Part shown: in pieces, positions 1 to 64,000 of the stretch | Layout of the letters: every line of letters begins with the position of its first letter | How positions within the stretch are numbered: position 1 is the first letter of the stretch | Source: Corallochytrium limacisporum Hawaii | Lineage: Eukaryota; Protista; Pluriformea | Reading direction: 5' to 3' | Assembly (NCBI GenBank): GCA_002811645.1 | Contig: PDIP01000044.1 | Coordinates: 4,286-68,285 of the forward strand | DNA: 64,000 nt | Made by a program: the position numbers and the translations under genes | The notes under the pieces: model-generated | Databases searched by the model: none | The model's input: the letters and a program-made list of their open reading frames with translations, nothing else | Told to the model about the DNA's origin: nothing

Positions 1-738
1 CCAAAGGCTGCGATAAAGGCCAAAGTAAAAAGCTAAGAAGGGAAAAATTCCCTCTGCCCGGGGGGGGGGGGCTCCCTGTGTGTGTGTGTGTCCTTTCGTG
101 TCCCCTCCGGCGAGATTCGGGAACGAGAGCCGCGCACTGATGCAACTGGGAAACCACTTTTTTCTTTTTCTTACGCAATTGTCCCTGGACCAGTTGGTTT
201 CCCTTTTTTTTTTTTTTTGGTGTGTGTGTGGTTCCTTTGGTTTTTCTTTTTTTTTTTGACTTTGCTTTTGATCTGTGTTTTAGAGCCTCGCCCCCCCTTC
301 TCCTCCACGGCACAAAGCAACCGCCCCAATTTTTTTTAAAGGGGCGGCGGCGGGTGGTATCCACCGACAAAGTTGCTAGTTGGTACGGTGGAAGGCGCGT
401 TCTTGCTAATGGGTTCGCAGGTCAGGTTTCGTGTCTGCAGATCGGTCAGGAGAGCAGGTGTGCCTTGTGAAAGTGTTTCACCGCAGGGGTTTGTGTGCAC
501 CTGACCATGGCCCATATGAAAAGGTGGCAAATACTAGACACCTCATAATTGACATTGTGTGCGATAGTCATGGTTGTGCACAGTTATATTAAGGATCACG
601 CTCCTTGGGTGTCGTCTGGACTGTCCTGCCTTTGCTGCATTGCATTTCTTGGGGTGTGCCAAAAATAGTCTGACCAAGTGAGAAAGAAAAGCAGCAAAGA
701 CAACCCCACGATTGTACAAAATAACATTCACGGCAAAC

Positions 739-2187
739 ATGGCTGAGCGCGTCAACCATTTCAAGAGCCAGCTCGGCGGTGGTGGCAGCAGTGGTAGTAG
801 CACCGTTACAATCACTGACAACCGCACCGGGGAGAAGCGGGAGATTCCGATTGAGGAGGGTACCATTCCTGCGGGTGAGTTCCAGAAGCTGAAGATGCCC
901 TTGCGTGTCTACGATCCGGCATTTGGTAACACTGCAGTTTGCCGCAGCAAGATCTGCTTCATCGACGGCGACAAGGGTGTGCTCCTGTACCGCGGCATCC
1001 CTATTGAACAGCTTGCCCAGCACTCCAACTTCCTTGAGGTTGCGTACTTGCTGATCAATGGATCTCTGCCCAATGCCATGGAGTACAGCTTCTGGCAACA
1101 GAAGGTCATGCGTCATACATTTGTTCACGAGACGCTCAAGACCATTCTCACGTCCTTCCGCTACGACGCCCATCCGATGGGAGTGCTCATGTCTGCTTTC
1201 AGCGCCATGGGCACCTTCCATCAGGAAGCTAACCCCGCTCTCCAGGGCTCCGACCTCTATCAGCGCTCCCGAGCAGTGCGCCTTAAACAGATCTACCGCA
1301 TTCTCGGCAAGGCTCCTACTGCGGCAGCCATTGCCTACCGCGTGCGTATGGGGCGGCCCATCAACGATCCGTCGGACGGTCTCAGCTACACCTCTAATTT
1401 CTTGTACATGATGGACCGTTTGAGCGAAGAGAACTACCAACCGAACCCACGTCTGGCCCGTGCCCTAGACATTCTCTTCATTCTGCATGCGGACCACGAG
1501 CTCAACTGTTCCACGGCTGCAGTGAGACACATCGCGAGCTCCAAGGTGGACCCTTACAGCGCCATGGCCGGAGGCATTGCCGCGCTCTACGGCCCGCTCC
1601 ACGGCGGCGCCAACGAAGCTGTGTTGCGCATGCTGGAAGAGATTGGCAGCAAGGACAAGATTGCGCAGTTCCTGGACGACGTCAAGGCTCGCAAGCGCAA
1701 GCTCATGGGCTTTGGTCACCGCGTCTACCGCAACTACGATCCCCGCGCCAAAATTATTCGTCAGGTTGCGTACGATGTGTTTGACATTGTTGGCAGCGAG
1801 CCTCTGATTGAGGTTGCACAGGAGCTGGAGAAGCAGGCCCTGTCGGACGACTATTTTGTCAGCCGCAAGCTGTACCCCAATGTCGACTTCTATTCGGGCA
1901 TCATTTACCGGGCTATGGGCTTCCCCACGGACATGTTCCCGGTGCTCTTTGCCATCCCACGTATGGCGGGCTGGCTGGCACATTGGGAGGAGGCGCAGGT
2001 GGCCAAGGATGCGCAACGCATTTGGCGCCCGCGTCAGATTTACGTCGGTCCAAAGAACATCGATTACGTCGACATGAACCATCGCCACACGAGCTCGGGC
2101 CACAGTTTGACATCCTACGATTCCAACTTTGGCCGTCGCACACGGGTCGCGACGTGGACAAAGAAGGGCAACAACTCTGCGCTGTAG
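739..2187 (+). CDS. Citrate synthase, peroxisomal/glyoxysomal (bacterial-like) type
   Basis: Motifs [28 protein letters not shown] and YPNVDFYSG. First ATG is at 739 ([12 protein letters not shown]). N-terminal PTS2-like RVx5QL and C-terminal SAL. Confidence 0.95.
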
Positions 2188-2342
2188 GAAGGTGTCAGAG
2201 AGTGACAAGAAATGATACCGAGCGGGGGCATGCCTGGCAGTCAACCACAGTCGACCAACGTGGACGTGATACTAGTAAACAACATGTTCATAAATTGCAA
2301 CTTTTATTGTACACCTTTGTTGATTGACTGTTTCAAAAATTC

Positions 2343-3524
2343 TTAGTTTACCGACGATCGTAAGGAAAGGTCGTGCATGGGCAAGTTTTCATATTCGTGG
2401 GTTTGCGCGCCGCCGTTCGTGGTTGACGACCGACGTGTCCCGGAAGCCATGCTGAAGGACACTGACCGCGATAATGCACGCTTCTTGCGTTTCTTCGTGC
2501 CACACAGTCGACCGCCGTACCGATCCCGTACGACCTGCACCATGATGCTGCTATCCACCAAGATCTGAATCGCAGAACAGATGTAGAACTGTACCGGCGG
2601 ATTCTTCAGGGTAAGGTAGTACAGCCTGAACAGATCGCCGGTCAGCCAACCCGCAATCATGCGCAAGCTCACGCCCTTGGCATGGCCAGCACGCCAATTG
2701 CTCATAAATTGCGGAACGCCGATGGTCGATTCCAGCAACAATCCTACGGCGCCCAAGACATCAAAGAATCCCTGCACGTCCGCCAGGACAAGACACAGCA
2801 ACCCCACGCCTGCGCTGAACAGTAAGAAAAAGATGACGTAGTCCTCAAACTCTGTCCAGTTCCAGAAATCTCTCCATCGTCCGTCAAAGATGGAACGCAC
2901 AGGGCCTGTGTCATGCGCAAAGTGAGGCTGAGTGCGCGAATTGTGCGGCTGATGGCTACCGTTTGGTGTGGGTAGGTGAAGCCCAGTGCCGACAGTAGCG
3001 CTGCCAGGTCCACCTTCGTCATCGTCAGTTTGCGACGACAGCATATGGTCCGCAACAGCCGTGGCCCCTACCACATTGATCAAGCTCGATCTTCTGCTTC
3101 CTGGTACGGGAGTGTACATGTTTCGCTGTTTGTTTACGGTCACACACAGATGCAGCAGTGCAAAGACCATGATTACCATCACAATGCTTTGCCAGAGCAG
3201 AGGCATCGCGAACGGAGACCCCAGCCAGAAGAAGATGCGCAATACGTGTGCTAGGAGTAAAATTAGACAAACATTGAGATTGAATCCATCTGTGTCCTGT
3301 CGTTTCGATATCCGAGAGTACTGTGGGTAAAATGCCACTGCGCCACCGAATATCATTCCCAAGTCGGCCATGAACTCAAACCCTGTCGCCATCCACACTG
3401 GGAAGATCGATGGCAGCTCCATTTGGGAGTCTGAGTCCTGTTGCTGTAGAGTTTGTATCTTTTTGAAAGCTCCATTGTTTGGGACTGCCTGTCCTACCAG
3501 GTCCCCTGCAACTGCAGGTGGCAT
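2343..3524 (-). CDS. PQ-loop repeat membrane protein, PQLC1/SLC66A2 (Any1)-like
   Basis: Two PQ loops (FYPQY, GVPQF), about 6 hydrophobic segments, and LRIFFW / LLWQS / GWLTGDLF motifs typical of the PQLC1 group. Confidence 0.85.
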   Translation of the reverse strand: MPPAVAGDLVGQAVPNNGAFKKIQTLQQQDSDSQMELPSIFPVWMATGFEFMADLGMIFGGAVAFYPQYSRISKRQDTDGFNLNVCLILLLAHVLRIFFWLGSPFAMPLLWQSIVMVIMVFALLHLCVTVNKQRNMYTPVPGSRRSSLINVVGATAVADHMLSSQTDDDEGGPGSATVGTGLHLPTPNGSHQPHNSRTQPHFAHDTGPVRSIFDGRWRDFWNWTEFEDYVIFFLLFSAGVGLLCLVLADVQGFFDVLGAVGLLLESTIGVPQFMSNWRAGHAKGVSLRMIAGWLTGDLFRLYYLTLKNPPVQFYICSAIQILVDSSIMVQVVRDRYGGRLCGTKKRKKRALSRSVSFSMASGTRRSSTTNGGAQTHEYENLPMHDLSLRSSVN

Positions 3525-4455
3525 TTTTCTGTATTAATGTGTGGCTCGCGTTTTGCTCACCATGCCATTGTTGCCTTGAAACATTTCCCGCTTTTATTGT
3601 CTCCTTGCATCTATGTTATCAGGTCCCAAAGAAGATGACGACTGTACTAATAAAACTCTTTTAAGTCTATCTTTGGCAAATCAACGTCGCAATGAGAAAA
3701 GAAGCCCTGGCTGACCTGCAGCATGAAAAGGTTTTATATTACAATAATGCTTACCAGCGAGTAAGGCCTTAAAAACACGCGTTCTGATCACAGTAGGATC
3801 AATTAAGTACCAGGAGCAGAAAAAAGGGAGAAACATGCAGTAAACATAGAAACGGAACCAAGAATCCGAAACGGCGGCGAACGGAACCAATTCCTAATAT
3901 GCGGCACACCGGAACAAGCCCCGCCCCCCTCAACCCTAAGACCCCTGGGGGAGGTGGAGGTGAGGGCAAGAAATTGGACAAAAAGGCCGGGTGTTTTAGA
4001 TAGCAGCCCGCGGGTTGTTGGGTACCGTGCCATTGAGAAACCCCGCGCGCCGCTTCCTTTCCTTCCACACCGCTCCGACCCGCCCCACTTCCAACCACCG
4101 GTCACCGCAAGGAGAAGGTGCCGAACCGGGGGAGGGGTGCGGTGGGGGGGGGTTGGAGGGAGGAGAGTACGAAGGCATTATCTATCCTATATACCCTGCC
4201 TTCCCCCTTGGAGTTTGGGCGGGGCGGCGGACGGGAAGTCCGAGGGCACATCTCCGCTGATGAAGCAGATGCTCTGTCTCTCTCGAAGGAAAGACGAAAG
4301 ACGTTTTGGGCATTGTGCGGACATGATTGCGAACAAATTACATGACTCGTTTCCACAGCTTTTGAACATCTGTAATATAACATGACGCTTCTGAAAATAT
4401 TCGATTCTCCTAACTATTTTGTTGGTGGCAAAAACAACGGTGCGTCGTTTTTTGG

Positions 4456-7400
4456 CTATTCCGGTGCAGGTGACCGACTTCGACTACGGGTGCCCCTCAG
4501 GCGTGGCCGTTCCGGCGCAGACAGCTGAGCACTGCCGGAGGTTTCGTCCGGACTAGTGACACTCGTGCTCGGTGACATCTGCGTGTCCACAGGAGGCGAC
4601 ATGACCGCGTCCGAGCCGGGGGGACCCTGTGGCATTGGGGACGAGCTCCGACTTTGACTGCGCAGGACTCGGCCGTGAATCTGCAGTCCCTCAAGGGCTC
4701 GCTGTGCGCTCCACGGTTGGTAGGCTGCGGGGAAGCCAGTCTTGTCGTTGTCTGCGGGATTGCGCACAGCATTTTGGCTCTCAAAGGCTGAAGCGTACTC
4801 GGCTGCTGCCGTGGGGTCAAAGTAGTGGTCAGGTAGCTTGAACGATCCCGGACTGCGCAGAGATGGCCAAAACTTGGACTGGAAGCGGATGACCTGCCGC
4901 AGGGTGGAGGACGCAGTGTCGACAGGCGTCGTCCGATTGATCTGTGGATTCAATACCGGCGGGGGTGTGCCTTGCAGGGTGGCGAGCGAGGCCACAGCGG
5001 CGCCAGTGATGGCATCGAGGTCATAGCCACCCTCCAAGGCCAGCACAACCTTGTCGTTGACCAATTCCATCATGCGCTTGGTCATGTGCGCGTAGCATTC
5101 AGGACGGACATGGTAGCCACCCAACTGGTCCCCCTCAGCAGCATCGTATCCTGCACTAATAAGAATCAAATCTGGTGCATAATCCTTGAGAATCGGAAGC
5201 AGGACGTACTCAAAGGCCGCCAGGTACTCTGTGTTACCCATGGCGTGCTTGCCACCGTTCCATGGAACATTAATGTTGAAACCTTCACCGTCCGAGATCC
5301 CGGCATCGCGCAGCTCACCCGTGAACGGATAGAACGCCCCGTTATCGTGGCGGTGTAGCGAAATGTACATAATGGTCGGGTCGTGGAACAAAATGTTCTG
5401 CGTACCATTGCCGTGATGCACATCCCAGTCAAGGATGACGACCTTGCCCACGCCTAAATGCTGACGTGCGTACGCAGCGGCCAGGGCAACATTATTAAAG
5501 AAGCAGAAACCGAGTGCCTCCGCGCAGTCAGCGTGATGACCAGGGGGCCGTACGACAGCGAATCCATTGCGCGTCTCGCCCTTCACCACACTTTCCACGA
5601 CGTTCAGAAGCGCACCTGCACTTAGCCGTGCGGCGTACGGACTGGTAAATTTGTTGAAAACTGTGTCACAGGCAATGCCCGGACCGCCACATTCCATGAC
5701 CTCCAAATCGGGCCAGGACACGGGCAGACGGTACGGGAAGCGTGCGTACCGATCAATATGCTCTTCACTATGGCAGAGCCGCAGTTCATCGAACGTAGCC
5801 TCACGTGGGAGAATGCGAGTACATTGGTCGAGAAGGCCTGCCTTCTCAAAGCCCGCGAGAATTGAGGCAATCCGTTCCGGACGTTCGGGGTGCCACAGCT
5901 CCGGCTCATCACACGTGCAGCAGTGTAGCATGGTGCGTGGTTCAGACACCAACGCAGTGCGGCGGGACGGATCGAGGACCATCTTGCCGAATGATCCGTC
6001 CAGGGTCTTGTTCTGGGTAGCCATGATGTCACCTCCGTGGGTCAAAATAGCCTTGCGAAGATTTTGCCAGTGCTCATCGCTCTCCAAGCCCATTGGTCCC
6101 ACACGCATAGGCAGAACCTTGCCATGGTATTTGCGTTCGTTCTCTGCCGCCATAGCGCCTTTTTTGCCTCCTTTCTTGGTCTCTTCGTTCTTCTTGCTGT
6201 TCTTTGAGCCCGAAATCGAGCTGGCATCTAAAGACCCTGCTTCGCGTGGGTGTACGCGGGAAACAGGAATCCATTCATCCAATTCAGGACCCCAGCCCTC
6301 GTAGTGTACAAAGACTTTATCCTGGCCCAGCGCACGCAGCCTTGCAGCCCAGAGAATGCGCGACGGGGGAATGTAGTCTGGTGTCTCGGGTTTGGCTTTG
6401 GTGTTATTGTTCTTACCGTTCTTCTTCTTAGACTTCTTGTCGGTATCCATAAGATCCTCTTCTTCCTCGACTTCCTCTTCATCGAGAAAATCATCAGAAT
6501 CGTCAGATTCATCGAGTTTCAGGTCACCCACAATTGACGATGACACGCAGACGGCGTCACCAATTTTAAATGTGGCTCCTTCACCCAATATGCGCATGGT
6601 TTCCGTGAATTCCCATCGCAACCTCTCAGCTTCGTCCGGGTCGTTGACGTTCATGGCACTCAGGCTCAGTTCCAGCGCAGCGCTCTCGCGATCAGTGGCG
6701 CGTGTGTCGACTTCCTCCTCCGGCGGTTTGCGACGGTGGAACAGTGGTGGCGTCTTTGACCGTGTGCCGCTCCACGGCTTATTCAGGGCCGTCGTTGAGC
6801 CAGTGCGACGGATGTCAAGCCCCCTGCTCATGCCAGCGATGTTCCCACTGGACTGTGAGTGCTGTCCCAAAGCAGTCCTGGTATCATAGCCACGGGCTTT
6901 GAGGAAGCTGTCGAAGGCGTCATCGCTGGTACCCAACGGTCCACCAAAGCCGACGTCGCTCTGTGTTCGTGCGATGTTGCCGCTTTCGTACTGATTCCGG
7001 AGTCCAATACCACGCTTTCTGTTGTTGAGTGACACCTGACGCGGAGTCTCGTCGGAGTCATCCAGGATAATCTCATCGGCATGGTCCATTCTATCTGGCA
7101 CGTATCCGCGTCTAGCGTCCTTTTCGGGGATCTCTGCGCCTGGGAGTACCTCTCCTAGTTCTGCCTGCTCTTGCATGGCCTGCAGTTTCAGTAAGGTCTG
7201 TTCATGGAAACCAAGGCACTTAGATGAATTGCGTCGGCGCTTCGCAACAGAGGCAATGTTGTCATGACTCACAGCCTTCTCCTGTTCTTCCAGTCCCGTG
7301 GGTCGACGGTACCGAGGCAACATTGGGCTTCGAGATCCCGATGGCAGGTCTTCGTTGAGGAGCGCCAATCCAAGGGGAGGATTACTCTTGTACGGGGCAG

Positions 7401-8262
7401 GTGAGCCGATGACGCCGCCAATTTTCAGCATGGAGACGGGATCCTTGGCTCTGTCACTGGATATACTGCTTATAGAGTCACTCGAAAGATCTCCAGGAAG
7501 CTCTCCAGGCTGCAGTATCTGGCCGGGTTGCTTCTGCTTCATCGGACTGCCACTGTTGCGTAATTCTCGCAGCTGGGCCTGAGCAAACAAAGTCCCTCCT
7601 GCCTGAGTCATCAACGCAATTGTTTCCGCATCAATGGCTCCCTGAATGTTTGATGAGATGCCCCAGCGGCTCTGGTAGGCGCGGTCGTCCTCTCCAGGGG
7701 CCGCGCGCTGCACCAAGGTCACTGGCGGTTGCAGCGCGGGTGGCACACAGGGCATGGAATACTTGCCCGGCTCACTGGCAGCTGTATAAGCTACAGCCGC
7801 ACTCGCCTTTGCTGCTGTGCTCAAGAGGCGTGGTGGTGGCGGTGGTGGCTTGGCTGCTGGTTGTTTTTTCCGCTTTGGTTTCTCGACGGGAAGTATGGCC
7901 ATGTCACCGAAGATTTCGGCATCACTAGGCTGGGTTGGGCCTTCAAAACTCTCAAGGTACATAGCGTCGATCTTGGTGCCGCTCATTGCCTCACTCCGTG
8001 CCTGGGCTCGGAGAGCCCGCTTGGAAGTCAAAACCTCTGATTTCAAAATCTCTTCCGCTCGCTGACTGTCGGTCTCCTCCATCTCCTCCGGAAGGGATCC
8101 CACACTGCCCAGGCTATCCCTAGTCCCTGCTTCCTGTTTGGCCAAAATTTTTTGGCGCAAACTCCGCTTCACCGCAGACCCAGCATTTGTCTTGGACTCG
8201 GAAGAAGACTCTGTGTCCATTGCTTCGACCTTGATGGTCGGCGTTGAGCTTTCCGAGCTCAT
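4456..8262 (-). CDS. Class II (IIa-like) histone deacetylase with upstream Tudor-knot/chromo-barrel domain
   Basis: HDAC motifs HPERPER, RPPGHHA, GFCFFN, DWDVHHGNGTQ, SAGYDA and LEGGY. IIa-type CxC..H..CGG zinc subdomain. VFVHYEGWGPELDEWI chromo-barrel motif at about 6250-6325. Confidence 0.92.
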   Translation of the reverse strand: MSSESSTPTIKVEAMDTESSSESKTNAGSAVKRSLRQKILAKQEAGTRDSLGSVGSLPEEMEETDSQRAEEILKSEVLTSKRALRAQARSEAMSGTKIDAMYLESFEGPTQPSDAEIFGDMAILPVEKPKRKKQPAAKPPPPPPRLLSTAAKASAAVAYTAASEPGKYSMPCVPPALQPPVTLVQRAAPGEDDRAYQSRWGISSNIQGAIDAETIALMTQAGGTLFAQAQLRELRNSGSPMKQKQPGQILQPGELPGDLSSDSISSISSDRAKDPVSMLKIGGVIGSPAPYKSNPPLGLALLNEDLPSGSRSPMLPRYRRPTGLEEQEKAVSHDNIASVAKRRRNSSKCLGFHEQTLLKLQAMQEQAELGEVLPGAEIPEKDARRGYVPDRMDHADEIILDDSDETPRQVSLNNRKRGIGLRNQYESGNIARTQSDVGFGGPLGTSDDAFDSFLKARGYDTRTALGQHSQSSGNIAGMSRGLDIRRTGSTTALNKPWSGTRSKTPPLFHRRKPPEEEVDTRATDRESAALELSLSAMNVNDPDEAERLRWEFTETMRILGEGATFKIGDAVCVSSSIVGDLKLDESDDSDDFLDEEEVEEEEDLMDTDKKSKKKNGKNNNTKAKPETPDYIPPSRILWAARLRALGQDKVFVHYEGWGPELDEWIPVSRVHPREAGSLDASSISGSKNSKKNEETKKGGKKGAMAAENERKYHGKVLPMRVGPMGLESDEHWQNLRKAILTHGGDIMATQNKTLDGSFGKMVLDPSRRTALVSEPRTMLHCCTCDEPELWHPERPERIASILAGFEKAGLLDQCTRILPREATFDELRLCHSEEHIDRYARFPYRLPVSWPDLEVMECGGPGIACDTVFNKFTSPYAARLSAGALLNVVESVVKGETRNGFAVVRPPGHHADCAEALGFCFFNNVALAAAYARQHLGVGKVVILDWDVHHGNGTQNILFHDPTIMYISLHRHDNGAFYPFTGELRDAGISDGEGFNINVPWNGGKHAMGNTEYLAAFEYVLLPILKDYAPDLILISAGYDAAEGDQLGGYHVRPECYAHMTKRMMELVNDKVVLALEGGYDLDAITGAAVASLATLQGTPPPVLNPQINRTTPVDTASSTLRQVIRFQSKFWPSLRSPGSFKLPDHYFDPTAAAEYASAFESQNAVRNPADNDKTGFPAAYQPWSAQRALEGLQIHGRVLRSQSRSSSPMPQGPPGSDAVMSPPVDTQMSPSTSVTSPDETSGSAQLSAPERPRLRGTRSRSRSPAPE

Positions 8263-9571
8263 TTATACGATGTATGGTATACGTTGCCTCGTGGGCTTGC
8301 CCTGAAGTAACCTACTTCGGTCTCACCCAAGTGCAAGCCGATGGGACGCTCTAAACTGACCCTATCCCCCAGAACAGACAATATCTAACCGAAATGCATC
8401 ATTCTTGATCGGGCGTATACGTGAAGTCCAAGGCCATTCGCACCCGCTTCGTGTAGTGAGCTACGGATTTAGAACTTTCGCAAATTGGTATCGCGTCGAC
8501 TTAATTGCCTTTGAATACCCAGATCCCGACACATAGCATATTTATGCTTGTCCAATGGCTCACAATGAGTGGCGTGTACGGTCCATCGATGCTCAGAGAT
8601 AACGATTCTGGGCCACAGTTTCAGTTTTGTGCTGGTTCTGTGATGGTCGCTCTTCCTGACTTACGGCGGCACGCCGACAGAAAATGGCGAAGAGACAGCG
8701 AGCGAAGCGACAGGGAGAGAAGAGAGCGAGAACGAGGGAGGGGACGGCGGGGCCAACACTGCCTTTGGACGGGTACTACCTCACCAAGAAATTGGCCTGG
8801 GGCGGCAAAGGGAGAGCGGCCCCCTCCCAGCGGACACGAACGGACGCTAACTACTCGAGGAGCCTCTCTCCCTGTGTCTCTCTGGTCTCCTGCCCCGCTG
8901 CCTGGTCTGCGACCGTCTCCTTCTCCGGAAAACAGACAGACCGGTCTGGGAACAGGGGGGTCCGGATTGGGCCGGGAGGTAAAAAAGGGGGGGGGGTTCG
9001 GGACGGTTCCGGTTCTTTGGGTATGGGAGCCATGAATTGTTTGCGCTTTTTCCTATTGCCCGTTTCTTTATTTTGCCTTTCGAGACTCATTTTCCTTTGC
9101 GGTGCCCGTTCGGTGGTGGTGCCCTGTATGTGTTCCCCTCCGCCACTTGCCCTTCGGCCGGTAGCAACACACTCCTTCATCCTCTCCCCCCCGGGGGGGG
9201 GGGCCGCACCGAGCTGCCCGTCCCCTTTGTTTTCGCTCGGGGCCGTGCGGGAGAGGGGGACCCAAGTGGGGAGGGAAGGGGGGGGGGGCACAACACACGG
9301 CTGTGGCTGTTTTGTGACGGTGGCTGGTGGGGGGGTTGGGCCAAAGACTCCAATCGCAGTTGCTTTTGCCAGGGGCTTTCGACTATCGGCTGTTGGCTTC
9401 TTTTGTTCCAACGGGGACGAGTACCAGGTCATGCAACCGTGAATACATGCTTTATTTGGATAAATGGATGGTACGTAAAGACATAGACAAAGATGTATGA
9501 GTTATTACATCCCTCTGAAGAGCCACAAGTATTCGGGTTAAGCTGCTGGCTATGTGCATTCTGATCTGAGA

Positions 9572-10627
9572 ATGATGTCGGGCTCAAAAAGACTTCAAGC
9601 ACCAGGACTCCTGGCATGGATCACTGTCTTTGTCTGTACACTATGCAACACTGTAGCAGCAGAAAAGATGTTTACCGAGGCAGCGGTCTGGAATAGGTTT
9701 ATTGAAGATATCGTGAAACCGGGAGTGAGCAGCGATGGAAGTACAGAGTGGGATGGCACCTTGTCTCAGGCACTCTTCCATATCGATGATGCGGGTTACC
9801 ACATCGCTGTTCATGAGCAGCCTCGTAATTGGACATCGGTCATCCTCTTCAACAGCGAAAGCGTGCCTGGATGCGAACTGTGCAAGATCGTGGGTAGTCG
9901 ATGGGACAGCGTCGCCAAAGTCTTCTACAGTACCGTGCCACATGCGGCCTCCTCAACCGCTTTCCTCCGTATTGATTTTGAGGCCGGCGGCAGTGGCGCC
10001 TTTAAACGGGAAGAATTTTTACGGGCACCAATGCTGATGATCTACCGTAAGGGCGAACGCAAGGGGGTTTCTATCAATCTGAACTTTGCCAAGAAGGACT
10101 TGAGCACCCTCATCCTCCGCCTCGTCGGTGAAATTATCAAAGCCACGGGAGACTCTGTGGCACCCCAAGGTGGTGTCAGCATGGAAGGGATTATTTCGCT
10201 CCTGATCTTCCTCGCACTCGTCTTTACGGTGGCGTACGTGGGATATTTGCGCTTTGACCTCATTGTCGGCATTGCGCAGAACAAGATTATTTGGTCCTCG
10301 CTGACTATGGCCGGCATTGTTGCCCTTATGGGAGGCAGTATGTGGATAAATATGCGCAAACCGCCATACACGACGCCAAACGAACTCATTGCCAAACAGT
10401 CTAATCGTCAGCTCGGCATGGAGGGACAGATCGTAATGGTGCTTTACGGGCTTGGAACACTCGCCATCATCGTCGCCCTGTTTGTAGGAAAGACATCCAG
10501 AAAGGGTCTGCTCAAAGAACGTTTGGCCATGGCCATCGCATTAGTAGGCTTTGCGTTTGGTTTCAGTGCCATTCTGGCCGTCTACGCACACAAGGTCCCC
10601 GGCTATCCATACCGCCTATTGCTCTAA
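9572..10627 (+). CDS. Oligosaccharyltransferase subunit OST3/OST6 (MAGT1/TUSC3 family)
   Basis: Signal peptide, thioredoxin-like CELC (CxxC), 4 TM segments, GxMW..I/MRxPPY, QLGMEGQIV and C-terminal GYPY. First ATG is at 9572. Confidence 0.85.
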   Translation: MMSGSKRLQAPGLLAWITVFVCTLCNTVAAEKMFTEAAVWNRFIEDIVKPGVSSDGSTEWDGTLSQALFHIDDAGYHIAVHEQPRNWTSVILFNSESVPGCELCKIVGSRWDSVAKVFYSTVPHAASSTAFLRIDFEAGGSGAFKREEFLRAPMLMIYRKGERKGVSINLNFAKKDLSTLILRLVGEIIKATGDSVAPQGGVSMEGIISLLIFLALVFTVAYVGYLRFDLIVGIAQNKIIWSSLTMAGIVALMGGSMWINMRKPPYTTPNELIAKQSNRQLGMEGQIVMVLYGLGTLAIIVALFVGKTSRKGLLKERLAMAIALVGFAFGFSAILAVYAHKVPGYPYRLLL

Positions 10628-10733
10628 AATATGATTATGATCTGGATCTGGTCATGAGAACCACACACAGAGACTCAGAACATGTAGTAGAAATGGTAAA
10701 CATTAAATAACTAAATTCATTGCTATTTTCTGG

Positions 10734-10994
10734 CTATGACTTATTGTTTGCCTGTCCCTTATCGTTCTTGAATCCATACTCCTTAAAATCCACCTCTTCC
10801 ATCAGTTCGTGCTCCACACGGCACTGCAGGTACTCCCTTGACAGATCCCGACACATGGACGTCTTCTGGTCATTTTCTTCTAAACACTTCATGTATCGGG
10901 CCATAAAATCTTTGCATTCACCTTCATGATCCAAGGGAAAGATACCTTTCAGAGGTGGTTTCGCCGATGGTTTTTTTGAACCAGCGATGTTCAT
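10734..10994 (-). CDS. COX19: Cytochrome c oxidase assembly protein COX19 (twin CX9C)
   Basis: PPLKGIFPLDHEGEC..C..C..YLQCR matches COX19. ATG is at 10994. The ORF track starts at a GTG (11006), so the exact start is uncertain. Confidence 0.92.
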   Translation of the reverse strand: MNIAGSKKPSAKPPLKGIFPLDHEGECKDFMARYMKCLEENDQKTSMCRDLSREYLQCRVEHELMEEVDFKEYGFKNDKGQANNKS

Positions 10995-11517
10995 TGCTGC
11001 TGACACAGATCAAAACAGTTCGCTCAATGAACGTTTCCTTCCCGGTATTCAATTATAGAGATTGGGCAAGAAAGGGAACTACAATACGGAAGTGGTTGCT
11101 AATGTGGCCAATGTTTGAACATACATCAAACGAAAGCCCTGACTTTCGAATAGCCAAGAGGCCCTTGGTGCAATAACCCACTGCTCCTTGCGCTTGCGTA
11201 GCAGTTTGCGTACTTGCTTACGGGGTCGATGGCCACACAGTGAGAAAGAAAGGGGGGTCCAATAAGGGAGTGGCATGAAAAACAGGGAGGGGTTGTGGTT
11301 GTGTGTGATGCGGGCCGCCGGGGATGGGATTTGAAAGCCATGAGGCTCTGTACCGACACGATGCCTTGGTCGACGACAGATCCAAATGTGTCAACAGAAC
11401 GTTACAAAAAAAAGCCCGTTGTTTTTTCACATGTTTAATATCTATGCTATGCTAAGTATGGTACTCTAGTCATCGACGGTGTTCCTTATTTCGCGATCCT
11501 GGCGATACAAAAGCTCT

Positions 11518-13011
11518 CTAGGACGTAGACTTCTTGCGCTTCTTGGCACCGACACTAGCTGCACTTGCAGCTGCCGCAGCGGCCGCATCGACAGCATTCA
11601 GATGCTGCATATTGCGCATGTCAGCAATAGCAGCAGCAGCCGCAGCAGCAGCCATCGCGTCTGCCGACGGTTCATCACTGGCCAGAGATCCGTCTGCGGT
11701 GAAATTGGCGTTCATAATGGGCATGCCACCTACCTTGCGCCTCTTATGACTTGGCTCGTCAGTGCCGGTAATGTCAACATCCTCGTCTTCTTCGTCCTCA
11801 TCATTGTTCATGCCATCAGCAGTGACAGAAGCAACCCCGCTGGTCCTTGACTTAGACGAAGACTTCGTGTGCTTCTTACGCGGGGTGTTTGTTTTCCTTG
11901 TTGGCGTAATTTCTTCTTCGTCTTCTTCGTCATCCTCATTCGCATCCTCGTCATCTTCGGTCTTCATTCCCCTTACTTTACCCTTAGATCCATCCGTGGG
12001 ATGCCCACCTATGCCTGTAGGTCTGTGCTCGGGACAGAGTGCGCTCTTCAATTTCTTACGCACGGGAACATCGCATACTTCTTTGCCCGTCACCGGGTCC
12101 TTGTAGGTGCACCAAATGTAGCCACTGCGCTCGTCCAGCGGACAGTGGGGATGACAGTACTGAATGCCACTCTTTTTCTGGTTCATGCAACCATCAGCGA
12201 GACAGAAACCCTTGCGAGGCTTTCCGGGCTTTGCGCTGCGTACATTCTCAGGTTGAACGTCGTTGATGCCAACGGGGGCCCTCTTCTTCTTTGTGGGACT
12301 CGGGTCTGTGTCTTCTATGGTGTTACCGACCGCAGCGCTATCCGCAGCATTCACTAGTCCAGCAGCAGCAGCAGCGGCAGCAGCAGCCTTGGCCTGTGCA
12401 TTCATGGCCTTCATTTCCTTCTTTGCATCCGCAGCCGCTGACTTAGCCCGTTTGGTAAGTCGCTTGCTCAGAGACTGTGCCTTGGACGTCATGCCACTCG
12501 ACGGATCGTGTCGAGTATTCTGTGTCTTGATCTCTTCCTCTTGAAGATCAGTGGCAGCCCGTCCCTGTACCATCAACCGTTCATCCTCCTCCCGCAGCAA
12601 AGATCTCGCCTTTTCAGACTCTGTAGTGGGTACCTCCTCGTATTCCAGCAGCTTATCCATCAAGGATGAGCGTTCCTTCAGCAAGTGTGTTACCTTGATC
12701 TTATATTCATTCAGTTCGGCAATTAGAGCGTCTTCCTGATAGTATAATTCCTTGAGTCTGCGGGACATAAGGTTGTGTCTTGCCTCCAGCACGGCAGCGG
12801 CAGTATTGGGTGCTGGGGTCTTTTTCTTCTCCGAACCAGCCGGCTTATCCGCATCAGGACCCTCATGGTTCAATAGTGAGGCTGGAGTGCTGCCTTCAGC
12901 CTTTGGTTTCCGCACCCTCGGCCTTCCCGCCTTGGGCTTTTCTGCCGGTGCTGCTGTTTCCGCTCCTTCCTCGGGCAGCCCAGTTGGTACGGGATCCTCC
13001 ACGGCTGCCAT
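11518..13011 (-). CDS. Nuclear protein with INO80E/TFPT-like coiled coil and INO80D/KANSL2-like C3HC3H zinc finger
   Basis: RRLKELYYQEDALIAEL..KERSSLMDKLLEYE resembles the INO80E N-terminus. CLADGC..YCHPHC..WCTY..C..P..LCPEH resembles zf-C3Hc3H. AT-hook-like GRPR and C-terminal NLS KKRKK. Confidence 0.65.
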   Translation of the reverse strand: MAAVEDPVPTGLPEEGAETAAPAEKPKAGRPRVRKPKAEGSTPASLLNHEGPDADKPAGSEKKKTPAPNTAAAVLEARHNLMSRRLKELYYQEDALIAELNEYKIKVTHLLKERSSLMDKLLEYEEVPTTESEKARSLLREEDERLMVQGRAATDLQEEEIKTQNTRHDPSSGMTSKAQSLSKRLTKRAKSAAADAKKEMKAMNAQAKAAAAAAAAAGLVNAADSAAVGNTIEDTDPSPTKKKRAPVGINDVQPENVRSAKPGKPRKGFCLADGCMNQKKSGIQYCHPHCPLDERSGYIWCTYKDPVTGKEVCDVPVRKKLKSALCPEHRPTGIGGHPTDGSKGKVRGMKTEDDEDANEDDEEDEEEITPTRKTNTPRKKHTKSSSKSRTSGVASVTADGMNNDEDEEDEDVDITGTDEPSHKRRKVGGMPIMNANFTADGSLASDEPSADAMAAAAAAAAIADMRNMQHLNAVDAAAAAAASAASVGAKKRKKSTS

Positions 13012-13735
13012 TGGACCGAGATTTCAATATGGCAAATTACCAATACTGTGTATATATTCCAGGTGGTGCTTAATCTTTAGTCTACATGACTGTGGTTCTC
13101 TGTTCACGTGTTCGTGTCCGGATCTCATCAAACAATATAGATCTGAGCATTTGGCCGTCCTACGGCTGCATTTCAATTTATTTTCATACATAAACTTTTC
13201 TTTTTTGAGTACCCATCCGAGGATCTCTATTGCTAGTAATACAAATATTACTATCATACACTCCATACACCCTTTCCCCCGTTTTTGCGCACCAAATCTG
13301 TTCAAAACAGCCACTTCACATCTGCCTAACAGTACATAACACCATCCATGTAACATTTGGAAACCATTGTCTCCAAATTCTAATTGTTTACCGTTGTCCA
13401 CTGTGTGCGCGTGCCTGCTGTACTTGCGGTGCCACATCGTTGTTTTTCCTTTCCTTTTTTTTGCACAGCCTTCCCTCCGTCCCCCTTTTTTTTCCCTTTT
13501 TTCTCCTTTTTTCCAAAATTTTTGTTCCAGGGTGTCTTTTTGTGTGACACACGGACCGCCAGGCGGTGCAGGGCAGCAACTGCCCGACGCCGCGACACAG
13601 TGGGGGGCTGGGCGACCCTTTTTGCTGGGCCCTTTTGGGGACCAAAGACGCGGGGGACAAGTGGCGAGGGAGGGGGCACCTCCGCCAAGCAAAGCCTCAG
13701 CAGCGCACCGCAGCACTGCAAAGCCCCCCCCCCCC

Positions 13736-13825
13736 NNNNNNNNNNNNNNNNNNNNNNNNNNNNNNNNNNNNNNNNNNNNNNNNNNNNNNNNNNNNNNNNN
13801 NNNNNNNNNNNNNNNNNNNNNNNNN
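13736..13825. other. Assembly gap (90 N) with duplicated flanks
   Basis: AGCACTGCAAAG+poly(C) occurs on both sides of the gap. Confidence 0.95.
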
Positions 13826-14618
13826 AGCACTGCAAAGCCCCCCCCCCCTGTAAATCTCCCGAATCGGGGCCCGGGATGGGCAGCAAAGTGGTGCCAATGG
13901 CCACCGATTGGGGTGGCACCCACACCGTTTGTCTCGCCCCCTTTTTCTTTTTTAGATATATATTCGATTTTTTTTTCTTTGTTTCCCCGGTGGTCTCCCA
14001 TTTGTTTAACGGCGCAAAGTTCCGGTTTCGGTACTCAAACTAGCGGAATACGAGTTCGCTGCGTGCGGCAGAAAAAGGACACGGGGGAGCCAGCGGGCCC
14101 TCCCCGGGAGGGGTGAGGAGGGGCCCCGAGAGACCAGAAGCTCCGCGACACAGGGGGTCCGGGTCGCGCGACCGTCCTGCGGATTGGAGACAATGGCACG
14201 CCGATTTTTATGCCCAGCGGTTCCAGTCGGGACAAAAATAAATCAGTTTTCATTTTTGTATTGTTTCTCTCGTTTTCTCTTTTTTTTTTTTTTTGTTTTT
14301 CCCCCTCTTTGGCCCCATTCACTTTTTTGTGTTCTTTGGGTCGGTCCTACTCCCTTACTTTCTCTCGCCTCTTTTTTTTGTTTCTCCTATCCACTGCTCT
14401 CTGCGTTCTCCCCGGTCTCTTATCTCCTCATGCATTTTTCAGCTTTTACTTGTTAATTTGGTGTTATTTTTTTTTTTTGGTCCTTTGTTTCCGGCTTAGC
14501 TGGGGAGCCCCACTGCCCGTTGGTTGCCGCGGGCTTTCGTTGGTATTGAGGATGGCCCCTCCCTCCCCGTCCCCCGCGCTTGGTGAAGGTTGGAGGGGGG
14601 GGGGGGGGGGGGGCGGTT

Positions 14619-14739
14619 NNNNNNNNNNNNNNNNNNNNNNNNNNNNNNNNNNNNNNNNNNNNNNNNNNNNNNNNNNNNNNNNNNNNNNNNNNNNNNNNNN
14701 NNNNNNNNNNNNNNNNNNNNNNNNNNNNNNNNNNNNNNN
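14619..14739. other. Assembly gap (121 N) with duplicated flanks
   Basis: GTGAAGGTTGGAGGG..poly(G)..CGGTT occurs on both sides of the gap. Confidence 0.95.
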
Positions 14740-15327
14740 GTGAAGGTTGGAGGGAGGAAGGGGGGGGGGGCGGTTGGGCGGCGGCGGCTCGATGCCTTGC
14801 TGGAGCTTACAACCCCCCTCCCCCAACCCCTCTCCCGCCTTTGCGCTCTGCCCCACCGTCGGTGTCAGAGCCGCAGTGCCGAAAGTATGCATGCAAAGAG
14901 ATCCCAGCGAAGGTGCTCGATTTGCCCTGCTGGAGGCGCTTGCGCGAAAGCAGGATACGGGTAAGGAAGTATTGGGGGACAACGGAAGGAATCCAACGGG
15001 GCCCGCAAAGAATCCCATCTTCATAGTGAATGTACCAGAGCAGCACGCACGGAAAATGCCGGGCACTAGGCACCGGAAACCAGCCCAAAATATTTCCCGG
15101 TAGGGGCGACGGTGGCGTACTGGGGTCCTGGGTTAATTTGTGTAATGAGGTCGTCAGTTCGTCTGCGCAATGGGTGAGCAAAGGTCTCCGTTTGGACTCA
15201 GGGACCCGCCGGTTCAGAGGAGGTGCACAAGTGTGGGGGAAAGGGTCGCTCTGGCCTTTGGACGACGGGTCAGTGCGCGCTTTAGCGTTGCAGAACCCGC
15301 AAAAGTTACAACCGGGAACGCAGAGGC

Positions 15328-16161
15328 TTGATCCAACTGCTCAGGGCAATCCAGGACGAGTTGGGCGATGGTGGTACCTTCAAGACCTTGTGTCAGTTTG
15401 TAAAGCACGAACATGACCTGAATGACGGTTTCAAAGAAATTGTTGCCCGGGAGGAGCATGTCAGGAACATGTTACACCAGTTATCAATGGATCTCGTAGA
15501 GGAACGGGACGGCAAGGGGGAGGATCAGCGCGTCAAACTTGAGCACATTGCCCAACTTAAGGACGCTCGGCACCAGACCAAAAACCAGACTGCCATGGAG
15601 ACTCAGTACACGGAGACCGAGACCCAGGTAAGTATTGAGTTTACTACGCGAGCATACAAGATTGCCGATGAAGAACTGGCCGATAGTGTCATGTCCATGA
15701 AGAAGAAGATTAAAGACGAGAACATAGCCCACAAAGAAGTTGTAGACTTCCTGAAGCAGCACCAAGCAACCTTGGAAGAGATACTGCAGGAGCGCATGGA
15801 CAGCTACGAAAACGACATCGAGTCCAAGATTGCAGAATTTGAAGCTGTTAAGTTGGAGCGTGGGCAGACACTGAAAAAGCTTCAGGACTCAACGTCCCAG
15901 TTCACACACTGCGAGCGCACCATCATCGAGGAGCGCAATGCCCATGCTGAAGCCAAGGCCAAGGAGCACAGGAACAAACTGGAGAACTTTGCATCCACCA
16001 TCATCCAGGCCACCTGGCGTGGTTACTATACACGCAAGAAACTCAAGGAGCCCTCAAAGAAGAGCAAGAAGAGCAAGAAGGGCAAGAAATCGGACGGGAA
16101 GTCCGGCAAGAATTCCGGCAAGAATTCCGGCAAGAATTCCGGCAAGAAAGGCAAGAAATAG
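15328..16161 (+). CDS. IQCG: IQ motif-containing protein G / dynein regulatory complex subunit DRC9; 5' end missing or disrupted
   Basis: Colinear similarity to IQCG (ELGDGGTF, IVAREE, IAQLKD, EVVDFLK, MDSYENDIE, ERTIIEER), IQ motif IQATWRGYYTRK and a Lys-rich tail. No in-frame ATG precedes the homologous region, and there is an in-frame TAG at 15283. Confidence 0.85.
   Translation: MIQLLRAIQDELGDGGTFKTLCQFVKHEHDLNDGFKEIVAREEHVRNMLHQLSMDLVEERDGKGEDQRVKLEHIAQLKDARHQTKNQTAMETQYTETETQVSIEFTTRAYKIADEELADSVMSMKKKIKDENIAHKEVVDFLKQHQATLEEILQERMDSYENDIESKIAEFEAVKLERGQTLKKLQDSTSQFTHCERTIIEERNAHAEAKAKEHRNKLENFASTIIQATWRGYYTRKKLKEPSKKSKKSKKGKKSDGKSGKNSGKNSGKNSGKKGKK
16102..16148 (+). repeat. 12-bp coding tandem repeat (TCCGGCAAGAAT, about 4 copies; SGKN)
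   Basis: Visible directly in the IQCG C-terminal tail. Confidence 0.9.
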
Positions 16162-17465
16162 ACATCTATATCATTCTCTTCTCGTTAGCCGGTGGTCCGT
16201 GACAACTCGTCACCTGGTGGTCGAATACGCTCATCACGTTCTGTTCTATTGTACCCACCTTCGGAACAGGCCGATCATCGTCGTTTGCCAACACCCGCGG
16301 GCTGGACGATGCTACTGGGCTGCCCCAAATCAATAAATCTCCTCGCTCCTTCACGGGGTTGCATGGGGTCGTGCCCGTGCTCTGCGATATTGAGTCCCCG
16401 TCTCAGTCCCTCCATTCTTTTTGCCTTCATTTTCCGTAGCCGGCACAGCTTCCGTACATTCATTATGTGGCACACAAAATTGCACCCTGAGAGATAGCGA
16501 CGACCTAGGTTGGTACCAGGGGTACCGCTTTTGTGCTTGGTGGTGCCCCCTGTTGGTTCTCGCGTCCTGCGGTGTCTACAGTACCGACTCACAGATTCCC
16601 AGATGGTCCAGAGGGCGGAGAACGGTCGCCCACCCAGGAAGGGAAAAAAAAAAACAAAGCGGAAACAAAAATCAGCGCGAAAAGTAGGCGTTGGAGAGCA
16701 AAGCTGAGTCCCTCTCCCTCCCTGAAGGGAGGACGTAGCGGTCTTCCCCAGTCTCAGTCGGAACTCCTCGCCCCATATGACTCGTTCACGTCGGCTTTTC
16801 TGGTCACTGTGAGGCTTTGGGGCGGTTTAGGAAGCAAGGGAAGGGGGGGGGGTTGTGTGGTGTGGTTGGCGCCATGTGTGTGCACCCCCGCTTCCTTTGT
16901 TTCAGTCGCCCGGGTACGCGGTGTACACGTCTCTGAACCCCCTCCCCAAGGCAGCGATGTGGCCGCTTGAGACCCTGCGAGCCTGGCGGTACTGAATGTA
17001 CCGACTGCCCTTGAGCGTTCGTGTGGGTGGGGAACGTGAGGTGCGGAAGGGACCGAAAAAGGTGTCATCCTGAGAAATTCCTATGTGGACCTTACACCGC
17101 TCTCTTCGTCCTTCCTGTGATTTTGGGCTTTATTAGCATGTTCCTTTTGAAAACGAACGTCCGTTGAAATTTTACAGTCCATGAATTCAGCTTTTCGAAA
17201 CCACATACCTCCTTTGAAAGCGGTCAATTGTGCGAAGGGCAGAACGTTGCAAGGTCCTTGAGGTGTACCTGTTGTCTGATCAACTTGGTAGTTTTGTTCA
17301 TAGCCTGTGGAGACATAAACATAGAATTAGCAGAATAGCCAGGGAAATAGTCACTGTTAGATATTGACTATGATGAAAGTGTTCAAAGGTGACATGGGAT
17401 AGGACCTCAACTAGGAGGCGAGAGACCTGTAACGCTAGACTTGAGAACAGGAACGCAAATCCAAC

Positions 17466-20400
17466 ATGCCGGCGTCCAGGGGCCCAGCGCCTTGGGAAGA
17501 CGACCCCAATGTTTATGGGGTAAGGCGGAGCGGTAGGGCAGCTAAAGTGAATTATAATGAAGACGCCATGTTCGATGATGACGATGACGATAGCGACGCT
17601 GGCCCCAGCAGGGCGCGTGCTTCTAGCAGTCGACTTCGCGGGGCCAATCGGCGGCGGAAGAATAGTGAAGAAGATTTCATTGTCGATGATGACGAAGAGG
17701 AAGAAGAAGACGAACTCGATGACGATGACGAACCAGAGTTTGAAATGCCGTTGCTTACCTCGGGTAGGCGTGCTGCAGCAAGAGCGGTGCAGAACTTTAG
17801 GGAGGACTCCGGGGATGATTTCGATGACTTTGATGACTACGCCAGTCCGGCACCTCGTCGCAATACAGCAGCTCGAAGGGCGGCGACGAGAAAACCCGTG
17901 ATTGTGGACAGTGATGATGATTACGGCAGTGGAGGAGGTGGCGGAGGTGGTAGGCCACGCAGTGGACGGCGCAAACAACAGATTGCCAGCGACGACGACG
18001 AATTTGGTGACTTTGATGAGACGGAAGACGAGCTGGATGACTCAGTCTCCTTCGATGATGAAGACGACGATTTTGCGCCACAACGTCGAGGTGCATCACG
18101 AACACCAAAAAAGAAGAAAGGCAAGAAGAAGGGTAAGAAGAGCTCGTCGCGCAACCAGTCCAGTGGTGGGTATGACAACCTTAACGATTCAGTTGCGTCT
18201 ACTGGAGATGACTTTAGTGGTATTAATGCTAAACTGCAGCGGCGCAAAGCTATGGCGCTTAAGGCTAAATTGGCTGACGTAGAGAACAGCAGTGAAGATG
18301 AAGATCTCATGGATGAGGATGAGATCAGGATGCGCCGGGAGCGCAAAGCTCAATTGAAGCAGCAGGCCTACTACGCTGGAGCGCAGACGGAGGAGGAAGC
18401 AGAACCCGAGCCAACCATTGACCGGGTATGCCAGACCAGCCAGGATTTTCGTGATTATGTCGGAGACGATGACAAGTATATGATCAAATGGAAGGGTAAA
18501 TCCCATGTGCATAATACTTGGCATACCAAATTGGAATTGGACAACGTGGGGGTCAAGGGCATGAAGAAGCTGGACAACTTCATCCAGAGACACAATAGTG
18601 ACGCCTACAATATCCAGCATGTGTCGCGCGAGGAGGCGGATGCCATTCTTTGTGACAAGGAAATGGATCAGGACATGCTTGACGAGTTTACCATTGTCGA
18701 GCGTGTGATTGCAGTACGCGAACGGAGAGCGGACCGACCGAATGACCCTCCAGAGGCAACCATGGTGACAGAGTATATGGTAAAGTGGCAGGGTGTGCCA
18801 TATGGAGAATCTACATGGGAGAGAGAGGACTGGTGCACTGAGCACTGTGCGGATCAGATCGATTTGCTTCTGCAAAGAAACAACAACCCCAATGTGCCCA
18901 AGAAGTCCATTCCGCATAAAATGCACCGTCCGCGTTTCAATGAGATTAAGGAACAGCCTTCTTTTTTGGGTTCGGACGAATTGCGCCTGCGCAGCTACCA
19001 GCTGGATGGTTTGAACTACCTCGTGTACAGTTGGACAGTCAGCAACTCTTGTATTCTAGCTGACGAAATGGGATTGGGTAAGACGATCCAGACCATCTCG
19101 TTCCTGTCATACCTCTTCCATGCTTTCAACTTACATGGTCCATTCCTGGTTGTTGTACCTCTTAGTACACTGATGGCTTGGCAGAGAGAATGCGCCCGTT
19201 GGGCGCCTGCCATGAACACCATTGTGCTGCTCGGTGACGAGAAGAGTCGGGATATGATTGTCGACTACGAGTTTTTCCAGGACGATGGCAAGACCCTCAA
19301 GTTCAACTGCATGTTAACCACATATGAAATGGTGCTGAAGTGCCACGAAATGCTTTTGGACATTCCATGGGCGGTTCTTATGGTAGACGAGGCTCATCGT
19401 CTGAAGAATGCAGAAAGCTCTCTGTACAAAGCACTTACATCATTGCGCACCTATCATCGCCTGCTGATCACTGGTACTCCTCTGCAGAATAGTATGAAGG
19501 AACTGTGGGCGCTCTTGGCATTCTTGATGCCTCGAAAGTTTGGATCTTGGGAGGAATTCGAGGCAGAGCATGGCAACCTCAGCGATCAGACTCACGTTCA
19601 AAATCTACACTCTGTCCTACAACCATACATGATGCGCCGTGTGAAGAAGGACGTGGAAAAGTCCCTACCGCCGAAGGTGGAACGTATTTTGCGGGTCGAA
19701 ATGTCTGGACTGCAGAAGCAGCTGTACCAGTGGATTCTCACACGCAACTACTCCATGTTGAGTTCAAAATTGAAGGGATCCAAGGCGAGCTTTGTCAATG
19801 TGGTAATGGAACTAAAGAAGTGCTGCAACCATCCCTTCTTGACTACTCAAGAGTACCAGGATTTGGAGGCGGCCTCGTTGGATGATTTGATCCGTACTGC
19901 TGGTAAGATGTTCTTGCTGGACAAACTACTGACCCGCTTGAAGGAGCAGGGCCATCGTGTGCTGATTTTTAGCCAGATGGTTATGATGTTGGATGTTTTG
20001 GGAGAGTACCTGCGAAAGCGTGGGTTCAAATTCCAACGTTTGGATGGTGGCACTGGACGTGACCGCCGTCGCATGGCCATGGATCATTTCAATGCTCCGG
20101 GCTCTGAAGATTTTTGTTTCCTGTTGAGTACCCGCGCCGGCGGTCTGGGTATTAACCTGGCCACTGCCGACACAGTTATTATCTTTGACAGCGATTGGAA
20201 TCCACAAAATGATTTGCAGGCCGAGGCCCGTGCCCATCGTATTGGCCAGAAGAATGTGGTTAGTATCTACCGCCTTATGACCAAGGACACGGTCGAGGAA
20301 AATATTTTGAAGAAGGCTAAGGAGAAAATGTTGTTAGATCACCTCGTTATTCAGCGGATGGATACCAGCGGCCGTGTGGTGAGCGGTGGCGAGAACAAGT

Positions 20401-22310
20401 CAAAGGTCCCGTTTTCCAAGGACGAACTCAACAAACTTCTTAAGTTTGGGGCATCCAACATGTTTGCGGGGGCAGAGAATGACGATGATGAAGATGACGG
20501 CAAGCCTCCAGGGAGCGGGCCTATCAAGGATAAGTCTAAGCTGGAAGATATCGATTTAGACGCCATCCTGGATCGTGCTGAAGTGTCAGAGGATGCGGAG
20601 AAGACCACTGCCGGTGACCAGTTCCTGAATCAGTTCAAGGTCACTGAGTTTAGCGCGGCCGAATTGGAGAAGGACTGGGATCAGATTATCCCCAAGAAGC
20701 AACGTGAAAAGATTGAGAGGGAAGAGGAAGAGAAGCGGCTCAAAGAGATGAATTTGGGTCGCCGCCGTGTCAAACCTGTAATGACTTACACAGAGGAGTT
20801 TGGTGATGAGACGGATAGCAAAGGCACTACACGGTCAAAGAAGGAACGCAATAAGCGCGGCGGTGGCTCTGCTGCAGAGAGCGGCGATGACGTCTCCACT
20901 AAGCGGCGCCGTCGTGAGCCCGCTGCTGGCGGCGAGGGCTGCCACGGTATGGACGCTACCGACTTACGCCGCTTTGAAAGGGCACTCCGCAAGTTTGGTT
21001 CTTCACCTGAGCGTCGAGACGAAGTACTCAGGGACGCGCAGCTTGACGATTTGAATCTTGATGGTGCAACGCTGGACAAGATTGTATCCACACTGACCAC
21101 CGCTGCAAGGACTGCAATCAAGGAACGCGAAGAGGAGGACAAAAACAAGCCCAAGGAAGATAAGGATCAGAAGGCAGTGCGACGGCCGGTGGTGACTGCC
21201 CAGGTTGGGGACGTAAAGTTTAATGCGGAAGAGTTTTCAGAGCGCCAAGAGCAAATGGCGTTCCTGCAAAGCCTCTTTGCTGGTATGCAGGAGCCAACGA
21301 AGTACCGCATTAAGCGCCAGGTCAAAGCGGCGCAGTTCCGCAACCAGTGCATCAAGACATGGAGTATTGTGGAGGACAGCATGCTCTTGTACGCCGTCTG
21401 GCGCCACGGCTTGAGCAACTGGGACGCCGTTAAAAGGGACACAGCCGCTATTCCGAACCTTCCGGAGATCATTTTACCTAATGAGGAGCAACGTGCCCGG
21501 GGCTTTATCAGTCCCACCGCGATTCAGCTCGACCGCCGTGCCATCAATCTGATCAACATTGTCATGGAACGCAGCCCTGGTGCGGGAACCGGCGCTCTCG
21601 GTGGTACCAGCCGGCTTGAGCGCAACCAAAAGGCTGCTGCGCGGAAGCAACGTGCAGCCGCAGCCGCGGCAGCGGGAGGTGGCATGAGTGCCGATAGCGC
21701 GAACAGGGCGGGAGGCGCTCATCTAGCTGGCTCGGGCTCTGCTCCGGAAGCCCCCGCAGAGGTGATGGCATGCAAAGCAGACCTCAGACCGCTTCGTGAC
21801 GAATTGCGCGCCTGCCGTGACTTTGTTGCGGAGATCGGCACCCACCCAGAGAAGCACCCGGACAAAACTGCAAACCGTCAGCGCCTACTGAATTTTGTCA
21901 AGATCTTTGGTGACCACATTGAGACCAAAGCAACGGAGAAAGCGGATTCAGCTACGGCCAAGATGAACATGTGGAAGTTTGTGGAAATATTTTTGGATAT
22001 GGGCATGTCGTGGGAGAAGCTCCAGGCACGGTACGAAAGGCAGAAAGGACAACATAGTGGACCCGATCACCACAGCCACCACCATGATGCTAAGCCGGCG
22101 CACCATGGACACCATCAAGATGATACCAAGGTTACACACCACGGCATGTATCGGCATGATGCTGCTGCCTCCAAGGCTGAGGATGTCAAGCCCAAAGTCG
22201 AATTTGTGCCAGGTACGAAACCCCCCGCCGAAATGCCGGCGATGAAGGTCGGGGATGACGACGATGTGAAGCCCAAGATTGAGCAGGATACCGCGAACGG
22301 ACACGCATGA
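17466..22310 (+). CDS. CHD1: Chromodomain-helicase-DNA-binding protein 1 (CHD1/2 family remodeller)
   Basis: Tandem chromodomains (YMIKWKGKSHVHNTW, YMVKWQGVPYGESTWE). SNF2 ATPase (ILADEMGLGKT, DEAH, TRAGGLGINL, ARAHRIGQ). SANT-SLIDE (WSIVEDSMLLY..HGLSNW) and a CHCT-like C-terminal region. Confidence 0.96.
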   Translation: MPASRGPAPWEDDPNVYGVRRSGRAAKVNYNEDAMFDDDDDDSDAGPSRARASSSRLRGANRRRKNSEEDFIVDDDEEEEEDELDDDDEPEFEMPLLTSGRRAAARAVQNFREDSGDDFDDFDDYASPAPRRNTAARRAATRKPVIVDSDDDYGSGGGGGGGRPRSGRRKQQIASDDDEFGDFDETEDELDDSVSFDDEDDDFAPQRRGASRTPKKKKGKKKGKKSSSRNQSSGGYDNLNDSVASTGDDFSGINAKLQRRKAMALKAKLADVENSSEDEDLMDEDEIRMRRERKAQLKQQAYYAGAQTEEEAEPEPTIDRVCQTSQDFRDYVGDDDKYMIKWKGKSHVHNTWHTKLELDNVGVKGMKKLDNFIQRHNSDAYNIQHVSREEADAILCDKEMDQDMLDEFTIVERVIAVRERRADRPNDPPEATMVTEYMVKWQGVPYGESTWEREDWCTEHCADQIDLLLQRNNNPNVPKKSIPHKMHRPRFNEIKEQPSFLGSDELRLRSYQLDGLNYLVYSWTVSNSCILADEMGLGKTIQTISFLSYLFHAFNLHGPFLVVVPLSTLMAWQRECARWAPAMNTIVLLGDEKSRDMIVDYEFFQDDGKTLKFNCMLTTYEMVLKCHEMLLDIPWAVLMVDEAHRLKNAESSLYKALTSLRTYHRLLITGTPLQNSMKELWALLAFLMPRKFGSWEEFEAEHGNLSDQTHVQNLHSVLQPYMMRRVKKDVEKSLPPKVERILRVEMSGLQKQLYQWILTRNYSMLSSKLKGSKASFVNVVMELKKCCNHPFLTTQEYQDLEAASLDDLIRTAGKMFLLDKLLTRLKEQGHRVLIFSQMVMMLDVLGEYLRKRGFKFQRLDGGTGRDRRRMAMDHFNAPGSEDFCFLLSTRAGGLGINLATADTVIIFDSDWNPQNDLQAEARAHRIGQKNVVSIYRLMTKDTVEENILKKAKEKMLLDHLVIQRMDTSGRVVSGGENKSKVPFSKDELNKLLKFGASNMFAGAENDDDEDDGKPPGSGPIKDKSKLEDIDLDAILDRAEVSEDAEKTTAGDQFLNQFKVTEFSAAELEKDWDQIIPKKQREKIEREEEEKRLKEMNLGRRRVKPVMTYTEEFGDETDSKGTTRSKKERNKRGGGSAAESGDDVSTKRRRREPAAGGEGCHGMDATDLRRFERALRKFGSSPERRDEVLRDAQLDDLNLDGATLDKIVSTLTTAARTAIKEREEEDKNKPKEDKDQKAVRRPVVTAQVGDVKFNAEEFSERQEQMAFLQSLFAGMQEPTKYRIKRQVKAAQFRNQCIKTWSIVEDSMLLYAVWRHGLSNWDAVKRDTAAIPNLPEIILPNEEQRARGFISPTAIQLDRRAINLINIVMERSPGAGTGALGGTSRLERNQKAAARKQRAAAAAAAGGGMSADSANRAGGAHLAGSGSAPEAPAEVMACKADLRPLRDELRACRDFVAEIGTHPEKHPDKTANRQRLLNFVKIFGDHIETKATEKADSATAKMNMWKFVEIFLDMGMSWEKLQARYERQKGQHSGPDHHSHHHDAKPAHHGHHQDDTKVTHHGMYRHDAAASKAEDVKPKVEFVPGTKPPAEMPAMKVGDDDDVKPKIEQDTANGHA

Positions 22311-22422
22311 AAGAGACTGTAGGGATATTTTCATTAAAGCCACGTACGAAACATTTCAAAATGCGAGTTTAAAGATTGATGTAATTGTCTTGTGGTACGA
22401 CTTAACATCGCTGTTGTGTCAC

Positions 22423-25400
22423 TTACTGTCCTTCAGCCTTGACGTCGCCGGCAGTGGCAGCTGGCGGCGGCGCGGATTCGGTCGCAGGCTGTGGGTCGTC
22501 AGTGGCAACGTTGTCATCTTCGGCACCCTCGGGCGCCCCCGCCGACTGCTCTTCTGAGGCAGTGCCCTTAGAAGCCGGCGGTGGCGGTGGTGGCATGTCA
22601 TCCTTGCGTTCGTCAGCAGCAGCAGCATCGGCTTTCGGGCGCGAAGCGGCAGACGCGGGGGTTGCAAAGGTGAAAACATTGCCCTGTCCGTCTAGAGGCA
22701 CCCGCGGCGTATCGCCGTGACCTCCACCTGCGTTCATGACAGCTTCAACCGCCCGTGGAGACGGTGGAAGGGTGACATTGTGCCCAGCCGATGGCCTTGG
22801 ACTTCCAGCAGGCCGGAGGTCGTTGGCCGGCGTCGATGTGGATTCGGCCTGTGGTGTGTCGGACACGACCTGCGGCGTAGACTGGGCGGACTCTGAGACG
22901 GCCGGCGCGGAGTCCGGTTCCTTTTCATCAGGCGTGGTTGCCGATTTGGTCTCGTCTCCGGTCTTTGTTGCGGACCCTTCACGTCGTACAGATAGGCGCA
23001 TGAGGGTGGGGCTTGGATTGCCGGCGGCGTTCGTAGCCGCGGATTTCTCCTTGTCCTCATTTCCACCACCGCCAGTCCCACCGTCCTTTGTGCTGTGCCC
23101 ACCGTCGGTAGAGGGCGGCTTGTCACTCGAAGACAAGCGACGGCGGAATTCGCTCATAGACACTCTTGTCTTCTTTGGCTGGCCCTGGCCGACCGATGAC
23201 GCGGCCGCACTGTCCTTTTCCACATCACCGCTGACGGTCCGAGCTACAGCTTCCTTTCCGGCGCTGGCTGGAGTGGAACTCTTCGTCTGAGCTGCCTCTT
23301 CACGTAGCTTTGCATTGGCAGCGGCCACCGTGGCCTCTGCAGAGGGCGGATTTGTCGTCTTTGGCGTCTGCGGCGGAGTCTCCAGCACACGGCCCCACTT
23401 CTTGCCTTCATTACCTACGGTAGTGACATCAACCATTGAGTCCGAGTCACCGCTCTGGCGACGGCGCCAGTCCGTGTTCATGGTAGTCTCGTCCCCAGTG
23501 TTCTCATCGACGACGTCCATGGCACCTGCACCACCCACCGCTGCTCGCTTCTCCTCAACTTTGTCTACGGTCATGGCATCGACATTTTCTTCGGATTTGA
23601 CCATCGCAGGTTTGGCTTCTGTTCCATCCTGGTCCTGCTTTGGATCCTTCGAGGAGAGGAACTCCTCATCGCTCATGAACTTGACGCGAAACTTAATGGG
23701 TTCAATCACAGAATCAAGGCCATGCCCGCTGTCAAAGCTGCCATTACTTCCTTTGCGTTCGTTGTCATTGACAGCCGTGGGGTCGTTGTCAACGCCGCCA
23801 TTGCTGCTCTCCATGTACATCATAACGAACATTTTGCGTCCGTACGAATGGAAGTAGTCCACCAATTTGGACTCGCCTAGCTCGCTCAACTGTTCCTCGT
23901 TGTCCCAGGTGTCGCCCTCGTCCTCTTCATCTATTACAGAGTCGGTGCGCGGGGTAGCAGTTGTTGACCCTTTACGACCCTTCTTGGGCGGCCGGCCCGT
24001 GCTGGGCCTGCCCTTGGGCTTCTGTCCGCTGTCGACGACGCTGCCCTTGCGGCCAGCAGCAGCCTCGGTGCCAGGCGTAGTGGCAGTCGACTGGCGCCGG
24101 GCAGACTTCTGCCGGCCTCCAGTGCCAGTACCATCGTCTATTTGTTCGAGTTGCTCAAACTGTCGCATGTACATTTGCATCTTGCGCTCCTCACGGCTTA
24201 ATGGCTTGCCGTCGTCACTGAAGCCCGGTGGACTCTCCCGAACTGACGAACGGCGGATACTGCTGCGCTGTGACGCTGTGCCAGCAGTCGGTTGGCCGTC
24301 ACCGTCTTCAACTGCACGGCGCTTTGCCGCCTGACTGTCCACATCCTGCGGTTCCCCGGCAGAGGACTTGGTCCGACGACGGCTGCTGACGGCTGGGGGC
24401 ATATCTGGAGCGTCTAGAGATGCTTCGTCTGTTTCCATGCGTTCATTTCCTCCGTTGCTGGTGCCACTATCTTTAGTTGCAGCATCCTCTCCACGCGACT
24501 CCGCGGCTTCTTTGGCAGCGGCCATCTGCCGCTGAACATAACCAGTGCCTGGGGGACGTCCACGGCGCTTCGGGGCTGCGGTGGTCTCGCTGTTGGTGCC
24601 GTCGTCTTTTACGCTCTGCTGCTCACTTGCAGCATCAGCATCGGTGCTGTTCCGCGCGGCACTGGCGCTCTCCGTCTGTTTCGACCGGTCCTTGGGTGGT
24701 CGTCCGGGCTTGCGTCTCGCTCCCTTAGGCTGCTTATGCTTACGGCGGATAGCGGAACGGGACCCCGCAGCGGATCCCGTCGCACCCTGCTGGCGCTGTC
24801 CACGATTCAGACGCCTCTCCAGCAGGTCGGTGGCGCACTCTAAAACGTACTTGCATTTACCAGCCGCAATCTTTTCCGCGTTTCCTTTGAATACAGCACA
24901 GGTGTCCGGACTGCCGCACGCACATGGCACACAGTAGTTCAGATTCGCAGGTTCGTAATTATGTGCCACGGTAATTTCTTCACCCGCGACAATATCACGC
25001 AGTGCTACTAGGCCAATTACAGGCCGATCATTCACCAGGAACAACAAAGCCTCAGCGTTCGGGAGGCAAGATTCACGGATGAAGCGGGCCTTACCAAGCT
25101 TGGTACTTCCGGCACCCGGCCGCGTTTCACGAGCATCCACCAGTAAACCCTTGCTCATGTTTACAAGAATATAGGGCACAGGTGCAGATGTGAATGCACG
25201 GTCCTCCTTGTCCTGAAACTTGGCCAGAAAATCGTCCCTGTCGGCCATGTAGCCGTAGTAGACAGCAATAACACAATCTTTTTGACAGGGTTCGTCAATG
25301 ATAACCCGGTTGTGCTTGACATCTCCAAGTGGTGGAATACCGAGATTTGTTGCTGCAATCTTTTCGATGTGCATCTGTTTGGGAACTGCTCCGTGTTCTT

Positions 25401-26034
25401 GTCCATTCACTGCCTTCCCAGCCTTCAAGGCTGTGGCATCTGTGAATATGGTAGCCTTGGAAGACTCTTCGCTTTTGACAAGATTTGCCAGTTCTTTATC
25501 CAACCCGTTTTCGTATGTGTAGCCCTCCGCAGGGTCGTCAGGGTCAACCACGGATGTTGGTGGAACCGCCACGTCGAAAAGTGGAGCAAACAGCAAAGGC
25601 TGAATTTGTCGAAGCGCTCCCCATCGATCTTCGGGATCGTGTGCCTTATTCTTTACAAACTCGAGAATTTTCTTTTCGCGAGAAATATCCACCTCATCGT
25701 CTCCGTCGTCTTCCGGTTCGTCGTCTTCGTCGTCGTCGTCGTCAACATCGTCTTCGTCGTCGTCTTCGTCAACAATTTCGCCTCTGACGCGTTTTCGCCC
25801 CTGAATCTTCTTTGCTCTGTCGACGTTCAATTGGCGAGGGTTGCATTTCTCGCATTTGTATACTTCAGGTAGATTCTTGGGGTCCAGGTCGTTAATGCAG
25901 GCAATGTGCTGCCATACTTTGCACTTATCACACTGGATTGTATTTCCATCGTCATGTTCAAATTCGCAAATGCAGCGAATTTTCCAGTCTTGATCTTCTT
26001 CCGAGTCAGACCCGGACTTTGAAGCCTTTGACAT
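22423..26034 (-). CDS. PHD + degenerate SET domain protein, Set3/MLL5(KMT2E)/SETD5 family
   Basis: PHD IRCIC..IQCDKCKVWQHIAC..CEKC. SET ARFIRESCLPNA..GEEITV..CACG. Family motifs LSREERKM..FEQLE and KKTRVSMSEFRRR, plus several GRP AT-hooks. Confidence 0.9.
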   Translation of the reverse strand: MSKASKSGSDSEEDQDWKIRCICEFEHDDGNTIQCDKCKVWQHIACINDLDPKNLPEVYKCEKCNPRQLNVDRAKKIQGRKRVRGEIVDEDDDEDDVDDDDDEDDEPEDDGDDEVDISREKKILEFVKNKAHDPEDRWGALRQIQPLLFAPLFDVAVPPTSVVDPDDPAEGYTYENGLDKELANLVKSEESSKATIFTDATALKAGKAVNGQEHGAVPKQMHIEKIAATNLGIPPLGDVKHNRVIIDEPCQKDCVIAVYYGYMADRDDFLAKFQDKEDRAFTSAPVPYILVNMSKGLLVDARETRPGAGSTKLGKARFIRESCLPNAEALLFLVNDRPVIGLVALRDIVAGEEITVAHNYEPANLNYCVPCACGSPDTCAVFKGNAEKIAAGKCKYVLECATDLLERRLNRGQRQQGATGSAAGSRSAIRRKHKQPKGARRKPGRPPKDRSKQTESASAARNSTDADAASEQQSVKDDGTNSETTAAPKRRGRPPGTGYVQRQMAAAKEAAESRGEDAATKDSGTSNGGNERMETDEASLDAPDMPPAVSSRRRTKSSAGEPQDVDSQAAKRRAVEDGDGQPTAGTASQRSSIRRSSVRESPPGFSDDGKPLSREERKMQMYMRQFEQLEQIDDGTGTGGRQKSARRQSTATTPGTEAAAGRKGSVVDSGQKPKGRPSTGRPPKKGRKGSTTATPRTDSVIDEEDEGDTWDNEEQLSELGESKLVDYFHSYGRKMFVMMYMESSNGGVDNDPTAVNDNERKGSNGSFDSGHGLDSVIEPIKFRVKFMSDEEFLSSKDPKQDQDGTEAKPAMVKSEENVDAMTVDKVEEKRAAVGGAGAMDVVDENTGDETTMNTDWRRRQSGDSDSMVDVTTVGNEGKKWGRVLETPPQTPKTTNPPSAEATVAAANAKLREEAAQTKSSTPASAGKEAVARTVSGDVEKDSAAASSVGQGQPKKTRVSMSEFRRRLSSSDKPPSTDGGHSTKDGGTGGGGNEDKEKSAATNAAGNPSPTLMRLSVRREGSATKTGDETKSATTPDEKEPDSAPAVSESAQSTPQVVSDTPQAESTSTPANDLRPAGSPRPSAGHNVTLPPSPRAVEAVMNAGGGHGDTPRVPLDGQGNVFTFATPASAASRPKADAAAADERKDDMPPPPPPASKGTASEEQSAGAPEGAEDDNVATDDPQPATESAPPPAATAGDVKAEGQ

Positions 26035-27942
26035 AGTTCTGTTTCAATATGTCTAATATCACCTTATACACTCACGTCAAAGTCGTACGATGATAAAGCG
26101 GTCATTGTTTCGAAAGTAATTTTCCAGAGTCGAGCATGCACTTCATTCAAGTTTGCTGATAGTGTTTAAGCATGGTTGTGGGTTCAATGATTCTAGAAAC
26201 CGCACTACATACCATATGAAGCCACTATTTGTCGAGTATGCCGCACAAACTATGACTTTGGTCTGTTGAACCCAGAATGATTTATTACTTGCTTTGTACA
26301 GCCGTATAAAGTTTCTTTACTCCTCTATATAGAGATCAAATACCTCTACATAAATTCTCTAGGATCTTTTCTTTCCAAAATGATGCTGTATGACGCATTT
26401 AGCCAACTCTAAGCTACTTGAATAATTTTTTAACATTATTCCGACCACCCAAACATTTAGTTGAACAGGGCTCCGGAACACGGGGAGGCGCCTCACGGGC
26501 AGCAGGTCTCATAAGAAAATGGACAGCGGGAGGGGGTGGGGGTGGTAAAGGAAGGGGGCCGCAGTTTTCCCATTCTGCAGCCCTGCCGCCCACCTCCCCG
26601 GGCCTACTTGGGTGTCCTTTTACCCACCCCCCTCACGAGTGGCCCAAGCGGACACTAGACTCCCCTGCCCGGGCGGCAGCGCGGTTCCGAAGCCGTTCAT
26701 TGAGTATACAAAGTCGAACCGCAATACGCTCGCTCCCCATTCTAGCCTTTACTTCGATTTCACCAGCTTCGCCGCTTCGTTCCTTCCTCACCATTGATAT
26801 TGATGCGAAGCTGTCCTCTTTCTGTGTAACCATATAAAATATATGGACCTGTTTTACAAAGAAACCCATGGTGCTCGCAGCAGTGAGCTCACCGGCAGAT
26901 CCAGGAACGCCACCGGCGCCCTGGTCCCCTGTGCTACCAATCGCCGGATGGTGGGTGACATTTGCGTGAGTATATAAAATATACTTATTAAAAACTCCAA
27001 CACCAAATGATTGTTCGCCGCTAGCCCAAAAAGGAACAAACCGGAGAGAGGGTATTAAAAAATAAAAACACAGCTCCCCTCAGGAGGGCGAGGGAAGGAC
27101 AAGGAACCGTTGCGGTGCGATTAGACAAGTAGCTCCTTTCGCGCGATGCAGTCTTCGTACTCACTCTACTCTGAGAAACGGGAGTCTAATTTTTCCCGAA
27201 GGATTCTTTGCTCCTTGCCCACATTCTTGTCCCTTCCTTTTTTTTTCCTTTCTTTGGCTTGTTCGTGATTCAGTCTGGGGTCCGATTTCGACCTTCCGCC
27301 CCGGGCCTTATCGGTACATTCATTACCCATCCGAGGTCCCCATCGTGCGCCAGTCTGCTCAACAAAAAGTATCCGAAAATAGGGAGGGGTAAGCGTTAGG
27401 TGGGGAGAGTTTAAATATTAGGCCCCCATCACCACTCCATTGGTATTCAAAGTGAATCAGTGCCAATGCGTGGGGCGGGGGTCGGATTTTTCCTGAACGC
27501 AGAAACGGAGCATGAGCATAAGCAAACAGTCCGGCCCCGCAGGAAAAATGATGGGCTGACACGGACGGTCAGAGCCGAACGGTTACTGACCGGATTTGCC
27601 AATATGTTCACTATAGAAATCAGACATTGCCAAGAAGGAGCCGTGCGGAAGAACTCGGGGGTCTCCGGCCGGGTGTGACCCCCGGGACCCAATGGACACG
27701 GTCACACGGCAGTGGGCGGGCATATACACATGTTCGTAACACGGCTGGCAAACAACTATGATAGTATCACCTGGTCTCGGTTTAGTCGTCCTGAGCACTT
27801 ATATGCAGTCGCTACAAAAGAGTTAGGGAGCATTAGCGAGCATAGGTATGGTACCTGATGGTGGCCATGTGGAAAGGTCTGAAAATTAACCGGCACGAGG
27901 AGATCAATAGCACGGTTACACAGCAGTGACGAGAGGCCCACC

Positions 27943-28107
27943 ATGGCAGAACAGAAGAATACTCAGGACCGGCCAAAGCCATGCTGCGCATGCCCAGAGA
28001 CAAAGAGGGTTCGAGATGAGTGCATCATGTTGAATGGCGAAGAGAACTGCCAGGATCTCATCCAGAAGCACCGGGAGTGCATGGCTACCTACGGGTACAA
28101 GATCTAA
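27943..28107 (+). CDS. COX17: Mitochondrial copper chaperone COX17 (54 aa; below the ORF-track cutoff)
   Basis: Manual translation gives [54 protein letters not shown]. It has KPCCAC plus twin CX9C, and a good Kozak context CCACCATGG. Confidence 0.97.
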
Positions 28108-28147
28108 ATCATACAGGGGAAGAAATATATTCGTTGCGAAGTTGTGA

Positions 28148-29357
28148 TCATGAGCTGTCCCTGGGAAGAACGTCCCTGGCAACATTGAGTGCTACGTTCA
28201 TAGGTTTGAAGTTGGGATGGCCCATTAATGAATAGGCACATATACCAAAATATGCATGCAAAAGATCTGTTTACATAGAAAAATTAGGGAAGAGCACTGG
28301 CAGCCCGTAAGTTGTCGGTTAGTGTCCTTGCAATTATAAAGAAAATCTTTGAAATAAACCTGACAGGGGTAGCCAGCAGAATGGCTCCTCACTAGACAGA
28401 AAGTTAATACTTACCAGGCAGAGCGTCCTGTACTTTACCAAAGCCGCCAATATTTTCATCCTGGGTGGTCAGGAGGAATGACGAGTTCGCCTTCGCGTCG
28501 GGCATGTCACCAAATCCCATGATCTCAAGGGTTCCACCGATCCAGAAACTGTAGCAAGTGTCTGGAGGCTTATTTGTGCGGCCGCAAAAGCCGCTAATCT
28601 GTTTGCTTACCGTCCAATGTAGGAGCTGCTGTCGTCCTTCCTCACCTAGTACGTCGTCCTTGGCAGGCTTTGTCGATCCTTCCACAGGTAGGGCGTCGAG
28701 TAGGTACAGGGCTGCAGCAGCACAAAAGGTAGTTCCTCCGTGAGCCTCGGATCCGATTGTCTGTCCGAAGCCCCCTTCGTATGTTTGACATTTCTTGATG
28801 AATTCGAGAACCTTATCCCTGTCGATGCCGCTGAAATCGTCAATGAGGGCAGCTGTGGCACACGCGCAATATACAAATCGCAAGTCTTGCTCTGCTCCAC
28901 CTCCACAGGCCATGAAGCAGCCATTTTCCTGTTGCAGTGTTTTCAAAAGCTTAACACATCCACTGCGGTTCACCCGACTTAAATCGTCACCAAGGATTCT
29001 CAGACATAGTAACGCACAGTATGTCATGGCCAAGTGGCCAGAGTCCCGCGGCCCCGTTGATCCGTCGCCGGTGTATCCCAAGTATGGTGAACCCCTGAAT
29101 CCACCGCCATATTCTGCATCTTCTGGCACCTGACATGAATAGATCCAGTCTACGATCTCCTGTGTTGACTTTGATTTGTGACGGATCGGTTCATCCATGA
29201 TACTGAGACCGGATAGGGCAAAGAAGAGAGCGTTGAGGCGGATGTTGTCAAGTGACAAATACGGTTGCGGAAGGCCATGTAAATGGGCCATGAAGTATTT
29301 GAAATGCTTGGGTCTGACAAACCCAAAAGGGTCCGATTCTGCCCGGCTCGTCGCCAT
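28148..29357 (-). CDS. PGGT1B: Geranylgeranyltransferase type I beta subunit; 2 exons, complement(join(28148..28266,28415..29357))
   Basis: GGGFRGS, GHLAMTY, EAHGGTTFC and GRTNKPPDTCYSFW. Removing the GT-AG intron restores D-L-L-H-A-Y-F-G-I-C (Zn-ligand His) and ends ..ALNVARDVLPRDSS*. Confidence 0.95.
28267..28414 (-). other. Spliceosomal (U2-type) intron, 148 nt, phase 1
   Basis: Donor G|GTAAGT, branch-like CTAAT, acceptor AACAG|AT. Splicing restores the conserved PGGT1B C-terminus in frame. Confidence 0.93.
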
Positions 29358-29871
29358 ATCTATGCTCTAATTTGACACCCCGATTCCATAACATAAAGAC
29401 TGTTACATATCCTGTATTCATTGCCAGGGTTCTCTAGTTCTCAAAAAATAGCAGCACACTATCTGGCATTCGTTGATAAACCTTGAGTCTCCCTCTAAGA
29501 GTCCGTACTGGGTAAAGGTCCCCTTACCGGAACCTTGAAGCCAAATGCCACAACAGCCGCTGTTTGGTGGCGCCTCCCAGCCAACCCCCTTCCCGCAGGG
29601 GAGGGGGGGGCGATTCTACGCGTTGGCCACTGTGACCTTGGCCCACCGCAGTGAGGGGATGGGTGCTTTGGTGTTCGTATTTGCACGTAGCATCACAGAG
29701 CAGGCTCGACAGGAAAGGTCCTTGAAACTGAAACAGCCACTGTGCACACTCCTTCGTGACCAACTAAGAAATATTTTGCTTGAATGTTGTTGTTGGGACG
29801 GCTGGACATGCTGTAATCAAGATGGTGTCTTGAATCGAAAGGCGTGGTAGTATAGGAGAATTCCAGGAATA

Positions 29872-31137
29872 ATGTCAGAAGATGTACGGCAACGCACGCG
29901 CACAGCGGTGCGAAACCTTTACAGAGCCCGTAAAACTCCAGGAACGCATGTTCAGACAGTCTCTTTGCGACACAGTCGTATGCTTCAGGCAAGCGATCCT
30001 AATGCGCGAGGAAAGGCAGCGTTGAGGTTACACACGGCCATGTTAGACCTGCTGCGAGAATTGGACAAGGAAAGCCAAACCATCCTTCGTGTTCGCAATT
30101 TAATTGAAGAAGTTGGTGCTGGCACCGATCAGGAACATGCACAACCGGTCAAAGGACGGGAGAAGAAGCTACGAACTTTTCGAGAGTCAGTACCGGACGT
30201 AGATATGCCAATTCCAAAGCACCTTGGAACACGTGGCCAGGCAGCCCGAGATATAGCAGCCAGGGCCCTGCCCATTTTTTCGGCGGACAAGATCCCTGCG
30301 GACTTGGGCCTTGGCAGTGGTGGGCCAGTCAACTGCAAAGGACTGGGAAATATACCGCCGTTGGTCGGTGCTAAGCCTGCACCGCCGTCGTATCGCATGG
30401 TACCCGGGGCGTTGGTGGCAGCGCGCGTCAACTTGAGCGAGGACGGGGCGGAAAGCGGAGCCAATCCCGCTGAGGAAGAATGGATTCTGGCATATATCAC
30501 CAGCCGAAAAGTCGCCTCCGGACCAAGTGCTGAGTCATCGTCCACAATGGCGACACCACGGCATGTCACCGAGACGTTAAGTACAGGTTCTGGAGACAGC
30601 CAGGCACCAGCAACAGAAGTCTGGTACGAGGTCGAAGACATCTATGCTTCAGCAGACGTCGCGGCCGCCGCCGACCGTCAGCTACACAATGCCATGGTCG
30701 CGGGCACTGGCGATACTGACGAAGCACTCATCGCCTCCCTGCGGGGATCGGAGGGCCGAGGCACTGACATGGACGACAGCGTCGGGCCGATGTCAAAGCT
30801 AGACAACCCAACGAATGCATTGACACTGAGCGCCCACGGCCAGCCTACCACCCGACACTGGGTCCGTGGGTCGCTGGTAGTACCCTTGCCCCTCTGGGAC
30901 GCCCTGCCGGAGCACGAAGTGTACTTCCAACCGGGGGCCCATGTGCATGCTTTATACCCGCGGACCACAGCATTCTACCAGGCCACAGTGGTCGCGACAC
31001 CAGACTGGGAGCATAACGGCTATCGGCTGACCTTTATGGGTGACGAGGATGTGGACGGATTGCTGCCATTGCGATCACTTCCGCAAAAATTTGTCATGCG
31101 CAGCTCAGATCCGACTGCGTACGAGGATATGACATAA
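29872..31137 (+). CDS. SGF29: SAGA-associated factor 29 (tandem Tudor)
   Basis: PPLVGAKPA, VAARV, EEWILA, YEVEDI, VVPLP, ALYPRTTAFYQA and YRLTF match the SGF29 C-terminal Tudor pair. N-terminal coiled coil. Confidence 0.88.
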   Translation: MSEDVRQRTRTAVRNLYRARKTPGTHVQTVSLRHSRMLQASDPNARGKAALRLHTAMLDLLRELDKESQTILRVRNLIEEVGAGTDQEHAQPVKGREKKLRTFRESVPDVDMPIPKHLGTRGQAARDIAARALPIFSADKIPADLGLGSGGPVNCKGLGNIPPLVGAKPAPPSYRMVPGALVAARVNLSEDGAESGANPAEEEWILAYITSRKVASGPSAESSSTMATPRHVTETLSTGSGDSQAPATEVWYEVEDIYASADVAAAADRQLHNAMVAGTGDTDEALIASLRGSEGRGTDMDDSVGPMSKLDNPTNALTLSAHGQPTTRHWVRGSLVVPLPLWDALPEHEVYFQPGAHVHALYPRTTAFYQATVVATPDWEHNGYRLTFMGDEDVDGLLPLRSLPQKFVMRSSDPTAYEDMT

Positions 31138-31207
31138 GGTGTTACTGTGGATCGTTATCACTAGTGTATTGGTCGAAATGCAATTCAGATTTCACAAATA
31201 CAGAGAC

Positions 31208-32584
31208 TCAAGTTCTGAAGACTGTTTCAATTTTTCGTTGCGTCTGCTGACAGAGTTCTAGAGCCTGCGTAAAGTTATCAAGAATGGTTCCTAACATGCC
31301 GAATCCGTGCTCGACTTCGAGACAGTCGATGACTTTCACACACTGGCCTCTACGGTACCCGTAGTGGCCAATTTCGTTCGTGGCTTTAAGCATCCCTTGC
31401 TGTAATTTGGCCTGGCTCACACCCGAACCGACAGCCTGAAGGAGCATGAAGCTCACAACCAGGTTTGTGTGGTCAACTCGGAAGTCCACCAAGATCTCTG
31501 GCGGCAATGGCGGGCTCATGGCCAAATTGCGGTCGACTAGTTCATCAATAGAGTAGCTAATAGGCAGGACCAGCCTCTCCCGAAGCTTCATGATGCGGTC
31601 ACTCACCATCTCTAAGTCAGCCATGACTCGAGCACGGCAGTGGCGGAGATCTTCGTTGGTCAACGCCTGCGCCGCGGCGTCACAGTCCTCTGCGACATCC
31701 ATGGTAGGCTCCGGGTTCGACAGTTTGCGTTCGTGAAATCCGGGCGGTGGCTGTGGCGAACTGACGCTTGCAAGTGAGCCAGGTGTGTCCTTGATAAGTC
31801 CACTGGAGCGACGAATGGCTTGTGCTAGAATCTTCGACGCATCTCCGGCCTCCCGGACACACTGTAGTGCACTATGCGCGTAGTTCCGCGCATTCTGCAG
31901 ACGAGGCAAAATCCAGGGCAAGGTCTCCTGGATTGAAGTGCGGAAGAATTCTTGTGCTGAATGAATGGTCGGTGGCGGCTGTGGAGGAGCTGGTGCCGGG
32001 GTGCTCACAGACGCTGCGGTGGAGTTCGATGCCGTGGAAGCGCGTGTGGTGCTGCCCGTGCTAGGTGTTGCCGATGTCCGCAATTGTGGCGACGGCAAAT
32101 CGTCGAAGGGGTTACCGATTCCCGGAGAATGATGCCCTGACCCAGGAGTCGACCGTGGTTTCAACCGTGCCCCCAACTGGGGGCCTAAAGCAAGCGTCTG
32201 CGTGGGCGACGGTGGCGCGGGGCTTAGATCCTTCGCAGTGATTCCATTAAAGCGAAAACGCAAATCTGCGTGGACAATTTCATAGCCATCGATTGTAATT
32301 TGTCCCCGCAAGCTGTCAGACTGAGTCATAGGTACAATGTGTGTCACAGAGTCCGGGTCAGGAATATTGTGGTGCGTATGGTGTCTCGTCTTGGGCGTCA
32401 GTCTTGTCGCGTTTTCGTCCAAACAGCGTTCCAGAATTTTGTACACCCGTGGGATCTCCCAAAGAATTAACCATGCCGCCTCTTTGCGCTGTGTTTCATC
32501 CTCCAGCTGTACTGATTCCGGATCATTGGCCTCCGGCACGGGTGTATCCGGCTGCGGAGGTTTTATGACAATGGGTGCCACCAT
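31208..32584 (-). CDS. ROGDI: Rogdi / RAVE subunit Rav2 family protein
   Basis: EAAWL..EIP, LRGQITIDG..IVHADL, PWILPRLQNARN, PPLPPEILVDFRV and VIDCLEVE follow the Rogdi pattern, with long low-complexity inserts. Confidence 0.78.
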   Translation of the reverse strand: MVAPIVIKPPQPDTPVPEANDPESVQLEDETQRKEAAWLILWEIPRVYKILERCLDENATRLTPKTRHHTHHNIPDPDSVTHIVPMTQSDSLRGQITIDGYEIVHADLRFRFNGITAKDLSPAPPSPTQTLALGPQLGARLKPRSTPGSGHHSPGIGNPFDDLPSPQLRTSATPSTGSTTRASTASNSTAASVSTPAPAPPQPPPTIHSAQEFFRTSIQETLPWILPRLQNARNYAHSALQCVREAGDASKILAQAIRRSSGLIKDTPGSLASVSSPQPPPGFHERKLSNPEPTMDVAEDCDAAAQALTNEDLRHCRARVMADLEMVSDRIMKLRERLVLPISYSIDELVDRNLAMSPPLPPEILVDFRVDHTNLVVSFMLLQAVGSGVSQAKLQQGMLKATNEIGHYGYRRGQCVKVIDCLEVEHGFGMLGTILDNFTQALELCQQTQRKIETVFRT

Positions 32585-34573
32585 GGTGTTCCTTATTGGA
32601 TTATGTATCGTGGACAGTCGGTTAGGTTATCACATACTGGTATAATGAGCACAGTTTCCTTTTGACTGGTCTTCGTGGTATTACATTCTCTCCGCCAGGT
32701 GGTCCTGCGACGAACACTTTTGGCATGCCCACACTTCCTGTGTTTCTTCTTAAGTAGCAACAGGAGGCCACCCAAACAATGACCCGAGGTTTCCTACCCG
32801 ACTCCCCGTCGTTCGCTTGAGCGGAGGAAAATCAAATCAAATAATATTCAAGAATCTGCATGTAAATGCATTTGCGAGCTCACTTGTACTCTAGCGGAAT
32901 CAAAAACTATTACAATTCAATGACTACGCGCGCATAGTAAATCTGAGATTTTATATATCAGTTATACTAAATCAAATAGACTCCTACCGGTGTCGGACGG
33001 ATGAGCAAAGCACTAAAAGCACCTCAAAACGGGGCGGTCGTGTACACAAAGGTTAATAAGGGTTTCGGTACCCAAAAAAAAAGGGAGGGGGGAGGGGGTT
33101 GGAGAAGGGAGGACCTGCGTAAGATATCTCGAGGGTCCCTAGAACAGTTTGCGATGAAATCCCGTCATCGCAGAAGGGTCCCCTGCTTGGTGGTGGTGTC
33201 GGTCGATCTCCCGGAAACATGTTTCATTTTTCAGAGGGCCTTGGATGCCGGTGCACGCCTCGGGTCGTGCTAGTTTCCATACTGGCTCTGTGAGCAAATT
33301 CCTTGAAGGAGCACGGACACATCTTCGTTCGAAAGTGGGACCATCAGCAGACCCCCCCCTTTTCATCCAGAGCATGAGTGTGACGAGCCTTTCAAAATTA
33401 AGATTGTGTGCCAAACGTGAGGTTTGCGCATACTCACTGACCTGCCTTCTCTCACACGCATTGGACAGTACGGCACAAACAAAACCTCACCTCACACACG
33501 TACACAAAGCGCGTCATAGTTTTTACTTTCTGCTGGCCGCAGCCATACCTTGCTCTGTCAACGTGGAAGCCCAACTGGCCGACCGTTTGCTGCGCACACG
33601 ACCGAGACGATCGGTCGTATAGGCGTTGTTATTGCATACCTGGGCGTGGACGAAGGTCGGGTAAACCAAGTTCTCAGGGTTTGTCCGGGTTGTGCACTTG
33701 AATTCGTTTGTGGCGAACGGATGCTAGTCGAAAACTAGGTATCAGAAGCCACAGGATGTGATGTTCCTTCGAACCGACAACCAGCCCAGACGAACATGTA
33801 CACAATACGCACAATACAACGGTCAAGCCCGTATTCGAGTGTCACCACCAGGTATCTATCCATCGCCGCGGTGTTGTTGTCTGTGCTTGGATCATGCCTG
33901 TCTGAAGGAAAGATTAAGGAGTGGCAGATGTCCACCAACACCAAGCTGCATGCCCAGTTGCTCAGTGGCTTGTCAAATCCAGACCCTTTAGAAACTCGAG
34001 GTGCGCTCGCCACCCACTCGCACTCACTCCGCCAGTAGCGAGTGGAGAGAGCGACCGAGCGGGGCAGCCAAAGGCGGCTAATGCTGGTAGTATGACCGAA
34101 GAGACCTGGGGGGGGGAGCGGCGGGACGGGAGGGGAGTGTACGGGGTTGCGTGCGTAGGCGGTGCTCGGAGGAGAGAGAGCCGTCGTCAAAAGAGCCGAA
34201 ATGTTAGTCTGAGAAGGGGGAGGATTAAAATTTGGGCGACGAATGGAAAATGGGGGGCCCAGAGGAATGGGATGAGCCACTGCTCTGCTTTGTGCACCAG
34301 GGGAGGAGGGGGGGGGGGTTGGGGGAACCCACAAAGGAAGGCAAGGAAAGGGAAGGAAAAGAAGAGTGTCTGGGCGCCGGGCAGTGCAGCATAGCACTTG
34401 TAGCGGGCCATTGAGGAGACTTATGGTTCCTTCTTGTCCTGCTCTTCTCTCAAGGGTACTTAAGGTTGGACAGACTCGTTTGCCATGAGTTAGAGGTGAG
34501 GAGCTTTAGAAAACAACTTGTTTCCGTTACTTCCATATTCAAGCAGAGCAGAACGAATTGAAGAGAACAAATC

Positions 34574-35980
34574 ATGTCACGGACCGGTAGAGCGGCACGG
34601 GCGTCCGAGGACCCGACTGATCATAAGTACATTCTCTATGGTGGCCAATTCAGTCCATTCCTGCACAAACTGCGCCCTGCCCTGTCTCGCGCAGGCCTGC
34701 CTTACAAAAAGGCCCCAAATATTGATGGAAACATTACGTATGGGGAGCTGGACAGCGCTCACAAACGCGTGCAGGCGATGAAGAAGAAGAACAAGCCGGA
34801 CGTGCCGGAGAATTGGATTCCGGACATGGATGAGTTCCCGCTTGCTCCGTACCTCCTCAGAGATGACGGCATGGACCTCGTTGATTCGACGGCTATCATT
34901 CACTGGGCGGACAAAACATTCGACAGTTCTATGGTCCCGAGGGTACCCGACGCCGGCCGAAGTCGACACTACTCCGAGGCTCTGCGCTGGGTCGCGATGT
35001 GCCTTGAGGAGTTGCCTGACGAATGGGGCCAGTGCCTTGCTCTACACCAACGCTGGGTCTACTCTGGGGACACAGTCTTTGCTGGTGAAGGCATTGTCGA
35101 AGAAATTGCGGCAGGATTCGGGCTGCCGACCTATGCAATTAGTCCGCACAATCCCACCATCCAAGACAGTCGACAGCTTCCTGGCTGGCGCGGATGGTTT
35201 GCTTCGGCAGTCTCGATAGTCCTTCTTCCCGTAATGTGGCTGTTGGTCTACTTGTTCGACCGTCGACAGATCACCCGGCTGCCCTACCATAACAGTTTCG
35301 CACCAAAAGGTTTCAAGCCTCTAAAGGCAGGGCGACCTGCGCCACCGTCTTGGGAGGACGAGGGTTTCCCTCCTACACATAAAATGCTCGAGGATGGCTA
35401 CCTCGGGTTCTGTCAGGGTGTCGAGGATGCTTTAACCTCAGATGGTCGTCCATTCATCATGGGCCAGCGATTCACAATCGTGGATGCCAGCTGCTTTGGC
35501 GTGCTGTACATGAAGCACTTCAGCGACGTGCGGACGCGCAAGGACATGGTGGAACGATACCCGAAGCTGTGCCAATGGATCGATCGGGTGGAGACCCTGA
35601 CGGAGAAGCGAGATCGCTTCGATGCCGGCTGGGGACCCGATGATGGACAGTTGAACATGGACGGACTGCAGTCATTAATGAGAGAGAACACTGAATGTCA
35701 GTTCCCGCTGATCTTTACACAGGTCAAGGAGTACGAGAAGTACAGGGCTCAGGGACAGACACTTTTCAACGAAGCGGCCCTCAACAAACGCGAAGCGCTC
35801 TACTACGGCGAGATTCGCGGCCACAGGTACCGCCATGTCGTAAAGACGTTCCAGGTGAAGGTTGCTTATCGTCTTCGTGATCAATGGGAGGAGCTCAGTG
35901 ATGGAGCCCGAACCCTGATTAAGGACAAGTTTGGCGATCCCTGGCGTTGCGTCGATCCGGCTGTGCAGCCCAGGGTCTAA
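34574..35980 (+). CDS. Glutathione S-transferase-like protein of bacterial type
   Basis: LYGGQFSPFLHK, P-x-x-P, DSTAIIHW (GST N domain). DEWG..LHQRW and PFIMGQRFTIVDAS (GST C domain). Extra C-terminal FNEAA..LYYGEI..VVKTFQVKV extension. Confidence 0.8.
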   Translation: MSRTGRAARASEDPTDHKYILYGGQFSPFLHKLRPALSRAGLPYKKAPNIDGNITYGELDSAHKRVQAMKKKNKPDVPENWIPDMDEFPLAPYLLRDDGMDLVDSTAIIHWADKTFDSSMVPRVPDAGRSRHYSEALRWVAMCLEELPDEWGQCLALHQRWVYSGDTVFAGEGIVEEIAAGFGLPTYAISPHNPTIQDSRQLPGWRGWFASAVSIVLLPVMWLLVYLFDRRQITRLPYHNSFAPKGFKPLKAGRPAPPSWEDEGFPPTHKMLEDGYLGFCQGVEDALTSDGRPFIMGQRFTIVDASCFGVLYMKHFSDVRTRKDMVERYPKLCQWIDRVETLTEKRDRFDAGWGPDDGQLNMDGLQSLMRENTECQFPLIFTQVKEYEKYRAQGQTLFNEAALNKREALYYGEIRGHRYRHVVKTFQVKVAYRLRDQWEELSDGARTLIKDKFGDPWRCVDPAVQPRV

Positions 35981-36195
35981 TCGACCGCTGGAGATGAGCG
36001 TAACAACCGAAATAAACCCACCAGTGTGTTGTCATGAAAAGAGCAATGAATAGTATGTAATGGCATGTTGTAATTCTGTTTTGAAATCGTCGAGTAAAAA
36101 GAAGGAAAGGAGTTTTCGTGGGTTTTGGGCTTGAACCATACTTTTTTCTCTTTTTGTCTTGTGCTCTATCTTTGTTTTTCCGATATTACCAGTGA

Positions 36196-38073
36196 TCAGC
36201 TTATGGTCAGCTTGGAAATATCCACACAAGGTTCAGCGTTGTACTTTGTGACTGTCTTGACTGCCCGGCGAATCATTTCGTTGAATACTTGTTGCACGCG
36301 GGCCCCCGACAGCAACGTGAACCCGTAGGCATGGCTCACCAAAATGCGGTTCTGTCCCACCGAAGAGGCGCGCACCTTGCGTTCAAAGACAAACGCTTGA
36401 CCATCAGGACTCTTGGCAACGTGGATGCCCGTGTACACCTCACCGTTGGAGATGACTTTCTCCATGGCCTGATTAATAAGAATCACGGCATCACGTGGAA
36501 TGCGGTAACTGGCCACCATGGCACTGGCTGGCTTCCCAATCAGCTCTGCGGCCGGCACGCAGAAGACCGTGGTCCACATCTGATCAACGTAGCCAATGCG
36601 GGTCGAGCTGGGAATCTCACTATTCTCGTCGTACGTCAGTTCAATGACCGCAGTCGCGACAAGACCCTCGGCCTCTTCCTTTCCAATGGACTTGAGCAGC
36701 GGGTCGCGACGCTTGAAACTGTCCAAACGTTCCTCGGCACGTACTACGCTGCCCGGTCGGTGAGGCACCAAATTACTGGCTGTTTTAGATCCTGGTGGTC
36801 CCGTGCGCATACCTTTCTGTTGCATCTGCACATGCTGCAGCTTAGCCTTGGTTTCTTCCAGCTCCTTGCGCAGTTCAGTGATCAGTGCGGCCGCCGCGGT
36901 GACCATCTGTGCCTTGGAAGGTGGTCCCTTGGTGTCCAGCTCAGGGAGTACGGCCTGTAGCTCATTGAAGGCTTCCTTAAGACGATGTCGACTGCGAGCC
37001 TCGGCTGCCTTGTGAGCTTCGTTGCGATTGAATTCAATAGTGGCCTGATCCAGTTCCTCACCATCCTTGCCCCGCTTTGTGTTCTTCTTGATGACGCCAG
37101 TGCTCTTGCGACTCGATGTCTCGTCGGACGGCGAGTTCTTCAGTTTGCTCTTACTGTCAGCGGTTTCACTCTCCGGCGACTTGGACCCCGCCTTACGAAG
37201 GAAATTGGGCACGCGGCTGAACGGATGGAAGCGTTTGGACTTGCTCGCGCCCGCGTCACTATCGGCCATCATTACATCGCTGGTACTCTCGCCCATGTTA
37301 CCAGCCCCGCGTGGAGATGCACCTTGCATCTGTGCTTTCAATCCTTTCATGGGACCACCGGCACCGGAGGTGTCCATACCTCCTGCACCGTGCATGTGCC
37401 CGGGGTGCAACGCACGGCCGCGATCCACGTCAAACTCGGGCAGATCCAGGTTCTCCCAGAGCAAGGCCAGATCATCCGCTTCCCCGAGGTAGTCCTGCTG
37501 CTGTCCTTCTCCGCCGGCAGCTCCACCAGCGCCGCCGTTCATGGAACCATTACCACCACCCTGAGCGAAGGGTTTATGGAACATTTCGTTGTCCACGGGA
37601 CCGGCAGAGCCGTCTGCACTTGGCGAGGCATCGCCCAGAGTGTTCATGAGGTCCTCCAAGTGCGCACTCACATTGGCGTAGCCTGCACGGGCAGATGCGG
37701 GCGGGGCCAGCAGCGACATCAGTGCAGGATCCTGGTTACGCATCTCTGCCCCGCTGGCAAAGATGGACTTGGTCGAAGCCGGACGTTGTGGCTTAAAGTA
37801 CTCACCGTTGCCTCGGGTGACAATAATGACACTGTTCGGCATGCAGTAGTGCAAGTTGTCGATTTCCTGACCCTGTGAAGTGTACAGCTTCGGAGGCAAC
37901 ATAAAATCAGTTGCTGGTCCCATTTCTCCGTAGACCAAGCGGTACATTTCCATAGCCACTTCGTTCAAATCCCGGTTCGGATCGACACTGTAGTCGATAG
38001 CTACGCCTGTACCCAATGGCAAGGGCACATTGGGATACAGTCTCACGGGGACACCACCCGGCACACCGTTCAT
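36196..38073 (-). CDS. bHLH-leucine zipper transcription factor with N-terminal doublecortin-like domain and C-terminal PAS domain
   Basis: bHLH HKAAEARSRHRLKEAFNELQAVLP..SKAQMV..ITEL plus a short zipper. PAS-like IGYVDQMWTTVFCVPAAELIGKP..GEVYTG..SPDGQAF. DCX-like VRLYPN..KLYTSQGQEI..GEYFK. Confidence 0.85.
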   Translation of the reverse strand: MNGVPGGVPVRLYPNVPLPLGTGVAIDYSVDPNRDLNEVAMEMYRLVYGEMGPATDFMLPPKLYTSQGQEIDNLHYCMPNSVIIVTRGNGEYFKPQRPASTKSIFASGAEMRNQDPALMSLLAPPASARAGYANVSAHLEDLMNTLGDASPSADGSAGPVDNEMFHKPFAQGGGNGSMNGGAGGAAGGEGQQQDYLGEADDLALLWENLDLPEFDVDRGRALHPGHMHGAGGMDTSGAGGPMKGLKAQMQGASPRGAGNMGESTSDVMMADSDAGASKSKRFHPFSRVPNFLRKAGSKSPESETADSKSKLKNSPSDETSSRKSTGVIKKNTKRGKDGEELDQATIEFNRNEAHKAAEARSRHRLKEAFNELQAVLPELDTKGPPSKAQMVTAAAALITELRKELEETKAKLQHVQMQQKGMRTGPPGSKTASNLVPHRPGSVVRAEERLDSFKRRDPLLKSIGKEEAEGLVATAVIELTYDENSEIPSSTRIGYVDQMWTTVFCVPAAELIGKPASAMVASYRIPRDAVILINQAMEKVISNGEVYTGIHVAKSPDGQAFVFERKVRASSVGQNRILVSHAYGFTLLSGARVQQVFNEMIRRAVKTVTKYNAEPCVDISKLTIS

Positions 38074-38257
38074 GTTGCTGTTATGTCCCAGAATATTGAC
38101 TGTGTGTACAATCTACCGTCTGCAAATGAAAATCGCAATTATTTCTGTTTTGGCTTCTCACAGAAATATGCTCGTTTAGATCTTTTTATTGTAGCTCACA
38201 GAAGTTGTCCCTGGCTTCCCTAATTTGTCGAATAGAGGAGTGGGTCCGCAGTTTTGT

Positions 38258-38263
38258 CACGTG
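38258..38263. promoter_or_regulatory. Candidate E-box CACGTG upstream of the bHLH gene
   Basis: TCACGTG lies about 185 bp upstream of the ATG at 38073. A single hexamer can occur by chance. Confidence 0.25.
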
Positions 38264-39814
38264 TATTCTTTGGAGTCGTCCCTCATACGTGTTCCGGTGT
38301 TCGTACCAATTATAGATCACATAAGTGTTGTAATTTCATACCTTTTCTGGAGCGTACTTGAAGGTGACATGTGTTCGCAAATTGTCATTAGTCCTGTTGC
38401 TTCCATTGCATGCTGTCTGTGCTGAAGAAAACCCTTACAAGACAAAATGAACAGTACAGGCTACGGAAAGATGCATGTGCACACAATTGGCACCAAATGT
38501 TTGACATCTACGCACCCACACCGCCCAGAAAAATGATCCCAGATCGCCTAATGGTCGGGACGTCATTACAGCATCACCCCAAACAATTTTTTCCATTGTT
38601 TTTGTAAGGAAAACCGGCGCATCCCCTATCGCTCCGGCGATTCATTCCTCCCGGGGTGAGGAGGAGGGAGGGAACGAGGGAGGGTGGGGTGCGTGAGTGT
38701 GAGTGTGTGTCCTTTCCGCTCTTCCCTTCCCCGGGTACACCCTCCCTCCCCCCTCCCTCTCTCCTTCTCTCTCTCTCTCTCTCTGTGGGGATGGCCTTGC
38801 AGCCTTGCGGTCCCCGCTCTTTTTCCTCTGTGTCTGTGTGTGTGTATGGATCAGTCCCTTTTGAAACAAAGAGAAAAAAATTCGGGCAAGACCACAGGAA
38901 CCAAAATATCAGGCTGGGGGCAAGCGCGGGCAAAATGGAGGGAAGAGAGGAAAGGGGGGGGGGTCCAGGCTTCGACGAAACGGGAAGGACAGGTGAGGTC
39001 CAGAGTATTGAATTTTGTTTAAATTTTCTTCACACTTTCCCCCCTCCCCCCACCTCCTCTCCCTAGGCCCTGCGCTTCCTTCCTTGCTTCCTTCTTTTTA
39101 TCCCTTCCTTCCACTGAAAAAAAATGGGAAACCGTGCTCTGTCTCCAAACCGTCACAAGACCCCTCCTGCATTTTCTATACGCCTGTGCCCAACGGCGCA
39201 ACCCTGCCGTAATTCGCACCTCTCCCTTCCCGGCGGCGGGAGACGGACCGCCGCCCGGGGGGGGGGTGGTCCCTTCTCCTCCTTCCCCGCGGCTCTCGGA
39301 GAGCAAGCGGGAGACTCCCTTTTCCTTCCACGCAAAAGAACAAAAGGCCTCGAACTCTCTCTCTCTCTCTCTTGTGGCTCATGTGAATTTTTCGATTGAT
39401 TTCTTGCCTTTCCGTCGTTTTCGTCCCCCTTACCCTTGCTCACGGTCCCCTCCCTGAGAATGGCTTTTTCAGGACCGGTGTGTGGTATTTTTGTCCTTTC
39501 TGTCTGTGTTGTCTACCGCCTGCCTTGGTATTTTACTTTTTGATTCCCTCAATTTGCAGGAATCCCGAGTGTTTCACCACGGCGGAAGGAGGGGGGGAGG
39601 GGCCACCTCCCCGCTCAAAAGGCACCTTACTTTTATCGTCCTGCCATCGTGGTTTCTTTCTTTTTTTTTGCTTTGAAGCATGCCTTGCAGGGGGACTACT
39701 GTCTGTTCATACCGTGTACTGGCTGTCTTGTCATTTTGGTCTCTTTCTTCTGTTGACTGTGCGTTGTAATCATTGGCATCCATCAATCGAATCGATGGAA
39801 GGCCCGCAGATGAC

Positions 39815-39834
39815 GGTGTGTGTGTGTGTGTGTG
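39815..39834. repeat. (GT)n microsatellite
   Basis: Direct observation. Confidence 0.85.
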
Positions 39835-40133
39835 TCTGGGAAGAAACGGCCGGTTGTGAAAACACTGCTGCTGCCTTTGATTTTCTCCTCCCCCGAGCGG
39901 GAGCGTTGTGGTGGTAGTGTGTAGCAGACGTTCCACTGTGGCCCTGTGTTTGGGGTGTTTGTGGGTGCCGATGGGGTGAATGTGAGACATGGCCATGAAT
40001 ACACTAACATCACGTCCACGATCTCCGGTTTTGCGTAATACCGGTGTCATGCTGCCGGACGTTGCGCGCTTACTGGAGTGGTTTGGTTTGGTGTCTTGTG
40101 AGCGCGGGATGTCTCTGTGTCTCTGTGTGTGTG

Positions 40134-40210
40134 AGTAGTAGTAGTAGAAGTAGAAGTAGAAGTACTAGTAGTAGTCGTAGTACTAGTAGTAGTAGTAGTA
40201 GTAGAAGTAG
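40134..40210. repeat. Imperfect (AGT)n microsatellite
   Basis: AGT repeats interrupted by AGA/ACT/CGT. Confidence 0.9.
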
Positions 40211-40423
40211 GCTTTCCCGGCCCTTCTCACCTCCTCTCTCTCCCCTTGCAATGTTGGGCCTTACCTTATGCCACGGTTTAAGGCAGAATTTGGGTCTGCA
40301 TCCGATAAGCATCGACGGCGGTCTGGGCTTGTGTTTTGCTTGGGTTTTTCTTTACTTTTTGTTACTTTTTGTTAGAGTTTTTCCTTCGAAACCCTTTGTG
40401 GTTGCAATTCAGGGGCCGGGGTC

Positions 40424-40451
40424 GTGGTGGTGGTGGTGGTGGTGGTGGTGG
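40424..40451. repeat. (TGG)n microsatellite
   Basis: About 9 tandem TGG units. Confidence 0.9.
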
Positions 40452-41999
40452 AACAAAGAGGACTGGGAGTATGATATGAATACACTTAAGATAGGAACTC
40501 ACAACTTCAGGCGCACGCGAGGTTTGTTTTTTTTTTTTTTTGGTGGACCAAGGCCGAAAAATAGCCACCACCACCACCCCTCCTCTCCTTTGGGGAGGAG
40601 AGAAAGAAGAAAGGGGCTGGGGTAGGACAAGACATAGAGGCATATGGCTCCAAAGCACCCAAAGTGCAAAGTTTGGGAACGGTTGCGTCCACAAACGAAT
40701 GATTTGGGCAGGGAGAGGAGGTTGGGGGGGAGGGGAAAGAAGGGAGGAAGGAACTAGTTCGGGGGTCCTGAGCATGCTATGCGGTGCAGGGTGCTGCTAT
40801 GGTGAATGTATGAGATCTCTAGCGCAAGCTCCAAGCCCGCGCCAATTTTTTCTTGGTGTTTTCCTCTTCTTCTTCTCCTCACCGGGTTCCTATACACCAA
40901 TAAAATACAGTGAGGAATCGTGCTCCAGCCTCTTCTTTCCCGATTGATTAGGTCAACCTAAAAAAGATTTCACGCCGCTGTTACCCACCTTTCCCGCCCG
41001 GCAGTACGGCCGGTATGGCAGTATATGGTATGCCTTGGGCCAGTTTGGTTGGGGTTGGTTCTACTGAACGGATCGGTCCGAGATCGAAAGCGAAAAAGAG
41101 AGGGAGGGGGGGGGGGGGGGAGAGGTGAGTGAGTGGGGAAGAGTGGGCGGGAGAGTTGGGGAGGATGTGTGAAGCGCGCCAGCGGGGCGGGGTGGGGCGC
41201 AAAGGCCGCCTTACGCAGCAGAAAAATGGCTTCCAAATTAAAATCAGACTCCCGTTTGCCCCTGCAGTGAAGAAGGGGAGGGGGGTGACTTGGCCGATTA
41301 CCAACTTTTTTGGCCATTGTACTGCATACCCACTCTCTCTGTTCTTGCCTACCAGCGCCGGATCAAAGTCCCCCAAGGCACAAAAAGTTTTCTTTGTTGG
41401 TGGTAGTGGTACAGTGTACTTGATCAAACGGCAGGACAAAAAGGCAAGTGCGAGACATGTGAGATATATATATATATGGAGATTGAAAGAGGGTTTGGTC
41501 CCTTCCCAATCATGAATACGGCGGGACACTTTCCTTTACTATTTTGTTTTTGTTTTGACGGGACGGGAATGTTTAGCCTCTCATTTAGTGGTATATTATG
41601 TATCGCGGATATCCACACCATCGATCCTGTCGGGAGTCTATTTTGCCGACAGGGAGACCCCAACATACCCTCCCACCAGGAAAGCAAAAACACGGGAGAA
41701 CTGTGGGCCCATGCAAATGAAGAGGAAAAAATGGGCCTGTTCGGAGCTCGGTTAGGTGGAAATCCGCGAGATGGAATACGAACCAGAGCGAGTAAGAAAT
41801 ACAAGGAAAAAAATAGGGAAAAAAAAAGGAAAATACATAATGCAGGAATTCCTGTCACGTCCCCCGGACCCCGACTTGGGAAAAAGAGAAAAAAATGGAT
41901 GGAAAGGGAACGACAAAGTTTTGGCATAGCCGGTCTGTTGAGGAAAAAGGGCAGGGCGGGAGAAGGAAAGGGGGCCAAGGGAAGGGGAGCGGGGAGAGT

Positions 42000-42039
<40 letters not shown>

Positions 42040-42112
42040 AGAGGGACAAGAGAGAGGGGGTGGGGAAGGCCGGGGAGGGGGAGGTAGTTGATCGGGCGCA
42101 ATGGAGACAAAA
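42000..42112 (+). repeat. (GA)n plus 70-bp unique tail; copy 1 of a direct repeat
   Basis: Matches 43339-43451 apart from one substitution, including the same GG interruption in the GA tract. Confidence 0.9.
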
Positions 42113-43293
42113 GTAGAATAATCAACCTTTCCTTTTCTCACACCACACCCGGTTTTCGTACCATTGCGCAGCATAAGGGACTCCCAATTCCATACCTGCA
42201 CTATACGATCTCTCCCACACACGTCCACAGCCACAGGCCTCTGTGTACCTTCCGTACCTTTTCATTTGCAGCAATTCTTCATTACCACCAATGTCCATGT
42301 TGCACGACTCCGTCTGCTGTTTCTCATTGTCTCGGTATACGTACAGTGATGTTATTTTTGCACAGTTGGGGGTATTCCGGTTCCCTGAGAAGTGACAAAG
42401 CATGTGAATAGGAAACCTGGACCCCGCCAGCCCCCCCCCCCTCCCCGGGGGAGAGGGGAGCTCGGATGGCAAAAGCAGCAGAAGAAGGCATGTCCAGCCC
42501 GGCTCAGTTTGTCGAACATTTAGTACTGGAACTTAGCTGGGAGAATGTGGAAAGGTTATGAAGAGGACTGCCAACCCCCCCCCCCGGGCGGGACGCTCTC
42601 CTCTCTCTCTCTCTCGCGGCTGCTGGTGGACACTTTGACTGCCGTTTACGTAGTAGCGTGAGTGTGAGACCGACGGAGGGCCTCCGCGGGGGGGGGGTGT
42701 GTTGTACCGGAAAGCGATAAATGGTGTGAAAATTCTTCTTTTCTATTCGTTTGCTTTTCTAGCCCCTGGGCGGCATGTCTGCTGAGTTTTGTTACCCCGA
42801 TTGGATCGCATCGGTGGAGAAAAAACACGGGAACTCGATAGCGTGTGTTGTATTTCATACTGAATGTGCCAGATGTTTTGTAGAGATAGCAATTTTGCCT
42901 CGGAGTGCCCGCAAACACTCAGTACGAAAGGACGTTCACACCGGGCACACGGGCGTGAATTTCTTGTGTCTCATTCTGGCTATGGAATTCGCACCATCGC
43001 GCGAGACGGGACGGCTCGCTTGGCCACGAATGACGAAAAGGGTAAGGAACGGTGTTGAAACGGAGAGGGAAGTTATGTGTTTTTTCTTTCTTTCTTGCTT
43101 GGGGAATTCATGGATGTCAGTGTTTGTATAATTAATGTATGGAGCATAAAGTGGGAAGAATCGTGATAACTCCGAATACCGGTGGTTCTGGTGCATGGCT
43201 GTGGTTAGGCTTCCGAAAGGCCCTTGTTTTCTCAAGTTTTCCTTTTTTCTCTCTTTGTTTGCACGGCGCGCTCGGGAGAAAGGACCAAAGAAA

Positions 43294-43296
<3 letters not shown>

Positions 43297-43378
<82 letters not shown>

Positions 43379-43453
43379 AGAGGGACAAGAGAGAGGGGGT
43401 GGGGAAGGCCGGGGAGGGGGAGGGAGTTGATCGGGCGCAATGGAGACAAAAAA

Positions 43454-43510
<57 letters not shown>

Positions 43511-43521
43511 GAGCGAGAGAG
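43297..43521 (+). repeat. Long (GA)n tracts enclosing copy 2 of the direct repeat (43339-43451)
   Basis: Direct observation. Confidence 0.9.
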
Positions 43522-44632
43522 AAGGGGGAGCGAACTGAGAGCCAAAGAGAGAAAAAAAAAGTATAAGTGAGGAGGGCCAGCGACGGCTGTTGTGACGGCC
43601 TGACCGAGGCGAGCGCTGAGTGGCTGGATCTTCTATTGCGGTCCCCGGGTACCGTCGCTCTGCCACCCCGGGGGTCTCCTTTTTTCCTTTCGATGTTGGC
43701 CCCCCCCCTCTCTTCACTCCCTCTGTCCCTCTCCTTTTTTCCTTGTCTCTTTTTTTTTCATTTTTTTTTTTGGTGTTCGTCACTCACCGGCCCGTGTTTT
43801 TATGCGGGTCCTGGTAGTCCGCGGCTGGAGAAGGGGCCGGGACGGGTGCCCTTGGGAGAGACCGGGGTGGGGGGGGGATGGAAAGTGTAACCTTGGGGCG
43901 TTGGGTGACATTGTGCGATATAATCTTAGGGGTTTCGCGGGAATGAATGCAACGCGTACCTATCGGGATTGGAAGGACGAGCCAGGCGCGCTCATGAGAG
44001 GATCGCCAGCCATGCTCGCTCAGCGAGAATTGTAGGGAGACAAGAGACAGGGACAGAGAAAGGACTCACGAGGAGATCGAGTCCCACACGCGCGATGCTG
44101 CCTAGTATACCATCGTTCGTGGGTTAGTAGTGCTCGGATCCGCGGCTCACGCATCAACCACCTTCAGTACTTGGATGGCAGGATGCTTGCTTGATGACAT
44201 GGGCTCTGAATCCGCGCCGGATGCTCCGATTGATGGCGGGCGCACGGTTGAAGATATTTTTACCTTTACATGCTGAATTGGCAGGGACAATGTTACGGCC
44301 CGGGACACTGGCTTTCGCATCGTGATGATCAGCGGGGCAACCCGAGCCTAAGCAGCAGTAAGGCAGTGAAGAAATGACTTGTGCGTGCGTCTTGGGTGAA
44401 AGTCCTCTCCTGTGAACAACGTATGCCACTTGGAAGATTTAAAAGGACCAGACGGCTTGAGTCTATTCTGTGCAGGAGCAGTAGTGTCCCTTAATGGTGA
44501 AGACAGCGATTTACATCTACGAGTCACTAAGCCGGATGTATCTAAGCACTTGCCCGAAACTACAAAAACCCATACAGTTGTTCTTTAATAACGAATTCAT
44601 CTATCTTCGCAAACTCGCCACATTAGCCCTTC

Positions 44633-47600
44633 TTACCGGAGCGACAAACGTGGAACAATATTCATGGCCATGAGCTCCTGGAAGAGCAGCTTGCATGCGT
44701 ATGGAATATCTATAGAAGCAACGTGGCGAGAAGTATTGCAGAAGTTACACCAGCCTGAGTACCCCATTAACCCACAATTCTGACACACATCAACCTTGAA
44801 CTGGTCGGAAGCGACCATCAACCGTTCCATGAGCAGTGAAGATGAACCGTAGCCGATGAGACAGTCACGTTCCATCTCACCGAGGCGCAAACCACCGTCT
44901 CTGCTGCGACCTTCGGTAGGCTGGCGCGTCAGGACGGCCCGCGGCCCGCGGGCGCGAGCGTGCATCTTGTCTACGACCATGTGTTTGAGTTTCTGGTAGT
45001 ACACGGGGCCAAAAAAGATGTACGACTCGAGGGGCTCACCGGTAATACCACTGGTTATGTACTCCTTGCCCAGGTAGTTGTAGCCGCGCTTGCGAAGCTC
45101 ACTGCACATATCCTCCACCTTGGCCCCACCAAAGGCCGTACCGTACTTGTACTCACCATCCATGACTGCCACCTTTCCGCTGATTAGCTCCATGAGCTTG
45201 CCCACGGTCATGCGACTCGGAAAACCATGGGGATTCATGATAATGTCGGGACAGATGCCCTGGTCGTTGAAAGGCATGTCTTCCTGGGGCACGATCAGAC
45301 CACAGACGCCTTTCTGTCCGTGTCGGCTACTGAATTTGTCACCAATTTCTGGAATACGTGTCTGGCGGAGACGAATCTTCACCAACATGTAGTCATCCGC
45401 ATTGGAAGTCAGCATGACCTTGTCGACGTAGGCATGATTTGGAGCGCGATATACCAGGGGGTTACTGATCCAACTGTTGGCCTCCGGCGGGCCCTGAATG
45501 GTGTTCTGGGTGTTGCCAGGCACCTCCTTGTTGACCAGAACCGCCCCAGGATCTACCCGCTCGTGTACTCCACACAAGCCGTCCTCCTCAAGAATTTCAA
45601 AGCGTTTGGGAGCCCGACCTTCCTTGTCCTGGGGTGCAGGCATGATCCGATCATGGGCACTGTTGGGATAACGACGAATGGTCAAAGCATGCTTGCGGTA
45701 CACTACGCAGCGGCCGAATCCACGGTCGATGGAGGCACGATTGAGAATCAGAGCATCCTCGATGTCGTAACCAGAGTAGGACATGACGGCCACAATAGCA
45801 TTCTGACCTGCCGGCAGCTTCTCAAATCCAGAAAGTTCGATTGACTTTGTCTTGACCAGGGGACGCTGGGCGTAAACCATGGTGTAGAGCAGAGTGTCAA
45901 AGCGGTGAAGTTGGTTGTACCCGATGACACCAATGCTCTGTTTACCCATGGCACACTGGTACGTGTTGCGGGGGCTCTGGTTGTGGTGCGGGAATGGCAC
46001 CAGACCGGCACAGACGCCGAGGATGGTGAAGGGTTCAATCTCCACATGGGTGTGATCCGAAGTGAGCTGAGACTCATACATAGCGATGTAGGAATCGTTC
46101 TCTTCGTTAACGTCCAGGTACTCCATGATGCCCTGACGCACAAGGTCCTCAAATTCAATCTGGCCAGACGCGACGGCATCAATGTGCTCCTTCTTGAGTT
46201 TGGACACACCGTTCTCTGCCACAATGCATGGGCGGCACACACGGCCTCCGTCGGATGCCACGCTCAGCATGCGCAGCTTCAGATTGATGCACACAGACAC
46301 GAACGGATCGATACGACCCCTGCGACGCAGGATTCGGATGGCACGTGCAAGGCGATGTGGATGCTTTGTGAGACCAGTGAGACCACCATTCAGGAACACC
46401 AGGAAGGTACCCGGCTGGTGCATGTCTTCCCCGCTGACTGCCAACAAGCTCTCCACGCCCATGTTGTAGAGAAAGCGTTCAATGGGCTTCTCATCAATGT
46501 CAGTGGTAATGTGCGTCATTAGTGCCAAATTTTTAACCAGACCACAGGCTTCACCTTCAGGCGTATCACTGGGACAGAGCATACCCCACTGCGACGGCTG
46601 CAGGGAGCGCGGGCCACTGACCTTGCGTGTCTTTTCGAATTGCGAGGAAATGCGAGTCATCATACCCAGCGCACTGATATAGGACAGACGACTCAGGACC
46701 TGCGTCACACCCTGACGTTCCATTTTGAAACGCTTGACTGTCCAGTTGCCAGTTGCAATTGCATTTACCATCCCGTTCGTGATTGTGTCCTCACGGAAAT
46801 GACGAACAATGTCAAATTGCTGCGCGCGTTGCTTGGGAATGGTCTGCTCAGCAATCTTTTTCAGGTCCGAATTGAAGCGCTTGAATAAATCCTCAAACAG
46901 AAGACTGAGCAGCCCACCGGCCAACTCCAAACGCTTGTTCCCGTAGTAATCCCTATCGTCAGCTTGTTCGCTGTCCTTCTGCGCGAGTATTACTCTGCGA
47001 ATCATCACACCCAGGTATGCGCACTTGGTCTTGAAGTTAAAGTGCTCCACAGTAACGTGACTGAGCACCAGCGAAGTGAGCAGGTCACGGGCCTCATCCA
47101 CGACAGTCTTCCGACCGTAAAAGTTTCCACCCGACACGGACGTCTTGGATGTTGAACCGGCGGCATGGTTGCCGCCTGTAGGATCGTTGGCATTCGCATT
47201 GCCGTTCGAAAGCATACCAAGATGTCCGTTACCAAGGATTCCTTCTTTGCTGTCCTCTGGGATCGAAGTCCGTTGAGACGTGTGCCCAGTGCCATTGGCA
47301 CGCCCGCCGCCCAGACTCAGGGCCGACTGTCCCTGCAAGGCGGAGGAAACGCCCGTGTTCTGCCCGGAATTCATACCACCCGGCGTGGTGGTGGTGTTCG
47401 GGTTGGTGCTGCCGGCCTGCATGGGAGCAGCACCGGCGCCGTATTTTCGCGCCTGACGGATGCGCAAACCAATCCACTCCAATGCCTGCATCTGGGTGTG
47501 AACTTCAAGGGTGTGGCACTCCTCCAGGGAGGGTCTCAAGGCCGCCAAAATGTGCGGCTCCGTTCCGACGTATTGTGAAATTTCCAGATCGTTCAGACCG

Positions 47601-48481
47601 CTCATGGCCTTCATCATGATGGCCACAGGAACATCTTCCAACAGTGCGTTCTGGCGGACGTAGTATTTACCATGTTTCACGATCACGTTAGTTCTGCTTT
47701 TGCGCTCCTGTGTGCTACTGGTCACTTGTGCACCGGCAATACCTTTGCGGTCGTGCTCAATAATTACACGGTTCTTGCTAAGTTGTTCCTGAATCAAAAT
47801 TACCTTCTCTGTACCCTTGACAATAAAGTAACCACCGGGATCTAACGGACACTCTCGCAATCTGGCCAGTTCAGCGTCCGATTTGCCATTGAGAACACAC
47901 TTACTGCTGCGCAGCATGATGGGGATGCGACCAATGCTTATGTCGTTTCTGCGCACTACATCGTTGCCGCGTGTGTACTCAACATCTACTGTGACTGTGG
48001 CAGAGTAGGTCATGTCTCTCAGCCGGCAGTCATGTGGACTAATGCCCTGGCTAACGGTGAAGATTTCCTCTGCAGTCGGCGTTCCAACGTGGACATCTGT
48101 GTAGGTCAAGTAGAAGTTCGGATCCGCGTCAATGACTAACAAACGATTCGCGTTCACAATCTTTTTCATATCCACCTCAATAAAATGATTGAAGCTCTCA
48201 ATGTGTTGCTTCACAAGGCCCTTAACTGCCAGGTATGCAGGCAGCAGTCTCCACTTGTCCTCCAGAGATTTCACTGGAGCCGTGAGTAGGGCAGGATCAT
48301 TCACAACTCCTGGCGTCTGCTTCCGACCCATTACTTGGGCTTTACTACTATGTTTCTTAACATTCTTACCAAAGGATACGGTTCGACCTTTAGGAACATC
48401 CTCTTCCTGCTTAACCCTTGAGCGGACACCAGCAGGGTCCTTGCCTTCGCGTTTCACGCTTGCTGAGGCGGCCCGTGCCAT
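44633..48481 (-). CDS. POLR3B: RNA polymerase III second-largest subunit RPC2
   Basis: [65 protein letters not shown] and [19 protein letters not shown]; Pol III-specific variants. Confidence 0.97.
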
Positions 48482-49024
48482 ATTTCGGTCTGTTCCCTAG
48501 TAACTATTCACCAATTGGTACCTGAATCTTGGGCCTTTCTTGCCACCACTACGCTTTGATTTTGTTCACATCGTGCAAACTTCAAGACTGATCCGTATTT
48601 CCATGGCTGAAGGTTGGGTTGATGCTACATAATCGGTCTTCACCTACACGCTTCTATTGTGTTCAGCATGAAGTAGCATATCCCAAAAAGTGCAAGCGGA
48701 ATTCCTGTGTACGCCAGTCAGGGGGCAGTAAGTGCAGCAGCAGTCGACGAAGGTGGGAGCAGGGATCTTAGTGGGGTCGTCGCGCATTGAAACCTGCATG
48801 TGTATTGAAGTAAGTCTGGCGAAACCGTGCGGGTCTGTGTGCCACCGAGTATGACCGTGTGTGGGGAGGCCACGGGGGCCCCAGTAGGGGGCACAAGGCT
48901 CCTCCCCCCCTTCTGGGAGTCCAGTGGCTGCTGAGACCGTGTGGTCCCCTGCGCGGTGCGATGCCCACGCAGCCTCCGACTCAGAGGGGGGCCTCGGGCG
49001 ATAAAAAGGGCCGGGGGGTTGGGG

Positions 49025-49093
49025 NNNNNNNNNNNNNNNNNNNNNNNNNNNNNNNNNNNNNNNNNNNNNNNNNNNNNNNNNNNNNNNNNNNNN
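49025..49093. other. Assembly gap (69 N) inside a G-run
   Basis: N run flanked by poly(G). Confidence 0.95.
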
Positions 49094-49280
49094 GGGGGGG
49101 GAGGGGTAGGGACGGGCAGGACACGAGATTCTTTTGGGATGGTTCAGAGCACCCACACGAGAGAGATGCCACGGTAATACACCGCGATCAGGTATGAGTA
49201 GAAAGCAAAATGCGCAGAGCAATGAAAGAATTTTCGGCCAAGGCAGGCTAGTGACTATTTTGTATATCGCGTAGTGAAAT

Positions 49281-49958
49281 ATGCCAACATTAGTTGATGA
49301 TCTCCGCGCTCTGCTATCAGAGCAGGAGGAACTGGTCGAGCTGCGCGACAAGATCCGCGAGAAGGTTCGTGAAATGGATGTTCAGGGGAAGGAAATGCAG
49401 AGTTTTGCACAGCAGGTCCACACACATCCGGGGGATTTCAGTCAATTGCCCATGGAGTCCTTCACAACAGCGACCGCGGAGTTTCGTCGCTTTCTCAAGG
49501 AACTTAGTTGCATGGTGCCAGAACAGGAATACTTTCGATACAATGATCTGTGGCGTTCAGTGCTCCAGCAGGCTCTGGCCAGTGCCGCTTTGATCCATTT
49601 TTGTACGCGTCGCAATGTCATGACGCTGCAAGATGTCGAGACCATGTTTGGCATGCCTGTGGCTATGGACAATAGGTTCCACATTGATCTTGATGACTAT
49701 CTTCAATCCCTGTGCCTCATGGCCCAGGAATTGAGTCGTTTGGCAGTTAATCGCGTGGTCACGGGAGACTACAACATGCCTATGAACATTGCACAGGTTC
49801 TTCGCGAATTGTTTGGTGCCTTTAAGCTTCTGAATCTAAAGAACGATAATCTTCGGCGAAAGTTTGATGGTCTTAAGTATGACCTCAAGAAAGTTGAGGA
49901 GGTAATCTACGATCTTACTATTCGTGGTCTTCTGACCACGGAACAATCCGCATCATAG
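49281..49958 (+). CDS. TSN: Translin (C3PO subunit)
   Basis: FHIDLDDYL, ELSRLAVNRVVTGDY and LLNLKNDNLRRKFDGLKYDLKKVEEVIYDLTIRGL. Confidence 0.95.
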   Translation: MPTLVDDLRALLSEQEELVELRDKIREKVREMDVQGKEMQSFAQQVHTHPGDFSQLPMESFTTATAEFRRFLKELSCMVPEQEYFRYNDLWRSVLQQALASAALIHFCTRRNVMTLQDVETMFGMPVAMDNRFHIDLDDYLQSLCLMAQELSRLAVNRVVTGDYNMPMNIAQVLRELFGAFKLLNLKNDNLRRKFDGLKYDLKKVEEVIYDLTIRGLLTTEQSAS

Positions 49959-50039
49959 AAACCTTAGCAAATTAAAAAACAATAGGTCAAGCCATAGAAG
50001 CAGACAAAACCACCTTTTCTATTACTCTCCAGTTCTTGA

Positions 50040-52397
50040 TCACGAGGATGATGCGGATTGCTTCAGAGACTGGAGTATGAGATCCATGCCCTTGTCTTCG
50101 GTCCTTCCCTTGTCAGAATCATTGGAAACGTTCTTCTCGTACACCTTCGGCCCTTTACCCTTCTTCTTCTTGCGATCACTCTCAGGTTCGCATTTCTTCG
50201 GTGCACCTGCGAAGAGGACGTCTATTTCGTTCTCCTCTCTCGCAGCCTTGGCCTTCTTGGCCGCTGGCATGTGAGATACGTGCTCGGAAGTATCCGCATT
50301 GTAGCGCTTGCGCCTCTCTCCGTCACGTACCTCGCGCGCCCAATTTTCACGGCTGCGGGTGTAAGTTGGCAGTCGATAGTTCTGGGATAGAAACTTGCCG
50401 TGTCGAGTGCTCTGCAGCTGGTTCAGCTCTGGTGCGAGAACCTTTGCCATCTCTTCCTTCTCGACCATGTCACTACTGTCCCAGAGAGCATCAAGCACAT
50501 GAGAACCATACCTGTTCAATGCCAGCTCAAGCATGTGGGGCTTCAGTCTTTTGATCAGCTCCTTCCTAAGCGATTCACCTCGGTGCAGACCCTTGGGTCC
50601 AAGCATGGCCTCCAGCACGTGACTACCCTGCTTGTTAAACGCAAGAGCAATGAGTTCTTCTACGGGAAACCATTGGATATGCTGCAACACACGCATTCGG
50701 GGCACTTCAGAGAAACGACAGAGGCTCTGTAGAATGAGACAGCCATTGATATCCATCTTCGCTCGTTCTTTAGCTAATGGCGTTGGCCAGGACGCAATGT
50801 GTTCATAGGGACGCATATACATGATGGCAAACGGAATCAGCGAGTTGTCCGTCTGATCAACTTCCGCACCTTTGCTGCTCTCGGGCATTTTGGGGGAGAA
50901 TTCGGATATCAAACCTTTCACAATGGTCTCTTGACAGGACGGCACCGATTCCGCATGGGCGCATAAGCGGCTCACTACGCCACTGCGACTGTGGAACAGG
51001 AGCTTGGGCAACACGTCCGAACTGCAAATGGTTTCGACCAGCTCCTTAAGAATCGATTCTCCTTGAAGATTGACAATGAATGTCTGCAGAACAAAATTCG
51101 CATTCGGATGCATAGCGTAGTCGGCAATCTTTCCTTCCTGCTTCAAAAATGTACCGTACAGTTGCTTCTGGGCCTTCTTGTCGAGGACTTCCATTACCTT
51201 CTGCATTACGTGGCTACTAATTCTTCCTTTGATGAGCATGTCAAAGCGGTTGGCATCGCTGACTTCTTTGCCATTATGAAGGTCCAACCCGCACAAAACC
51301 CGCAAGAGTCCCTTCGCCAGCAAAGGGATGGAAGGGGGTGCACAGATCAAGCAAGAGCTGACCAGTGGTGCTCCCACAGTGTCTCCCGCCAGGTTGATCA
51401 CCCGTTTCGCGTCCAAGGATTCATATAAGTTCTTTACATCAGCCTCGCTGGAGACTTCTTCCTTGCCAACCGGTCGGCCCAGCAAACACGTTGTGATGAG
51501 AGCGGCCGCCATTGGCTGAACCATGGGGTCTGCATAGCATCTTTCCGAGGCCTGTATATTAGCCATGTCCACTTGTGCATCGCTGTTGGCCTCCCGAAAG
51601 TCTCGGAACGACCCCTGTCGCCATTTGCGGCTGGACTGACTGCTCTGCAGATCCTGGGGCATTGCCATTCCGGCAGACACAAAGATCAAGGAACGCAAGA
51701 CATGGTTCGCATAGGGATCTGCAATGAGGTCGTCAATTGCGACGGCCTTGGTTTCGTCGTCGGTGTCGGACTTGGTCATCATATCCAGGAAAGCTTGACT
51801 TGTGTCCGCAACCAACTGCCGGTAGGTCCTCAGACCATGCTTGGCACCTTCCATTTCTTCACCCCGTTCCTCAAGGTCCATTTCGGTGTCCATAAATGTG
51901 GTGCTAAGATGCAGCAACGTCTGCAGAACGTGAGAACCGAACCGATCCGTGGCCATTTGCAGCAAGTGATCCATGATACGGTCAAGAAATACACGCAAGT
52001 GGAACCCAGAGCAGAGCTGCAAAACCTTCTCGATCACACGGCAGCAGTCTGGCTGACACGAGTAGTCGACTTCTCGGCCGTTGATCTGTTCCAAAACATT
52101 TTCCACCATAATAGTACGATCTTCTTTGTCATCCAACACATTTTCCTCCGAAGTTCCATCGAGAAGTCGTTCAATACGCTTAAAGTACTCAATGTCTTCT
52201 TCGACAAGGTAGTTGCGTTGGAATCCCCAGGAATTTGGCTGACTTACATTCTGCTGACTCCGCGTGTCTTCATAGTATCCCAGGCCATCTTGACGCTGAT
52301 CATTGTCATAGTCAGACGCTCCTCCCAAAGGTTGAAGGTTAGGATTGTCGCGCGGTTGCTCCGGCCGGCGTCGTCCCTTTCCTGCGCGACGGCCCAT
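50040..52397 (-). CDS. NOP9: Nucleolar protein 9 (Pumilio/PUF-repeat, 18S rRNA maturation)
   Basis: EYFKRIE, DRFGSHVLQT, YANHVLRSL, SSHVMQ, HPNANFVLQ, GSHVLEA and YGSHVLDALW repeats. Confidence 0.88.
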   Translation of the reverse strand: MGRRAGKGRRRPEQPRDNPNLQPLGGASDYDNDQRQDGLGYYEDTRSQQNVSQPNSWGFQRNYLVEEDIEYFKRIERLLDGTSEENVLDDKEDRTIMVENVLEQINGREVDYSCQPDCCRVIEKVLQLCSGFHLRVFLDRIMDHLLQMATDRFGSHVLQTLLHLSTTFMDTEMDLEERGEEMEGAKHGLRTYRQLVADTSQAFLDMMTKSDTDDETKAVAIDDLIADPYANHVLRSLIFVSAGMAMPQDLQSSQSSRKWRQGSFRDFREANSDAQVDMANIQASERCYADPMVQPMAAALITTCLLGRPVGKEEVSSEADVKNLYESLDAKRVINLAGDTVGAPLVSSCLICAPPSIPLLAKGLLRVLCGLDLHNGKEVSDANRFDMLIKGRISSHVMQKVMEVLDKKAQKQLYGTFLKQEGKIADYAMHPNANFVLQTFIVNLQGESILKELVETICSSDVLPKLLFHSRSGVVSRLCAHAESVPSCQETIVKGLISEFSPKMPESSKGAEVDQTDNSLIPFAIMYMRPYEHIASWPTPLAKERAKMDINGCLILQSLCRFSEVPRMRVLQHIQWFPVEELIALAFNKQGSHVLEAMLGPKGLHRGESLRKELIKRLKPHMLELALNRYGSHVLDALWDSSDMVEKEEMAKVLAPELNQLQSTRHGKFLSQNYRLPTYTRSRENWAREVRDGERRKRYNADTSEHVSHMPAAKKAKAAREENEIDVLFAGAPKKCEPESDRKKKKGKGPKVYEKNVSNDSDKGRTEDKGMDLILQSLKQSASSS

Positions 52398-52969
52398 TTT
52401 TAGTGACCTTTCCTGACAACCACGTACCGCCTTCTATGATTAACGAGACATTGCATAGTGTGACTTCAATAGTACACACAGTGCATGTTCCTCTGAGTTG
52501 ATTATCCATTATGATATGCAGAAGGAGAAGCGGCCCTCAAATAGCAATGTACTTTTTTGCAGCATTGCAGAAGGTGTTGTGTGTGCGTGTATGCGTGTGC
52601 TCGTTTGGCCCACCATTCCATCCGGCTTCCACGCGGGTCAGAGCTGAGAGGGAAAAAAATCCACAACGGGTCGAAAACAATTTGCAAATGGCCCAGCCCC
52701 CTCCCCCCCTCCCTCTGGGGAGCGGGCGGAGTTGGGACCTCTGTTGTGCTCAACTGCACGCACAGAATTTCCGGACATGGCGGCTTCGAAGTGAGCGAAA
52801 GCGAGTCCAAAGTTCATCATGGTCCCAGGGCGATTGAACGAACCGCGGGAAGCACCAATATGACATTTATGCACGTATGGATAATTTATTGACGATGGAT
52901 GATGTAGAGATGAACGACTCATGAATTGGAGACTCATTCCCTTTAAGTTTTGGTGTGGGTCATTGTACT

Positions 52970-54691
52970 TTATGCACGAGACAAATCGCGACCAAAGAAC
53001 AAAGATTTGGTCCAGTCTGTGGAGACACTCATGCGATTGCGCACACTCATCAGCTTTGTAAAGTATACACTGCGCCACATCATGAACGTGGCAAGACCAC
53101 TGGAGATGTGCTGGTCTCCAAAGTCGGCCACGGCAGTATGATCTCCGATGTACGCAAAGGATCCGAAGTGGCGGTATTGAAAATCAGGTTCCTCCTCAAG
53201 GGCTTCCAGAAGCTCTTCCGTGGCCTTGTTCCGATCCGTAGTCCGAGCCTTTGTCCGATGGGCAAGGGTGTATTTGTTCAGAGGTTCCGCCAACCGATTC
53301 AATACCCGTCCCAAATATTTTCCTTCTTGGCTGGCTACTTGAGCGGTTGGCGCAAGGCCGGCAAGGGCGCAGTCACCAATCGCAAACACCGGGCCGTGCT
53401 CCTGTAGATCCTGCTTGGAAGGCGTCACGGCCAAAAACTTGCCATTCACGGTCAGTCCTCGGATGTGAGCCTTGGGATTTTTGGCTAAGTCTTGATGCAA
53501 TAACTTGGCCAGCTTGACAGTCACCGGTCTTGCAGCAACTCCACTTGCCCAAATAAATGCGCCATAGGGAATGTAGTCCTCCGTGTCTTTGACCTCACCG
53601 TTCTTGATTTCGCGTTTAGCAAGGTAAATGTTTTCGCTGTCAACCTTCACAACTTTGGAATTTGTCAAAACTTCGATCTTACCAATCTTTTCCAATTGGT
53701 TTTGCGTGTACTGAATGAGGTGCTCCTCAAACATGCCGAGTACTTTCGGTGCAGCTTCCACCAGAGTGATCTTTGTGTAGGGCGCAAGATCCTTGAATGC
53801 AGTGCTCAAGTCGTTCTTGATAAAGTCACTTAATTCCGCAGCAGTCTCCACACCTGTTGGACCACCTCCTACTACAACAAACTGAAGAAGCTGTCGCTTT
53901 TCTTCTTCGGTGACATGTGGTAGATTCGCTCTCTCAAACATGTCCATGATCCGACCACGTACGCGCTTGGCATCCGGAAGCTCCTTCATAAAGAGAGCAT
54001 GGTCCTTCACTCCAGAGATATTGAAAGTTGCAGGCTGCATACCCACTGCCGTGACCAGAATATCATAGTCAATCTCAAACTCCTCTTCGGCATGTTTACT
54101 GCTCTTGCTGACTACCTCTTTCGAGTCTTTCCCCGTAGTCGTGCGCTTCAACTTCAACTTGCGTGATTTTGTGTCGACGTCGATGCATTCTGCCTCTATG
54201 AACTGAGCATTGTCAGCATCAGAGCGGCTACAGTACTTCCGGATGGGTTCAATGATTGAACGAGGTTCAATTGTACCACTCGTTGTTGACGGCAGTAGTG
54301 GGGTGAACAGGAAGTAGTTCCGGGGAGACACGATGGTCACCCTAAATTTGTCCGTGTGCAACTTCCGCAGCATAGACATGGCACCCCAGCCAGTCCCTAA
54401 GATAACCAAGCGAGGTCTCCGCTCAGTTTCTTGGGGATGAAGACGAGGACGGAACTTGTCCGTGACCAGATCAAAGTCGTCATTAATTGTACTGTCAACG
54501 ACGTAAAAGACGACCAGACCAGTGCCAGCGAGAAGAAATCCTTGCATTCCCCGGTGCAACATTGTTTTGGTGGGTCGACCTTTGATGTCATAGCTGTTGC
54601 TCATGAGACGTGTTGCGTTCAGGTACGGTTGCCACCGCTGGGCAACAACCCGTCGTCCTACAGACAACGCTTTACTCAGGCTCCCGAGCAT
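52970..54691 (-). CDS. Type II (rotenone-insensitive) mitochondrial NADH:ubiquinone oxidoreductase, NDE/NDH2 family
   Basis: Presequence-like N-terminus plus TM segment. RLVILGTGWG, SPRNYFLFTPLLPS, VVGGGPTGVE, AIGDC, AQVASQEGKY and C-terminal DW..FFGRD. Confidence 0.95.
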   Translation of the reverse strand: MLGSLSKALSVGRRVVAQRWQPYLNATRLMSNSYDIKGRPTKTMLHRGMQGFLLAGTGLVVFYVVDSTINDDFDLVTDKFRPRLHPQETERRPRLVILGTGWGAMSMLRKLHTDKFRVTIVSPRNYFLFTPLLPSTTSGTIEPRSIIEPIRKYCSRSDADNAQFIEAECIDVDTKSRKLKLKRTTTGKDSKEVVSKSSKHAEEEFEIDYDILVTAVGMQPATFNISGVKDHALFMKELPDAKRVRGRIMDMFERANLPHVTEEEKRQLLQFVVVGGGPTGVETAAELSDFIKNDLSTAFKDLAPYTKITLVEAAPKVLGMFEEHLIQYTQNQLEKIGKIEVLTNSKVVKVDSENIYLAKREIKNGEVKDTEDYIPYGAFIWASGVAARPVTVKLAKLLHQDLAKNPKAHIRGLTVNGKFLAVTPSKQDLQEHGPVFAIGDCALAGLAPTAQVASQEGKYLGRVLNRLAEPLNKYTLAHRTKARTTDRNKATEELLEALEEEPDFQYRHFGSFAYIGDHTAVADFGDQHISSGLATFMMWRSVYFTKLMSVRNRMSVSTDWTKSLFFGRDLSRA

Positions 54692-57600
54692 TGTGTTTCA
54701 TCCACTATAATTGATCCAACACTGTCGAAGACAGCAATATTCTGGCATTTCAACTACAAATGACTGGCAATATGTGAAACTTAATTAAGTACCATTTTCC
54801 TTCCAGGCCGGTGTGCCAACTGGCACTGCAAGGTAGCCACACCCGTTATATGGTTTCTCATATCCCCATGCCCGCCCTGCTCACCCCGCCGAGATCACAT
54901 CACCCACCCACGCAATACTCTCACTATTGTGTCACTATTCGAACAGCACCCTTATCGGGGCAAGAAGACACGTTCGCAAGCCCTCCTTGGCTACGACTGC
55001 AATGGCCATAGAATATTCATTTAGAATCAATGAGTTTGATTCCTAAATCTAAACAATTTAACGAAGGGGACAGGCCGACACAAGAGCATCATCCAAAGTT
55101 TGGTTACGTACGCATGATTGAGCATCGAAGTCTCCAGATAACCACATGCTTCATCTGTGGCCAAGAATCGAGTTTCTTGGTACAGTTACTATCGGCATGC
55201 AGAGGACCCTAATCAACACATGGTCTACTCGTAAGACCGGCAAAATCATTGGCATCGGTGAACACGACGTGTTTGCACATGTTATTTGCTATGGCGAATG
55301 GGCATCAAAGGACCGGCGCCGACGAGCTTGACAAAGTAAATTGTAGGGCGTAGCGGTCGGCTGCGAGTACAACTGAGGGGAGGTATATCTACTTATAGGT
55401 CAATACCGTCATGTCAACTCCCTTAATTGCATATCTGGACGGCCCGATTGAAGACCTCAAGCCACCAGATCGGAGTTTGGGTAGTTCTTGAAGACTGGTT
55501 TTACTTGCTGTTCGTGCATATTGCCCGCACTTGGAAGCGACATAAGCGGCGCAGGGTAGATTAATATTTATAATTGATTGTAACATAGTACGCAATGTTG
55601 TGTGACACCATATTGGCAAATCACAAAGGCATCGAATCTTGATTGTAATTTTAGCGGCTGGAGTTTCGGGGTTGCGATTTGCTTCTGTGATCAAGGCAGG
55701 GGACTTAACTTTAATCAATAACAATTGCCCATGGCACATTGTAGATTCAAGCTTGCGCGATTGGGGGGTGGCTTAGGGGCCCGTGCCCTCGGAAGTACGA
55801 GTGTTAGCGCCAGGACGTGGTGAAAAAATATCTCAATTGGGAAAGAGGGAGGGGTATACTGTTCGCCAAGACTGTTCAACCCCGCCCAACCACTATTATC
55901 AATGAGTCAGTAGTCCCTCTTTATTTCTCACAGTGCAAATGGCTGGTGGTCATAGGTATGAAAACGGGTAAGTGCATACCTTTGCGTGAGTGATTCGGTC
56001 TAGCGCCACACCGTTGGTACGGCTCAAGTTGAACAGTATCTCCCCTCTGGCCCGATTGGAGGTGTATGCTATATCCAGATGAATGAGTAAGTGAAGCATT
56101 AGGTTGAGGAGACTTAGAGATGCCACACGTGTTTCTACTTTTAGACCAGTGAGTTGCCGTGCCTTGACATGAGCACTATCCTCACAAAGTGGTCTCAACC
56201 AGCGACTACTGCCAACCTAGCGACAGTTCCGCGTGCTGAAGTCCACATCGGCCAATGGGTTAAGGGAACCGTCTCTGATGCTAGGCAAATCGGTCTACAA
56301 AGATGCCCGATCGCAGAATTGGGCCATGGAGGGTTGGAAAGCCACTGCGCGTGGTTATTCTGAAGGGGTTCACCGGGGTATGGAGTTGAACTGGATGGTG
56401 TTTGTGAGCTGTTTCGGCGGACATGCACGCACGTCTGGGGGCTGGTCTGAAAATGCACATAAAACTCTTTCGCTCTTTTTCACTTTGAAGAATTCCTTAA
56501 CCGCACCATAATCTCGACCCCCCGGGAGGACCCCCGGGGGGGGGGGGCGCGACTATGTCTAGCGCGATGAAGCAGGATCCGGTCCCGGATCGCTCTTGAT
56601 CTTGTCCTTGTTTTGTCAACAAACGACAGGTTAGGTTCAAGGCACGATACGCTCTGCAACGTGTCTGGGTCTTATTGACAAAGCGATACTTATGCGGGTG
56701 GGACTGTGAATCGCTCAGTAGTTGCACATTCACCGAAACCACAACTGCGATGTCGGTCCAGAAAGAGGAAACTTCCGGCAAACACCACTTATAGTAGAAC
56801 AGTTGGGGGCTGTTCTAGATCATGATAGAGCACAGCCGTGATTGGGTCCTTCTTGAACTGGGATGGTGTCGGTCGCTTACAATTTCATATCAGATGCAAT
56901 GTCGTTTGGTACAGATAGATCTAAACAAACATGACTTTGACAGATGCGGTTTCCAACCAGATGAGAGCGCAAGAGACTCTCGACAACGTCATAAGAATAC
57001 TACCCCTTGGATCAGGGTGTACCAGCGTTTGTCAAACCCGCAGAAGTATGATACAGGTCCAGCACCTTTTTACCGACCTGATGTATTCCTCTGTGTGCTG
57101 CTGTCGGGTGCCATATCAGACCTCGTGGTCTCCGAAGCACAGGCGAGAAGAACGAAGGTTTAGCATGATTGTTCCCCGTTCACTCGTAATATCTTAATAC
57201 GTAGGTAGGTTCATGACAGGTTGACACCTGGGGCCTCACATATTTCGATTTGAGAATCATCTGCTTTGCGTCTGAGTCCTTCAAGCGACAACATTTTCTG
57301 GAGATATTTTAGTAGTGTAAGAGGGGATTTCAACTTCGTTCTATAATCAAAAATACAGCAATCAAGTAGATCAAAATTCGAAACCAGCTCCGGCACCGGC
57401 CGCGATCTGTAGTAATTGAAAGTATGAAAAACTGCAATTAAATTTCCGGACATCCCATGTGTTCAATGAGACAGCGGTTCTCAATAACTGGCAACAGTAC
57501 CACCTTACACCGGTGACAGAAACCGAAGCCTTCATGCTGAAGTAGATGCAAGAGTGCAATCGAGCCAATGTTAGGGTTCTAGTCAGACGCTGTTTAGGAT

Positions 57601-58445
57601 CTATTGATCTCTATGGCTGTACCAGAGACATGGTAGGAGAGTTGGAGGATGAAATAGTTGAGAGTGACGCACGAAGAGTCGAGAGTGACGCGAGCAGCAC
57701 TGGGAGGATACGATGGGCCCTGTTGTGGTGAAGTTTGTAAGACGCAAAAATCCGCTTCTTCAAGGCCCTAGTTACACAACAAATTGAATCGCACTGGAAC
57801 CTTGTACCTATACACATTGTATAGGGTCCGCAATAGGTCATGACAGGCAGTTACTCTTAGGGTAGGCATCTCTGTTTATCGAAACAATTCCTACAATAAA
57901 TGGACGGGGTCCAATCGGAATTACCAAATGAACTCCAAAGAGACGACTGGAAGACCTGGTGGAGTAGAGTGAAAGAAGACTGAGAGTGCACCGCTCACAA
58001 ACCAAGAACATCTTTTGGACTCTCTCTATCTCGGTGCGAGAGAGATACAGCGATTGGCAGAATATTGGACTGTTTGCGTATGCATATGCTTATTAGGACC
58101 ACAGCAGTTTCCGATGTATATATAAAGACGTTGAGTTGGAGGAAACGAGGAGGAGAGGATACACATGTCTGATACTTCCGGCCGGTGTAGAAACACGAAA
58201 TTGTGCAGGCAGGATGCACGAGCCGAATGGGGAAGGGGAAAAGCTCCAAGGGATGGAAACCGCCGGCACTGACGACCTCCGCTGGCGCCTTCTTCCGAAG
58301 TCTATTCTGCAGTCTGTACGCATTTGTGCAAACTTCTCCAAGTAGGCACGCATTCTTTGGTTCTTCCTCGTTAACAAACTCCACCATGGAGAGATTCCAT
58401 TGAAAAGTCTGCTCAACTGGTGAAATTATCTTTGGGTTATCAAGG

Positions 58446-58453
58446 TATAAAAG
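58446..58453 (+). promoter_or_regulatory. Candidate TATA box (TATAAAAG) of the GH55 gene
   Basis: Perfect TATAWAWR about 120 bp upstream of the ATG at 58569. Confidence 0.5.
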
Positions 58454-58568
58454 GAGCCAGTGTTGCTGTAGCTATGCGAAAAGAATCCCAGTGAACATGA
58501 CCTTGAATACCAGATCTAAAGATCTTGAGTGCCTGCTCATACTTCCTACTCTATCTACTGGTTTGAAA

Positions 58569-60587
58569 ATGCCTGCCCTATCTGAAACATTTTCGCCCTC
58601 TAAGAGGTCCTTCTTTGCCTTGACAGCTCTGCTAGGCCTTGCAAGCCACAGTGTTGTGGCGCAAGATCCAGACCCTAACTCAGGCCCTGTCACAAACCCC
58701 GTTGTCTGCGATGTACAATTCACCGATGAAGCCTTTGGAGACGCCAACGTGTGTGTTTTCGACACCGGCATGAACAAGGATCAGATTCAGGAACAAATTA
58801 CTAACATCTACAACCAACAGCGTCTCAACCAATTCGGTGGGGAGCGTTATGTACTGGCTTTCAAGCCAAATAACGATGGCACCGTTGCCCAGTATGAGTT
58901 GGACATCAGAGTTGGCTATTATACTCAAGTTATTGGTTTGGGCCAGAGCCCGGACGAGGTTCAAATTGTCGGAGCCATTCGCACCCAGGATGCCCCACCC
59001 GAAGACCCTGAGCATCCTGATACTCAGCCTGGCGCTTTGGACAATTTCTGGCGAGCGGTTGAGAACATTAGCATTCTTCCTCGTCAGGGCTCGATTTGTT
59101 TCCCTGCAGCCACGGAGACGGATGGTGTGTATAATGGAGAAAACGTCTGGGCTGTATCTCAAGCCGCACCCCTAAGACGCATTCATGTTGCAAACAGTGA
59201 CGATGGTCCAGGGAATTTGCGCCTATTTGATATTGCCTTTTCCAGTGGTGGCTATATAGCCGACTCAGTGGTAGATGGCTACATTGAATCAGGCTCCCAG
59301 CAGCAGTTTTTCACTCGTAGCTGCTCTTTTTCGGAATGGAGAGACCCCAATTGGAACATGGTGTTCTTGGGGGTGGGAGAGCCGAATCTGAGCCCACCAA
59401 TGTTTCCTCAAAGTGATGCTTGGGATGACTTCCCATATACTAATGCAGGATCCTATACCTCAAGCTTTAGGCAAAAGCCTTTCCTGACATACAGTGACAG
59501 TGATAGCGCTTTTGAAGTCGTGGTGCCGCCGTTGCAAGCAGCATCAGACATTGGCACCTCCATTGATGCCATTCAACAGTCCTGGACACAAAACGACTCC
59601 ATTCACATGGCACTCAGTGACTTCTTCATTGCCAATCCAGAGGATGCTACTGAGGATATTCAAAGTGCCTTGGACAATGGCCAGAATATCTTGTTCCTTC
59701 CCGGAACGTTCCATCTGACAGCTGCCTTGCAGGTAACCCATGCAAACACTGTCTTGATTGGACTGGGTTTTGCCACCTTAGTGAACGATAACCAAACCCA
59801 AACCCTGGTCATTAGTGACGTGCCCGGTGTTCTTTTGGCTGGAATCCTCTTTGACGCTGGCCCTAACGGCACTCCTGCGGGCAAGTCACTCCTTCAGGTA
59901 GGAGCAGACAGTAACACTGGAGTATCCCATGAAGACAACCCAACTTTCTTGTATGATGTCTTCCTTCGCGTTGGTGGGCTTCAACAAGTCGGTAAGGCTG
60001 ACAGTGGCGTAACAATCAACAGCAATGATGTTTCGGGTGACAACTTTTGGATTTGGCGAGCTGATCACGCAGATCCTAATGCTGGCGACAACCTTACCGG
60101 GTGGACTATTAACACTGCCGACAATGGGGTCGTCGTAAATGGAGACAATGTCAAGTTTTATGGATTGGCCGTAGAGCATTTCCAAAAGAATCAAGTTCTG
60201 TGGAACGGTAACAATGGTGTCACTTACTTCTATCAATCGGAGATTCCATATGATGTGCCTGATCAATCGTCTTGGATGGACGGCTCCACAAATGGCTATG
60301 CGTCCTATAAGGTCGCTGATCAGGTCAGTGAGCATCAAGCCTGGGGCTTAGGAATTTACAGTTTCTTTAAAGACGCCCCTGGGTTCTCCTCAGACAACAC
60401 TTTCCTGGATAATGCCATTGAAGCTCCAAGCACCGGTGGTGTAACATTCACTCATATGGTGACCGTATGGCTTGATGGTTTTACCAACAGCGGGATCCAT
60501 CATATCATTAATGGTCAAGGTGACGAAGTTAATGGTGAAAATGATGGTGCCAATAAGTTGCAAGCCTTGGAGACTTTCTCTAACTAA
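58569..60587 (+). CDS. Secreted bacterial-type GH55 exo-beta-1,3-glucanase (laminarinase)
   Basis: Signal peptide. QFGGERY..FKP, VGYYTQVIGLGQSPD, NFWRAVEN, WAVSQAAPLRR, SSGGYIADS, GSQQQF, WIWRADH, VEHFQK, FYQSEIPYD and GYASYKV match the actinobacterial/firmicute GH55 pattern. Confidence 0.88.
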   Translation: MPALSETFSPSKRSFFALTALLGLASHSVVAQDPDPNSGPVTNPVVCDVQFTDEAFGDANVCVFDTGMNKDQIQEQITNIYNQQRLNQFGGERYVLAFKPNNDGTVAQYELDIRVGYYTQVIGLGQSPDEVQIVGAIRTQDAPPEDPEHPDTQPGALDNFWRAVENISILPRQGSICFPAATETDGVYNGENVWAVSQAAPLRRIHVANSDDGPGNLRLFDIAFSSGGYIADSVVDGYIESGSQQQFFTRSCSFSEWRDPNWNMVFLGVGEPNLSPPMFPQSDAWDDFPYTNAGSYTSSFRQKPFLTYSDSDSAFEVVVPPLQAASDIGTSIDAIQQSWTQNDSIHMALSDFFIANPEDATEDIQSALDNGQNILFLPGTFHLTAALQVTHANTVLIGLGFATLVNDNQTQTLVISDVPGVLLAGILFDAGPNGTPAGKSLLQVGADSNTGVSHEDNPTFLYDVFLRVGGLQQVGKADSGVTINSNDVSGDNFWIWRADHADPNAGDNLTGWTINTADNGVVVNGDNVKFYGLAVEHFQKNQVLWNGNNGVTYFYQSEIPYDVPDQSSWMDGSTNGYASYKVADQVSEHQAWGLGIYSFFKDAPGFSSDNTFLDNAIEAPSTGGVTFTHMVTVWLDGFTNSGIHHIINGQGDEVNGENDGANKLQALETFSN

Positions 60588-61933
60588 AGGTTACCGTACG
60601 ACAAATTCAACACCGTTTGTTTTGTCAATACTTTGTGATTAAAGTCAATAACTTAGGCCTGGTTTACTTTACCCTCATGAGCACGAAGTAACTGCAGTTC
60701 CGTATGGGAAAGTATCGCGGAGACCAATCACTGCCTAAACCCGTGTCCATTCAGACCCCCTGCGAAGGACATGGCTATGCACAGGAAGGTCTTTGTGATC
60801 GACGGATAGGTCGCGCGTGAACATATACTATGGGGAAACCGTTTCTAGTACTGGTACTCCTTTCTCCAGAACGATCCCCTTGCTAGTGCATTCGGAAATC
60901 CTCTATTTGGTTTTTGTGTGTAAATGAGACTGGGTGGGCCCGTGGGATCAGAGAAGTAGAGGTCCAGTTACACTGAGGCGGTATACCAACCAGTGAGAGA
61001 AAATCACCACGAGGATTGAGCTCCAATAATGTCCCGACCACTGCGGCAAATACGCAACTGCACACACAACTTTCGCCTGTAAAGAAATTCCACGAGGGCA
61101 GTTTGGTATCAAGATCTTCACCTGTCTCAGTCTTGCACAAGAACTCAATACCACTGCCAGAAAACACGAGTCACACCGTCAGGTCAAAGGAGTAATTTAG
61201 AGTTGTCAAAACAAACTTGCAACCAGAACCACCGTAATTGATTATTGTGGGCGTATTTATCGAGTGCTGTGGTAGAACTCTAAGCGGCAATTCCTGTACT
61301 GTGCGTGGCGGTTTATGGACCTACTTATTTGGGCCATGCACACTTTTGCAATGGATGTTGAACGAGAAGATCGGCCGATGGATTACGCTGAGAATGGTCC
61401 ACCCCGGCGATTTCGAAGTATCCACTCACTAGGCCCCATGCTAAGGGAAGAGTTTAACCCCCCCTCCCTAGCAAATGAAACCCGTAAAGTGGGAGTGCGC
61501 ACGCTCACTGTGCAAGAGCCAAGAGCGGCATTGGAACGGGTTTTGGAGAACTGGGCCCCGGGCTCCCAGGGGCGGGGGGTTAGTAGCAAAGGGGGAAAGG
61601 GATCAGCAAGGCGGGACCCAGATTTGGGCTCGTTTGCGGATTTTTCGGCTGTGCCCAGTGTGAATTCGGAAGAAAATGGCCTTGAATACAGTACCATTTC
61701 AAGAACTATTGCAAATTAGAGCCCTTTTTTGACTTTTTTTTGACTTTTTCATTGGAGAAAAGAGTCGAATAGAAAACGCTCCTGGGATGAGATTGCGAGG
61801 ACACGTATTTAAGTGCTGGAAAAGATGAGCCTGGCACCTCATCACACCTACTATCAAAGAGGCAACTCTTACATTTAGTCACACTAAATATCAATCTTAA
61901 AAAACAAGTTCAGCCACATGACAAACCGCAAAC

Positions 61934-63589
61934 ATGTCTGGTCTCAAACAGTTCTACCAGAACCGCAAGCAGCAGCTCCAAGAGTTTGCGAAAATCCCCG
62001 AGAAAGGCCCCCTTGATGTTCACGGCCTTGACGAGGATCGCTTCAAGTGGAAGACATTTGCAGCTTTCTTCGGCCCCGGTATGCTTGTATCCATTGCTTA
62101 CATTGACCCGGGTAACCTTCTTAGTGATATTATTGCCGGTGCGGCGTACAATTATTCCCTGCTGTGGGTTCTTGTCGTTGCTAGTGCCATGGCTCTGGTT
62201 TTGCAAATACTCGCTGCACGTCTTGGCGTCGTGTCCCGATTGAATCTCGCCGAAGGGAGCCGTATGGAGTACGGTAACCGTACCCCCACAACAATTGCAT
62301 TGTGGATATTGACAGAAATCGCGATTATTTGCGCAGATATTCCCGAGGTAATCGGATCGGCTTTTGCGTTGAAGATTCTATTCAAATTTCCACTATGGTT
62401 GGGCGTCGTACTGACTAGTCTTTCCACTATGTTGTTTTTGGTTCTACAGACCTTTGGAATCCGAAAGATTGAAACAGTTGTTGTTACCCTCATTGCCATC
62501 ATGGGCATCTGTTTCATTGTGGAAGCAGGCATGAGTCCAGTGGCATGGACCATTGATTCCGCTGACTGTCTTAGCGACGAAGAATGGTACAAGACTCTCG
62601 ATTGTCAAAAAGGTGACGATGACTGTCCCCGGAACTACTGTGGCACTATGTGGTCCGGTTTTATTCCAATTATTTACCCCGAGCAGCTCTTCATTGCCAT
62701 CTCCCTAGTGGGAGCTACAGTTCAACCCCACAATTTGTACTTGCACAGCGGTCTTATGCAAACCCGCAAAGTAGACAATAGGAATCACGTTGCAGTCAAG
62801 TGGGCTAATTTCTACTGTGCGTTCGAGTGCGCCTTTGGATTGGTCGTTGGTTTCATTATCAATACCGCTGTCATCATAGCCGCTGGTGCTGTGTTCTTCC
62901 CTTCCGACTATAACAACTATAGAATTGTCGCTGATGTATTAGATATCGGCTTCATCGATGCTGCCAGCATGCTCCGTGAGTCACTTGGTAAGGGGGCAAA
63001 ACTACTCTTTGCCATAGCTCTTCTTGCCAGCGGACAAAGTAGCACAATCACCGGTACGTATGCCGGTCAAATTGTTATGCAAGGTTTTCTTCAAATGAGG
63101 ATTGAGCCGTGGAAACGTAACATGATTACTCGCACTTGTTCACTCCTTCCCTCCTTGATCTTTACGATTGTTGCCGGAGATCGGGGCGCGAATGTTCTGA
63201 TTCTAATTTCTTCTATCATTCTTAGTTTCCAGCTCCCCTTCGCACTTGTGCCGCTGATGAAATTCACTTGTAACACGGACATTATGGGCAAGTTTGTGAA
63301 CACAAAGCCCTTAACCTATAGTGCTTTGTTCCTGAGTGTTCTTGTGGTTGCCGCCAACGTCTATCTCCTCACCAGCACCTTAATCGGTGTCAACGCAAGT
63401 ACCTCAGAGGAAATTGCCATCTGTGTAATTGCACTGATCCTCGCGCTTGTGTACTTTGGTGTTCTTGGCTACCTGATCTGGCGTCCGCTAAGTGGCAACG
63501 TCAAACCACTTACACTGCCTGGCTGTGATCTCGAGGAAAGCAACATGGAAGAGTTGACACACAGAGTGCAATTTCTGGCGAAGACATGA
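61934..63589 (+). CDS. NRAMP (SLC11) divalent metal transporter with atypical TM6
   Basis: IAYIDPGN, ADIPEVIG, GATVQPHNLYLHS, SGQSSTITGTYAGQIVMQGFL and LSFQLPFALVPL; about 12 TM segments. Confidence 0.96.
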   Translation: MSGLKQFYQNRKQQLQEFAKIPEKGPLDVHGLDEDRFKWKTFAAFFGPGMLVSIAYIDPGNLLSDIIAGAAYNYSLLWVLVVASAMALVLQILAARLGVVSRLNLAEGSRMEYGNRTPTTIALWILTEIAIICADIPEVIGSAFALKILFKFPLWLGVVLTSLSTMLFLVLQTFGIRKIETVVVTLIAIMGICFIVEAGMSPVAWTIDSADCLSDEEWYKTLDCQKGDDDCPRNYCGTMWSGFIPIIYPEQLFIAISLVGATVQPHNLYLHSGLMQTRKVDNRNHVAVKWANFYCAFECAFGLVVGFIINTAVIIAAGAVFFPSDYNNYRIVADVLDIGFIDAASMLRESLGKGAKLLFAIALLASGQSSTITGTYAGQIVMQGFLQMRIEPWKRNMITRTCSLLPSLIFTIVAGDRGANVLILISSIILSFQLPFALVPLMKFTCNTDIMGKFVNTKPLTYSALFLSVLVVAANVYLLTSTLIGVNASTSEEIAICVIALILALVYFGVLGYLIWRPLSGNVKPLTLPGCDLEESNMEELTHRVQFLAKT

Positions 63590-64000
63590 AGAGCGCGGGC
63601 ATTGAAAAGCCGCCAGATGTGACTGAACCGAGTGCAGTGGCCTCGCCATATGAATAGGATACAAGTTTAACAAAGCCATGAGCCTCAGTCACACCAGTGA
63701 CTATCAACTTTCTACTCCTTAGAATCGCAGGACGCAGACCTTAGACTCTTTGTCCAATGAACTCATATTCCATTGCTGCACTCTATGTGCACGGAAGTCA
63801 TTCCTAGCTATAAGCGCCCAGGTCGTTTGAACCCCTGGTAACCTTAGCTGCCACCCAACCCAACCAAAACCCAATTATGGTGGATATAACACAACTAGTT
63901 CCCCCATGAACCATCCCACTTGTTTCAACGTTGAAAGACATACTGTACCACTTGTGTATTTTGGACAGCACGATTCAGAGGGGGGGGGGGGGGGTTGGGG

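Follow-up and report, generated by a model that had tools for sequence, protein, structure and literature searches.

Animal group C transcription factors (ARNT/BMAL, AHR, HIF, SIM, CLOCK) carry a bHLH and two tandem PAS domains in one polypeptide and couple sensing to transcription. Passages of one published study (PMC5800844) describe the bHLH-PAS fusion as having arisen once in holozoans and present early animals as lacking HIF, which leaves transcription-level oxygen or redox sensing in their single-celled ancestors an open question. Factors in which one bHLH is followed by a single PAS domain also occur in diatoms, where RITMO1/bHLH1a and bHLH1b have this arrangement, in other algae and in basal opisthokonts (bioRxiv 10.1101/271445). 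The Myc, Max, Mlx and USF factors combine a zipper with a basic region that carries H5, E9 and R13. Replacement of Arg12 is a hallmark of SREBP, in which Tyr12 removes the E9-R12 salt bridge and permits a second, asymmetric site, giving dual specificity (PMC8431614, PMC6329520). Three cysteines suffice for an Fe-S cluster in the PAS domains of NreB and OrpR (PMC13478379, PMC8359166).

We analyzed a 64,000-nucleotide stretch of the Corallochytrium limacisporum genome (contig PDIP01000044.1; hereafter, the window) that encodes a protein with a DCX-like N-terminal domain, a bHLH with a short zipper and one PAS domain (Table 1). The ORF is intact, and its neighbors are ordinary eukaryotic genes. 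A first-pass annotation, made from the sequence alone, had placed all three domains on a single transcript. We checked the RNA for separate genes: two runs, both probably RNA, each have one unbroken contig that contains the entire unspliced ORF without a joint. The extents of these contigs fix neither the true transcript ends nor the strand, and no contig in the two runs covers sequence above 38300. An intron candidate in the 5' UTR (38120-38341) was rejected, since RNA contigs cross 38120 unbroken and without a joint. Seven of the eight coding differences between two strains are synonymous. The ORF is thus one expressed gene under purifying selection. A GST-like gene of 468 aa (34574-35980, plus strand) is convergent with the factor gene; the transcripts of the two end near each other but are separate, and their contig depths differ.

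To avoid circularity, we built leave-out domain profiles without any Corallochytrium row. These profiles scored 18 bits for the N-terminal domain, 56 bits for the bHLH and 28 bits for the PAS domain of the window protein, and none of 1000 shuffles scored above 4.5 bits. Each domain has profile or fold support, and the three-domain architecture is real.

Table 1. Features of the factor gene and its upstream stretch (positions within the window).
Feature	Position	Strand	Basis
Single-exon CDS, 625 aa	36196..38073	-	ORF list, RNA contigs, strain comparison
Extent of RNA contigs	36061..38281	-	Contigs 36061-38179 and 36129-38281
DCX-like beta-grasp domain, aa 8-95	37789..38052	-	AlphaFold model, structure matches, leave-out profile
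Conserved linker motif, aa 205-214	37432..37461	-	Family rows compared with shuffles
bHLH domain, aa 351-402	36868..37023	-	Pfam HLH above cut-off; family profile
Basic-region signature H354, E358, S361, R362 (positions 5, 9, 12, 13)	36988..37014	-	Family alignment
Short leucine zipper, aa 398-416	36826..36882	-	Heptad count; inferred from pattern
Pro/Gly-containing spacer, zipper to PAS	36679..36825	-	Spacing comparison; not in typical family members
Single PAS domain, aa 472-588	36310..36660	-	AlphaFold model; LOV/Aer/NifL matches
Helix after PAS core, aa 591-610	36244..36303	-	Secondary structure of model
Upstream stretch without long ORF, 6.56 kb, rich in GA repeats	38074..44632	.	ORF map, repeats

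The N-terminal domain adopts a predicted beta-grasp fold that most resembles DCX domains. Pfam matched it weakly by itself (Ubiquitin_DCDC1, E 0.08), and Pfam DCX (PF03607) gave no match for the window protein. The AlphaFold model (pLDDT 82) is a beta-grasp whose three best matches among solved structures are DCX domains (VIA Z 9.5, 9.3 and 9.1). The best of these, human N-DC, aligns with an rmsd of 3.1 over 82 residues, indicating a DCX-type beta-grasp fold, and DCX domains also fill the top rows of a Foldseek search (E 5e-3). KCTD9-KHA and DCLK were the best Atlas structure matches, and the Atlas feature search gave weak leads (0.78, KHA). A DCX-like domain had been read by eye at about 37790-38050, and the model and structure searches agree with that reading. 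Across the family, Ubiquitin_DCDC1 is a weak match in nine of 17 members, and Pfam KHA (PF11834) matches none of the 17, so the KHA likeness is structural alone. Compared with DCX, KHA and DCDC1 domains, the family domain occurs singly as part of a transcription factor, has a neutral to acidic charge and scores below curated cut-offs. A profile match of the N-terminal domain to TRPM5 (E 2e-4) was rejected because the fold model is a beta-grasp with DCX matches. When the genome was searched with Pfam DCX, one of the family members gave the sole match; this count, from an exon-wise search, is a lower bound.

An acidic-hydrophobic patch had been noticed between the DCX-like domain and the bHLH. 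The patch is present, and what the earlier reading missed is that it forms a conserved family motif with the pattern hydrophobic-F/W-x-x-hydrophobic-x-hydrophobic-P-x-hydrophobic. Of 29 family rows, 16 contain the motif, compared with an expectation of 0.08 from shuffles. Among rows that have the DCX-like domain, 15 of 19 contain it; among intact rows that lack the domain, none of seven does (Fisher p 5e-4, with rows not independent), and the DCX-less rows are scattered over several parts of the family tree. We considered a HIF-type LxxLAP degron and rejected it, as the spacing is unlike that of the motif in PMC5800844.

The bHLH passes the Pfam HLH cut-off (28.7 bits vs 20.7), and its basic region has the H-E-R residues and the Ser that had been described. 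E9 and R13 are invariant across 27 family rows. At position 12, 25 of these rows have Ser, the other two have Ala or Cys, and none has Arg. About 2.5 heptads of zipper (I398/L401/L405/T408/L412/V415) come after helix 2. The family bHLH profile is closest to Max (E 1e-15), followed by Myc and USF, with BMAL1 (1e-5) and ARNT far lower, in keeping with the group-B-like assignment made at first pass. By H5, E9, R13 and the zipper, the window bHLH would be classed as a group-B-like bHLH-ZIP that has Ser361 where the class calls for Arg12. This substitution likely changes DNA reading, as had been suggested: it falls at the same position as SREBP Tyr12, and by that analogy Ser12 probably alters site choice. 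The family differs from SREBP in having Ser rather than Tyr and no membrane anchor, and the two are unrelated by tree. It differs from Myc, Max, Mlx and USF, its best profile matches, in Ser12 and in the additional DCX-like and PAS domains, and its branch is separate from the genome's Max-, Myc- and Mlx-like genes (labels given by sequence resemblance). In trees whose only outgroups come from the same genome, the family is not orthologous to Myc, Max, Mlx, USF or SREBP.

The spacing between bHLH and PAS sets the window protein apart from typical members. In 10 non-Corallochytrium proteins from six genera, exactly 94 residues separate E9 from the second PAS strand; in typical members, zipper and PAS are joined at a fixed length. 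The corresponding distance in the window protein is 137, a gain of a spacer of about 40 residues.

Pfam PAS did not match the window protein. The AlphaFold model of the C-terminal domain (pLDDT 90) is a PAS fold nearest to LOV, Aer and NifL domains (best matches, Foldseek E 7.5e-6 and VIA Z 10.9), in line with the PAS-like domain proposed at about 36310-36650. The family PAS profile matches MmoS (E 2e-20) and NifL (4e-13). The LOV motif NCRFLQ, already reported as missing from this PAS, is absent from all family rows. Profile alignments to MmoS and NifL show replacement of the Trp, His and Asn flavin residues of NifL/MmoS/Aer-type FAD-binding PAS domains (PMC10468136). By sequence, the window protein is neither a LOV protein nor a bona fide Pfam DCX member.

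Many family members carry a distinctive set of cysteines in the PAS domain. A CxxC follows the E helix in 13 of 25 PAS rows, with at least one such row in each of eight species, and 10 of these 13 rows have a third Cys on strand H (Ser in the other three). We take this strand-H position to be pocket-facing in LOV domains. In the profile alignment, the CxxC lies on the MmoS stretch that holds its Asn and His, and the family has other residues in place of the clade's Trp and Asn. The CxxC is absent from all 285 non-family PAS domains, and we rejected inheritance of the pair from bacterial PAS on this ground. The CxxC and third pocket cysteine of typical members form a candidate metal or redox sensor. 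Such members resemble NreB and OrpR in having pocket-region PAS cysteines, at a different spacing: CX2CX11C in NreB, and in the family a CxxC and a third Cys about 35 residues further along. Extra cysteines recur in L027, L035 and most CxxC members: 8 of 25 rows have one in a single column of the post-PAS helix, and 7 of 25 have one on the final PAS strand. Such a cysteine could be a fourth ligand.

The window protein has S522, I525 and F563 at the family cysteine positions, so the likeness to NreB and OrpR does not extend to it. With the cysteines lost and the 40-residue spacer gained, redox sensing is unlikely for this protein. The first-pass proposal of ligand or redox sensing thus fits, in its redox part, the cysteine-bearing relatives and not the protein for which it was made. 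Cysteine-less paralogs also occur in Syssomonas (P0038, P0154, P0042, P0052) and Chromosphaera (P0018). Their losses are apparently distinct from those in Corallochytrium, and the PAS would then have been re-tuned more than once following duplications.

We examined how widely the architecture is distributed. A direct homolog search with the window protein returned the protein itself alone; relatives emerged when a paralog profile was used to search 1.8 billion proteins, with two follow-ups. The Corallochytrium genome has 27 bHLH matches, nine of them in this family (seven three-domain proteins and two without the N-terminal domain). Relatives were found in Chromosphaera, Ichthyophonus, Amoebidium, Sphaeroforma, Creolimax, Syssomonas, Capsaspora (CAOG_08129, single-copy) and Pigoraptor, for a total of nine species with Corallochytrium, spanning Ichthyosporea, Pluriformea and Filasterea. 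Five contigs without a species name also gave matches. The spliced environmental copies L052, L053 and L055 were compared exon by exon, and joined models were left out. None of the matches listed is a named protein from an animal, a choanoflagellate or a fungus, which does not in itself prove loss.

In bHLH trees with same-genome bHLHs as the only outgroups, the family forms one side of a branch that separates it from the genome's other bHLHs (96/86; 98/89). The window protein falls in a Corallochytrium-only, cysteine-less group (97/86) whose support may be inflated because of long branches. Its identity to any relative is only 18-25%; the DCX-like domain, linker motif and basic signature are all retained. 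These comparisons suggest that the window gene is a derived paralog in an old family spread across unicellular Holozoa.

The proteins of this family are annotated in databases as hypothetical or 'BHLH domain-containing'. A literature search for CAOG_08129 and for the three-domain architecture found no description, and bHLH surveys may list CAOG_08129 as an orphan or single-PAS factor. The three-domain family is apparently unnamed; the combination of bHLH and single PAS is already known from RITMO1. The first-pass statement that no protein with this combination had been described stands to that extent, having overlooked a family of nine paralogs and nine species.

We compared the family to other factors that contain bHLH and PAS domains. 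For its bHLH-PAS part, the Atlas look-alike that ranked first was a diatom HLH+PAS cluster (0.94, 202 features). RITMO1-type factors, compared here by architecture, have no reported DCX-like domain, and none is among the listed family-profile matches. Relative to animal group C, the family has one PAS domain of a bacterial flavin clade, a zipper and a Max-like bHLH. The same genome provides a control, a separate ARNT/BMAL-like bHLH protein with two PAS-like regions (L014:1228-3150). The PAS domains of this protein score 0.4 and 1.3 bits on the family profile (hhalign probability 8%), and prokaryote-type PAS domains score up to 64 bits. The best bHLH tree separates the family from the ARNT-like gene, with grouping of the two not rejected by the AU test (p 0.37). 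Since the bHLH alone cannot reject an ARNT-like link, it is the PAS that carries the claim of a second fusion. The suggestion that the protein was independently assembled accordingly holds with respect to animal bHLH-PAS factors, by PAS type; a bHLH with one PAS was already known in protists.

We propose a model for the window protein, for and against which we find the case evenly balanced, in which it acts as a one-component, dimeric factor with relaxed E-box reading, a re-tuned PAS and a switch formed by the DCX-like domain and linker. The protein would dimerize through its HLH-zipper, with itself or with its eight paralogs, and the dimer would bind E-box-like DNA through H5, E9 and R13. Ser12 would remove the E9-R12 salt bridge as SREBP Tyr12 does, and the sites bound could then probably be relaxed or asymmetric. 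Typical members would couple a PAS-pocket cysteine site (metal, Fe-S or thiol switch) to the dimer by way of the fixed-length zipper. The window copy would have lost both sensor site and coupling, and its PAS would most likely bind a hydrophobic ligand or act in partner choice. The DCX-like domain and linker motif would form a protein-interaction switch that sets activity through self-docking or cofactor binding, rather than a microtubule anchor.

Anchoring has nonetheless to be weighed, since dimerization would give two DCX-like domains. Acting like a tandem DCX repeat, the pair could attach to the microtubule lattice and keep the factor cytoplasmic, with release upon a PAS signal or the loss of microtubules. 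True DCX domains are the best structural matches, and one paralog lies near the Pfam DCX cut-off of 22 bits, at 20.0 bits and, in the genome search, above it at 23.6 bits. DCX-microtubule contacts are chiefly electrostatic (PMC7726794), and the N-terminal domains of this family are neutral to acidic: net charge is -3 in the window protein and 0 to -9 in 16 of 17 members, a whole-domain value with which a local basic patch is compatible. Sequence identity to DCX is 13-19%, and seven family members do without the domain. KCTD9-KHA and CIDE domains, which are not known to bind microtubules, are nearly as close to the model (TM 0.67 vs 0.70; Z 7.6). We regard tethering, which the first-pass reading had also raised, as doubtful. 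A role for the cysteines of typical members in holding structural zinc, with no sensing and with the family acting as a constitutive E-box factor, is a serious alternative, though not the one we favor. CxxC pairs often bind zinc, and the third Cys is replaced by Ser in three of the 13 CxxC rows. Such a role fits poorly with the location of the cysteines at the cofactor-binding place of the PAS clade, with a modeled fold that appears intact despite repeated cysteine loss, with a fixed zipper length that suggests signal transfer and with the existence of three-cysteine Fe-S PAS sensors.

Two further alternatives concern the window protein itself. It could act as a non-sensing or inhibitory partner whose DNA binding is weak or absent and which sequesters its cysteine-bearing paralogs, the PAS serving as a dimer surface alone. 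The lost R12, short zipper, missing cysteines and low identity to relatives would all suit such a role, which we nevertheless judge improbable: H5, E9 and R13 are retained, Ser12 is family-wide and not a sign of decay, and the gene is under purifying selection. Direct sensing of redox state, oxygen or light by means of a PAS-bound flavin, haem or metal is the most improbable of these readings. The domain belongs to the NifL/MmoS/Aer/LOV clade by both sequence and fold, but the LOV cysteine motif is missing, the flavin residues are not kept and the family cysteines are now S, I and F.

The family as a whole is a concrete candidate for transcription-level sensing in the single-celled ancestors of animals and points to a second bHLH-PAS fusion. 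Tentatively, it may represent a pre-animal, HIF-independent Fe-S or metal PAS factor that arose by this second fusion, carried a DCX module, was lost before choanoflagellates and animals, and gave rise to cysteine-less receptors in Corallochytrium. If true, unicellular holozoans inherited a second bHLH-PAS family with a cysteine-ligated oxygen or redox center, and the window gene would be among the cysteine-less receptors for other ligands that expanded in Corallochytrium. The family also provides a natural test of position 12 in DNA reading by bHLH proteins and offers a doublecortin-like domain in a putative role off the cytoskeleton. It is directly testable because CAOG_08129 is single-copy in Capsaspora and the domains are small and soluble. 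The window gene, a derived copy, matters mainly as the way into the family and as an example of how a sensor can be re-tuned once its gene has been duplicated.

The ORF-poor stretch upstream of the factor gene is probably a regulatory region. We found no Rfam RNA within it. Autoregulation through upstream E-boxes was rejected, as its 6.56 kb contain one CACGTG, no excess over the window. A direct repeat of 119 nt (41994-42112 and 43333-43451, 98% identical, 1339 nt apart) is partly GA microsatellite. Upstream stretches of 4.1 to over 9.9 kb are similarly ORF-poor at the other family genes checked (L059-L063). Gaps in the window are mostly 0.1-4.5 kb, and small or spliced genes in long stretches could escape the ORF map. 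The long upstream stretches of family genes suggest large regulatory regions. Two paralogs, L003 and L005, lie head to head (G000:C238:43829-59884; adjacent gene models 9s206 and 10s206) with a gap of about 12.1 kb that has no ORF of 200 aa or more. Among other bHLH proteins, L023:1009-2853 and L032:181-1914 have a C-terminal region that is CRAL-TRIO/Sec14-like by eye, and L025:1-1878 has two receiver-like domains followed by a bHLH.
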